The position numbers and the translations under genes were made by a program. A stretch of DNA of 64,000 nucleotides from Laetmonice hystrix (Eukaryota): contig OZ249436.1 in NCBI GenBank assembly GCA_965235115.1, positions 33,170,001 through 33,234,000 of the forward strand. The letters run 5' to 3'. Below are positions 1 through 64,000 of the stretch, piece after piece (within the stretch, counting starts at the first letter, position 1; the number at the start of each line of letters is the position of its first letter). Below the pieces are notes generated by a model. The model was not told where the DNA came from. It saw only the letters and a list, made by a program, of their open reading frames with translations, and did not search any database.

Positions 1-454
1 CACCATTGCTGTCGCTCAGCGCGGTCTCCGTCCCTGAGTCACTTCTCGGGAATGACATAAAATGTTATGGGTGACAGAAAAACGGCAACATCTTTCATAA
101 AGCCGTCACTGGAACTGGCCGCCCGGGAGAAAAATATAAGTTATATATGTCTAACCAAGAATAGGTTTTACAAAAAGTGGCGTTTATCCTTTTCCCTCTC
201 TCCTGTCACGTGTTCAGTTGTTATACTCTTGAGGCAGTCTCAAACAGCCTTCCCTTTCAACCACGTATCTCGACCGAAGTCCCGCTAAACTCTAACTCCT
301 TCTTTCTGTTGGATCCTATACGGTTTCAAAATTAGTCTTTATTTGCATGATATCGTGGAAGGCTACCACGTGAAATAATCTACCATTAAAAGGATATTAA
401 ACGTCCTGTCCCTTATATCTCATTTTTCCTACTGATACATTTTGTCTTCTGTCT

Positions 455-815
455 TGTGTCGGTGACGTTATGACGTTACGTTGATACGTTCTCCGTGCCG
501 TCATGTGTCGGTGACGTTATGACGTTACGTTGATACGTTCTCCGTGCCGTCATGTGTCGGTGACGTTATGACGTTACGTTGATACGTTCTCCGTGCCGTC
601 ATGTGTCGGTGACGCTATGATCGACAATATGTGTCTGGCATAATACCTCTCTGACGTTACGTTGATACGTCTTTGCGCCTCACGTGTCTGCAACGTTATA
701 AGTATATGGTTCTGTCACGTGTCTGTGACGTTACGTTGATACGTTCTCCGTGCCGTCACGTGTCTGTGACGTTACGTTGATACGTTCTCGTCACGTGTCT
801 GTGACGTTACGTCAC
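455..815. repeat. 49-bp CpG/ACGT-rich minisatellite (about 3 near-perfect plus degenerate copies)
   Basis: Unit tgtgtcggtgacgttatgacgttacgttgatacgttctccgtgccgtca starts at 455, 504, 553 and 602, then decays. Confidence 0.9.
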
Positions 816-3800
816 GTGCCGGCAGACGTCTCTCTGTGCTGTCGTTTACATGCAGCATGCATGGGTCCCCTGTTCCTTCATGACAAAGTCCCATCAAGCC
901 GTCTCCACGTGTGACAGTAATCATGACTGTGCTCCTCGGTGTCGTCATGGCAGCACATCATAATGCTTTTTGCTTGTTTGTTGGCCTATTATCACCCTGG
1001 CCTGACCCAACATGGCGGCTGGCCGGCTCGGGGGAGTGCTGGTAAAATGGGCGGACAACCTGACTCACTCTCACCTCCACGGCGCTCATTCCAAGACATT
1101 CTGCCAGAACCTGTCAGAGCAACGGCTTGTACGCGTTCACACCTGACTGGTGGAAAAATTACCCTGCAAATTAAGCTCCCACCAGAATTTCTCCACTGAG
1201 CACAAGACAAAACCTTCATTCATATACAAGATATGAAATACCGAAATATTATTTTTTTTTTTTCGATATCGGGAAAGGAAATCATTTGACGTAATCTTTA
1301 TCGACGACCTTTATAAAGGTTATTTCGGTTTGTCTTTTTGGTATATGACCCAAAATTGGGACTGTTTAGTCCTTGGAAAGTATCGGCCGTAATTCTGAAG
1401 ATTAGTTAACAGGTTCATGCTTGCACCACCAACAACGTGCAAGAACTGACTGCAATACGGCTGTGTCTTCCGATAATACCCTAGCTACTGTTAGAACCAG
1501 TAATCCCAGGTCCCAGAAGGCTTCCTTGAACGACTTATCTCAGCAGACAGAGCGTTTCTACAAATATCCCAACATCTCAATTAAGTGAACACTCATCACT
1601 AGTTAGACCTGTAGATATGACATAATTACGACATTTCACCGTGTCTGTCCAGGTCCTACATGGGATGCCAATTCCCTATGACCCTTGTGAGTGACCTCTA
1701 ACTCCACCCACCCCCCGTTCCATCTCAGGCTAGCCCCCTCCCTCCATGCACTGCACTCTAATAAACATTTAATCATGACTAAATAACCACCCCATCCGAC
1801 GGTACCCTATCCAAATTTCACCCCCAACTGTGCAAATACACAGAAATTGTTTCCAAACGTCATTAATATTGTACATGGGGAAGACAGGGGACCGTCGGGC
1901 CTGTCCTGAATTCAACCAGCTTGGACGCGGGCCTCGAGTCGTCAATGTCATGAATATGTACCTGTGAACACCAGCAAACAACACAGGTCAACCTTCCAGG
2001 TCTATTTGGACGCATTTTAAATATTTGTAAATTGCAGCCTGCATGCGTCAGTTGTGAATCAATATCTAAGATCCTGCGAAAGTCCCAAACGGTGCCAATG
2101 CATGTCTGACTCAGCTAAAAGGTGGTTGGAGAGACAGGGACTTGACAACTACTATACCAGATACATCCTGCTTGGTTTGTCAGTTGCCTTCTGTAGTGTG
2201 GTACATGTAGTTTTATCCTGGCTGGTACGTTTTTTAAACGCACCGATTGAAGAATATAATTGTCTTTAGTTATACCAGTATTTAGTCTTTAATCCCTTTC
2301 TTTGGTCGTCTCTACTCTCCAGGCCTCTTGTCCTGGCACACATATTGAAACAAAAGACCAGGGTTCCAGTAAATGGGTGGCACAGTCAGAGTAAGGGAAG
2401 AGCCGCACCCCATCTCGCAGCAAGTCTCTATGATGAAAATGCCTTGCCACATGCTCTCCCTTAGCAATCCTTACGTAATTCCCCCTTAATTGGACGGTCA
2501 TTTTTCCTCATCATTTTTCACCCAGGATTCTGTCATCAATCCAAAACAAAACAGTATCTTGCACGAACTCCTTAATTGATACAAATTCCTGTTTGCTCTT
2601 TTCTTCCGTCTTCATCGGGAATTTTGAAAACCAGTTACGGCAATCATATCCGACAAAATGACCTAAATTTAATTCCCTCTGCGTGTCTGGGCGGGGAGAA
2701 GGTGATTTCCATCGCCGGCCAGTGATGCCGTCCAAGGGATCAGTATCACTACGACAGGGGATGAAGATTGTGAACGACTTGTCCTGCTGGCTCAGGCTCC
2801 CGGGACCTGACCACTAAGCTTATCGGCCGGCCGACAGTTTTGTTCATCAGCCTTCCGTTGGAAGGGTTAGAGGAGCCGTGCACCGTCCAGGGATGACGTA
2901 CAGCGGCCGGGATGTAAACCCCCCAAACCCCCTCCCCCAACCCCCCTCCATCAACCCCCTTCCCCACCCTCCTTTACCACATCACACAGATAGCTGGAGG
3001 CACCCCTCACCCTCCAAACAAGGACACAACCCTGTCCTACTCTCCACTCAACCTCACACATACTTTTTCCCGTTTCCACTCTGGTCAACTGGGCCTAATC
3101 ACTGGGAGGCATCGTGTTCCTCTTTGTGATAGCGGTTGAGGCAACTACAAGAACTCGTTACACCTATGACTCTTCCCCTGTAATTTTATTCTGACTGCAA
3201 CAATAACGTTTCGACCTATTCACTTTTAAATAAGGTGTTAATGTTTTATACGGAAACTACAATAATACGAAGCCTGCCATGAAATCTACGCCAGACTTTC
3301 CACCATTCAATTTTTTATCTACTCTGTAAATGCTATAAATGACACAGAAGAATGAACCTTTTCACTGTTTTATGGCAGTTTTTGTAACTTACAGGCCCCT
3401 TTCTGTATACAGGGAAAAAAAAATTCCGATGAATACATAAAGTATTTGAATATATTACAAATGGACACCAATAAATATAAAATGCCAATAAGCATCGACT
3501 TCGCGTTTTCTACTCTATACTACAAGGTTATCGAAATTATGTGAAAATAAAATCAGATCCCATGTATAAGTTAGTAGTACCTTTGATAGAAAACCGTGCC
3601 TTCAACGGATAAACAACCAAATAGTATGCCTCAGCCTATGTCCTAACAAGCTTGGATTCCTCTTTGACAACGTTCTCCACTCTAATTTTGGCTGCCATCT
3701 ACAGAAGCAGGATTGTCCAGCCACGTGCTCATGAGTTGCTCAGACTGACACCTAACTCCCCAAGTACCCGACCAAGGCCATAATCGGGAGTACTCATCGG

Positions 3801-4551
3801 TTTGGAGAGAAAACAATGGATGTCCGAACTGCCAACACTTGGCCCGTGCCTGGTCTGTGTCAGGCTGGCGGACCATTGCCCCCTCATTGAGTTTCAAACA
3901 ACAACATACTGAACGGTGACTGAGGAAACACTGGCCGCCACACACAGCTGACTGCTCAAACAGGGGGGAGGGCATCATTCCAATCCCCCGTGGATAAATG
4001 TTGTTTTTGTGCATCCCTCAACAGATGGGAGAACAGATATCGGCTGTTTAACAGACATGCAGTTGTACAGAAGTCGGCTGAGTGACAAGTGTACTTCTCC
4101 CTATCAGACGGACGGACGTCACTAAATCTACGTCCAAAATATTTCATTCACTATATACTTCTTCAATACCTCGGCTAGTGAAGTATCGCGCTTAGAGAAA
4201 ATAAACAAAACCGACTGATTTTCTGCTAACAATAACATAAGCCGAATGAGAACAAAGTAGGTATACATAGGACAAGCTTCGCTTTCAATTAGCCTGGTAG
4301 GCCTACTCATAACCATCGCATTAATTACAGCCTGATAATGGTGCCGCTGTCTACATCTAATTTCCAGGGAAAGATCGCAGTTTGATTCCCGAGGTAGGAA
4401 TCCACAGGTCTGTTACCCTAACATTACCACCCGTTGCCTCCCCTCCTCTCTATTCTCTGTTCTAACCCCATCCAAACGACAATCAGACGTCCGACAGATC
4501 GGACCCTCAATACTTGTGTGATTGGTCCGGGGGCCCCGCCAAGCGAGTCGC

Positions 4552-5272
4552 AAACCATTGAACCAATCCCATGTCTGCTGGGACGGAGACAGACATGTGG
4601 GCTCCTTAACAAACCATTGAACCAATCCCATGTCTGCATCATCCGTGTGTCTGCTGGGACGGAGACAGACATGTGGGCTCCTTAACAAACCATTAAACCA
4701 ACCCCATGTCTGTTGGGACGGAGACAGACATGCGGGCTCCTTAACAAACCATTGAACCAATCCCATGTCTGCTGGGACGGAGACAGACATGTGGGCTCCT
4801 TAACAAACCATTGAACCAATCCCATGTCTGCATCATCCGTGTGTCTGCTGGGACAGTAAAAGACATGTGGGCTCCTTAACAAACCATTGAACCAATCCCA
4901 TGTCTGCATCATCCGTGTGTCTGCTGGCACGGAGACAGACATGTGGGCTCCTTAACAAACCATTGAACCAATCCCATGTCTGCTGGGACGGAGACAGACA
5001 TGTGGGCTCCTTAACAAACCATTGAACCAATCCCATGTCTGTTGGGACGGAGACAGACATGCGGGCTCCTTAACAAACCATTGAACCAATCCCATGTCTG
5101 CTGGGACGGAGACAGACATGTGGGCTCCTTAACAAACCATTGAACCAGCCCCATGTCTGCATCATCCGTGTGTCTGCTGGCACGGAGGCAGACATGTGGG
5201 CTCCTTAACAAACCATTGAACCAATCCCATGTCTGTTGGGACGGAGACAGACATGCGGGCTCCTTAACAAAC
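4552..5272. repeat. Modular minisatellite, 59-bp unit with an optional 17-bp module
   Basis: Unit aaaccattgaaccaatcccatgtctgctgggacggagacagacatgtgggctccttaac, with optional insert catcatccgtgtgtctg. About 11 copies. It explains ORFs 4413-5337. Confidence 0.95.
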
Positions 5273-6689
5273 TGATTAATAATTCTGTCAAACAAGTCGG
5301 AGCAGCAACCAACGACCACCACTTCATAAAACCTCAACCGCCAACAAGACTTTTTCCTTTCTGGGCGCGGCCCGTTTTAAATGCCACTGTCTGGTTGTGT
5401 GCATTGTCACAACAATTAATGTGACACTGAGAAGACGCAACTTTCGCCGGTCTGAGGAGAAGGAGCCGCAATAATCATGGCACGTCAATAAATTTCCGGC
5501 TCTGGACTCCGCCGTCAGAGAGCCACGGCGGACGGTCAGCTGTGAGCAGTATGTGGGTATAGCCTACTGACCCAAGGACGGAGTGAGCAGCCTAGCCCGG
5601 CCATCCATCACCGTGTCACCGACAGGTTCTTGTGGCGGCCCGAGCCGATGGCGACTGTCAAGGAGGTCGGTCGGCCTCACACACAGACATGTTTCTCTGG
5701 ACATTATGACATGGACGCTGCTGGCGGGATCGGTTCCTTTCACAACAAACTAATGGTGTGCTCCGTCAGCTCTGTACGGCACACTCAGCTCATCTCTCTG
5801 TCACAGAGTGGAGGCTTCGCTCAGTATCAAAACTACTGCGAATCCAGACACGATCTTACGACTGGATGGTAGGACCCTAACCTGGAACGAACAGGTCCAG
5901 TGTTCATGGACGACTGGTCAGCTGGTCGTGTAAATCGTCCTTATAAATAAAGTTCTCCTTCAGAGCTACACCAAAGGTACCCTTGAAAGAGTCGGTGTGG
6001 AAAACTCGAGAAACCTAGCCGAACGTTATGTATCTACCACACGACATTTCCCACTCGTATTATTGACTTGAATCCGCCTCATTACATTGTGTAACCTGTT
6101 TTACTTTTCCATCAAATATATGACCTGCGAGTTGTGCACGAGAGGCCTCTTTTATGAGTACGGCAGTGGATGCACCATTACGTTCTCCTCATAAAATAAA
6201 CCCATTAACAAGATAGCGGGGAGATATTCTCAGTGTCGTGCTGCAGGCCATGGTTCATTATTACACAATTGTTTGAAGTAAACAGTGGAGTTATTAGACA
6301 GGTCCCTGAGTACCACCAACCAGCTGGCTCGTGAACGCTGGCTCGTGAACGCTAATCATGGCTCATTCTATGGCACCAGGGAGGGAGGGAGGAATTATCT
6401 GTGTCACCAAGTCAGGTGCAGCACACAACGTTACCATCAAGATTTTACCTATTGGTGGTACTGATAACTAGGGATAACAGAACCTTTGATCAGAGTTAAA
6501 AAATTCTTCAATTAATGGTAAAACACGGACAAATCGACATTCTTCATGTTTTACAGTTATAATCTTAATCATAACATATATATTTCTAAGTATGACCCGT
6601 ACGTCAAAGCCTAACTCCTGAGAAGGGAACCCGTTCACAATACTCTATTGTATTTCGGTAAAATTAATTGTATCGTTAGCGTTTTACGT

Positions 6690-7100
6690 TTCACTTGCAT
6701 TGTCACATCTCTAGCTGACGTTAATATTATGATATATTTAGGCTCTAACAAAAATCTCAAATCTACGGCGGTAAAATACTGCGATGTCTTGGTGAGAGAC
6801 TAATTATTCTATTGTTAATGTATGGTACATGAGACCCATATCCTTTCCTTTCCTGTCTCCATTTTAAAGTGGCTTTTAGAAAAGTGACATTCATTGCCTT
6901 ATGTATGCATTGAAACGTCAAATATCATTGTATTTGAGTATATATGGAGATTTTTTTTATTTTATGAACCTCACGTCATCAGCGTTGTTCCAAACCAACG
7001 ATTGATAAGTCACAACCGACGTTTTCTGGTGGTATTCAATCCATTCTTTTTTTACCTGCTCAGAGACATTTATTGCGTATCGTCCACCGACTTCGTGGAA
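6690..7100 (-). mobile_element. Possible decayed L1/Tx1-type non-LTR retrotransposon 3' fragment
   Basis: One minus frame reads EWIEYHQK...YQSLVWNNADDVRFIKIKKSPYILKYNDI, followed by HRxILP and RCDNASET-like pieces. These resemble the Q.LWNN..IKI..K...Y+ND+ and zinc-knuckle region of L1/Tx1 ORF2. Confidence 0.3.
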
Positions 7101-9213
7101 AAATGTTCTCTAGTTGTTGGCTGAATAAAAAACTATTGTTTATGTGACATTACAATGTGGTCATTTGTATCAACATCGTGGCATGGGAGAAATTATATTC
7201 CATTGGAAGCAATAAAATACAAATTAATTAGGGTATTGTAGATAATTATATTGACCTACCACTGCTGTGGTCTGAAGTGATGCACAATTGGGTGGACCAG
7301 CAGTAAATTTGCGTAATGAAAGCCCTTTATGTCAAAGCTTGCCCGACTCATCGCCCTTTTAACCAGAGCTTACCCTTCAAGGGGTCAAGGATACAAAAGA
7401 TTCTGATGTACTCCAGTCTCCTTTCCTTTGAAGTCCCATACAGTGAAAAGTTGTGTACTGAATAAAACCTGACAGAAACTACGAAAACCCGTCACCCAAA
7501 AAATGCTCCTTGAACATCATAGGAATTCAGGCCGTGAAAATGTCATCTCAGACAGCTTGTCCTTATGATGTCACTTCTTCTTTTACTTTCAACTGGTTCT
7601 AAAAAAATGAATCCTAGACTTGTACCACTATGAAGTGAGCTGGGTGTCGTCCCAGGCAAGCCGAGCCGACTTTTGACATCCTGGGGGCTGGCCAAGGGAC
7701 TGCTGACCAGTTAGAGGGCTTGCCGCCTGTGTCTGTCAAACATCCCGCTGACAAGTAGAGCTTTAGGCCCTCCACAATCTGACACAACAAGGCTACACAA
7801 CAATGTGCTGTCCCACAAGACCATTGTTACCACAAAGACAATCCCTAACGTAGGTCTTCACGGCTGACCTCTATGAGGAAATTACTTGTGATATCCCGCG
7901 GACACAACAAAAAGTGATCGGTTTGTGACTTTTACGGCTTCTTCCACTCTCATGTGGTTTCAACCAGGGACAAGTCATCGATTAATTCATCTTCTCATTG
8001 TTGTAATGACCGTGTAGATGATACAATTAAAATATGGCGAGGACAAAGGATTTCCCTCATAAGTACAGTGAACTGGAATATATAAATTCAATCATGGATC
8101 AAGAGCCACAAGGAGTTTTTCACAAAAACCTGTACGTTACCCATTGTCGTTAATAAGGAAATGGCACCAGTTCAGTTAAAAGAAAACCCAAATTTAGTCA
8201 ATTGGTGTCCTTATGAGTCCATCTCGGAGTGGGAGAGCCATCAAGGTCCTCTCTAAGTGGTTCAATGGGTGTGCTTGCCATTGCTTCAACGTTCTTCTGA
8301 AGCCGCTCCATTAAGACAGCACAAGAGGCCTGCATGGGGACATAATGAAGCGGTTCTCAATCAATGAGCCATTGCACGCTGAAACCGGTGCTGCCGCCGC
8401 CCGTTCACCAGCGCAGCCTGAAAGGGCCGACACATGTCTGGCCGGCCTTTAAGTAGTGGGTAAACGTTTCATTACATTGGGCCCACCTCCGTTAACAATC
8501 AGCCTCAACTGAACCGTCACGGGGGATAGTTGAGTACTACAAAGGAATGAACCCCTGAAGGAGTCGGCCAGAAAAAGGTACGCTCAACTCCTTGAGGGCT
8601 AATCCCATGATATCGCCTTGTCTGTATTCAGCTGGGACAAGGACTCCTGGATGACCAGGGTCCTTGTCACATGACTCCGGCCGTCAATGAGAAGACATTA
8701 GTGTATGTGGGGGACGGTAGGGGCAGGAGGATGGCCGTAACAAGCCTCAAGGACTGCTCCTTCAAACCTGCCCCCCCCCCCCTCACAGAAATGATCAAAC
8801 TGATTAAAAGACCATGTTGATCTGATGACCACTGACTGAGAAGGCAGTGTCCAGTTTTGCTGAATCACTCCTATCAGGTCTGAGGTCATGACCCGATGAG
8901 GTCGCAGGAGTTTCCCAGATGACTAACCTTGTCATTACTGGCCCTTTTATGGTTTTTAGATTTCACAATTTTACTTGAGTAAAAAAACAAGCATTTTCAG
9001 GCGGCTCATAAAATGCATTGAACTGCAAATTGAGCTGATTTCGTAAGCCATTCCGACAGTTGTGAAATAATTTCTTATTAACCTTACTTTAAAATCTGAC
9101 TGGACTTGTGGCTTGTGTACACACACAAAATCTCATGTCCGACCCTGTCATTCTAACTCCCCCACTTTAACATCAAAATGGAACAAAGAAATGAAGTTGT
9201 TCACACTACTCAC

Positions 9214-9615
9214 ATGCAATCTGTACAGTTCCCCTGCTGCTGGTGATACGTTTGTGTCCCTCAGCGTTGACGCTGTTCCACGCATGGCACTCACACCAGT
9301 ACTTATCCCTGCCATAGTAATCTTCCACCGCCTGTCTCGTCACATCTATACTTGTCTCAAGGTATTTCACCCTGGACTCAGAATCCACCTGCTCCACATT
9401 GACGTGGTGTTTAAAATTCACCCACTGCCCGATACATTTGAAGAGAATCCGGAACTCCGGGGCGTCGATGGTTGAGGAGGCCTTGCAGACGATGGTGACT
9501 GGCCGGTTTTTCACGATGTAGTATGATGGTTCCGGTTCCTGGATGAACTCGGGCGGGCCCACAGTGTTGTCATTGGAGTCGGTCCCGACCAGCGCTGCCG
9601 AGTCCAGTAGCTCAC
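9214..9615 (-). CDS. unc5: UNC5 netrin receptor, coding exon for the first (N-terminal) Ig-like domain
   Basis: Translation PPEFIQEPEPSYYIVKNRPVTIVCKA...ILFKCIGQWV...SIDVTRQAVEDYYGRDKYWCECHAWNS...VQIA matches the UNC5 Ig1 signature (YIVKNKPV-C-A, IxFKCNGEWV, V+RQQVE, YWCQCVAW, +RIA|Y). On the minus strand the acceptor is tgtattgttacag|GTGAGC (AG at 9617-9616) and the donor is GCA T|gtgagt (GT at 9213-9212). The exon is 402 nt, phase 1-1. Confidence 0.93.
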
Positions 9616-11326
9616 CTGTAACAATACACAGACATTTATCAGTTGGAGAAGTAGTGATACACAAACTGATCATTTCTACCACCTAAAATCAGGGGATTTC
9701 TGGAAAAGGAAAATCTGGGGAAGGCGGGGAGTGGAAACCCTTAAAAATCACCCCCTCTCTCCCCTCCCCCCAATAAAACAGAGCCCCCTGCCAATCCTCG
9801 CTCATTATGCCACTAATTCGTTTTATTCGTACTTTTTACTAAATAATAGCAATTCATAAAAGTTTCCAATTGACAAATAATTGTCATTTATCAACGCCAG
9901 CATTTCCATGTAGGTACTGTTCCCAGCAGGTACACGTCAAACGTTAGATGAATGGCCACCTCTCTCTCCACGTGGTATATATCGCCACGTTATCTCCCAC
10001 AAAGGTGACATATGGCATGCACCAGTGAACGATTCTCTTCTCACGTGCGGATAGCCTACACCTCGTTTACAGCGCCACGCTATGGCCTTGTGTCAACCCA
10101 ACGCTCAGACCGGCCGGCCGACGGGCGGTATCTGTACGGGCCTCCCTAACTGTTATACAAGACAAACACACAAACACCCAGGTCAACACCTGGCCTGGTC
10201 TACAAACACAAACACGCACATAATGCTGGCGGCTGGCAGCGGTGGAGAATCTACGCCTGTCTGGACAGCCACCGTCCGTCTGTACGTAGAGCAACGTCTG
10301 GTGGCGAACACCGATACTACTCTCAGTAAGCTCTCACAGATGTTACAATCAACTCGGCCAGAATCAAGACATGGAAACCACCGGCAAATATCTGGTCGTC
10401 TGCTCGCGCTCTGCCAGCCATTAGTTTCTTTTTCTGAGTTTAGTTTTTAAGCGACTCTCCCCCTTTCGTGTGCCTGAATGTTTCTAAATAAACACTTACC
10501 GGTCAAAAGGCCATCAAAACCTTGGCTTTGAGTTGGTTTATGAGGGGTTCTAACTTTAAAAGTGTTTTCATTATTGGTTCCAGGATAATTTCACAAAAAC
10601 TCTCCCAAGCCGAACTATTAACAAGGCCCGTAAATATCTGTAAACTGATGTTAACAATCAACAGTTCTGATACTTCCTGACTAGCCACACTTGAGCGGTG
10701 TGTATTCCCAGTGAGTAAGCCATGTCCACTAGCAGAAGAAGGCTTTACTTTGAGCCCCAAGAAAAGACAGCCTGACATGATGAAGTCAATCGACCTCATG
10801 CCATCCATCCATTAAGTCCTCATCCTGGTCAACAAATATCTTGGTCCGGTGTCGTATGTCAAAGCCAACCCTTAGTGTCACTCACGCTTTATCTTGCAAA
10901 GCTGCTCTATATTTGTCAGCATTAGTTCAGTTTCAAAGGACATTCCCTGCACTTTGCAGCTGACAAAGTGACCCAGCCCCCAGTCACTGTCAGACTCTAC
11001 CACGTGAACCCTTTTAAGAAGATTTTCTAAGCTCATTCACTGCACTACTTTACACACAAAAAGCTAAGTACTTAAACGCATATCTCTAGCAAGGAATGCC
11101 ATAAAACCTTATTAGATTTCTCTGAATGTCTGAAAATGTACACGTATACGACCTATAGTGCTGACAGATATGCATCTCCATAGGTGGGGGAACCCTGTCA
11201 GCCTACGTCAAGGTACGCTGAGTAAATCCAAGCTACCCCTCAAAACAACAGTGCTACTTTAGAAGATCCCCTTTAGAACAAGCTTCGATTGTTAATACCC
11301 CGCTGAACGAGTCCAATCGTCGGACT

Positions 11327-11521
11327 GTATCCCTTGGTAATATCCCTTGGCAATAAGCTCCTTCCCTGTTGTGAGGGGTATGGCTTCACACCAGACTCCC
11401 GGTGGGAATATCCCTTGGTAACTGTCTCCCGGGGGACCCTCCCGGGTACCGTCTCCCGTCGTTTGGGGGAGTATCCCTTGGTAAACCGTCTCCCGTCGTT
11501 TGGGGGAGTATCCCTCGGTAA
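11327..11521. repeat. Degenerate tandem repeat built on TATCCCTTGGTAA (UNC5 intron 1)
   Basis: About five tatccct(t/c)gg(t/c)aa cores, with a duplicated ccgtctcccgtcgtttggggg module. Confidence 0.7.
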
Positions 11522-12578
11522 CGGGTAGAAAGCCAGTGTCCTGGCCACAGTCAACGACTGGTTTACTATAAAGTAACAAGGGGAGATACATTCCTGTCTG
11601 TTTTTGGCATCTGTCCATCACCCCCACCCCTGTCCGAACCACCCAATGCCACAGTTCTAGGGGGTCAGGTGTCAGAAGGTCCCGGCCGGGTGGGTTGTCA
11701 CCGAGACCTGGCCTGGGGTGCCGGGCGGGCGGCCGTGGGGGGACGGGGCCCGGGGAGAGATAGACCGGCAGAGACTGAGACGAGCCGGCCGCCACATGTG
11801 TAACCATTCAGGCAGCCTTAGCATGCGGCAGGCACTGCCTTGTATGTCTGACATCATACATGACGTTACACATTACACTCCCCGCCATCAATGCCAAACC
11901 AAAATATCATCTGTTTGCATTCCACCATTGAAATGTTTGTGCTAGCCTCAGCACAACTTCCACGGCTCGCAGTGGGGGAAGTACAACTGACAAACCGAGT
12001 TACCTTGAGAGGCTCACGCACATTACCGAAACAGTGCACTTCCAACTTTCAACCCAACATCCGCCTTATTACGAAGGCATATATGATCTCTTGTGGTTTT
12101 GAAGCAAAAAGTAGTTGAGATTCACAACTTGTTATGATGGTGTATATCTCCTAATTTTTCCCCCTGGGGTCGTACGCATTTCTTTGCCACAACATGTTAC
12201 TCGTTCCTTTGCAACCCCCAGGCCTAATGCCCCCTACACAGCGTGTCCTTAATTCTGTTTAACTGTTAGAGAAACTACTTTAACTCCAGTTTCAATCCAC
12301 AAATCCTGGTCAACAATGGCATCCCGTCAAACAGTAATCTCCTTACCCTACAGGTCTTATCCTTCAAATTGAGTAGGATTCCGTACTCAATTCACTCAAA
12401 ATGTTTTAAGTTAATGTTTAAACAGAATTTAACAAAACATACAATCACAAGTACATTCAAATCCTTCTTTAAGGTAGAACTAAAGGCGATAGAAAACTAA
12501 TCCGAGGGATTCAAACTGTTATCCTTGACATTCTAAGCTTGTTTTATGTATTTCTCAGACAATACCCTCAGTATTTAC

Positions 12579-12657
12579 CTTCACTGAGGCCTGTGGCCAA
12601 TCCCACCAGCATAAAGACCAGCAGTTGCCCACTGCATATACATTGCTGCTTGGTCAT
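12579..12657 (-). CDS. unc5: UNC5 first coding exon (signal peptide MTKQQCICSGQLLVFMLVGLATGLSE-G)
   Basis: ATG at 12657 in aacATG context. It encodes 26 codons with a hydrophobic core (LLVFMLVGLA) and small residues at the end, then the donor GAA G|gtaaat (GT at 12578-12577). Its phase-1 end joins the phase-1 Ig1 exon to give G+GT = Gly in frame. The intron is about 2.96 kb. Confidence 0.78.
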
Positions 12658-12668
12658 GTTGAGCCCAT
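12654..12668 (-). promoter_or_regulatory. 4-codon uORF (MGST*) whose TGA overlaps the UNC5 ATG
   Basis: The minus strand reads ccccATG GGC TCA ACA TGA. The A of ACA plus TG of TGA form the main ATG (ATGA overlap). Confidence 0.5.
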
Positions 12669-12846
12669 GGGGGAGCCACCGAGAGAACTGGGCGCCGACC
12701 TGAGCAGCAGAGAGACAGCGGTTACTTGTGATGGGACAGCCTGACGGAGGAGGCTGGTCGTACGCCGACTGGTCAGGACCTACCCCAGCACAGTCACAAC
12801 AATGAACGTAGACCACAGCAGCAGGGCCGTTCTGCTGCGAGTGGAT

Positions 12847-12903
12847 GTAGTAGTAGTGATAGTAACAGCAACAGCAGCAGTAGTAGCGGTAAGAGTAGCG
12901 GTA
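12847..12903. repeat. Mixed (GTA/GCA)n trinucleotide tract, probably in the UNC5 5' leader
   Basis: gtagtagtagtgatagtaacagcaacagcagcagtagtagcggt... It produces the YYCCCCCYYHYYY run in the 12568-12924 ORF. Confidence 0.7.
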
Positions 12904-13579
12904 TCCTACTCCAAGCCCATTCACACAGCAACTATCATCCTGGTGTGTATTACTGCTGTGTCCTCTTTAACACATCCAACACAACTTTGGCCTTGACGTT
13001 GTCACAAGACACAATAAATCCAATGGAGTTGAGAACTGTCAAGGCGATTCAATATTTATAAACTGCACTAGCTCCTGCAGCAATGATCACACTAGAATAT
13101 CCTCTGTTTTGAATGAACACATGTGTGCAATGGCAGCGGACTGGACGGTGTGACACTGACAGGTAATGATGTCCTCCTGGTATATATATATGTATATATC
13201 TGTTTCCCGTTGTTGTCCGCCAGCAGCACTAAGTAACTCCCAATGACCTGTTGTTTTGGCTGGCTCCACTTGCAATGTGTAGAGACCAAACAGATCCTGC
13301 TGAAGACCGTATACCCTCTATGTCTGGGAGCGCCTGTAGTTGTGGCCTGTGGTAATCAACTGTTTGTTTGGACGGAGACCCCCACGTTGGAGCATGTCAT
13401 CTTGCACACTGTTGCTTGCCTGATGCTCCTCGTGCCTCCTGCGACCATGCACCGACTGCCTGAGTCACTTGCTGACTGTTGCGCCCTCTCCCCCGGTGCT
13501 GTCTGTGTGTGTGAGTCGACCGCGATGATGCAGCGCGCGCGGTCCCCCCTTGGCATCTGGGACGGACATGTACCAAGAA

Positions 13580-13810
13580 ACTACCATCCACTGACTGACG
13601 CTTCCCCTCTCCCCCTGCACGCACCAGTTGGCCACCGACCGACCGGCCTGTCTGTCTGTCCCTCGCCGAGTCAGTCAGTGCCGCCTGCCAATCACTATAG
13701 ACCTCGCAACCAGCCAGCGGGGCAGTTCGGCCAATCAGGGAGCGCACAGCAACTTGCCAGCCAATGTCGTGGGCTGTGCTGTTCAGTAACTGTCAGTCAC
13801 TATACAGGAG
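13580..13810. promoter_or_regulatory. Candidate CpG-rich, triple-CCAAT promoter for UNC5 (possibly bidirectional)
   Basis: CCAAT at 13688, 13731 (ggCCAATcag, full NF-Y consensus) and 13761, spaced 43 and 30 bp. The context is GC/CpG-rich. TCAGT initiator-like motifs occur on minus (~13590-13600) and plus (~13782-13798). It lies about 1 kb upstream of the UNC5 ATG. Confidence 0.45.
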
Positions 13811-16800
13811 ACCGCTGGCTGTCCGGGTCTGGCTCCTCTACATGGGAGCGTGGTCTTGCTGGCTGGCTGACGCTTTATTATATACTACTTGGTGGACATA
13901 GCTTCCTCAAGCTTGGAGCCCTTACGGTTCAATGGACAGGCCTTGTACGATTCCTGGTTGGTGGGAGGAGCCTGTTCATCTAATTACTTACTTTGTGTCT
14001 AAAGTGTTCTCAAAGCTGTTTGCCACTCGTTGCGGCTGGCTCTGCTACCACCAGCCCACCCCCGACCGTCAACGAGCCACGACAAGCACCCCCCAACCTT
14101 GTCTTAGGGCGCTGGCTGGTGCTGCCACCATGCAGCAAACGGACGAACCAATGACGCCTCCAGGCCCATTCTACTTCACTGGTGAAACTGGTCTAACCTA
14201 AGTCAAGGTTTATGTATTGAAATTATACTCTTTAGTTTAGGACCAACATTGATAAAACTAATTACATACTTTCTAAAAATGCTGTAACCCAAATTCGGCC
14301 TACAGTGGTTACAGGACTCTGCCATCGATTCTTAGCATAATTCAATAAAACTATAGAGGCATACCCATCCATTAAACTCATTCTTTAAAAACATTCTTTG
14401 TATTCTTCGCTTTCTTAGATTACAGTCATGGGGAACACTGCCTGCACATATTCCGAGGGGTAAATCGTTTCAACCAATCTTCTGCAGGAAGTGGCATGAT
14501 GCAGCTGTCTTAACTATCACCACCGACCTGACCCCTGACATCTGCTGTACCCCACTGACCTGATGCGGGGATTGTGAAAAAAGGACAGCGATGCCGGTCT
14601 GCTATCACCCTTTAGCCACCCCTGTGTCATCACCCTACCCCCACCAGCACCAGCACCACCATGATACCACCCGCTAACAACCGTCCCAGACAAACTGATA
14701 ATCATGATAAACGATGCACCTAATTAATATAATTGGCAAAACCAACTGCGCCATATTGGCCAAAACATTGTGGATAACACGCCGCTGTCCCAGACCTGCT
14801 CCCTGACCCACGACAGACGGTTCTGATTTCTCATCCACAGAAACCTTTCCAGGCTGGAGCCAAGGAGGAAATCATTGTAAACAACCATAGGCCACAACCT
14901 TGGCATCTGTATCTTGGAAACATGAACTTTTGTTTTCTAAATTACTCCATGGTTTCTTAATGATATTCTCATATTTGCTTGCCAATTTTGTGCACTTTCA
15001 GATTTGTATTATAGAGTATTTTCTGTGATAGGGGACATCTCCAGTAAGTAAAATAGAAAAGTCGGGGTTCCTCCCCCAACCCAATGTGACCAAATGCCAG
15101 TATCCCAATCATTGAGAATTGGCTCGAAGAAACTCTGCTGGTATTTCGAGCTGCCTGCCTGGTCTGTGTGCCTATAGTATATATCTCTCCCCACTGATCT
15201 ATATCATACTTCACACCACTCGCTCATGTGTATCCCGGCTACAAAGAATTATGATATGTGACAAACCGAGTCTGGACTCAATTAATATGCCGTGCAACTA
15301 AGTATGCATGGCAGGGAGTGAATCTAGACAGGGCAGTGAGTGCACGGAACACGCATGGTGTATACTGCATGCCGCTCCTGACCTGGCACAATAGGTTGAC
15401 ATGCATGGCTCGTTAGGGCCATGTCAATTATTCATTGATGTTCATCTGTCAAATTGCTGCTCATGCAATCAGTGGTGGACCAGTTGGTAGGCGCCATTAC
15501 GCTATGTCAATGACATGACAACAAAAACACGCAAAACACGTGCTCAACTTTTTGTTGTTGTTAAGCCTATTAAGACGCCGGTGTTAGAATTACTTTCCAT
15601 TGCAATTTAAATATTTCACATTTGGAAATTGCGGAGATATTTCTCTTTCTAGACTAACCGGATAGGTATCCGGACCTTCAATTACGTAAATTGGCTAGAT
15701 ACCTCTTCAAAACTCATATTCAAAATTATTCGGTAAGAATCCAGAGATCCGTTTATCGATATCATAGCAATAAATATTACCTAACTACATCAAGATACAT
15801 GTATTTATTTAAAGGGGTCATTTATGTCCTTCAAATTGAGAACATTTATAGACCAATTTTAAAATCGAAGTCAGCCCCACGAGATAGCCCTCTGATCTCG
15901 AACTTGAAAGCCACAACCTTCGTCTCTCTACATTTACCTCCGATGCTGTTGATATGAGAGGCGTTTAGAGAATCTGTCTGATGTGGCGATCATAATCCAT
16001 CAGACACACAGGCAATAAATCATCAACTTTGCCTGCCCCCACAGGCCTGCCTGGAGCAGGGGCTTCGTTTACATGGCCGTTTCCCACTTACGGGTGCCCG
16101 CACGTGTGGCGGGGGGAGTGGGAAGGGGGAGGGGCATGCAGCTCGGTCCTCCCGTGACAATGGACCAGGTGAGAGCGACTCGGCACGTAATTGCTATCAG
16201 CAGTGTGCCAGCGTATACTGCAGACAGTACTGGAGAGAGAGAAAAAAACCGGGGGAGTTAACCGTTACCGCCTGATCTCAGGATCTTACCCTCAGCCATA
16301 GGAAACCTACCCTAGACTCTAGGGTAACCGAGGCAGACGGCCATGGGCGAGGGGGTCTCCATGTGTCTGCTCAATACTCCATCAATTTAATACACTCTAT
16401 CTTATCGGTGTTTTTGTTTCAGCGGCGTGTCGGGGTTGATTGCCTGTGCTTTTTCAATTCACCATGATCATCAGCTCATGAAATCAGTCATCCGAAATCT
16501 GAACGGGCTTTTTTTCTTTAATTTTTTTATTATTTGCCTTTATAGAACTGATCTTTTATCTCTATCCAAGAATTTATTAAGGAATCAAAAGGTGGAAAAC
16601 ACACACATACAAAACCAGTTCAACGTCTTCATCATCCCAGAACATCTTTCACCGAAGCCTCAGAGGTTTTTTCCAGTGATAGGAGTTACAACTTTCTCAA
16701 CGTAAAATGCCCATTTGCTAACCACAACCATCATTTAGAGTATCTAGAGTATTTGTCCAATGGTTGAACTCAATGCCTGATGTATCCAGGAGAAGTACAC

Positions 16801-19800
16801 GTCACACCTGTCGAGCAGAGATATCCTGTTATTGAACTCAACTTTATAAACCTGATGTCATAGAAGACAAGCCGATCCCAATACCAGCTAATACCCAATA
16901 CAAACAACGCACTGTTTGAACCAAGCTGGTAATCCGACTTGCACGCCAGCCCAGGCCCAAACAGATAACTGTCCTTCTGCTGACCTTGTGACCTTTAAGT
17001 GAAGGGCCGCCCTATAACAGAGCAGTTAAAGTATCATCAACCGCAGCTTGCTGTCCATACAAAACAAATAACGCATCATAACCGTCCACTAACTCCATGC
17101 ATGAACTTTATACTTGTACTGATAGTCGTTGAATCATTCATAACTGACACCAGTGTAGTTCACTTACTGGGTGTGCAATGTTTGCAAGGTTAAACAGGTC
17201 AACCTCAATCGACCAGGTCGTTTCGTGCTTATATTTCTTGTGGCGCAGAGTTAGTGGCACTGCTGTCTGGTTGATTGAAGGAGAACTTTCCCTTATGGAT
17301 GAGTCGATGGTTTAGCTAATATTTCTTGGCATATCATGTTGGATGACGAGATTCCGATCCCAAATTGCAGGTAATCTGTCCACTTGATGTGAAGGCTCAT
17401 TACTCCATGGCATCACAATTCTGTCATCGGTGTTCCGGGAACATTTCTAATATTGCAACATAAGGGCAATGGTTGTGTTCACGTCCCGTTTAAAGGCCAC
17501 TTTATTGTTCATCCGGCGGGACGTTACCATTGAACTGAACAGAAACATGTACTTGTACAAAGGAAGCTTCGGCGATGAACAAAAGACGTTATTAAGTAAT
17601 CTTTGCCAAGGTGATTTAAGAAAATTACCATCCGTTATGAAAATGTGACCGGGCACTTGAGACAGAAGATTGCCCTCTACTTCCCTCCCTCTCTCCCCAG
17701 TGCAGGTATTACCGACTCTTGTGTGACTCAGAGTTTTCTCCCAGTCAGCCCCCACCATCAACACCTTCAATCCCGCCCCCCGGCCCCCACTTCTCCCAGC
17801 ATGGAGATCCACAGTCCCACACCCCGCCTCCACCCATCCCCACCCCCACCTCCTCATCTATATTTCAACAATCACTCCTTACAGCACTTCTAATTAAATC
17901 CACATTCACTTTATGATCCAGGGTTTCTATGAGGCCCCCAAAAAACCTGATAATGAAGGATCTATTCTGCAAGCACGCGGCACGTGGGGCTTGCTGTTCC
18001 ATGCTCAGAAGACTTACATTTTTATTCGCTTTTCATCATTTCTCCACGGCACATTGCTCTGTTGTGTACCACTTCAAAGGACTTTTTTCACAAAGTGCCC
18101 TCACAGATGACGTTATTTTCTTATGTTTATCAATAATACAGTTCACAACTGAACTGTGTCATAGGTCGGGCACACATTGTTTGTTACCTTGTCTGAGTCC
18201 ACCTCAACATCTAGACGCAGCGGCCGTTCACTCTCCAACCGAAAAAGAAGTTCAAATTAAACAATGGCGGAATTTTCAGTGACACGAGGTAAAAGGAACG
18301 TGCAGTATTCATGAAACGTTTCATATCGCCTTTAAAACCTTGGTTTACTTCGACCCTCAATGGTTTCCACAGAAAGGTCGTGTGAGCTTCAACATAGCCC
18401 GAGGAAAGTGACCACACAATTCACATTTCCTTTCATATTCCTTGGGGCTGTCGCTCTGCCTCATGTCTTGCACAGAATCAACACCTTTGGTTAGTTTTTT
18501 GGGGGGTTGGGGTGGGTGGGGGTAGGGGCCCATTACATAGTATAATGCACCGCTCAGTAGGCGGTATACAACAGAGATCCGAGAAATTAACGTTTTACTG
18601 TCCTGACTATATAGCTAAAAACCTATCTCATAACAAAGTCATTATGGCCATCCGTTAATTGTACTAAACAACCAAATTTAAGCGCCACTGTTTGCCTCAC
18701 CTGTGACGTCTAGTTCCGTTGCCTTTGGTGCAACAAGCCCTCAGATCAAAGACTTCCAATTTCCATTTAACATCAGTTGGTGCTACGCAGATGGAAATAA
18801 GCAGTTGGCTGAATAGGAGTCGTCTACGAGATACAGTGAATGTCCTGAGGGATGGCCGACCCCAAAGTCAAACACAACTGCTGTATGTCAAGTCGGCACA
18901 CAGCATTGAGCAAAGGAGTCCTTATATCCCTATTCCCACCGTAATACTCCCTGTAAGCGCCTGGCCTCAAAACGAAACGGACGTAAAAAAAACAGCTAAA
19001 TCTAAATTTTAATTTTCTCAGATAATCTCGTTATAACACTGGAAACCTTTGCGTTCATTCTGCAAAATGAAACCGTTATAACATAATCTGGAAAACTTCG
19101 AAACAATTTGCGAAATTTCCTAGGGGGAGACACTGCCATCCTACTCAAACGAGGGTATAACCGGCTAGATGAACTACCACATGAGCCAAACTAACCACAG
19201 CTAAAGAAATAACTCGCGGTTCTAATGAAGGTGACACCAAAAAAACTATGGAGTAGGTGAGCGTTTGTTGGTGGATTTACGGTACTCGGTCCGTCAGAAC
19301 GACAATCACAATGTAACACGTTGTCTGTCCAAAACTAGAATGACCCCAAGATCTCTTGGCTCCTGGCCTCATCATTCAGACCCGCAGTCATCGGTGGCAA
19401 TCATTGCTTCACAAGACCTTGTCCTGCCTTGGGCAAGACATCAGCAAAGTCAACTTCCCCCAAGCAAGATGCCATTGACGGCTTTTGTTTGAACTACATC
19501 CATCTAGACTGACCGTGTCAGCAAACTTGTTAAAACCAATAGCCCCTATCAGACACGTTGTTTGCTGTCTCTGTATATAAAGAAGTTTGGAGCGTGGTGA
19601 CAAGATTTATGGAATAATTTCCGCCGTTCCCATTGAGAATGTATGCATGGAGAGAATCTATTGACCTCTGACATCATTAATAAGACATATCATTTGCGTT
19701 TGTTTTGGTTACATCCATACTTCAGCAAGCTCATGGCCACTCATGCATTTATACAACATGTTAGTGTAAATGAGTTTCAACTCGATTGTGGTTTTTCTCC

Positions 19801-20144
19801 AGACACCAGCAACGAGTATTCGATAGCATTTGTCCTTCCATTCTATAGTGACTAGTCCAGCCAGAGCTATTCCCAGTCATATTGACAGTTATCTAGCCAG
19901 CTAGCAAACCAGACGACAAGTCTGCTAGTTAGCCCCCCTGCCAGCCATCCAGCCACTTATAGCCAGCTGGAGAGTCCGTCTAAATTTGGCTGGTCTATAT
20001 ATGCATCTGGTAAATGAACGCATGTAGATTAGAGGCAATGTCGGTCCCTTCCCCATAGGAATTTGTCTATCCTGTTTATACAATAATCCGTCAAGTGGTA
20101 ACTGCCGTGTTTGTACTTTACCAAACCAGATTAGTAAATCCACC

Positions 20145-20172
20145 CATAGAGTCTATATTTATAGACTCTATG
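20145..20172. mobile_element. 28-bp palindromic micro-element CATAG...CTATG with 7-bp target-site duplication
   Basis: atccacc [CATAGAGTCTATA tt TATAGACTCTATG] atccacc. The arms are a perfect 13 bp and ATCCACC is repeated at 20138-20144 and 20173-20179. Confidence 0.65.
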
Positions 20173-21699
20173 ATCCACCTGATGAGTCTCCATTAACTTA
20201 CTATCCCTTGGTCGCACACATACCTTCCAGCAGAGAACTGAGCTCCTCACATCCTCTGTATGCTACGAACAGAAACGTTTTTTTTTCAGATGGTAGAGCA
20301 AGGACCAACAATTCCTACACAAATCATGTACTCGGGTTAAACGTGCATGGCTACTGGTTGATTATAATATCATAATATAGATGCGTGTCTTTATATACAA
20401 TTAACCCATTGAACTGGTGAACAGAAATGATCACTGTCCTCATATCCACCGACGCCCAATGCCTCTCTTGTTTTAGCCCTCTAATGCCATGAAACATTTC
20501 TTTTAGCTAGGGTAACTTTTTATGGTGTCGGTTATGGGCGCACAATGTTCATTTAATTATTTGGGACATCAGAACCATGGGGGTCAATTGGTCGCGGGGG
20601 ATTTGAAGAACTGCTGACTGGGCCTCCGATGTACTGGTTCAATGGTAGTAAGTACACACAGCCGACGGCCATTAGAGACTGATATTGTTGGCCTACTCCG
20701 AGAGCAATCACTCTTGTACATCAGAATATACTAATGTACCAATTCCCCCACATAACGTGCCACCACATCTATTTGGACTAATGGGGCGATTGATACACAT
20801 TGGTACTTAAACATGGGATCAGGATAATGACTTTATAATACTACCAACAAAATTTGCTGACCTCAAACACGTCCAGGCCAGTGATATGTTCAGCGGTTGG
20901 TTTCGAGAGGAAGCCAACAGTATTATTATTTCAAGATCAATGTGTGATCAACCATATGTCATGGCACTGTGCTCTCTCTCTCCCTTTGTATTCTTCTGTT
21001 TAGTAATTGACATCTCTGCCCATTATACTATACTGATGCAGGAGTTCGCTGATTGCTTCAATAATCAGACTAGTGAGAAAACGGTTTGGCAGACCTAATA
21101 AGGAATTTGTCCTGGACGACAGTCTGATGTGTCCCCCCGGCCCCGGGCAAGGACCTAAAGTCGAGAGGCATACATTGCCTTGGGATGGACCAGAGTGCTG
21201 AAAAGGTCACGTCCCTTGAACCGAGTGACATTCACGGCAACATTTACAGAAGGAATGGCATTTTAAATCAAGTACCAAGGAATCAACAAGCTTCCCTAAA
21301 CTAGAACCAAATAATGCTGGAAGGATGCATTATGTGTCACTCTGCCAATAGCATGTACCACCCCACGTTCACGTATATCGTGTGTCACTCTTCAAATCTC
21401 ATCGAAGAAAAATACTGCTTTCATGACGACGGCCGCCGCCCCCGACAGCATGTACAGCAAGAGTGAATGATCGTGAGGACTATGGAGCTCGGAGCAACAT
21501 GTTTCGCAATTTGTCCGGTCAATACTTTTTAAGCGCGTTTGAATTATTTCTTCAGCCTGCAACCCCAAGTCATACTACATGACACAAAAACATTGCTAAG
21601 TTCTAAAGTCTTCACCTGAATTTCAATTCTCTTATTTTTTTTTACTTCTTGGCACGTGTACGCAAGACCAGTTACTGGTAAGTTAAACTGGCAGCGACG

Positions 21700-21865
21700 A
21701 CCCTGGCTGGCTGGTGGCATTTCCATGCCAGTAGTAGTATATGGAAATGTATGCAGATCAGGACCAAAAACTGCCTTCTGTCGTAGAGAGCGATCGCGTG
21801 TTACCTTCACACTGCCCGTCCTGTCAAAGGAACATCATTGTCTGTGTGTGGTAGAACCAGCTAGT
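21700..21865 (+). mobile_element. Possible decayed piggyBac-like C-terminal cysteine-rich domain
   Basis: With frameshifts it reads LAG-HF...KC-VCRSGPK...RRERSRVTF-HCPSCQ-GTSLSVCGRT, which resembles the HF...CxxC...R...TxFxCxxC...LC CRD pattern. I found no TTAA/TIR ends. Confidence 0.3.
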
Positions 21866-22978
21866 GCTGACGTTAATCTAACGTGACCTCCTAACAACAT
21901 GCAACCCACCCCACAGACGTAGCATGTTGGCAAACGACATGCTACAGTCTGCATCATGTGACTCTATCCCCACACTGCAGGTTCACTAATCCGGCTAAAG
22001 CTTCCCTCCTCATGACACACTACTCCAACACCGACATCTGATGACCGTACCAAAACTTTACAATATTAAACCATTTTTTTGATCTTTCATCTCTTTCACG
22101 TTTCATGATGCGTTTGTCGAATGCAGTTGTAAAAAGAAGAGTCCTTGGAGCTGGGTGATCTAAAGTGTGCAATCATTTTGACGAAAAAAATTGAACTCTG
22201 CGCATTGTCTCTACCTGCAATTTACTATGACTCACTTAGCGTACCGTAGGACCACATAAATGCATGAACCACTGCAACACATTTTTTCGTCATGGACTCA
22301 TTAGATTCTTATTCACAAAGACTACATTTTTATGCATAATCCCTAAAAACATTAATACTATAGCAGAGCTGACTTCACATCACATTCATATTAAACCACA
22401 TTATAGCAAATCTCAAACAAAGCAACAACACTTGTTCAAACATACACAAAGATCAAAGAGGAGAACGAATAATGCCTGTGAATATTTAATTAGCCCAAAC
22501 AACTGTCAGTGAATTTAAATTTTGAAATATCAAACAATTAACCTCATCAAATAAATGCTTACAAATTGAAAATTTTGTATATTTAGACTGATGTTTACAT
22601 ATATACACATAACCAAAACGTCATGAACTGCCATAACGATACCCTAGACGAGATCTGTTCCTGTGTCCACGGAGGATGATTACGCAATGCACATGGAAAA
22701 CTGGTTTCCTGGAATGATTGTGTTTCTAATTTAAATCGGGGTAGGTATAAAGTGTATGGCAGTACTACTGCCGAGCACACGTGGTTCCTACTACCTGAAC
22801 ATTGCAGAGCCTGCAAACCGGCTGAGATTATTCTATGTGCGTGAAACATATTCTCTGTTGGAAATCGTTCAGGTATGTAACATGCCACATGTAGTGAGAA
22901 GTAAAGATACTCGAGGTTCAGGTATAGAATGATAACCGGTTAGTGCATTCTGGCTCCATCCCTCAACGAAATAATGTG

Positions 22979-23038
22979 CCCCCCCCCCCGCCCCCCGCCC
23001 CCCTCCCCCCCCGCCCCCCGCCCCCCTCCCCCCCCCCC
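22979..23038. repeat. 60-bp poly-C tract followed by poly-A (G-quadruplex potential on the minus strand)
   Basis: C runs interrupted only by single g or t, followed directly by a12. Confidence 0.85.
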
Positions 23039-23104
23039 AAAAAAAAAAAAACCAGACGATTTGACTCTCTCCAGTAGATACAGGAGCGAGGCTTTAACTG
23101 GTGT

Positions 23105-23200
23105 TCGTTGACCTGACATTGACATCAACAACCAATGAAATTTATTGGTTCATTGCACAATGAATTTCATTGGCTGTTCAACTCAATGCCAGGTCAACGA
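23105..23200. other. 96-nt imperfect inverted repeat (MITE relic or hairpin RNA)
   Basis: Arms 23105-23145 and 23160-23200 (41 nt each) are complementary at 35 of 41 positions, with a 14-nt spacer. Confidence 0.75.
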
Positions 23201-24015
23201 TTTTGTCAACAACCAGCCATAAGCCGATGGCTTCATGTCGACAACCAGGCAACTGGAATGTTGAAATTCATCAGATCTGATAACAGCCCATGTCTGCATT
23301 TTGGAGTCATTGAAAGAAGAGATAGTCGCTTAACTATCCCTATCCCTAATTCTAACCCTTTTTTTAAATGGGGGGGGGGGGGGGCAACAAACAAAAAACA
23401 GAGCGGTTCGACAGGTGATTGTTCACAAGCAAATGAGCTCCTCTTTGGTCCTGAGCTCGTGTATAGGGAAAAAATCTCACCCCCGGCAGTCTTGGGCAGC
23501 ACCATGTCCATGTCCTTGGTGCTGAACCCTGGCCAGCCCCAAGCCCAGTGCGCCGGCCCGCCTCACTGCAGGTGGGCCGACCAATGACGAGATGCCTCCC
23601 CCCCCCCCCCGTCAACCCGGCTTCAACTACCTGGAAAAGTAGCCACAGCTGCGGCCACATTGGTATCAATGTTTCTTCCCGAAGCTCGCCTCCACACTAC
23701 AGAACGCATATTGCCGACACGACATGCAGCCATGGATGGACAGCCATGGTTTTCGTCTACACACTGTACCTCTGACGGTACCTAAGGCCATTATTACTAT
23801 CGAGTTGCGTTTATAGCAGGACTTTTTCCCTCCGAGGTAGATCGTATTAAATATGATATCAAGTGGTGAAACTCGGTATCCTTAGAAGAGCAGCCTCGCT
23901 ATCAGCTTACAGCTAGCATGTGAAAATCGGTTCGCGCCCTGAGCAAATGATAGTGGATAGAACAGACTGTGCAAGGTAACCAACGACAGGTACAACAGAG
24001 GACCAGGAGGTTCCG

Positions 24016-24278
24016 ATCAAAATATGACGTCCACTCCGTCAATAAAAATACGGACCAGAATATACAACGTCCCCTCCGTCAATAAAAATACGGACCAGAA
24101 TATATACAACGTCCCCTCCGTCAATCAAAATACAGACCAGAATATACAACGTACCCTCCGACCAAAATACGGACCCGAATATACAACGTCCCCTCCGTCA
24201 ATCAAAATACGGACCCGAATATACAACGTCCCCTCCGACCAAAATACGGACCAGAATATACAACGTCCCCTCCGTCAA
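24016..24278. repeat. About 40-bp minisatellite (about 6.5 copies)
   Basis: Unit aaaatacggaccagaatatacaacgtcccctccgtcaat(a/c), period 40 (24041 to 24081), with 36- and 42-bp variants. It explains ORF 24024-24317. Confidence 0.92.
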
Positions 24279-26412
24279 CCGGAGTACTGGAAGAAACTGG
24301 AGTCCTACTCCCCCTAAGCCGAAATGAGGAAGATTGAACAGGGTCTCAAAAGTTGCATTCTTGTTTATTTTCAATAAGAAAGCAGTTTTCTTTATCCATA
24401 TAATATTATTATACTGAAAGAAATAAGAGCTGAAACTTTAGATGATTCTAAACATAACTGAACAGGTTAAGCGGGATCTTCCTTTGGGATTATGCGGACG
24501 GCATTCTGATGACACGACTCCGACTCAATCTGCTCCAGGCATCCGATTGGCTAAGCGATTGATTAGCGTTTAATCAGATGCCCACGGCAGAACACGGGAC
24601 CCGTTCTAAAAATAGACTGATGCTGCGCCATCTACCACACCTTTGATCGCATATTCTTATATTTTCCTAGCAGCCACTGTATGCAGGTCTTAGAAGTCGC
24701 GTTTTACTGTTTCTCTTTGACTTCAAACACTGCTCTAACTGTGGTGGTTCTATATGGTACCAGCTAGCAGTCCACCCAATAAATATCTCAGCATGAGTTT
24801 CATAAAACATAAGGGATTACACCCTCACCAAGTCTCCGATATGGATCCGAACAGCTTATAATTAATAACTGAAATATGTCTGAACAGTCAGACAGCCGTT
24901 GGCCCATATAGTACTTCTGCCACACACCAGGTGTCTCTACTACTACCCTGCTGAGAAGGTCACACCAAGACAAGTCATCTGACAAGATAGTCCTAGTGAC
25001 AGGTTTGGTCAATGCAGAATCTCTAGTACGCTTGTTGCATTAGGGAATAAGAAATGTTATTCTATATTATAGAATGTCCGAATTTCATTGTATTATCTAT
25101 AATTACACTAGCGTCCGTGATGGAACTATGACCATATAGAAAACCAGCAACATTTAGTTTGTGGGGTCGTTATGAGTTTTCTGAGCGCACTGTTCCTCCG
25201 CCTTTTTTCCTTTTTTTTCTCCCCTTCCTCCATCCACTTTCCCATTAAACAGACAACCTTCCGGGGAAATCCTTATCGCCTCAGCGATCTGAAAAACACC
25301 AGAAAGCGGCATCCATCGTTGGCCTAGATCTCGCCATCATTGCCATCTGATGTGACGTTGATAAGCGGGAGGAGCGGGCCGTGTTGCCGACTGAAGTGGA
25401 CGCTGGACCGTGAACGTGGCCGTCCTGTTTATAGCTGGACCGGCGTTGTTTGTAAACATCACTCCAGACAGGGTCCCTGCTCACCCGGCCGGACTTCGGC
25501 CTCCGCCCGCAGACCGGTAGATCGGTACCCTGATTGGGCGACTTCATCAAATGGCAGGCCCAAATATTATTGTTTCCGAGTGGGTCAGGCCAACAAGATC
25601 GAGAAAGCGGGGTCTATCCACACAGAGCAGAGGAGCAGACAGATTGTTATCAAAGGCCAGCGGGCAGGAGGTTTTCGTGATCTTTATTATCACTATATCA
25701 TTCTCGCCCCCTCCCTTCTATCTCGGTCTATACAGGGCGAGTTTAAAAAACGGTCTTTTTTACTTCGTATTTTTCCTCTCGAAATGTAAAAAAGTGATTC
25801 TGCATTTGGCTATGTGATCATCTTGATATGGTTGTTGCATAACAAAGATATAGCGTATTGTTCCCTGGCACCCGGAATCACTACCAATACAGTCATTGGA
25901 GGTTGCTAAGAGCTTTACTGGCTGGCCTTACCGCAAGAGTGGGACCCAAAGTCCCTAAAACACAGTGTTTGTCATGGGATATTTCAATACACGTGTATCA
26001 GGATGTTAGAAGCACCAGTCCACGCGCTCAACAACCATATCTAGATGATCACATAGTCAAATGCAGAATCAATTTTTTATATTTCGAGGGGAAAAATACG
26101 TGTTTTTACTCACCCTGTATACTGTGTTGAACACTATATCGGAAATACTATTCAAACAACTGGGACGTCATAATTCTGATCAATATGCCAAGCTTAATTT
26201 TATTTAATTTAATTTAAGCTTTTAAACTGTTCGAAGCTTTCATCTCTAGGAACTTCTTCTTTCGCTGAACTGAGTATAATACTAATCAGCGGTCAGCTTT
26301 GGTGATGTGTCTTTTAAAAATATTTCTAGAATACATCATTCGACCTCCAGACTACAAGCCCCCCCCCCCCCCCCGTCTCCGCCCTTGCCGACACACCTGT
26401 TTGGGACGTGAT

Positions 26413-27810
26413 CCAGTCTGCCGGCTGACCACTGGGTCCCCACCAGCCACTGACCCGCCCCAGTCTGACGGTGCTAGCCGGCTGACCACTGGGTCCCCAC
26501 CAGCCACTGACCCGCCCCAGTCTGACTAGCCGGCTGACCACTGAGTCCCCACCAGCCACTGACCCGCCCCAGTCTGACGGTGCTAGCCGGCTGACCACTG
26601 GGTCCCCACCAGCCACTGACCCGCCCCAGCCTGACGGTGCTAGCCGGCTGACCACTGGGTCCCCACCAGCCACTGACCCGCCCCAGCCTGACGGTGCTAG
26701 CCGGCTGACCACTGGGTCCCCACCAGCCACTGACCCGCCCCAGTCTGACGGTGCTAGCCGACTGACCACTGAGTCCCCACCAGCCACTGACCCGCCCCAG
26801 TCTGACTAGCCGACTGACCACTGAGTCCCCACCAGCCACTGACCCGCCCCAGTCTGACGGTGCTAGCCGGCTGACCACTGAGTCCCCACCAGCCACTGAC
26901 CCGCCCCAGTCTGACGGTGCTAGCCGGCTGACCACTGGGTCCCCACCAGCCACTGACCCGCCCCAGTCTGACTAGCCGACTGACCACTGAGTCCCCACCA
27001 GCCACTGACCCGCCCCAGTCTGACTAGCCGACTGACCACTGAGTCCCCACCAGCCACTGACCCGCCCCAGTCTGACGGTGCTAGCCGGCTGACCACTGGG
27101 TCCCCACCAGCCACTGACCCGCCCCAGTCTGACTAGCCGACTGACCACTGAGTCCCCACCAGCCACTGACCCGCCCCAGTCTGACTAGCCGACTGACCAC
27201 TGAGTCCCCACCAGCCACTGACCCGCCCCAGTCTGACGGTGCTAGCCGGCTGACCACTGGGTCCCCACCAGCCACTGGCCCGCCCCAGTCTGACGGTGCT
27301 AGCCGACTGACTACTGAGTCCCCACCAGCCACTGACCCGCCCCAGTCTGACTAGCCGACCGACCACTGAGTCCCCACCAGCCACTGACCCGCCCCAGCCT
27401 GACGGTGCTAGCCGGCTGACCACTGAGTCCCCACCAGCCACTGACCCGCCCCAGTCTGACTAGCCGGCTGACCACTGAGTCCCCACCAGCCACTGACCCG
27501 CCCCAGTCTGACTAGCCGGCTGACCACTGAGTCCCCACCAGCCACTGACCCGCCCCAGCCTGACGGTGCTAGCCGGCTGACCACTGGGTCCCCACCAGCC
27601 ACTGACCCGCCCCAGCCTGACGGTGCTAGCCGGCTGACCACTGAGTCCCCACCAGCCACTGACCCGCCCCAGCCTGACGGTGCTAGCCGACTGACCACTG
27701 GGTCCCCACCAGCCACTGACCCGCCCCAGTCTGACGGTGCTAGCCGGCTGACCACTGAGTCCCCACCAGCCACTGACCCGCCCCAGCCTGACGGTGCTAG
27801 CCGGCTGACC
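26413..27810. repeat. GC-rich minisatellite, 57/52-bp unit variants (about 25 copies)
   Basis: Unit gccggctgaccactgggtccccaccagccactgacccgccccagtctgac(ggtgc)ta. The short form lacks ggtgc. It explains the many overlapping minus ORFs at 26326-27839. Confidence 0.97.
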
Positions 27811-30774
27811 CCTACTAACAACTCATGGTCGTCTCCCACCTGTCACATCCCAACTCACAGAGCACACCACGTGAACCGCGCTCACACCTCGCCATCCATC
27901 TTCAGCGTTATTTTTTCTTTCTTTCTCTCAGACACGACGTAACGACAGTAAAACACTAGTAATAACTACAAAACCAGCCGTCTGGGCCAGAAGGAAGGAA
28001 AGATGCCGGAGAGATGTAATTTTCCTCGGGAGATTTATTCCTCTCGGCCGCGTCCTCAACCTTCTGTTGCCATAGCCACCAGCGGTAGCTTAATCAGAGT
28101 CGCGGCCAAAGTTATTAAATTCTCCACGTGATCTACATGGCATTCTCACCAAGCATGACACTAGCACAGCAGGACGCTTGTCCTAACTGTGCATCCGTTC
28201 CTTAATAAACACACATCCACCTGAAAGGCCTCAACCTCACATGCCTGGCTCCACAGTCAGCTCCACTGTCGTTATAAGGTGGAATCTGCTTATAACAACA
28301 CCGACAAAAGCAACCCAACACCTCCGTGCCTCGTCTCTGATTGGGAATATAGCTTCTGTCTCGAGCATCCGGTGTTGTTTTCTATCACAGCTTTGTTATA
28401 CGACAAGATCTTGTTAGCGTTGACTGTGTGCAAGATCCACCAGCACGATGGTATGAAAGCATTTATTGAACACTTACGATCATTCAAGTTGTCTTCTCCC
28501 ATTTTTCATATGACAAATGACAAAATGACAAAAACTAGCTGGAGTGCACGCTAACACGACGAATACCGTCGTTTTGGCATGTCGCCCAATCGTTTAAACG
28601 TTGTGTTGTGGTGTAGATTCGAAATCTATTTTCGCTAGTACAACTAGTTTGCATCACAGTGTGCATAAAAATTAAAAAAAAGAACTCCCGATGTCTCGGA
28701 AGCCAAGTAGGTCATTTTCAGTGACTGAAATAAGATTTGGTGACTTTTTGAATTTATTTTACAAAATACCGGCCAAACATATAATAAAAAGGTAGGGCAG
28801 GTTTGGGCCATATCGGAGAACCGCAATGCAGACATATTTTTGATGAAACACGATGTATTGCTTGAAATTCATGAGCCAAACCCTTTAACCTGCGTCCCAT
28901 GGTCAATTCAGTAGTCGAAGAAACGATAAATCAGAGGAAATTATTTATTAAAGACTAAAATCACATGCTGGTCTAGACAACATGTGGCTACAAAAAGCTA
29001 TAGACTTCATTTCCCTTTCAAGAGAAACGATTCAGTGAACAAAATAAACTAAACTGAGGATAGACATCCATCGTATTACATGAATGGTGACATCAATGCA
29101 AAAGTAGAAAAGCGCAGTTTATTTCTACAGATCGAGAGAAGCCCAATTTCATGAGTTTGAGAATCAAATATCTCTGTTATTATCGACTCACTCTAGGAGA
29201 GAATAACCAGATAGGTTGATCCATGCAAGAAATGCTATACGCTAAAGGAACCCCTTACAATGAACCTCATATTAGGATTCGGACGATAATTTAGTTCGAG
29301 TGGGAATACACAGACACTTCAATTGAAAAACATTCTCTACTTTTGGCCCAATCATCCATCAGGGGTCAAAGCGTCTCGCTACTTACAAACGTAATGACCT
29401 AACTCTGGCCAATATCAAAGCGGAAAAGTTCCACTTTATTAATACATCCAAGAGAAGATAGAGATCTCCAGAGTCTTGAGAAGGATTATCTGTCTGTTGG
29501 GTTACTACTCCTGTTTGTGGTTGAGTTACATTAGTGCTACTTCGGGTATACAATAAAACAGGTCTTCCCACCAGGCCACCTCTAATGGACCATGCGGATA
29601 ATGGCCTCGTGACCACTAAACGCCTGTCTGCAACGTCTATCAAGATAACGGTGTTTATAGCCGCCTGCTAGGCGACTTAAATTAGAAGGGAAATGTGCGT
29701 AGGTATACGTAACAAAGCGTAACTACAGAATTCGGACAAAATCTTGACTTCCCTACGTGCACAAACAAATACATCAACTCCCCACAGGTTATCAATTACT
29801 TACTTCTTTGTAATCGTGACAGATTGAGGGAACCCTGTAACGCCATTTTGTTTGACTTATATATGGCCAATGACACAGCATCCCCTGTCAGCACTATACA
29901 ATGTTATATGTTTTTTCTCGAATCTTATGGTTACAGCGAGTTGGAATAGCAACAGGGCTTACAAACATTTTGAGAAGAAATCACTGCCCACACCAACCCT
30001 CTGGATCCACACCATGTTGTGTCCGATGACCATCTGCCTGATGGCGACCAGTAACGACTGATCAAGTGGAGAAGACCTGGCTCCGCCTGACCCAATGACA
30101 TTTAAACAATTCCCCTCGGTCCCAGCCCTCCTTTCATTCCCATTTCCTCAGCCGACACCTAGCCCCCCTCGCCAAATGCTAACTAACCTTTAAGTCATCA
30201 AGGTACCATTCTGAATGGTTTCTGGCGAATTTGGCGCAGCTCACCAACTGTTATAGGCCAGGTGTAGACTGGACAGTCTCTTTGATGTGTCTGATGTTAC
30301 AGACACAACGGCTGTGTGAATGGATGTTAGATATTTACCAGTGCCTATTAACGGGTCATATACAGGTCTATGGTTCATTCCCACCGAGCGATGGCTTGAT
30401 TTCAGCTTGGCCTTATGGACAAAATGGTGTTAGATAGGGTTTAATTACCGTGCTTTGTAACCCAAGTGTTCAGGTCTTGATCAACTACAAAGAATCGTCA
30501 CACTTCTTAACAGCTGACAAATGGTTCGAAACTAACTGTAACACGTTGTAAATGTGGAGCAATTCACGCAAGTCTTCCTAACTCCCCTAAAAAATCACAC
30601 ATTTAGCCCGTGCCAGGATGCCCTTAATTATTTAACAGTGGAATGTGCTGTAGAAATCGTGTGTAACTCTAGGGAAGCAGGTTCCGTTTTATCTCGGCAG
30701 ATGTGTCAGTGTGTAAGGGGGAGGGTCCACTGTGCTGCTCGACCACCAAAACTTACTTTTTTATGGAAGTGTCA

Positions 30775-30870
30775 GGGGTCGAGTGGGCATGGACGTTGAA
30801 ACCTTATGCTATGCGAATGGGTGCAGTAATCTTGGGGCCGGGTTCGATTCCAGTAGGGGACTATACAACT
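30775..30870 (+). mobile_element. tRNA-derived SINE head (Pol III A/B boxes)
   Basis: A-box-like ggtcgagtgg (~30777-30786) and B box GGTTCGATTCC (30841-30851). No intact cloverleaf is evident. Confidence 0.45.
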
Positions 30871-33800
30871 TTTCTCTTTCCGGACATTCTGAAAGTAACT
30901 TGGTTACGCCTGATGCCCGGGCACAGTGGAAAAATCCCTAAAAAAAATCACACATCGTTGATGACTTGAATGCTTCAGAGAATCTGCGGTATGGACAGCA
31001 CGGTTTTTGACCTATGTTCCCGAACTAAAGTGCTGATGTGCGGTGGACCCTTCCCCTTCTCAGTTAAACGTACCTCTGGTGGCTGGTATTTCCATTACTC
31101 AATTTCTATCACACTTTGCTTATCACTTCTAATAACAGGTAGAGTTTTTATACAAGGTTTTTTCCCTTACCCTCATTACATGAATGGGCGACTCGGAAGT
31201 GTCTTGATGGAATTGTTACTATCTTTGTCTTCCAGTACAAATGTCAAGCGCTCTTCCTACTACCAAGTTTTTGGCTGAGTTCATTATCTTCCACTTTTTT
31301 CTCCACACTCTAGCCACATAAAGAGGTGTCAATGGTCCATGGCTAACTGCATCTCTTCTTGCAACCAGCCTCATTCTTCAGGCTATGAGGCGGCCTGTTT
31401 TTTGTCCCAGTTGCCTCCCCGGATGCAATGATATTGCCACTCGTTGCAACAGACACATTCACCATATGTATTGAAATCCGAGCTGATGTCTTACACACTT
31501 AGGTAAACTGGTTTACATGCTAGAGAAACAAACTGCTAACTGGCTGCCAAGGGAAACAGGCACAATTATGTTCACATTGCCAGTGATCTGAAAGAGATTG
31601 AAGGCACTTCTGTGGGCAAAGACACATCTTGCCGCTAGTGTTCGTCGACCCTTGATAGCTCACAGATGTCACAAACTTTGATCAAACGACAAGGGCAGTT
31701 GGTCTTGACAGCCACTCAAGATCCAGAAAGTGTTTGATTTTATAACGCTATAAGTCGGAACAAAGTACATGTAATATAAAAAGTCCAGGACGCCGATAGC
31801 TCATATTTCCAATTAATGTGATTATACGGTAGCCGCATTAAACAGGGTTTTGACGATTTCAATTACGGCTGTCAGATCTATTCACAAAGGTTGAATCTTT
31901 TTGTCCCCGTAGTTAAAATAACTTTTAGGCTTCTGGGACTTTTAATTTGAAGGCCAGAAAGATCCCTACACAATTACCCAAATACTTAATTTTTCTAATT
32001 TATATTTTAAGTTAAACAACTCTTTCTTTGGGGACAATAAATGACAGCTGAAATGTTTACATGTATTGAATGTCACTTGGGGATGAAATCCTTTTTATCT
32101 CTCTTTTTCTCAACAAGTTATTTATATACTAGCGGACCTCTAAAACGTGTAGAAGATTGTGAGCAGCAGTAGTCTATGTTTTTGTGGGCAGGGACATACT
32201 GCCTGCTGCCAGTTGTATTTTGATGCCCACCACACACTTTCTGCTATCAATGTTGGTGGAGCACCTGACGTTGTTGTTCTAGTAATCGGACTATATTTCC
32301 ATCTGAATTCCGCACAGTATGTTCAACACATGCGGAAGGTCTACCAGCAGGCACCGAGCATTTCTAGCCTCTTCACGCCCCAAGAAAAAGATAGCGACTC
32401 TGTCAGCGATATCTGGCCGCATATGATACCACTTGAGGCCACCGTCAGTGACAAAAACCTCCTGGACACGACCGATAAGGTTTGACATCCAAGCTAGGGC
32501 GGGCATTCGCTGATGACGCCCAAAGTTTGTCTAAAACTCAGAAGCAGGTGCGGAGCTACGAAAAGTTATTGCTCCGAAAAGTCAAACTAACATTGAAAAC
32601 TGGGAACCAGGAAGGAGAAATAGAGCGGTTCCCTCAACGCCTCCGGAGCATCTGAAGAAATTACACCAGCCTCCTCATCACCTTGACCTATTGACGACGG
32701 TGTTTGCTTTGTGCGAGAGACCTGCCACACAATGCTTTGATATACACGATCAGAACCACATGCACATTGTCATCAACTGGATTTTTCTCAGAACGGAACT
32801 TAGTGGTCAGGTCGGGTAGAGCCATGTTTTAATGACATTGCTGGGACACCGTAGTGATTCCAAAGCCGTCAGTCTATTAGGCCCAAATGAACACCAGCTG
32901 TCGGGCGGGAGTCCGATGTGAAAGGGCATGATGGTGCCGCTTAGCTCCTCCATTCGGGCCGCAGTCTGGCCTACAGACAACACTTTACCAAGTAAACCTC
33001 ACTTTTTGTCGGCACACTCGTGGGCCACAGTAAAGTTTAATAGTTAGGAGCTATGTATGACTTTGAGGGCATCAAAGTTGTTTTTTTTTATTCTACGGAG
33101 AGGGCACTGGTCTGAGCACGAGAGTTGACGTGATTATTGAGGTTGCTTTACTGATGTCTAATATTAAATAACCTTACAGATGCCGTCCTTCGTTTTGGAT
33201 CAAATTTGCAAACGACCCATCATGTCACCCAATTCCTCATGCACAAAGTTTCAACCAGTTTTCCATTGGTTCAATGGTTTGCACGGACAGTGTAGGACTG
33301 CGAGTGTCTGGGTTCAGTCTAAGAATATGTGAACCTCCGACCGGTAAGAGGTGGGTAATAAGGGTTCAGCTGGACCTGTGACCCCTTGCCTGAGGTCCTT
33401 CCTCTTCATCCCTCACCCCCTACCGCCCACCTCACAGGTTGAACGCCCTACTCCAACAGATGGTCACCCTGGCCCTCACCCGTCCTCCAGACCACACCTC
33501 CGTAACGTCCCTCCAGTGTGGACCGGCCAACCATTCTGGCCTGAGGGCCCGACTTGGCCAACCAACCCAACCTCCGTGCACCCCCGACCAGTGGTGCCGT
33601 GCCGAGATCGGTGCAGCGAACGCTGGCTTCTGGGATTTCTCCCTGACCCACTTCTCCGTCGGCCTCCGCCCTCCTGGCTTTGGTTAGGTCGCTTGCAAAC
33701 TTGTGGCTTAGTTTAGTGTGGGCCCCTGTCTGCCGCAGAGTAAACTTACAAGACTGCTGATTCTTAGAAGTCTATTCTAGCCCCACACCAGCTGGACACG

Positions 33801-35020
33801 TACAAGGTTTCTATAGAGAATTTCCCCACCAGGGTTAATTCCTGGCAAACTGTGCACCATGTTCCGGGTAGCTGTAGGCCCATCAAGACACGGAGTACTG
33901 AAAGAGATTCAGGCTGGATAGAGAGGGGTGTCTACCATCTGGGCCGGCTGAACAGACTGACAATTTTAAACCCTCCTTTAGAGCTCTGTTGGGGGTAGCA
34001 AAGGCCCGCCCGCCAGATGCTGCTTCGGGCAGGGGAATCCAAAATGTCATATTTCTGCTTCATAAGCCTTCGGCTGCCACCCAGCCGATGTGAAAACATA
34101 TCCATTTCATAACAACAAACTCAAGGTCTTTTTTCCTTGGCGCCCTTCCCGTGCCTTTATTTTCACTGATAACAGACTATGATAAACCATGCAAGACATT
34201 ATATAGGATTACTCCCGTCTCGTGTGGTCTTTACATATTGAGAGGAAAACTCTCACCGACAAATGTGTCCATGAAAACATTTTAACTTCAACGTGCCTTA
34301 TATTTCCCTTTCCCTGCTTTTGTCTATAATATATAGAAAGTCTGACCTTACAAATGACCTATTTAGTGTTCTCAATTTCTGGAATGTTTCCCATGTCCCT
34401 GTGTGTAGGAAAAGATTCCTGTTAACTGGAGTAGTGTACCAGCCATACGTACAGTGTGACCAGTTGATGCCTTATCTACATCACCTAACAAGATTTACCA
34501 GTCGTGAACACAGGATTCCGTGAAATTTGGAAGGTCTTGACCACTTCTTGGTTTGGACTATTAACACTGCCTCAACTGTTATCTCACTAACTAAGCTCAC
34601 GTGGTCATACCTTATCCTAATCGTCATCTCATCCCCTTAAGTGCCCAGATACAGATGCGCTGTGTAAATATTCTGCCCAGACCCACATGCAACACCATGG
34701 CATGTCGAGAAGAGTTCATGCATGTCACCATGAACCAGAGAATAACGCTGAATGGCTAAGACGAACCCTTTTATAACTAGGAAATAGTCTCAGTTCACCG
34801 CTAGGCTTTTAATCCATTATTTCAACACCAAAAATAGAGCGTCAAATCATACCGCAGCTAGCAGTCCATCCCATCTTGTGCAAGGTCTTGTCTCGGAAAA
34901 CTGGCAAGTAGCGGTAGTTGAGATAAACAGAGGAGCAGATGGCTGGATTACCATCTGTACATTACCGCTGACTGAACAAGCTTGGTGCCGTTACCGGGGA
35001 ACACTCCCTGACCCACTGCA

Positions 35021-35455
35021 CCCAAACTCTTGATCCAAACTCTGGATTCAAACTTTGGATCCAAGCTCTGGATCCAATCCAAACTCTGGATCCAAACTCT
35101 GGATCCAAACTCTGGATTCAAACTCATCTAGACCCAAACTCTGGATCCAAATTCTGGACCCAAACTCTGGATTCAAACTCTGGATCCAAGCTCTGGATCC
35201 AATCCAAACTCTGGATTCAAACTCATCTAGACCCAAACTCTGGATCCAAATTCTGGACCCAAACTCTGGATCCAAACTCTGGATCCAAGCTCTAGATCCA
35301 ATCCAAACTCTGGATTCAAACTCTGGATTCAAACTCTGGATCCAAGCTCTGGATCCAATCCAAACTCTGGATTCAAACTCATCTAGATCCAAACTCTGGA
35401 TCCAAGCTCTGGACCCAAACTCTGGATCCAAACTCTGGCCTCAAACTCCGAATCC
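35021..35455. repeat. 13-bp GGATCC-core minisatellite with higher-order structure
   Basis: Unit aaactctggatcc with variants. The marker aactcatctaga recurs at 35121, 35220 and 35376. Confidence 0.95.
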
Positions 35456-36437
35456 CTGATGTTGGCTGGATGGGGATGGAGGCCAACGGGGATCGACCTA
35501 ACGTCTACGACTCAAGCCAAACTCAGCATCAATTCAAAATCAAGCTATTTCAGAGCAAACTATAAATGTAAGGTTAAACGTCGGTCGTTTGATCACTTGA
35601 TATCCTATATTTTAGCATTATCCTGTTAATAAGCATGGTTCCTTTCAGTGCAATACACAGATCTACCTTAAATGCGCATTAATTCTGGACATAAATTCAT
35701 ATCACACTAAAATGTGCCGGTGAGGATCTCAGCTACTGTAGGCCTTGGCTACTTAGAGATAATTCCTTACTTCTCAACCCATACTTTCTCTCGGCTGCCT
35801 CTCCTACTAACACTTTTTTTGAATTTCTCGAGGTAAAAAAGATCCAACTTCAATCTGACAGGCATGGCTTGCTTCAAAATCGTCGCGAAGGACCAGCAGC
35901 ACAATCACAAGGGAGGGGAATTAGACATGCAATAACGCTCAGAATGTCAACGATGACAGCTACACTTGTAGAAATGGCCGTGTTAAAAATGTGACTTTGA
36001 AAGCAAAAGTCCATTTTGATGTCTGCCCGTCTCCTATTACTGCTACAAGGGAAACCTAAAGAGGGTCTTGTGAGTGGTCTGGTTGGATATGTTTATTGCC
36101 TGGCATGTTTTTTTGGGGAAAGAAACAATTTACAGATGAAATAGTAAACCCCGTACACTTCGTATTTCATCTCATCTAATGTACACAAGAAAAGGTGCGA
36201 GTTTTTCAGTGAAATCAAAATATAATCAAATCTAAAGTGTACTGCTTGCCGTGCTATACTTGTTTTTTAAACAATACAGATCTCAAGTAATCACTTAGGG
36301 GACTCCATTTGTATGGACAATACCTTTTGCGAAGCGTGAAACTTCCCCTGCAGACCAGGTTCCTTCCTTCCCTTCTTTTTGGTTCCAAATCTTTTATATA
36401 GGCTCAGTTCGGCATTTAAAGTTTAAGAGAAAAGCTC

Positions 36438-37690
36438 AGACAACCGTGATGGGTCTCCTGTTACTCTGTGTACACAGGCTGTGACAGCCGTGATGGGTCC
36501 CCAGACACTGTCTGTGTGAACTGGATGCGACATGAGACAACTGAGATAGGTCCCCAGGCACTGCCTGTGTGAACAGGCCGTGGTGTGAGACAACTGAGAT
36601 GGGTCTCCAGACACTGTGTGAACAGGACGCGACATGAGACAACTGAGATAGGTCCCCAGGCACTGCCTGTGTGAACAGGCCGTGGTGTGAGACAACTGAG
36701 ATGGGTCTCCAGACACTGTGTGAACAGGACGCGACATGAGACAACTGAGATGGGTCCCCAGGCATTGTCTGTGTAAACAGGCCGTGGCGTGAGACAACTG
36801 AGATGGGTCCCCAGACAGTGTCTGTGTGAACAGGCCGTGGCGTGAGACAACTGAGATGTGTCTTCCGACACTGTCTGTGTGAACAGGCCGTGGCGTGAGA
36901 CAACTGAGATGGGTCCCCAGACAGTGTCTGTGTGACAGTGTCTGTGTGACAGTGTCTGTGTGAACAGGATGCGACATGAGACAACTGAGATAGGTCCCCA
37001 GGCACTGTCCGCGTGAACAGGCCGTGGCGTGAGACAACGGAGGTGGGTCCCCAGACACTGTCTGTGTGAACAGGCCGTGGCGTGAGACAACTGAGATGGG
37101 TCCCCAGACAGTGTCTGTGTGACAGTGTCTGTGTGAACAGGATGCGACATGAGACAACTGAGATGGGTCTCCAAGCACTGTCTGTGTAAACAGGCCGTGG
37201 CGTGAGACAACTGAGATGGGTCTCCAGACACTGTCCGTGTGAACAGGCCGTGGCGTGAGACAACTGAGATGGGTCCCCAGGCACTGTCTGTGTGAACAGG
37301 CCGTGGCATGAGACAACTGAGATGGGTCTCCAGACACTGTCCGTGTGAACAGGCCGTGGCGTGAGACAACTGAGATGGGTCTCCAGACACTGTCCGTGTG
37401 AACAGGCCGTGGCGTGAGACAACTGAGATGGGTCTCCAGACACTGTCTTTGTGAACAGGCCGTGGTGTGAGACAACTGAGATGGGTCTCCAGACACTGTG
37501 TGAACAGGACGCGACATGAGACAACCGTGATGGGTCTCCAGACACTGTCTGTGTGAACAGGCCGTGGCATGAGACAACTGAGATGGGTCTCCAGACACTG
37601 TGTGAGCAGGACGCGACATGAGACAACTGAGATGGGTCTCCAGGCACTGTCCATGTGAACAGGCCGTGGCATGAGACAACCGTGATGGGG
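36438..37690. repeat. 53-bp minisatellite with 49-bp and insertion variants (about 23 copies)
   Basis: Unit gagacaactgagatgggtccccagacactgtctgtgtgaacaggccgtggcgt, period 53 (36791 to 36844). The minus strand lacks stops, which gives three ORFs of about 400 aa. Confidence 0.97.
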
Positions 37691-40600
37691 CTCTGCCATG
37701 ATGCAGCACACTTCAGACACAGTTCGCAAGCTCACTCACCACTTTCCTGGGATTCAAAAATGACAAGTCCTGGATAAAAATTAGATGCTCCCAGACTGTG
37801 CAACTCGACGACTTTACCAATGTCAACAAAAAAGGTACATCTATCACACATTTTTATACTGTATGATTTCACGACGATTTTCTTCAGACCTTACAGTTTG
37901 AAACATTTCTTTCAGGTTATAAAAATGCTTGATCGTGTGTAGACGAAGTAGAGGAGTTGTGGTTCTTGGTAATCTTTACAATAATTATCATGGGTTTCAC
38001 TTAATCTCCAATATGACATGTCTACGATTAGTGGCTATACCTATCAACAGGGAATCTGTATTTTTTTCTATACTGGAAAAAAACCCCACGATCCTTGAGC
38101 TCTGTTGAATGAGGCATCTAGCAGCCCAGGGCAAGCATGCAGTCAACACCCACGACCCCTCAAAGTCAGACAGACCGAGGCAGCAGCAGCCTGTCAACTC
38201 AACTATCCAGGTCACTTCTTTTTAGTCTTTACAATGAAATACTACTGTTCTGCCACCAGCGCTAGATGAAGAGATAGGGTTGCCAAGACAACCATTCAAA
38301 CCCTCAGTCCATGACTAAAGGCGTTCTGGTTCTTCTACGGTCTCTTGCCCTTCGCAAGGAGACCCACACTGAGTGTCTGGCCTAGACTTACTGGAGCACC
38401 TGAATATCAAAGTGTTTCATAATTATATAACACACAACTGATGAGCTCTGATTCATTATTTTGTAGACACCATGTACTGGGTAGATACAGATACCCCTTT
38501 TTTCATAGACCCTGTAATGAAGCATTATATTTATCTGACCTCCGACTAACAATTCAGAGATCACTGTATTAGTGCCATCTGCTCGTCTCGCTTACATTTA
38601 CGTTTAAAAGTAAACGTTATTGGACTGGAGCGCCCACATTCCCCCACTATGGTTGACAATAGTTGGACCAGTCTTCCTATAAACGATCGCTGGGTCTAAC
38701 CCGCACTGCCACCATTGACTGCACCCATCCGCTGTGGACACCGCCTCATATAAAACCACTTTTTCATGTACAAAAGTACATAAAGTCCATGAGATGGGGC
38801 CCGCCATGAGACAGACACCTGTACTGGCCAATCACTCATGTCTCTTTACCTTTGACCCGGGGTGGTGCAGTTACATATGTGTATGTACCTTATTTACTCC
38901 CTACCACCCGACCTGATCCCCTATGATATAGTTCCAAGTGTTAGATGCGCCACCATCCCAACCCACTAGCCCCGTTCACAGTCACTGCCCACGTTATTTT
39001 TATAAACAACTACTGGTCTATTTGGTTTTTTTTCGCCTTACATCACCACCTGAATGCTCCGTTATTTACATAATAAAACAGGTTACCTTTTTTTTCGTTT
39101 GAGGTTATGTTTCCCCGAGACAAGATATATTGAGGATAAGACAGTGATTCAGAGGGACCTTTGTATTTGCTTGGAAACATGAACGCCTTTTAAGCAAGTA
39201 ACTGCTGGTCGCTGGCAAACTATCTCTGGCTTATTAAGCTATTTACCTGTGTCGTCGGATACCTCGACAGCCAAGCTGCAGGTGTATGTCATTAACTTCA
39301 CTGCTTATAGCTTAACTATAATGACATGTGAACTTCCAGCCTTAAATTTGTTTAAATGGAGCAAATATGCAATGGGAAAGATAAGGCCGCAATTTGGACG
39401 CGCTGTGGCCAATTTTCTTTTCTTTCAATTCATTGTATCGCGGACGCCACATCTCTGCTGACCTTCATGTCACAAAATGACCTTCCCTCCTCCAATAAAA
39501 AAACAAACAAAACAATTCAAGCCATTGTTACATATGTCGTCGGCTCCTACGGGCACCTATCGCCTACCGTACCCGGCTTGTATGTCAACAGACATTCAGA
39601 AAACCTCACGAGGCCCTGAGGGGACTGAGCAAGGGTCAGGGACAAGGGTGGGGCTGGGGATGTGATGTGGGGGTGTAGGGAAAGGTAATGACCAGCACCC
39701 ACCCCCCAACAATACCCCCCTCACAGGTCAACAGGTTCACCTACAGATTAGCCGGAATCTGTATACCTGTGCTGTAGTGGACAAAACGTCATCTGATGGA
39801 CAAAACGTCATCTGATACCCCAGGCACCTGGCCTGCTCCAAGAACAAACAACTCCAATTACGATGTTCCTCACCGCCATGGAAACTCATTTTGACAGGCC
39901 GACAATACGATTTATGACCTGATCCAAATTTCTAAAACACAACACTACAATGTGTTTTGATTTCCTCACAATATAACCCATCGCGCATACTTCGGAAAAT
40001 TACTGTATGCGAGTAATTTACTTAATACAAATGGGGCTTCGCTTCCAATGTAGTAGTTACCTGTATATCCTGTATAGTTGTCAAAGACCGCCAAGCAGTC
40101 AATAGGAACAGCACTAAATGACAGGTGTTGTTTCAGGGCAGTTTGTTTTGCTAAGTGTGACAAGGAGTTGATTTGTGAGAAGACTGTCCCGTCTATACTA
40201 TGAGGGCATTGTTCTCTGTTGGCTAAGACAAACATTTAGTGTGTCCCCTTCCCTTCGCTCCCTGTGATAGGTTCGTGTGGGGGCGGTGACCGGCCGCGGT
40301 CATTTGTCCACTGCCTGTCCAGTAGTGGGTGTGGTCAGTGACAATGGTTGACCAGGGCCCTCAGGGATGTTTGAGTACACCCCTGTCATTACCTGAGGCC
40401 ATGGCCAAGACGGCGGCCAAATCACGGGGTCCCACCTGGCCGCCGGCTCGGACCGTCCGGTGCAGGTGAAAGGGGCACACGGTCCCCTCGTCCCTGAGGG
40501 ATACTTCCTCAACCAGACGACATCCAGGACTGGTAACACCCAGGACTTATGAAGACAAGGGGATCCAACCCGAGTGGAATAAAGGACCTCAGGGTGATCC

Positions 40601-40816
40601 TACATAGAAGGGAGACGTAGGCCACTCACTGTTCAGGCTGAGAGTTACAGTTTTGTCAATTATCAAAGTCTATAGCTAACCGCGTACTGTCTCAGGATGG
40701 AGCGAACTGCATATTTCCATGGGTTCAACCAAAATGGCCTCCCTCAATCAAATCTGTGTATCCTGCTCTCACGCAGTCTTGACATACCTTTTCTGTTTGG
40801 CCCCTGTCTCGAAAGG

Positions 40817-42049
40817 TCAATCTATGCTGAGAGGATTCACATTTTTGAAAGGATATACTTCAGGTAATGCCTTCGTCATTGTGGAAGGAATGTCTTCAAA
40901 TGCAAAGACTCTATTTGCCGACAATAGAACCCAATGGAAGAAAGTGTTCATATTACAGTTCCCACCAAAAACGTGATTATTCCCCACAAGGAGCCATTGA
41001 TAGTCGGCTGAACTTCCCATGTTCAAGATGGCTCTCACCAAGTCCTGCTGCCCTAATGAACAAACAATTTGGAACCAAATATACCGGCAATCAGAGAGAG
41101 AAACATAAGCCAGGACGAACACTGAAGTTGGTAGGCGGCACTGCCAACCTTTTGAATGAGTTCCAGAACACCGAGAGTGAAGAATTATAAACCCTAATGA
41201 GAAAGACCTCCATAACCTAGTGCCGATACCTGGGTAATAAAGGGCAGGAAAATATTTGAGAATTACAAACGGTGTCAGTGAATGGGGCGGGAGCTGCATG
41301 GGATGGTGGATCCTGGTGGTATGCAGTGAGTGGGAGGAGGTGGCGTTAGGAGGCAGTGAGTGGAGGGTGTAGGTGTACAATGACTTGAGGTTATACCCTG
41401 AATGGTGGGTGGAGACATAGAGTGGATTGGAGGATGGGGTACCTATACAGTGGTGGAAATGGTGTGCGCAATGTAAGGAAGGCCAGTGTAAATATAGTGA
41501 GTGGAAGATGGAGATATCAGGGGGGTATACTACAAGTACGACCATAAGTGGAGGTGGGACCAGTATACAAAAACGCAAAGCACCCTCACCATAAAACTCA
41601 ACGTTACTTTTAGCAACACTTTTCACAGCGGAATCAGCATTTTGATTCCATTCGGGACAGCACGTCCCCACCTCAGCATTGTTTATACAAGCCCTGCCCA
41701 GAGGCGCTACTACAACAGCTTGGGGTGGACTCATCAGTGGCACTGGACGGGGAAAACCTTGATTTGTTTTCCTACAGTATCCATGGCACCTGATCCAGTT
41801 ACCATTATAGCTCCACTCAATTAAATACTGGGGATTGTTTCCCAGTACTGACACACTAGGAGGTTGGGGGCTGTAGTGTCCTGTAATAAGCCACCAGCCA
41901 GGCCACCTAGTCCACTGATGGGCAAAAACCCACCGGAACTCTCCCCATGCTATGATGTGAAACCGTAAAGTCCAAACTTCAAAGCTGGTTACCAGGTCAC
42001 TACAACACTGAAATAGAATGAGTGATTTATTCCCCAAATCCTCAACCAT
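40817..42049 (-). CDS. Uncharacterised 410-codon ORF (no recognisable domain; may be non-coding)
   Basis: This is the longest non-tandem-repeat ORF in the window. The start context gtcATGG is strong and there is an in-frame stop 4 codons upstream. The composition is unusual (W/H/C-rich) and the middle is low-complexity. Confidence 0.25.
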   Translation of the reverse strand: MVEDLGNKSLILFQCCSDLVTSFEVWTLRFHIIAWGEFRWVFAHQWTRWPGWWLITGHYSPQPPSVSVLGNNPQYLIEWSYNGNWIRCHGYCRKTNQGFPRPVPLMSPPQAVVVAPLGRACINNAEVGTCCPEWNQNADSAVKSVAKSNVEFYGEGALRFCILVPPPLMVVLVVYPPDISIFHSLYLHWPSLHCAHHFHHCIGTPSSNPLYVSTHHSGYNLKSLYTYTLHSLPPNATSSHSLHTTRIHHPMQLPPHSLTPFVILKYFPALYYPGIGTRLWRSFSLGFIILHSRCSGTHSKGWQCRLPTSVFVLAYVSLSDCRYIWFQIVCSLGQQDLVRAILNMGSSADYQWLLVGNNHVFGGNCNMNTFFHWVLLSANRVFAFEDIPSTMTKALPEVYPFKNVNPLSID

Positions 42050-42382
42050 GACTCCAAATTAATTTGGACGGTGAACTCCTACAAGAAACTTCTGATATGG
42101 ACTTTGAGATGTCAGAGAGCCTGTTTCTAGATAACAGTTAATGTGATTACTTCACCTTTGAGTATATTACTCCTACTCATCTTGGTTAAAGACAACCATG
42201 TGTAGTAAATAAAACCTTCATATCCACTATATTCATGAAAATTATTCATACCTAAAATACCTCAACGGGCAAATACAAACCAGATGTACAAATAACACCT
42301 CTACTGACCCCCACCCCCCACACCTACCGGTAGGCCTATATGTTCCTCCCATAATCTGAACCTCCGGCAACAATAGTTTCCG

Positions 42383-42410
42383 ACTTACCTGTAAATAAAG
42401 AAAAAAACAG
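42383..42410 (-). promoter_or_regulatory. Candidate recursive (zero-length exon) splice site
   Basis: The minus strand reads gctcatgtcctgtttttttctttatttacag|gtaagt: a branch-like motif, a polypyrimidine tract, CAG, and an immediately abutting consensus donor. The junction is at 42389/42388. Confidence 0.5.
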
Positions 42411-43214
42411 GACATGAGCATAATGTTTTATACCAAAGACGCGCCAACGATGCATTCTTCACATCAGATGACACCGCGACTGTCCTAAACTCTTGTCTTG
42501 CCTTGTGCCTGAACTTAGTTGAGCGGTTCAAACGGGCAGCAGCTCAGCTCCGTGATAACCTTGAATCAGATACGCATGACCTTCAAACGGTCCAAACGTT
42601 CATGTGGACGGCGGTGAGTTCTGCTCACTGCAGATATGATGTATGGTTGGGTGTGAATTCCCACCAGATTGTGGCCTGGTAGTTTTACACCTTGCTCTGG
42701 TCTCTACCCCGACCTACCATGTAAACCCCCCCCCCCCCCCCACACACACACACCCAACTCCCCTCCCTGGGACATGATATATGCATGTGGGTCATGGGGA
42801 GTCAGAGAGATAGGCCGCAGATGGGGTAACGGTGACACACTTCTGAAGGCTCACGACCCAAACAAGCTGGCAGGTTCGCCCCTATCAAGGGTCACAACAC
42901 AGCTGCGTTAACAAGGATATATACATCCTGAAATATATGTCTGAACCTACAACCTTCCTCCACGGTTCTATCCGCCACTTTTAATCTCATTTGAGATCAG
43001 TACCGAAATCCTCCATTTCTCTGTATCCGCCACTGATTCTGCGTTTATGTCCCAATTTAAAATTCGGTGGAATCCGGTGAAATGTTGCGGTAATCTTCCC
43101 CGCAGTTGGTGTCTGTCTGATTCTAGCGTAATAAGAACATAGATGTGTTCACATTGGAGTTGACACTCTGACGGGCGGATAGAATCTGTCTTTATTAACC
43201 CGCCTCTGCTATCA

Positions 43215-43410
43215 AACGTCTGGTCTCCGGAGTGGAGGCCACGACATAACTCGCTCCACCAGATACACAACAACCCCCCATCCCGGTGATAACTCGCACG
43301 GTGATGGCGCCCCAAAACATGACGCTGCTATCTTTTTGGATGTAGCCCACTGGGTCCAGACCAGCCTTGAATTCACTCTCTATGGAGAAAAAAAACCGGC
43401 GGAAACGCTG
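43215..43410 (-). mobile_element. Decayed, internally deleted Tc1/mariner transposase relic
   Basis: Three motifs occur in the right order across two frames: RRFFFSIESEF (cf. W++V+FSDESxF), SSVMFWGAIT (cf. GSVMVWG.I) and VMSWPPLRRPD (cf. WPxxSPDLNPIE). The spacing is much shorter than in intact transposases. Confidence 0.4.
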
Positions 43411-45454
43411 ACCAAAAAAAATACCACTCATCATGGGTTGTCAAATAGAAACCTTTGAGGAATCAATCTTGAAATGTTTTTATCTGTATGCATGCAGACA
43501 ACTACGAGAGGAGACGATCAGATGACGCCAAGATTGATCCAAACATGTAACTCCAGAACTGTTTCCCTCCATACAAATCTGTCATATGCCCACGAAATGT
43601 CAGTCAAATAAATGTACTTTTGAAAGGTATTAAATGTAGGGGGAGAACAGTTAATATTAAAAGTCATCCTCCAAAAGTTGGGTTTGTGGATTCGGACTAA
43701 CTCACCCTCACTCTGATTCCTATAGCTTAAAATACTTGTCATCATCATGATCGCTATGCCATGGCCCACGCCTCTGAAATATAGCTACATTCCACGTAGC
43801 AGCAGGGGCCCCCTCCCCCCACTGTTAATATTCTATAAAGTGCTTTCTTAACTTGGCGGGCTGAGCGGCCAGAAATAAATACTTCGGAAACTCTTCAATT
43901 TCACACTAAAAGTGTATGTCATTATCCGCGTCTATAGGTAGACCTCCCCAAGGCAATCTTGAGAACCCTCAATATATAATAGGCACAGACCAGGCGTCAG
44001 CTCATCATTTTGGTCGTATGCTGGGTTCGGAGGTCTGGCGAACGCTATACTGTTACAGCTGTAGGGTCGGCCGAGTATGTGATTCATTCCCTGGCCAATC
44101 CCGTCCCCTGAGGAGTCGGTAATGATTGCCCCGCGTATCCATTGCCCCACCCATAGCCCCTCACTGATACCCTCTCCCCATATACCTCCCACCAAATTCT
44201 GCCCCTTGGTGAGGCTAGGAGATGAAGTCCCTTACGACCTTCTAATTACCCTCCTGAAAAACCCATCACCCCAGGTACGGCATCTCACCCGAGGCATCCC
44301 CAAACCCATGAGCGATTCGTTCACTCGGGTCGCCATTCCGCAGGCACCATAACTGCTGAGTCCTTGTATCTCAAGCTGTATGATTACGGTATCTCAGGCC
44401 CCACCCTCAAAATTTAGTAAAACTACGTGATAAAACGTATAATGTTGCTTGAAAAGTACAGACTTGGCTGTTGGTTGATAATGGCCAGTGAGTGGGGTGG
44501 GCAGCCTGAGGGTGGGTTTACGAGGTGTGGTCACTCGGAGCCCACACACATGTCCCACCTGGAGCCAACTCCCCCCTCCCCTCCTCATCTAGTCCCACCC
44601 TAACATAACCCTCACCTGGACTCCACGGACCCTTCACCTGGGGCTGTTCACCTCGGAACCTTCACTGTAACCTTTAGCTGAGCCCATGAACTCTCTGTCC
44701 ACAGGAGGGTCATTAACAAACCCCTAATCTTTGTTTTATTTCCCCTCTGAACACGTCAATGACACGTTTCTTCCCTTCCGCTCAAGTAGAATGACCTTCG
44801 AGCCTACTAGGACTATGTGAGTCATGTGCCACGCTATAGCAATATTACAAAATACTGATTTTAATCACCTTTATTGAAGGCCTTCATAAAATAACCGCAT
44901 GTTATTTAGGGAAAAGTCTTGATCTCCAGGTGTAGTTTGTATTCTACTGATGCCGTCGTTGTTGTGGCTGCAGCCGTCGCCGTATACACCAATAGTGGCG
45001 GGTGGCGGGTGGCGGCCGGGAGGAGAAAGTTTCACTGTTTTCATGTTACCCATCTGTGGTTGATGTCTCAGCACTTTACGTATCAGCCCCCACAGCCTTG
45101 TATCACGGTCGGCGGCTGTTATCAGCTCCAGACCCTCCCCCCCCCCTCTCCAGCCGCACGCTGGCCCCGCTAAGATCCTGGTGACAGCTGCTAGAACCAT
45201 CAGCTGCCAAAAGATCTCTGCACCCACTGCAGATTCACCCTTCGCCATCTGCAGGAGTACTTGGCCTTCCTTGACAACCACCATCTGCTGGGATCAGCCA
45301 ATCATGCCACACGGCAGCACAGAACACAAATACGTGTAAACCATGTTTTAACAAGGCCATGGCAGAAAAACCTAAACTGGGGGTCAGGATATGGACGAAA
45401 ATAAAACTAGCGGTGGCAGACCTGTAATCTATTGGACACCTGCCCTTGTATACA

Positions 45455-45586
45455 GCACATGAGATCAGGTCCCACTAAAGACCTAGCCCATCTCTATCTT
45501 ATATTCAAAAATGGGGAAAATCTTCAAAAATAATGACCATCACCTTCTTTTTAGTTGACAAAGAACAGTTGCTAAAGAAGCTAGAA
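45455..45586 (+). mobile_element. Possible decayed LINE reverse-transcriptase N-terminal motif
   Basis: SGPTKDLAHLYLIFKNGE, then aataatgaccatcaccttctt...gctaaagaagctagaa. This resembles G.VPKDWK.A.V.PIFKKG...NYRPI.LL...K.LE. Confidence 0.3.
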
Positions 45587-48500
45587 TTCCACTCCCATTA
45601 CTTTCGTGTAGCATGCACGTCGTCCTACATGATTCTACGCCAAGTATAACGAAGGTTACAGTTCCCAGTCTTCATGTGACAGGATCGTCTACACAACCAA
45701 CCCAGTGCTACGATGGTGCCTGAGGCCGATCGGGTCAGAGGCCCACCGTCCACCAGCCCAGACTGGAGCGAGACGTCTGGCCCGTGTCAGTCAGCATTCC
45801 TCCCCCCGTTAACACTCGGCTTGAGACCATCCCTGACGACTCCAACACCTTTAAAACCAACCGCCAGCCACCGTTTAGAACTTCATCAAACACGCGTTCG
45901 GCGGAGCCAGCGCGGCCACCGTCTCCAACCTTACACATGCTCGTGGCAGATTGCGATGGGAAAAACACGGATTCGGGTGGCAATATTCCACCCTGGAGTG
46001 ACAGACAACCCACCATCCCAGAAATGGTTCATCTTCACGGCCAGGCGTCAGGACTCCGCTGGCAACAGCTGACAGCCAGCCAGAGCTCCAGCTTGCTTCA
46101 GCTGCGCAAACCCTTGATCCTTGCTGAGCAGGGTGCTCCCCAAGGGGTGTTTGTTGTTGCCCCAGTTTTGGGTGGGGTGTCTTGTTGCTCAGGTGATGGA
46201 GGAGGTGACAACATAAAGCGCAGCCTCTGGACCGATACATCTGGCACCTGTATCAGTCTTGGGTGCTGAATGTTCCAGTCAGCCAACACCTCCACAGGTA
46301 GACAGAAACACACACAAACATCTAATACACGTTCACCTGGACCCGCTTTTTCAAAACTTAACTTTATGCTCAGTCGAGTTTCAAATAAAAGTTGCATGAA
46401 TATCAACTTAAACATGTATACGCAACTGAACCTAATCAAATAATAGCATCACAAATCCGCATGCACTTTATGAGATCCAACTAAAATAGAAAATATTTCA
46501 TGGACCCCTTCCTGTGAGAATATGTTCGTTAACGCACACAACATGTGCATGGAAAGGTAGGACTGGTTTCCAAATGTACATCATAACTGGTGGCAGGACA
46601 ATAGAGTGAGACAAATGGGCTCTGCTGAGACATATGCTCTGACTTAACATCCCCGCAGCGTAAGCAAATGAGCGGCAGCCGAACATTCTCAGCTTATTAA
46701 CCACAGCATGTAACTTACATAATATCTCAGGTGGCCTGCCATGCTAAACTTACAACCCCATGGAAAATGAGGCGGGACCCATGCGAAGAGATTTTTTTAA
46801 ATCACAGACTCAAGTATATCTTCTGTGCACCTGTTACTTCCATGGGCCCCATGTACTGGAAATGACCAGTTTCACAGCATGTCACTAAACCAAGGCTGGA
46901 TTTCCCTTCTCCTCATTATCTTCTCCCGGCTCTCATTCCTCGGTCAACCAATTCTCTCACCGAGTCCCAGTCACGTGAACTTGTATGGCCTTCAGAAGAA
47001 AATCCTTGAAACTCCCTGTGGCAGCAGCCACGGCCACACATGCTGCGGCCCCTGTGGCCATACGCAGGTCAAAGGTTGCTCGAACGCCGGAACAACCTCA
47101 GCAAGGGGGAGATCTGTCATTGAGCCAATGATCACTTCCCAATGCTTCCCCTCTATAATGGCTGACCGTAAGGAAGCCACTGCCCCCCCCCCCCCCATCT
47201 CCAATATAAGTCTAGGTGCTGGGGAAGCCGGGACGGGGGGGGGGGGTACGGATTGCATACCTGAATCACGCAGCTCATCTGCACGTTTAGCCCTCACCCG
47301 TCTTTGCCCTGACCATATGGATATAACACTCTGTTGGACTGCTTGGAAAATGATACGGACCCCGAGGTAAGTCTTATATTTTGCAAAAATAACCGAAAAA
47401 TATGTCCGACGTTCCCACATGGGAAGAATTAGATCTCAAACCAGTACCTGCTTCTATCCAAGGAGGATAACTACAGCAGTTTTTATTGTTTTCATGCGAC
47501 TAGGCTTTGGATCCCCATGAAGTCAATTTAAAGAGTTCCTAGGGCCAAACGAAAAGTTCCTGAGGTAGCTTGAGGAATTTGGTTTAATCAGTAGGCTGGA
47601 CGTGTCCAAGCAGATTGTCTTGGTGACCTTCAATTTGACCTCTCCGATCCTCCACCACATTGGGCGAGTACAGGTTAAACCCCCTCAGGTCAACTGTGGC
47701 CGTCCTGCATGGTCCACAGCCTCAGATCTTTCTCACCTGTCACACCAAATAACACAGAGCTTCAGTCAAGTCATTACCGCCAGCCCCGGAATGTCCACAG
47801 TCAGTTGAATAAAATCTGCCTCCGACTTGACCAAGTGATACACATATCTCAAGGCTGAACTGTCTGATAAACGGGCTTCATTGGATGACTGTGAAATAGG
47901 TCTCATGGTGGTTACCCTGACACTCATAGTGTCCCATTCGGACCTGGTGTTCTGGCTTCATGATTCCTCCAAGATAACGTCGGCCCTACGACTGGCTATA
48001 GCAGCATTCACTTCATACATTACGCGCTCGTACAAAGATTTCTACGCTGAGCGGTTCCATGTACTAGAAGTTACCGGGGATTTTTATCTTGGCTGTTGTC
48101 AAAGATCCACACCAGTCAGACCAGAAGCCAACATGTGTGTTTGATTAAAGCGAAGTCAGAACTAGGAACATCCAGACGTTTATACGCATCTGTGTCTCTG
48201 ACCCATCTTGGAATCTGGCTCGAAGATATCGAACTTTTCTATTCTGCCTTAACAGTAGCTGTCTCTAAAATTACTATTCCTGAAAGTAAATAAAAGTCTT
48301 TTATATACGCATCATAAGAATCTCCTGCGTAGCCTTTTGACGTTGGCGTTCACGCATACCTGTAGGAGACCATCGTTTATGAAACAATTTACTTCAGTCT
48401 CTAGATGTGTGTGTATTTGCGGCAACCGGAATAATTAACCTCCAACCCGACAACACCTTGGGCATACCAACACACACCTCCGATAAGCCATACTCCATCG

Positions 48501-49292
48501 TAACACCTGCAGGACTCTGTCAACTGTCAACCGTCACCAAACGGTTTCCATACCCCAAACTTCAACAGTCCAATTGAGAAGAATATGTTAGGTATAGGTC
48601 TGCACTGACTTTCTATATAAATTAGGAAAGTGGCGTTTCAAACACTGTGGACAACTTGGAGAAACCTCTGGTGGGCATGCTGGATCCTGGGTTCACACGG
48701 TCAAGAAATGAATCATTTACTATGACCTTCGTGACCGACAGTGAAGTTTCCAACTGTTCATACCTTTCCAAGGACCAATTAATCATGTCATCATCGTCAG
48801 ATAAGAACTAGGCGTTTCAGTCTATAATCTAATAACGTTTCCCTCCGTTTTCCAATTCGGATACTTGCAACTCGGATACGTACTCGATATGCATATTTTG
48901 AATACCTTGGACATTTTACATATTTTAATAATATCACAGATTTGAGCTTGGACCTGAACAAATGTCATCCTGGACTGTTACCGTCTGACCCAACATTTAG
49001 GCCGGGGACTAGGCTAATGTCATCCTTGAGAGCGCTGAGGTCAGTGCGGGTCAGTCTACAGTGACCAAAGACAGCTGGTTTGGGGCAAAGATTCCCCCTG
49101 GCCCAACTCCTGTCACTCCTTCCTTGACTCTTCCCACCTAATTAACCCTTGACCACCCGCACACAGCCCTATACCCTGGGAATAAATCTTACTAAGGCAC
49201 TCCCCATTTTGTCCGGATGGATTATATAGGAAAATACTCTTTTTATAGCTGTTCAGCATGGGAAAAAAATCAAATACCTATTTTCGTCAAAT

Positions 49293-49326
49293 CAACGAGA
49301 CTAGACAGACCTGTCTAGTCTCGTTG
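49293..49326. mobile_element. 34-bp palindromic micro-element CAACG...CGTTG with 7-bp target-site duplication
   Basis: gtcaaat [CAACGAGACTAGACAG ac CTGTCTAGTCTCGTTG] gtcaaat. The arms are a perfect 16 bp and GTCAAAT is repeated at 49286-49292 and 49327-49333. Confidence 0.65.
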
Positions 49327-52166
49327 GTCAAATTAAGCGTTTCCGTTCAGTATAAGCCGACTTTCCTTACCAGTCATTCAGCCGATTAGAGCTTGATTTA
49401 AGTTTCTGATGAACGTCTACCCTAAATTCCGGCGTCGTCTCTATCAAGGCGACCCAGATTCCATCTGATGATGTAGGGGGGAAACCAGCCATGTCCTATG
49501 TGTCAGGAACTGACTGAACTGTTCCCAGGTCTTTAGGTCTGGTCCGTGTCAGTCTCAGGTGACCATCGTCTGGCTGGCTACTCTGTCCAGTCTGTATACA
49601 ACGGTGACACCCTGCACTACTACCTGCCCCAGGGGGGTCGTGGTCAGTAGTGGTCAGTTAGGTAAACACTGGACACTTTAGCCGTCGGCGGCGGCGTCTG
49701 CACCGGCTCAGTTTCAGGAGGGGCGGTGCGGATGATCCGGATAATCGGACAGGGAGTGAATAAAACGTTGTTGTCACTATCTCAATCCCTTCTCCTTGAG
49801 CGCTTTTAATTATTCCCTGAAATGTACTCTCTGTAAGACAAATAAGCAGAACGAGCGCTGAAGAATCCGAATTTATGCATTACAAAACGGTCTAAGCTAC
49901 ATTCATGTTCATAACACACCATTCACACTTGCTAGTTTACCTCCGTCCCTTGTGAAAAAAAGGCGGAAAACAGACTTTTAAAGTTTCTAAACAATCCAAA
50001 TGAAAATGGCCGCATAACAGCCATATTCTTTATCTGTTATAGAGAAACCTTAGCCTCAATCCAAGGGCCACCAAATAGGGTTGACCACGCCTTAGGCATC
50101 ACTTCACACGACTATGACATAAGCAGCTCCCTTGCCGCGGCCTGTTGCACACCTGGCCGACGGTATCTGATAACCCTGCCCAATTTTGAGCACCTGGCCT
50201 GTCGGAGAGCGAGAGAGGCAAGGCGCTGACTGACAAGGTGCCTTGTATCCCTGACACTAATCTGGACACAGGTAGGTATGGCGACCGATACTCTGGTCCA
50301 ATTACAACCGAATCCATCACTCAAGGGGCGACCATTCATACCGCCCACAACATCACCCACAACACGGACGTCACAACAAAGCTGCACCTAAAAAGTATGC
50401 TGTACTCTACTCTATACGCACATAAACTAACGAAGCATCCTTATTGTGTCTACCATTTCCTATAATTGACGTATCATTTTTCTATATTTCCATGCGAACC
50501 AAACTCGGCATGTTCCCACAAGTATCGGCTGGTTTCAACGCCTCCTCATGAAGACTGTGGTCGAGCTGCGAGTTTACCGACCGACCATTACTAGGGCCCA
50601 GGGGTCAGCCAGTCCCTGAGCTGCCATGACAGATGCAGCTGGTCGTATATTGCCCGCCTTTTTGCCCTGTCATTCTCAGCATAATGTACGGTAGTACCAG
50701 CCTTATATGATATCGGCCACCAATATGTTAACACATGACGACAATGAAAGATACTGGGTGACGCCAAGACTTCACATCAAACATAGGGTAACAACGAATA
50801 TCACAAACATGCTACTATGTCAACCATCAGCATATATGGACTTTGGCGATACTGATACATGTACTATATCTTTTTTAAGGGCACCTTGAATGAAACGTGG
50901 CGACACTCAGCATCTGATAAATTGTTACATACACTTGTTAGCTTCCATATATAGAACTATTTCTCATCTGAACCATGTGTCTACAGTGATCCATGATTTT
51001 ATTTCTCCATATCTCTCCCCCCCCCAACCACAACCAATGTGTACGTCTCCAAATTACGCTACAAAGAACAAAAAGTAAATGTCATAAAACTTTTAGATTA
51101 ACAACCGGGTGTGGTCTGTCCCCAGGCAAGGACCCTCCTCCGGACTTCAGCGGGCGGACGTCGCACTCCTCATGTCATTTATTGCTGTCGATGCCATGAA
51201 GAAACAAACAATAGGTCTTCAACCTGCTGTTACCCCACCCCGAACACCTGAGTCAGGGACGGGGGTGGCAGCCCAGATCGGGTGTCTTCCCCCACCTGCA
51301 CCCCTGCTGATCTTACCCCCATTTGTGTTACCTGTTAAGAGCATTACCGGGTGATAGCCATTCAGGCCTGTCATTGTGGCCATCAACTTGAGCAGTCTCT
51401 GTCATCTCGACGCCCACTTCTCTAATATCATATTAGCAGGAAGGTAGCATTACCAAAACACACTCATGGTAGCCTAAACCAGCACAAAGCTATCCCTGGT
51501 AAGTATACAGAACAGGTCTTGAAAGGAAATCATATTGCACACTCAATCTACTAACCGTCAGTACCAAGAAAAGCTGTTCTAATTATCTGTTTCGAAAAAA
51601 AATAATTTAGGAACTTTTCTTCTTTTCTTGGTGAACTACGTAATACGACATCTACATCTACACGATAACACGTTCTTCTTACGTAGTTTTCAAGGGAACA
51701 TACTACACCATCACGACAACCTACGTAAAACATGCCTCATCCAGTCCATCACGCAATGAGCAACTATTGAAATAATTCAAATACCCACCTTTACTTTGTA
51801 TTATCTCTGCAGTTGCATGACAAAAACATAATGAACAATGTTTTAGTAACTTTTCATAAAAGGCAAAACAAACGATTTTTTGTTTCTTTTCAGTACTATT
51901 TCAAATGCATGATTAGAAATACAAGAAACGAAACAACTATTTTTTTCTTTTGACAGTATTTCAAATGCATGGAAAGAAAAACATTAAAGGGAGACAATTG
52001 CACCTTATGTTTGAAAGATTCCAACTACATGTATATTTCCGATAATAGCTACCTGTGTGTTTGCAAATTCATCTCCGACCAGATGCCAATCATGCTTGGT
52101 AGAATATCGCCGTATAGCCTGTCGTATGTACACGTACATGAAACCCGGTTTTGGTACATCCGGTTG

Positions 52167-52364
52167 CGACTAAACCTCGCATTTACCGAAATCGACTGAA
52201 ACTGACCGTGGCATATACCGACACTGACCTCCAGCTGGCAATGAAGTCCAGCTCAACCTGCCCACATACTGAAAAGCACGATTCCAATCCAACGGCCCAC
52301 CGAAATCACCCGCCCCCAATAGTAAAAGACTGTCTCAGTTTCGGTCAGTTTCGGTGTTTAGTCG
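52167..52364. mobile_element. Degenerate MITE-like element with subterminal inverted repeats
   Basis: Left gactaaac...accgaaatcgactgaaactgac versus right cagtttcggtcagtttcggtgtttagtc (reverse complement gactaaacaccgaaactgaccgaaactg). Confidence 0.4.
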
Positions 52365-54274
52365 GACGGGTGCTCGCGGACAGGAATGTCAAAAAGCTGG
52401 AGTATTTTTCAACGTCCCAGCAAGAAATGACATGTTTGCTCGTCCAATTTCGCTATTGTTAGAAGTAAATCGACATATAATGAGGTAGATCGTTGTGATA
52501 TATATTTGTGTGCAAACAGGACAGGTTATCTCCAGAATTGGATCCCTTTAAGACACATAAGAATATAATGACAATGGATTAACGGCTCCTGATTCACGTC
52601 GGGACGCCCAATTACGATCGACTGTTTGCACCATATAAATTTCGATGTTTGTATTTCGTTCCTTCCAGCATTCTTAATGCTTCAAGAATCACCATTCCCT
52701 GAACTTGAAGGTTGTTGCAAGGCCAGCCAGCCAGCCAGCCTGACAGCCTAGCTGGTATACCATCCTGAGCTCCCGCCCCGTTACCATCCACAGACCTGGT
52801 AACCTCGGCATAAGGCGACACGGTACGGAGGACATCAAACTATCTCCGTACACTCATACACTCCGCCATATCCCACCTGATGCATGCGACCTGTCTCAGA
52901 CACCACGGCACACCAGTCAAACCCCATGTCTTATCACGTCTTGAAAATCGCGATGACTCAGGTGAAGTATGTCAAGAGGAAGACTGCAGCCAGTAGAAGC
53001 ATGTTGGCCATATGATCTGACAATGCAGCCCAGCTGTGGCTCTGGTACAAATCACAAGCTACATACATCCTGCTAATCTGACATACCTCCTCTCTGGAAC
53101 CACTTATCATATGTCATCTACAGGTACTCTCTCCCTTTTCTTTCCAGTTGTCTTAAATTTTGGTTTTGGGTTTTCAAAAACTGTCATCTCTATCCAGGGA
53201 TGTGCCATCATGTCAGGCATAACCGTATATTGGTGGAGTACCCATTGACCAGAATTGTTACCGTCAGCTATAAATTGGCTGCCTTTACATAGGCAGCCCC
53301 CAGATCCATACAGAACGGACAATTATGGCTCAATTTCCATGTGTTCTCTATTAGACCCCAGACTGCCTCAGCTGATCCCTGTTCTGTATGGGAACACCAC
53401 CCAATTCTAATGCAATCTTACACCTGAATACCGTAATGTGCATCCTTCGCCAGCATCAAAGGCAGAAAATCACCCACCTAATCATGAACACTCATTATCA
53501 TAGCTGACCTCATAATCAGCACATGTCACAAATTGATTTTTCCTCACCCTCTATATTTTCCCAACAGAAAGCCATCATAAAACGGACATGGTATTTGTGT
53601 CTACAGGCTGCATTCCCATCATTGTCACCATACCAGGATGCGATTCATACCGCCTCACGACCTCATCCACTTTGTTCTATAATGATCTAAGTAAAGATCA
53701 CTCAATGAAAAAAACATTTACAGCGTGAGGGCCTTCTTTCATATGGCAGAGTGTACGTATTGAGGCGTCGACGTGTGTTTGTTTATATGCCACCGCTTGC
53801 ATTGTTACTGACCCAGCCACTTTGTTACCGGACACAAACAAAGGCCCGGTGACATTCCTCTCTGACAGTCCGGGCGGTGCGGCTGACTGAAGCCGGGCTT
53901 TGAGACTGCCTTGGGTCAGCAGTCATTGTGTAATAACGGCCGTACGACCTGTTGTTGGCACGACTCCCCCCCAACCAACCACCAGCCGCCCAGATTAACC
54001 GTACCGTGTCAGCGTCGCGAATTGTTGGCCCATGGTCCCAGCGTCTAATGTTGCTCCGACAAACGGTATAATGTGGACAAATGACCGTGTCGGGTCGTAG
54101 GGTCACGGCGACAATCGCCCAGATAGGGACCGGACTAGATTGCCAATGGAAACGTTGCGATAATCTCTCCTGAACGGCCGGTGGGTTCGCAGTATGCCCG
54201 AGTATACGGACCTGTACGCCGATCGTGATCTGTTCATGGTATATACTATCTGACAGACACCTTCTGATGCCTCA

Positions 54275-54402
54275 TGAGACAAAGTTTGTCAGTTACTTGC
54301 TAGAAGGTTGGTAGTTCTACCCGGGTACTCCAGCTTTCTCCACTAATCGAAGTGACCACCTCAATATGACCCTGTGGTTGTTGCTGAGAAGTAAACCCCA
54401 TT
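54275..54402 (+). mobile_element. SINE 3' portion, resembling Meta/V-domain SINEs of molluscs
   Basis: aaagtttgtcagttacttgctagaaggttggtagttctacccgggtactccagctttctccactaatcgaagtgaccacctcaatatgacc...gttgctgagaagtaaacccc. It closely resembles the recalled mollusc SINE body (aaagtttgtcagtgacttg...ccgggtactccggtttcctccac...ctgaccgccacgatat...taaac). The comparison is from memory. Confidence 0.65.
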
Positions 54403-57400
54403 CCTAATTCTTTCTTACATACGTCCACACACATACAGTAGAGTTCTGGAATCTGAATAGACCTAATAAAATTATTTACAAAATTGACAATGTTATTCTG
54501 CCAATGAAAACTGATGCCCCATCTCTTTGATACAAAACTACATTCCATGTGGCTGGTTTTTAAAGGGCCACTTCTTGTCGAGCCAATAAATCCTCTGGAC
54601 ATGTTTTACGACGATTTGAATTATTCGAGAAAACAATGTGGGGCGTGGTCTTCCTAATTAGCATTGATCAGCACTGACATTTCTGGTAAGTACTAGGTGT
54701 TAGGAGTGAAAGGATGAATCACTGCTTGCACTGGTGTATAAACTGATTGACTCCCCCTCCCAAATATGGTCATGCCACCCCGCTTACTGTGTGAACTGGT
54801 GTCACCTTGGTTGACACTGTCTGACACCTGGCCATAAAATGATGCCCAGTTCCCAACACCCCTGACCTGTTGCCAGGTCACCTGATGTTTTGACCCCAGG
54901 ACTGACCACACCCCTGAGGGGGATGTGCCCCAGACAAAAAGTGCTAAATTAATTAATATGCAAATCTTCTCAGTGGTTCATTATCTTTTGATCGCAGCAG
55001 AAGATTTAGACAATCAATTCCGAAGATAATTGTCCAGCAATTGTAATGGATGCATCAGATAATTGTGCGAGTCCTGTGGGAATGGAGCAATTACCATCAA
55101 TCCAGCAGCTCTCTGGTCTTCCCCTCCTGTCAGACAAATCCACTTCTCTCGTCTTCCCCCTCTCACTTCTATTCTCCCACGATCATCTTTCTTTGCCGTC
55201 CGTAAATCTGTTGCATGCATGATCACATCGCTGGCTGAGCCAGTTCTAGTCACTTGTGCCATAGTTGGTGTTCGCAATAATACGGACCTAAGTAACTGTT
55301 CACTTTATAACGGATCGGTCGTCTGGTATTATTGTAGAGGACAACACGGAATTTGTCTGGCTTTGGTGTTATAAATGTTCAACAATTACCGCCTCAATTG
55401 GACGGGTTATAAATGGTAAAGCGAGCACGATGGGCCCCGACACTGTTATTGACCAATCACGAGTATTTGATTGTGTTGAGCGTGCAGTGGGACTAGAAAC
55501 ATGTCACACATTAAATTCTATCTGGACCTTACAGCCAAGCAGGACCAATAAATCCCAGGAAATTGGATGTTCAAATGATTAATTTTGTACCTTTTTCTGC
55601 GCGCGCGCCATTATGAGCACACTTTCTTCTAGCATCCCAATGCAAATATAATCACCTTATCATTATAAATCATGTCCGGTTAAATTTGAATTACATTTTG
55701 TAGGGGTCCTTGTTGCAAAGATATGCTGGGCGGGCCCAACTTCAATGTTGACCACTGAAGAGCGGAAATGACTGGAAATTGTCCCCTTCCGCCGCCGGCC
55801 TGTCATCAGCCTATCATGTTGCGGCGCATCATGCGATAACATCATTGTTCACCGCATGCAGGACAAACCAGCCATTGTCACACTAGACACATGCATAATA
55901 TTGCATACAAGGGCTACTGCCTCGCCTGTGTTGCAAATTCAAGCTCTCCATCACAGCCGATACAAATCTGACGTAAATGGCTTACAAAAGAAGCTTGTGT
56001 CTTTCTCGTAAAGCAGCCTGTATCTTCTCCGTCCAATTAAAAAAAAACATCGCAGAGATTGCGAAGTTAATTCTTCTTCAAGTCTTTCAAACACAAGTGC
56101 AGATGCTACAAACGTTCATAACAGCCTCCTTACAGTCAGGCAATCTGCAATCAGCTGCGATTCTCTCCCCTAAAATATCCGGCAACAGTGGCCAAAAACG
56201 GTCATAAATCAACATTCTAACCGATCCGGGGTGAAATAATATGGTGGACATAGGAGCAACTCAGCATGATAGCGATCCAAAGAACATCGGTCCAGTACAT
56301 TACGTGATCGCTCGTGGCTTTTTCTACGGCACAGATTGCGTCTATTTCTTGCTGTCCACTTCAGTGTTCCCGACATGAGCTTGACGAAGCTCATCAAGCT
56401 CGATGGCGTGGCTTTACCCAGGATGTCCAACTCCGAGAAAACTCAACAGATGGTCCGTAAATTCTCTCACACGATTCACCTTGTGAATCCATATTGGGAG
56501 GATTTTCCTGCTGCGAGCAGAGATTTCTAGTTTGTTTAAATCAAGTGTTATCTTGCGCTCGCGGAGGTCGGTGTGCAAGGCTCCGTCCCAAGGGCCTCCC
56601 TCATAAGGCCAAGGTTAACACCCAAACTGGACGTAGACTTGGAGAGATGAGGCGTGTTGCTTCTGTCTGACATGATTCATTCCTGCTTAACGTTCATCCC
56701 CTGGATCGAGATCGGGATCCAGATCCAGTCTGACCTTCAGAGTGGGGGGTGGGTTGGGGGTTGAGAGGGGGATATTCAGGTCATGTCACAATGGCCGTGT
56801 AAGACAACTGATGTAAGCCACAACACCCACAGCCTGGCAGTCTCGATTCACCCTCGGCCCCGCGTCGCCCACCACCAAGTTGAATGAAATGACGACTTGG
56901 CCACCCCACATGGCCACATCCACTCAGACAGACTCAGAAAATATCATCCAGGACTCGCTCCTATATAATCGGGGTCAAATCATATTAGAGACATGTTATT
57001 AGACGTTTTGAAGATCAAAACGCGAGTGGAAGTACCACTTATTCCACATTTGGGAATAACACTATTCTACTTTTGGAAAATAGAAGTTGTCCTACAATCG
57101 CACATTACTCTTCCCTGGAAAGTCTCCTAAAGAAATCAAATGAAGCTGTCTTGAGATAAATTGATTTAAGCGAGTCATACCCGTGAATTCAATAAAAAGC
57201 TTGGAAGTGATTTGCTGTTTATTTCACCATTTTAAAAGAATAACATGAAATGTTTCAATTTTTCACTGCTATAAATGTGAGTGACTGATTCCCCGACAGG
57301 AGTTCGTCTTCTAAATCAGTCAGCATGAAGTGATACCCTGAGAAGAACAAACTCCCTTGCCACTTTCCCGGGAATGTGACCTCCACTTTCCCGAGTCGAT

Positions 57401-60400
57401 CTTCAGTTCACACCCCCTACTGATCACAATTGATGTGGCCAATTGATTCTATTAACCAACCACTTCCAGCCGACCTACCTCCCAATCCCCCAGTCAATGT
57501 AATAATTATCTAATGCTAATTAAAGCTTGTATTAAGGCACCAGACACCTTGGTGCATGCTGCAGCCAAGCCGTACGGCGTACTGATTCATACGACCGTGG
57601 CCGGCCGATCACCCCGTGAAAACTGGCGGGAAGGCGGTCTGCCTTTGCTCACTTTTAAATTGATTTATTACCAGGGCAAGGCACATGGTCAGTAATGAGT
57701 GAATGTTTGATGAATCATCAACGTGCATACACACATGCCTCAAGACAGATCATGGAAGAAGCCACTAGTTACTTGACATGTTTTATCATGTTAAAACATT
57801 CTTGTTCCTCCACATCCGTCCTTTTATACCCTAGGTACAGAATGCGGTTTTTTTGCACTTCTTAATCATGAATCATCTTTATATCAGTATGCTACACACC
57901 GTCTTATAAGAAAAAAACAAGACTCATGTTCAGAATAAAATGAGAAAATAAATATCATTATGGAAGCTTAAAATCCCAATATGTATTTCACTCACATGCT
58001 CTCAGGCTTAAATGCTTCATAGACGACATAAAAACGTTATTTTATGACATAAACACATGTGAAGACGTCCGACAGGTAGCACTTAATGACATAATTAACG
58101 TTGCCAACTGTCATTATTTGCTCTTACTGCCAACTATCCGCATGAATACTTTACGGTAAGGTCAAGCTCATTTCCCCTAAGTAGTATGTTGATTATAGGC
58201 ATTTAGTGGATTTGTGGTCGATTAAAGCTATCAAATACTTCTAATAAATGTTCACATAAAAATGGAGACCACTGAGACGACGTTAAGTTTACACATTATT
58301 GTAAACGTTACATGGAGTAACTGGTCTAAGAGCAGGACTTCCCTGACTTTGTTCAGAGGACTTCAGCACCAGTGACTATATCACCAGCGACCAGCGTCCA
58401 TGGTCGGTTGGACGTTTTACTGATAACGATCTCAGTGAGATAAAACCGACACCTGCAACTTCTGGTATCTAACATGAAATGTTAGGTCGGACAGATGGTT
58501 CTGTCTGTAAGCTGGTCGTTTGATGCTCACCTCTACAGTCCTGACAAGTGTAAGCTGGCGTGAGAGATAACCTGGCCATTGTCAGACTCTAGGTGAGCAA
58601 CCTGTAATTACTCAACACCCTCGGTACCCGCCCTAACCTTTCCCGCCTGGAAAGACAGGACGTGTAAGAACGGTTGCACCAACGGAACAATACTTTTACA
58701 GTGACTGATGGAAATCACACTCAGTCCAGGTGGAAAAAATAATCTTTGCCATCATTTCAACACAGCCTATAGTCATTAGGAAGTTTTATAATGGTAAACG
58801 CGAATAGAAGAATATTTTTTTGAAAGTACTGCTTCTATATTGTGCTGTTCTTATACATACATGATGTTTTAGTTTACTCCTAATATAGTTCCTAATAGAG
58901 TAAATATAGTTCCAACATATGGTCATACATACTCTTTTCATTTCACGCAACCATGCTCTACAATTTAAAGCTCCATAAATTTAAAGTTTACATTCCACAC
59001 GCACGTTTAAAGTTTTTAGTCAACTTTAACAATGGATCTCTAGTTTTAGCAGTTAGGAAGTCTAAAAACTCTCAGATATTTTCGTATTTCTTGCCCTCCG
59101 CCCGGCACCTGTCTACCATTTGTTTTGGCAGCAGTCCACCTTATCTATATACGCCGCCGTTACCAGCCACACAAATAAACCATTTCTTCTTCGACTGGAA
59201 TGCACATATGGAACTTAATATAAAAACATTTTGGGCTTTTTATTATAAACACTTCAGACAATAGCCCCGTGACTGACTGCCCCCCCCCCCCCCCCAACAT
59301 CATCCGTCCCGTCACCACTTTTTTCTCCGGATCCACCCATAAAAAATAATCAGAGATCACATCATCTGTAGTACAAAAGGCATCACCCCTGAACTTAGTA
59401 ACTGCGGCTTTCTTCCCTGTTGAGTAGGTAGGTTGATCGAGGTGTATTTGAGCATCTCTAATGGTGGTCTATATAAGAGGGTACACCCGATACGTCGACC
59501 GGCCCTGTGGTTTCTCAACTGTCCGCTCTGATCTCCCCCCACCGTACGTATCTCATCGTTTCTCCAACATGTCTTTGTCCATCTCCGCTTACAATCGCAA
59601 ACTTTTGTGTACGCTGTCTTTCAGCGTGCACCCCCTGCCAGGCCCAGGTGTGCATTCCGATGTGAATGGCCACCGCCACCCTCGCAGCTAACACCGGTGA
59701 CGTTTACCCCAAAACGTTATGATGATTTTCCGTGAAATATCCGCTCTGCCAGCGCCCCTGCCGCGTGGTCACCATTTCCTGCATACTGTGGCTGGTACAT
59801 GCCACCAGGAGCCCTCATCTTCACGACTCCCAGACTTGGATTCACCATAGATTTGACGGACAGATCCGCCCGGCCCGGTGATCGAGCTACAGGTGTGTTT
59901 TCAATCAGTTTCTTTATACCGCGGTGTGTACCGCTCGAGTCCGGTGGCGACTCCTACCGGTGGTGTATCCGGTCACCGTAACGAACGAGTCCGACTGCCA
60001 GACTCAGTCGGACCCGCTTGGCACGGTCATGACTACAATTTTCTTTTTACCCTATTCCAACCCCTACAACCGTCAGCGGGGCAGGTGTGCCCATTGCACA
60101 TGAGACCATTTTAACGATGAAAACGTTCTCAAGAGAAATATGGAAAATTTCCTGTCAAACTCACTGACCTCAGACAAAATTCTCTGACCTCAAATACCCA
60201 TTTTCCTTTTGTTAATCAATCTTAATTTATCATCCTTTGACTATAACTGCCCCTGAGTTAACCTCCCGCTGTCATGCACCCACTGGGAGATGATTTAAAA
60301 GTCATTGAGGATCATGTCTATACACGGTGGGTAAGCAACCCATGTGGAACCAATGACACCTGGCACAATCCCGTACCCTGAGTGATCCTCTATAAATGAT

Positions 60401-60522
60401 CCCCTTCACGACCCGACCAGGCGTGTCGGTTTAACAGGCCCGACATGGACCGACACAATCAACCCTCAGCCTACCGCCTCTGTCATCGTACACTTCAGTG
60501 GGGTCTGTCACAGGTATATCTT

Positions 60523-61588
60523 CAGGTTAATGGTATCTCACAGGTTTACACACAACCTCTATACCAACATCTCCAGGTTTATGGTATCTCAAAGGTTTAC
60601 ACACAACCTGTATACCAACATCTCCAGGTTAATGGTATCTCACAGGTTTACACACAACCTCTATACCAACATCTCCAGGTTAATGGTATCTCACAGGTTT
60701 ACACACAACCTCTATACCAACATCTCCAGGTTAGGGAGTATCTCACAGGTTTACACACAACCTGTATACCAACATCTCCAGGTTTATGGTATCTCAAAGG
60801 TTTACACACAACCTCTATACCAACATCTCCAGGTTTATGGTATCTCACAGGTTTACACACAACCTCTATACCAACATCTCCAGGTTTATGGTATCTCACA
60901 GGTTTACACACAACCTCTATACCAACATCTCCAGGTTTATGGTATCTTACAGGTTTACACACAACCTCTATACCAACATCTCCAGGTTAATGGTATCTCA
61001 CAGGTTTACACACAACCTCTATACCAACATCTCCAGGTTAATGGTATCTCAAAGGTTTACACACAACCTCTATACCAACATCTCCAGGTTTATGGTATCT
61101 CACAGGTTTACACACAACCTCTATACCAACATCTCCAGGTTGATGGTATCTCACAGGTTTACACACAACCTCTATACCAACATCCCCAGGTTAATGGTAT
61201 CTCACAGGTTTACACACAACCTCTACACCAACATCTCCAGGGTTGTGGTATCTCAAAGGTTTACACACAACCTCTATACCAACATCTCCAGGTTAATGGT
61301 ATCTCACAGGTTTACACACAACCTCTATACCAGCATCTCCAGGTTAATGGTATCTCACAGGTTTACACACAACCTCTATACCAACATCTCCAGGTTTATG
61401 GTATCTCACAGGTTTACACACAACCTCTATACCAACATCTCCAGGTTGATGGTATCTCACAGGTTTACACACAACCTCTATACCAACATCTCCAGGTTAA
61501 TGGTATCTCACAGGTTTACACACAACCTCTATACCAACATCTCCAGGTTAATGGTATCTCACAGGTTGACACACAACCTCTATACCAG
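60523..61588. repeat. 51-bp minisatellite (about 21 copies)
   Basis: Unit ggtatctcacaggtttacacacaacctctataccaacatctccaggtt(a/t/g)at. 51 = 17 codons, which gives the repetitive ORFs 60530-61624 and 60786-61661. Confidence 0.97.
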
Positions 61589-63849
61589 CGCTGTCGTGAG
61601 GGGACGTTACTACCTCCGCTATAATGACAACGGACGGGTAGAAACAGGTAAATCCCGATAATCCTTCGTCAAAGCATCAGAGCAAGTCAAAATCATAGTA
61701 ACCGTGTGTTCAAAGCCCAGTCCTGATCCGTTAAATCTAAAATACTAACTTCCCTAGAGGATCAAGATGATAAGAGCGCATCTTCTCATATAAATACCCT
61801 AAACATGTACATCTATACACACTGCCCCATGGATTTTACTGACAGCAATGAAATATATCATAATAATAACCGATAAGTCGGTAAATCTTGTATTATATAC
61901 GTGCATATTGTCACATCATCTCTATACTTTTTGTCCAGAGGTTGCATCGGAATCTATAAGCTATATATTACTTGTCGGCCTATGTTTTCACGACACAGCC
62001 ACGGAAACCAATTATTCATTACATGGTAATTTAGGTATGTGTATTTAAAAAATCCTCAGATATAAAGATTATATTATACATTACAGTCCAATGGAGAAGT
62101 CCACTACTTCAACAGGCTTCATACAATGAGACTCACCTACAAAATAAAAGACAAAGAAAATACATTAAAACATTTCACTGATTAAAAGTGTGTACAATAA
62201 GAATGGTAAGGCATATAATTGTCTCAGAAGTAAATGCTACACAAAACCCTTTGGCTCCTAATAAAAGTACATTGCATTTCATTACATAGAAATCAATACA
62301 CTTTCTGTTCCACTGATTCCTTACTTTGCCTGGGATTACGTTTCAGAATCGTTTTACATTGTACTTCTCCACTTATACCCCTTTGATAACTAGAAAAAAC
62401 AACATGGGTCTCGATACAGTTTCTCGGACAACCCCAGTGGAGATTAGCACTGTCAGTTGCTAATCATGTAGAGAGACTAAGATAATCTCAACAGGTACAT
62501 ATCCTAATCATCTCCAAACCTAATTGGTTCTCCTTCAGGTACGCCCCGACATATCTTGTTATTATCAGATATCAGTGTGTTTGTCTTTCTATGTCAAGAT
62601 ATTCCCATGTTGATACGTAGATATAATTGGTTGTCTTTCTGGTGTAGACCGATATTGATGTTTGTAATCAGTTTAGCTCATCCCTTAATCCACAATGGTA
62701 TCACGGATTATATTCAAGTCAATCATGCACTGGAACTGACTGAATCTTTTTATATCGAGTTTCCTTGATAAATCCAAATCCAAGAGTTTAAACAGGAAAA
62801 AAACTTTGTCGTCCAATGCTAAAATATAATGTTGAAAATCAATTCCTTGATTAAAGGAATGGGAAACGAAGCAAGTATTGCCCTACCAAATCTTTATAAT
62901 TTCAACGCCAACTGTAAATGAGTCTGAGTGGCCATATAAAGATCATATGATTATAATAAGTTTCTCAAGTCAGGTCACTTGACAGTCCAAACATGTAGCA
63001 AACAATAATTAAATATCAGACTGCGGCAGCGTGAGTATGCCGCGTGCGAACATTGAGGCAGGCCATGTGTTTGCTGGCAGTGACTTCATGCTACACTGAC
63101 CCACAGTTCATCACCAATTATGGCAGTTATCTTAAGGAAATGTCCAGACCAGTTCACTCGGTCAACACTGTCACCTTCAGTCTCAACGCTAACCTCATCT
63201 CACTTCTCTCTGACCTAAATAACTGTTTTAACATTCTCCACGATTGTTAAAGTAGCTTTAACAACCACAAAATCTTGTTTTTCTTTCTGGAACAACGAAG
63301 TTGTACTTTCCATCCTTAATAGTTGGTCTTGAATATCAGCAATGTGTCGTCGACGAAGATTAAATAATGTATTGATGACTTCCAATCATTGGACTAGTAC
63401 CTTAAAGGAGCTCCAACAATACAACGTACCTACCCTCGCTCGATCCTTGCCTGGACAAGAAAACTTCGCCACTCTGCACGGAGAGATCGTAGCACGTGCT
63501 GGTATATCTGACTCATCCCAACTGGGACCCCCACCAGATTCCAATGTGGCGACCGAATCCTCCAGCAAACACTGCTAGCAGATAGGGCAAATCCTCGGCT
63601 TACGTTTGGGCCCCGGCCAGCAATCCGAGATGGTCTCAAAGCTGTGATAACTATAAGAGTTCTCAGTTCAAACGGCAACTCCCCTGGTTGATGCAAAGTA
63701 CAGTCTAAGTAGGACCTTATCACTTCTTCTTCCAGAAATAACCTCCATAAAGAATTCTACTCCTAAGACTGAGGGCCCCAATTATTCCGGAGTAACACAC
63801 ATACGTGAACGGTTCCCCAATGTTCACGAAGGCAGACCCTATTTCTCCT

Positions 63850-63930
63850 GTTCTTATTGCAGCAAGCTTTGAGCTCCTGACGTCAGACCGGAATACTACA
63901 CGGCAACTTCAACTGCACAGAAATGGGCGA
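63850..63930 (+). mobile_element. Possible decayed APE-endonuclease motif of a LINE at the window edge
   Basis: ASFELLTSDRN/ILHGNFNC../W (with frameshift) resembles the conserved I+xGDFN...W motif. Confidence 0.25.
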
Positions 63931-64000
63931 AAAACACCCTGCCCCTTCGGGCATGGGGTCTCACAGAAAGTACTACTGTCAGTCGCATAAACCATTATCA

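What the first reader, a model, noticed from the sequence alone, without database searches (positions are those of the whole stretch)
49286..49333. Second micro-transposon (34 bp, CAACG...CGTTG), also with an exact 7-bp TSD
Seen: a perfect 16-bp-arm palindrome with a 2-nt centre, flanked by GTCAAAT on both sides. Its sequence differs from the element at 20145, but the architecture is identical: CA...TG ends, a 2-nt loop, no interior and a 7-bp duplication. Inference: two independent families in 64 kb suggest an abundant, probably under-annotated class of TIR-only hairpin elements below the size cut-off of standard MITE finders. They may be mobilised by P-superfamily transposases and scatter cruciform-forming sites around developmental genes.
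Basis: partly seen in the sequence, partly recalled or inferred. Interest (0 to 1): 0.72.

Follow-up and report, generated by a model that had tools for sequence, protein, structure and literature searches.

The report
Transposon excision scar, not a micro-transposon
The 34-base palindrome with its 7-base duplication is real, but it is most likely the scar left when a 1-kb cut-and-paste transposon of the P-element type jumped out, one of about 180 such scars in this animal genome, and not a new class of tiny mobile element.

Summary
Window 49286-49333 holds a 7-bp direct repeat, a perfect 16+2+16 palindrome, then the same 7-bp repeat. Chance cannot explain it.

It is not a self-standing element. 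Its arms are the outermost bases of the 28-bp terminal inverted repeats of a ~1-kb non-coding transposon, which has about 9 full copies and 7-bp duplications.

The genome holds at least 126 short remnants of that transposon, 17-54 bp long.
- They show dozens of different junctions: 36 among the 93 remnants of 25-54 bp, and about 18 more among the 33 shorter ones.
- Nearly every remnant has its own 7-bp duplication.
- All but one keep at most 19-21 bases of either end.
- The joins are 1-4 bp microhomologies, blunt joins or small inserts.

This matches the published repair junctions of Drosophila P-element excision, where the limit is 17 nt. The duplicated sites follow GTNNNAC, the target motif of Galileo, a P-superfamily transposon.

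The second palindrome, at window 20145, belongs to a related family with 51 remnants and the same pattern.

The "micro-transposon class" reading does not. No autonomous partner was found, and read data could not be obtained. This is a known mechanism in a new family; its modest interest is as a natural record of end-joining repair.

The parts
49286..49292 (.). Left copy of the 7-bp target-site duplication (GTCAAAT)
   Evidence: Identical to 49327-49333. It fits the GTNNNAC-type target motif at its first two positions.
49293..49311 (+). Retained outer 18-19 nt of one terminal inverted repeat of the ~1-kb parent element. Base 49311 (C) could come from either end, a 1-nt microhomology.
   Evidence: It matches positions 1-19 of the 28-bp inverted repeat of the full copies L005 and L019.
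49311..49326 (-). Retained outer 16 nt of the other terminal inverted repeat, read on the minus strand
   Evidence: Perfect reverse complement of positions 1-16 of the parent's inverted repeat.
49327..49333 (.). Right copy of the 7-bp target-site duplication (GTCAAAT)
20138..20179 (.). Second scar, from a related family: ATCCACC, then 15 nt of one end joined to 13 nt of the other end (28 bp), then ATCCACC
   Evidence: It is one of 51 genome-wide remnants of a family whose ends begin CATAGAGTCTATATTGAAC.

Best explanation
The palindrome is a donor-site excision footprint. Shown steps first. A ~1-kb non-autonomous DNA transposon exists in this genome with 28-bp perfect terminal inverted repeats and 7-bp target-site duplications, and the window's palindrome is built from its outermost bases. 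Inferred steps follow. A copy once sat at GTCAAAT in non-coding DNA of the unc-5 locus. A transposase supplied in trans cut it out. It cut exactly at the element/duplication boundary on one strand and about 19 nt inside the element on the other. Each flank therefore kept both copies of the duplication plus a 3' single-stranded tail of up to 19 nt of the inverted repeat. Because the two tails have the same sequence they cannot pair along their length, so end joining aligned them on a single C:G pair (base 19 of one tail with base 16 of the other), trimmed, filled and ligated. The result is 19+16-1 = 34 bp, necessarily a near-perfect palindrome. The enzyme is most likely a P-superfamily (Galileo/1360-like, THAP9-type) transposase. 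The scar itself is most likely inert.
For: 1. Parent element. Full copies of 972-1005 bp carry the same ends extended to a 28-bp perfect inverted repeat, with perfect 7-bp duplications on L005, L019, L031, L032 and L033; L023's duplication is not intact.
2. Scar series. There are 93 remnants of 25-54 bp (control 0) and 33 more of 17-23 bp (control 1). The 93 have 36 different junctions, 74 have a perfect 7-bp duplication and none has an 8-bp one. Flank comparison shows 86 are independent sites.
3. Sharp retention limit. In 92 of 93 remnants each side keeps at most 21 nt, and at most 19 once the CCGG ambiguity is allowed for, although 28 nt would be recognisable. Among the copies I could list or fetch, nothing lies between 54 and 335 bp.
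4. Junction types. 49 have 1-nt microhomology, 6 have 4-nt, 16 are blunt and 22 carry inserts, some visibly templated. This is the same spectrum as the experimental Drosophila P{wa} excision junctions, where both duplications and at most 17 nt per end remain and one junction recurs in 14 isolates (PMC2895639). The 17-nt staggered P cleavage is described in PMC7776569.
5. Prediction met. The only 4-nt self-complementary stretch in the tail (CTAG) predicts a 20-bp product. It occurs at 6 loci against a chance expectation of about 6e-4.
6. Second family. A related family (12/19 terminal bases shared, both with G16 and C19) has 51 remnants, and its 34-bp '19+16-1' form (7 loci) is the second commonest junction after a 31-bp form (8 loci).
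7. Target motif. The duplication logo is G(49/72) T(54/72) NNN A(58/72) C(43/72), matching the Galileo consensus GTANTAC with 7-bp duplications (PMC4168063).
8. Enzyme supply. The genome has at least 90 matches to the P/THAP9 transposase RNase-H-like domain, several in identical multi-copy groups with long open frames.
Against: No autonomous element with these ends was found. No copy encodes a transposase, and the ten P-transposase loci I could read lack the end sequence. The superfamily assignment therefore rests on duplication length and motif and on cut geometry. The retention limit is 19 nt, not the 17 nt of the Drosophila P element. The 34-bp form recurs at 12 independent sites, which a mobile 34-bp unit would also explain.
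Confidence: 0.85

Rival explanations
1. True micro-transposon: the 34-bp inverted-repeat-only unit (and the 28-bp unit at 20145) is itself recognised by a transposase, excised and reinserted, making new 7-bp duplications.
For: The identical 34-bp sequence lies at 12 independent sites, each with its own 7-bp duplication. Remnants outnumber full copies by about 10 to 1.
Against: The 34-bp form is only 12 of 126 remnants. The remnants run continuously from 17 to 54 bp with dozens of junctions, including 8+1+8-nt forms that cannot plausibly bind a transposase. Recurrent junctions are also seen among independent experimental P excisions (PMC2895639). The same '19+16-1' geometry is the commonest junction in family 1 and second commonest in the second family, as a repair rule predicts. 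From general knowledge, Drosophila P transposase needs internal binding sites beyond the terminal repeat (PMC7776569).
Confidence: 0.07
2. Transposase-independent internal deletion: the 1-kb element lost its interior by replication slippage or hairpin processing between its inverted repeats, leaving the two ends.
For: Inverted repeats can promote deletion. One 335-bp and one 54-bp derivative exist.
Against: Slippage across a 28-bp perfect repeat gives no reason for a sharp stop at 19 nt in 92 of 93 cases. It also does not explain the empty size range between 54 and 335 bp. Blunt joins and templated inserts are end-joining signatures. The 335-bp derivative itself keeps exactly 17 nt on one side, as expected if a cut tail was joined to a partly re-synthesised end.
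Confidence: 0.05
3. The scars are excision footprints, but of a superfamily other than P whose cleavage chemistry is unknown (for example Dada or Kolobok-like) and which happens to cut with a long stagger.
For: No P-type transposase could be tied to these ends. The stagger inferred here (19 nt) differs from the only measured P value (17 nt).
Against: 7-bp duplications with the GTNNNAC motif match the published Galileo pattern. As far as I know, a long 3' stagger has been described only for P. P-type transposase genes are abundant and apparently young in this genome.
Confidence: 0.12

Closest known systems
Drosophila melanogaster P-element excision footprints (17-nt staggered cleavage: Beall & Rio 1997, as cited in PMC7776569; repair junction tables: Chan, Yu & McVey 2010, PMC2895639)
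   Same: Both target-site duplications are kept. Only the outer bases of each inverted repeat remain. Joins are by 1-4 nt microhomology, blunt ends or short templated inserts. A few junctions recur among independent events.
   Different: Here the duplication is 7 bp rather than 8. The maximum retained tail is 19 nt rather than 17. The events are natural, fixed in a reference genome of a non-insect invertebrate, and come from a non-autonomous 1-kb element.
Galileo and 1360 (P superfamily, Drosophila; PMC4168063)
   Same: 7-bp target-site duplications with a palindromic GTANTAC-type target motif, and ends starting with CA.
   Different: Galileo has very long, foldback-like inverted repeats and a known THAP-type transposase. 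This family has 28-bp repeats and no identified transposase. I found no report of genome-wide scars for Galileo.
BuT5, a ~1-kb non-coding MITE mobilised by a divergent P element (PMC3698922)
   Same: It is a ~1-kb non-coding element that depends on a P-type transposase supplied in trans.
   Different: There is no sequence relation. I did not read BuT5's duplication length from the paper, and its master element is known while this family's is not.
Tc1/mariner/pogo excision scars, such as the TAGGCCTA scars that other agents report in this same genome (s1-330540, s1-347161; not checked by me)
   Same: They are a duplicated target plus a few terminal bases of each transposon end, left by end joining, and so palindromic.
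   Different: Those scars keep 2-3 nt per end at TA sites. These keep up to 19 nt per end at 7-bp sites, reflecting a much longer staggered cut.

Membership tests
Donor-site excision footprint of a cut-and-paste transposon | Both copies of the target-site duplication are retained, with only terminal bases of the two element ends between them | tested here: met
   74 of 93 remnants have a perfect 7-bp duplication (82 have at least 6/7). The interior consists of inverted-repeat termini plus 0-10 nt of filler.
Donor-site excision footprint of a cut-and-paste transposon | A parent element with the same termini and the same duplication length exists in the same genome | tested here: met
   about 9 full copies of 972-1005 bp plus derivatives, with a 28-bp inverted repeat and 7-bp duplications.
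Donor-site excision footprint of a cut-and-paste transposon | Heterogeneous junctions with end-joining signatures and a fixed upper limit of retained bases | tested here: met
   36 junction types among the 93 longer remnants and more among the 33 shorter ones, showing microhomology, blunt joins or inserts. The limit is 19 (21) nt in 92 of 93. The predicted CTAG-mediated 20-mer occurs at 6 loci.
Donor-site excision footprint of a cut-and-paste transposon | The same site is occupied by the full element in another haplotype, individual or species | not testable with these tools
No related genomes are available.
P superfamily (P / 1360 / Galileo) DNA transposon, non-autonomous member | 7- or 8-bp target-site duplication with a palindromic target motif | tested here: met
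   7 bp, logo GTNNNAC. Galileo's consensus is GTANTAC (PMC4168063).
P superfamily (P / 1360 / Galileo) DNA transposon, non-autonomous member | Unusually long staggered cleavage that leaves long 3' tails of the inverted repeat on the donor (17 nt in Drosophila P) | tested here: met
   This is inferred from the scars, not measured. Up to 19 nt is retained per side in two families. The value is 19, not 17.
P superfamily (P / 1360 / Galileo) DNA transposon, non-autonomous member | Mobilised by a THAP plus RNase-H-like (THAP9-type) transposase carried by an autonomous element with matching ends | tested here: inconclusive
   There are at least 90 PF21787 matches in the genome. None of the ten loci I could read carries the end sequence, and no copy encodes a transposase.
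MITE-like 'micro-transposon' (a mobile inverted-repeat-only unit) | Copies share one defined internal structure and length, as expected from copying or moving one unit | tested here: not met
   there is a continuous 17-54 bp series with dozens of junctions (36 among the 93 remnants of 25-54 bp), and the 34-bp form is 12 of 126.
MITE-like 'micro-transposon' (a mobile inverted-repeat-only unit) | Demonstrated mobility: new insertions, or clean empty versus filled alleles without a full-element allele | not testable with these tools
   No read or population data could be obtained.

The most novel reading that the evidence does not exclude
The remnants that keep both near-full tails (the 34-38 bp forms) are still substrates for the transposase. 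They would be real inverted-repeat-only mobile units, the smallest eukaryotic transposons known, seeded by excision scars and then spread. The 12 independent 34-bp copies would then be partly transposition products.
Probability: 0.07. Interest if true: 0.7.

Novelty: new member of a known kind. Interest (0 to 1): 0.33.

Why it matters
As a mechanism this is textbook: a cut-and-paste transposon leaves a scar. There are three reasons for modest interest.

First, about 180 natural scars from two related families form a ready-made catalogue of how this invertebrate's germline joins long non-complementary 3' tails. The same kind of data had to be produced experimentally in Drosophila.

Second, the scars point to a 19-nt stagger. 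If confirmed, this extends the odd long-stagger chemistry of the P transposase outside insects, with a different cut distance.

Third, it is a practical warning. Short perfect palindromes with flanking repeats should not be annotated as a new class of tiny mobile elements, or as designed cruciform sites, before a parent element has been sought.

Tried and rejected
- **Chance:** rejected.
- **Transposase inside the larger copies:** open frames of L031 (3.7 kb), L035, L036, L040 and L001 gave no transposase domain. L040 holds only an unrelated RNase H / reverse-transcriptase-like piece. tblastn of P-transposase frames against all candidate long copies found nothing.
- **End sequence near P-transposase genes:** absent in L041-L050, both as the exact 16-mer with up to 4 mismatches and as the two-family consensus.
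- **Parent copies of the second family:** only coordinates could be listed, about 11 non-scar ends. No sequence was available.
- **Further families with the shared end consensus:** none. All 69 hits belong to the two families.
- **Prior reports:** a literature search for genome-wide P-type scars outside Drosophila found nothing specific.
- **Template-switch or hairpin-repair origin without a transposon:** rejected, because a parent element with the same ends and duplication length exists.

Full report
**Observation**

Window 49286-49333 reads GTCAAAT, a 16-nt arm, AC, the reverse complement of that arm, and GTCAAAT again. The companion structure at 20138-20179 is also exact: ATCCACC, a 13+2+13 palindrome, ATCCACC.

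These are the only two palindromes in the window with arms of at least 10 nt and loops of at most 12 nt, and both carry an exact 7-bp flanking repeat. A looser scan (8-nt inverted ends, 7-bp repeat, length up to 3 kb) gave 0-1 hits in each of 20 shuffles. The window lies at G000:C1:33170001-33234000 of a 627-Mb animal genome.

An exon encoding the unc-5 netrin-receptor N-terminal domain lies on the minus strand at 9209-9682 (PF25609, E 1.5e-29). The palindrome lies about 40 kb away in non-coding DNA. No open frame of at least 60 codons covers 48.3-50.1 kb.

**What the arms are**

The 16-mer arm occurs 353 times in the genome, against 15 for the reversed control. Some occurrences are the two ends of elements 972-1005 bp long. 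Their ends extend to a 28-bp perfect inverted repeat, and they are flanked by perfect 7-bp duplications: GTAGTAG on L005 and GTCTGAG on L019.

A BLAST of one element against the genome finds about 9 full copies at 92-100% identity, plus fragments and three copies enlarged by insertions. None encodes a recognisable transposase. It is a young, non-autonomous, MITE-like element.

**The short forms are a series, not a unit**

Requiring only the outer 12 nt of both ends within 39 nt gives 93 loci (control 0). I fetched all of them and measured them.

| Property of the 93 remnants | Result |
|---|---|
| Length | 25-43 bp, plus one of 54 bp |
| Different junction sequences | 36 |
| Perfect 7-bp duplication | 74 (82 with at least 6/7) |
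| 8-bp duplication | 0 |
| Independent sites, by flank comparison | 86 |

The rest of the 93 are one tandem array and a few segmental copies.

Relaxing the arms to 8 nt and the total length to 23 bp or less adds 33 more remnants of 17-23 bp (control 1).

**Retention limit**

On either side the retained stretch matches the parent's inverted repeat for at most 21 nt in 92 of 93 cases. The figure is 19 nt once the palindromic CCGG at positions 18-21 is allowed for. Eight remnants need 19 nt unambiguously. Only one remnant keeps more (32 nt).

Among the copies I could list or fetch, nothing lies between 54 and 335 bp. The 335-bp derivative keeps exactly 17 nt on one side.

**Junction types**

| Junction type | Loci |
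|---|---|
| 1-nt microhomology | 49 |
| 4-nt microhomology | 6 |
| Blunt | 16 |
| 1-3 nt insert | 10 |
| Insert of 4 nt or more (some are obvious local copies) | 12 |

**Mechanism**

This anatomy is what excision by a transposase with a long staggered cut leaves behind.

For the Drosophila P element, the cut is at the element boundary on one strand and 17 nt inside on the other (PMC7776569, citing Beall and Rio 1997). Each donor flank therefore keeps the duplication plus a 17-nt 3' tail of the inverted repeat. The two tails are identical rather than complementary.

Chan, Yu and McVey sequenced independent repair junctions after P{wa} excision (PMC2895639, Tables 1-3). They found both 8-bp duplications, up to 17 nt of each end, 1-3 nt microhomologies, blunt joins and templated inserts. 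One junction was recovered in 14 isolates. The natural series here has the same structure with a limit of 19 nt.

For the window's scar, base C19 of one tail pairs with G16 of the other, giving 19+16-1 = 34 bp. The product is palindromic simply because both tails carry the same sequence.

I tested one prediction. The only 4-nt self-complementary stretch in the tail is CTAG at positions 9-12, which should give a 20-bp product. That exact 20-mer occurs at 6 loci, against about 6e-4 expected by chance. Cleavage geometry and repair route are inferred from the scars, not measured.

**The second family**

The ends of the 20145 palindrome define 51 genome-wide remnants (control 0) with variable junctions. 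Ten of the 15 I could read have perfect 7-bp duplications.

The implied end sequence shares 12 of its first 19 bases with family 1, including G16 and C19. Its 34-bp '19+16-1' form (7 loci) is the second commonest junction, after a 31-bp form (8 loci). It also has a 19+19 blunt form and a 19+1+19 form.

Two families obeying one repair rule argues for scars rather than two separate births of mobile micro-units. A degenerate pattern for the shared end consensus finds 69 loci (control 0), all from these two families. The "abundant class" therefore comes down to two sister families, at least for this end type.

**Superfamily**

The 72 distinct perfect duplications give G 49, T 54, N, N, N, A 58, C 43, that is GTNNNAC. 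Galileo, a P-superfamily transposon, makes 7-bp duplications with consensus GTANTAC, GTAGTAC or GTATTAC (PMC4168063). GTAGTAC itself occurs twice among the scars here.

The genome has at least 90 matches to the P/THAP9 transposase RNase-H-like domain. Several are identical multi-copy groups with open frames of 400-830 codons, so a supply of enzyme is plausible.

I put the scar reading at about 0.85. The P-superfamily assignment, given that reading, is at about 0.7-0.75.

**Rivals**

- **A mobile 34-bp unit.** It would explain the 12 identical copies. It would not explain the continuous 17-54 bp series, the sharp 19-nt limit or the parallel in family 2.
- **Transposase-independent deletion between the inverted repeats.** It gives no reason for a stop at 19 of 28 nt, or for the empty size range.
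- **An unknown non-P superfamily with a long stagger.** It remains possible until the autonomous partner is found.

**What could not be done**

I therefore have no presence/absence data and cannot show a full element at this very site. Parents of family 2 were listed only by coordinate. The organism was not identified. Other agents' notes call it a worm or invertebrate and report very many Tc1/pogo-type TAGGCCTA scars (s1-330540, s1-347161). I did not check those notes, though they fit a genome that keeps many excision scars.

**Verdict**

The mechanism is known (P-type excision scar) and the family is new. The "micro-transposon class" reading is not supported. Interest is modest, resting on the natural repair catalogue and the inferred 19-nt cut.

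Noticed in passing
L034 (G000:C5:23939864-23944913), locus 494-1520: Composite structure: the 7-bp repeat CTATTAT, 18 nt of an element end, 4 extra bases, a complete ~1-kb element whose far end is fused to an 11-nt end remnant, then CTATTAT again. It looks like an aberrant gap-repair product, or a re-insertion into its own scar.
   Followed up: partly
L075 (G000:C11:1083030-1083504); also G000:C20:19934359-19934733: Scars that have been amplified as part of local tandem repeats: four copies of a 31-bp remnant at 61/122-bp spacing, and three or four 17-21-bp remnants at about 85-180-bp spacing. They show scars being carried along by later duplications.
   Followed up: partly
G000:C13:27885262-27915102, C10:2268047-2378914, C1:28833403-28860487: Arrays of near-identical fragments of the P-transposase RNase-H-like domain, each with the same stop codon, spaced about 1.6 kb apart (C13). 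A transposase piece appears to have become part of a tandem repeat or satellite.
   Followed up: no
G000:C5:34982490, C8:19628391, C11:30185764, C5:33260210 and other groups: Groups of P/THAP9-type transposase matches with identical scores and open frames of 400-830 codons. They are candidates for currently active P-like transposons and for the missing autonomous partner.
   Followed up: partly
L103, L104, L106 (G000:C3:3757389, C3:11203578, C4:33173400): The same 38-bp scar with the same duplication lies in three paralogous sequence copies (flanks 85-100% identical). The excision therefore predates the duplication or spread of the host sequence, which may itself be a repeat.
   Followed up: partly
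window 36426-37735: All three minus-strand frames are open for about 425-430 codons over a region of short tandem and inverted repeats (the CTGTGTG/ACAGTGTC motif recurs). This is low-complexity repeat rather than a gene, with no Pfam match.
   Followed up: partly
window 40820-42058 (minus strand) and 60386-61621 (plus strand): Two long open frames (413 and 412 codons) without a significant Pfam family. The second has only weak sub-threshold hits. Their nature is unknown.
   Followed up: no
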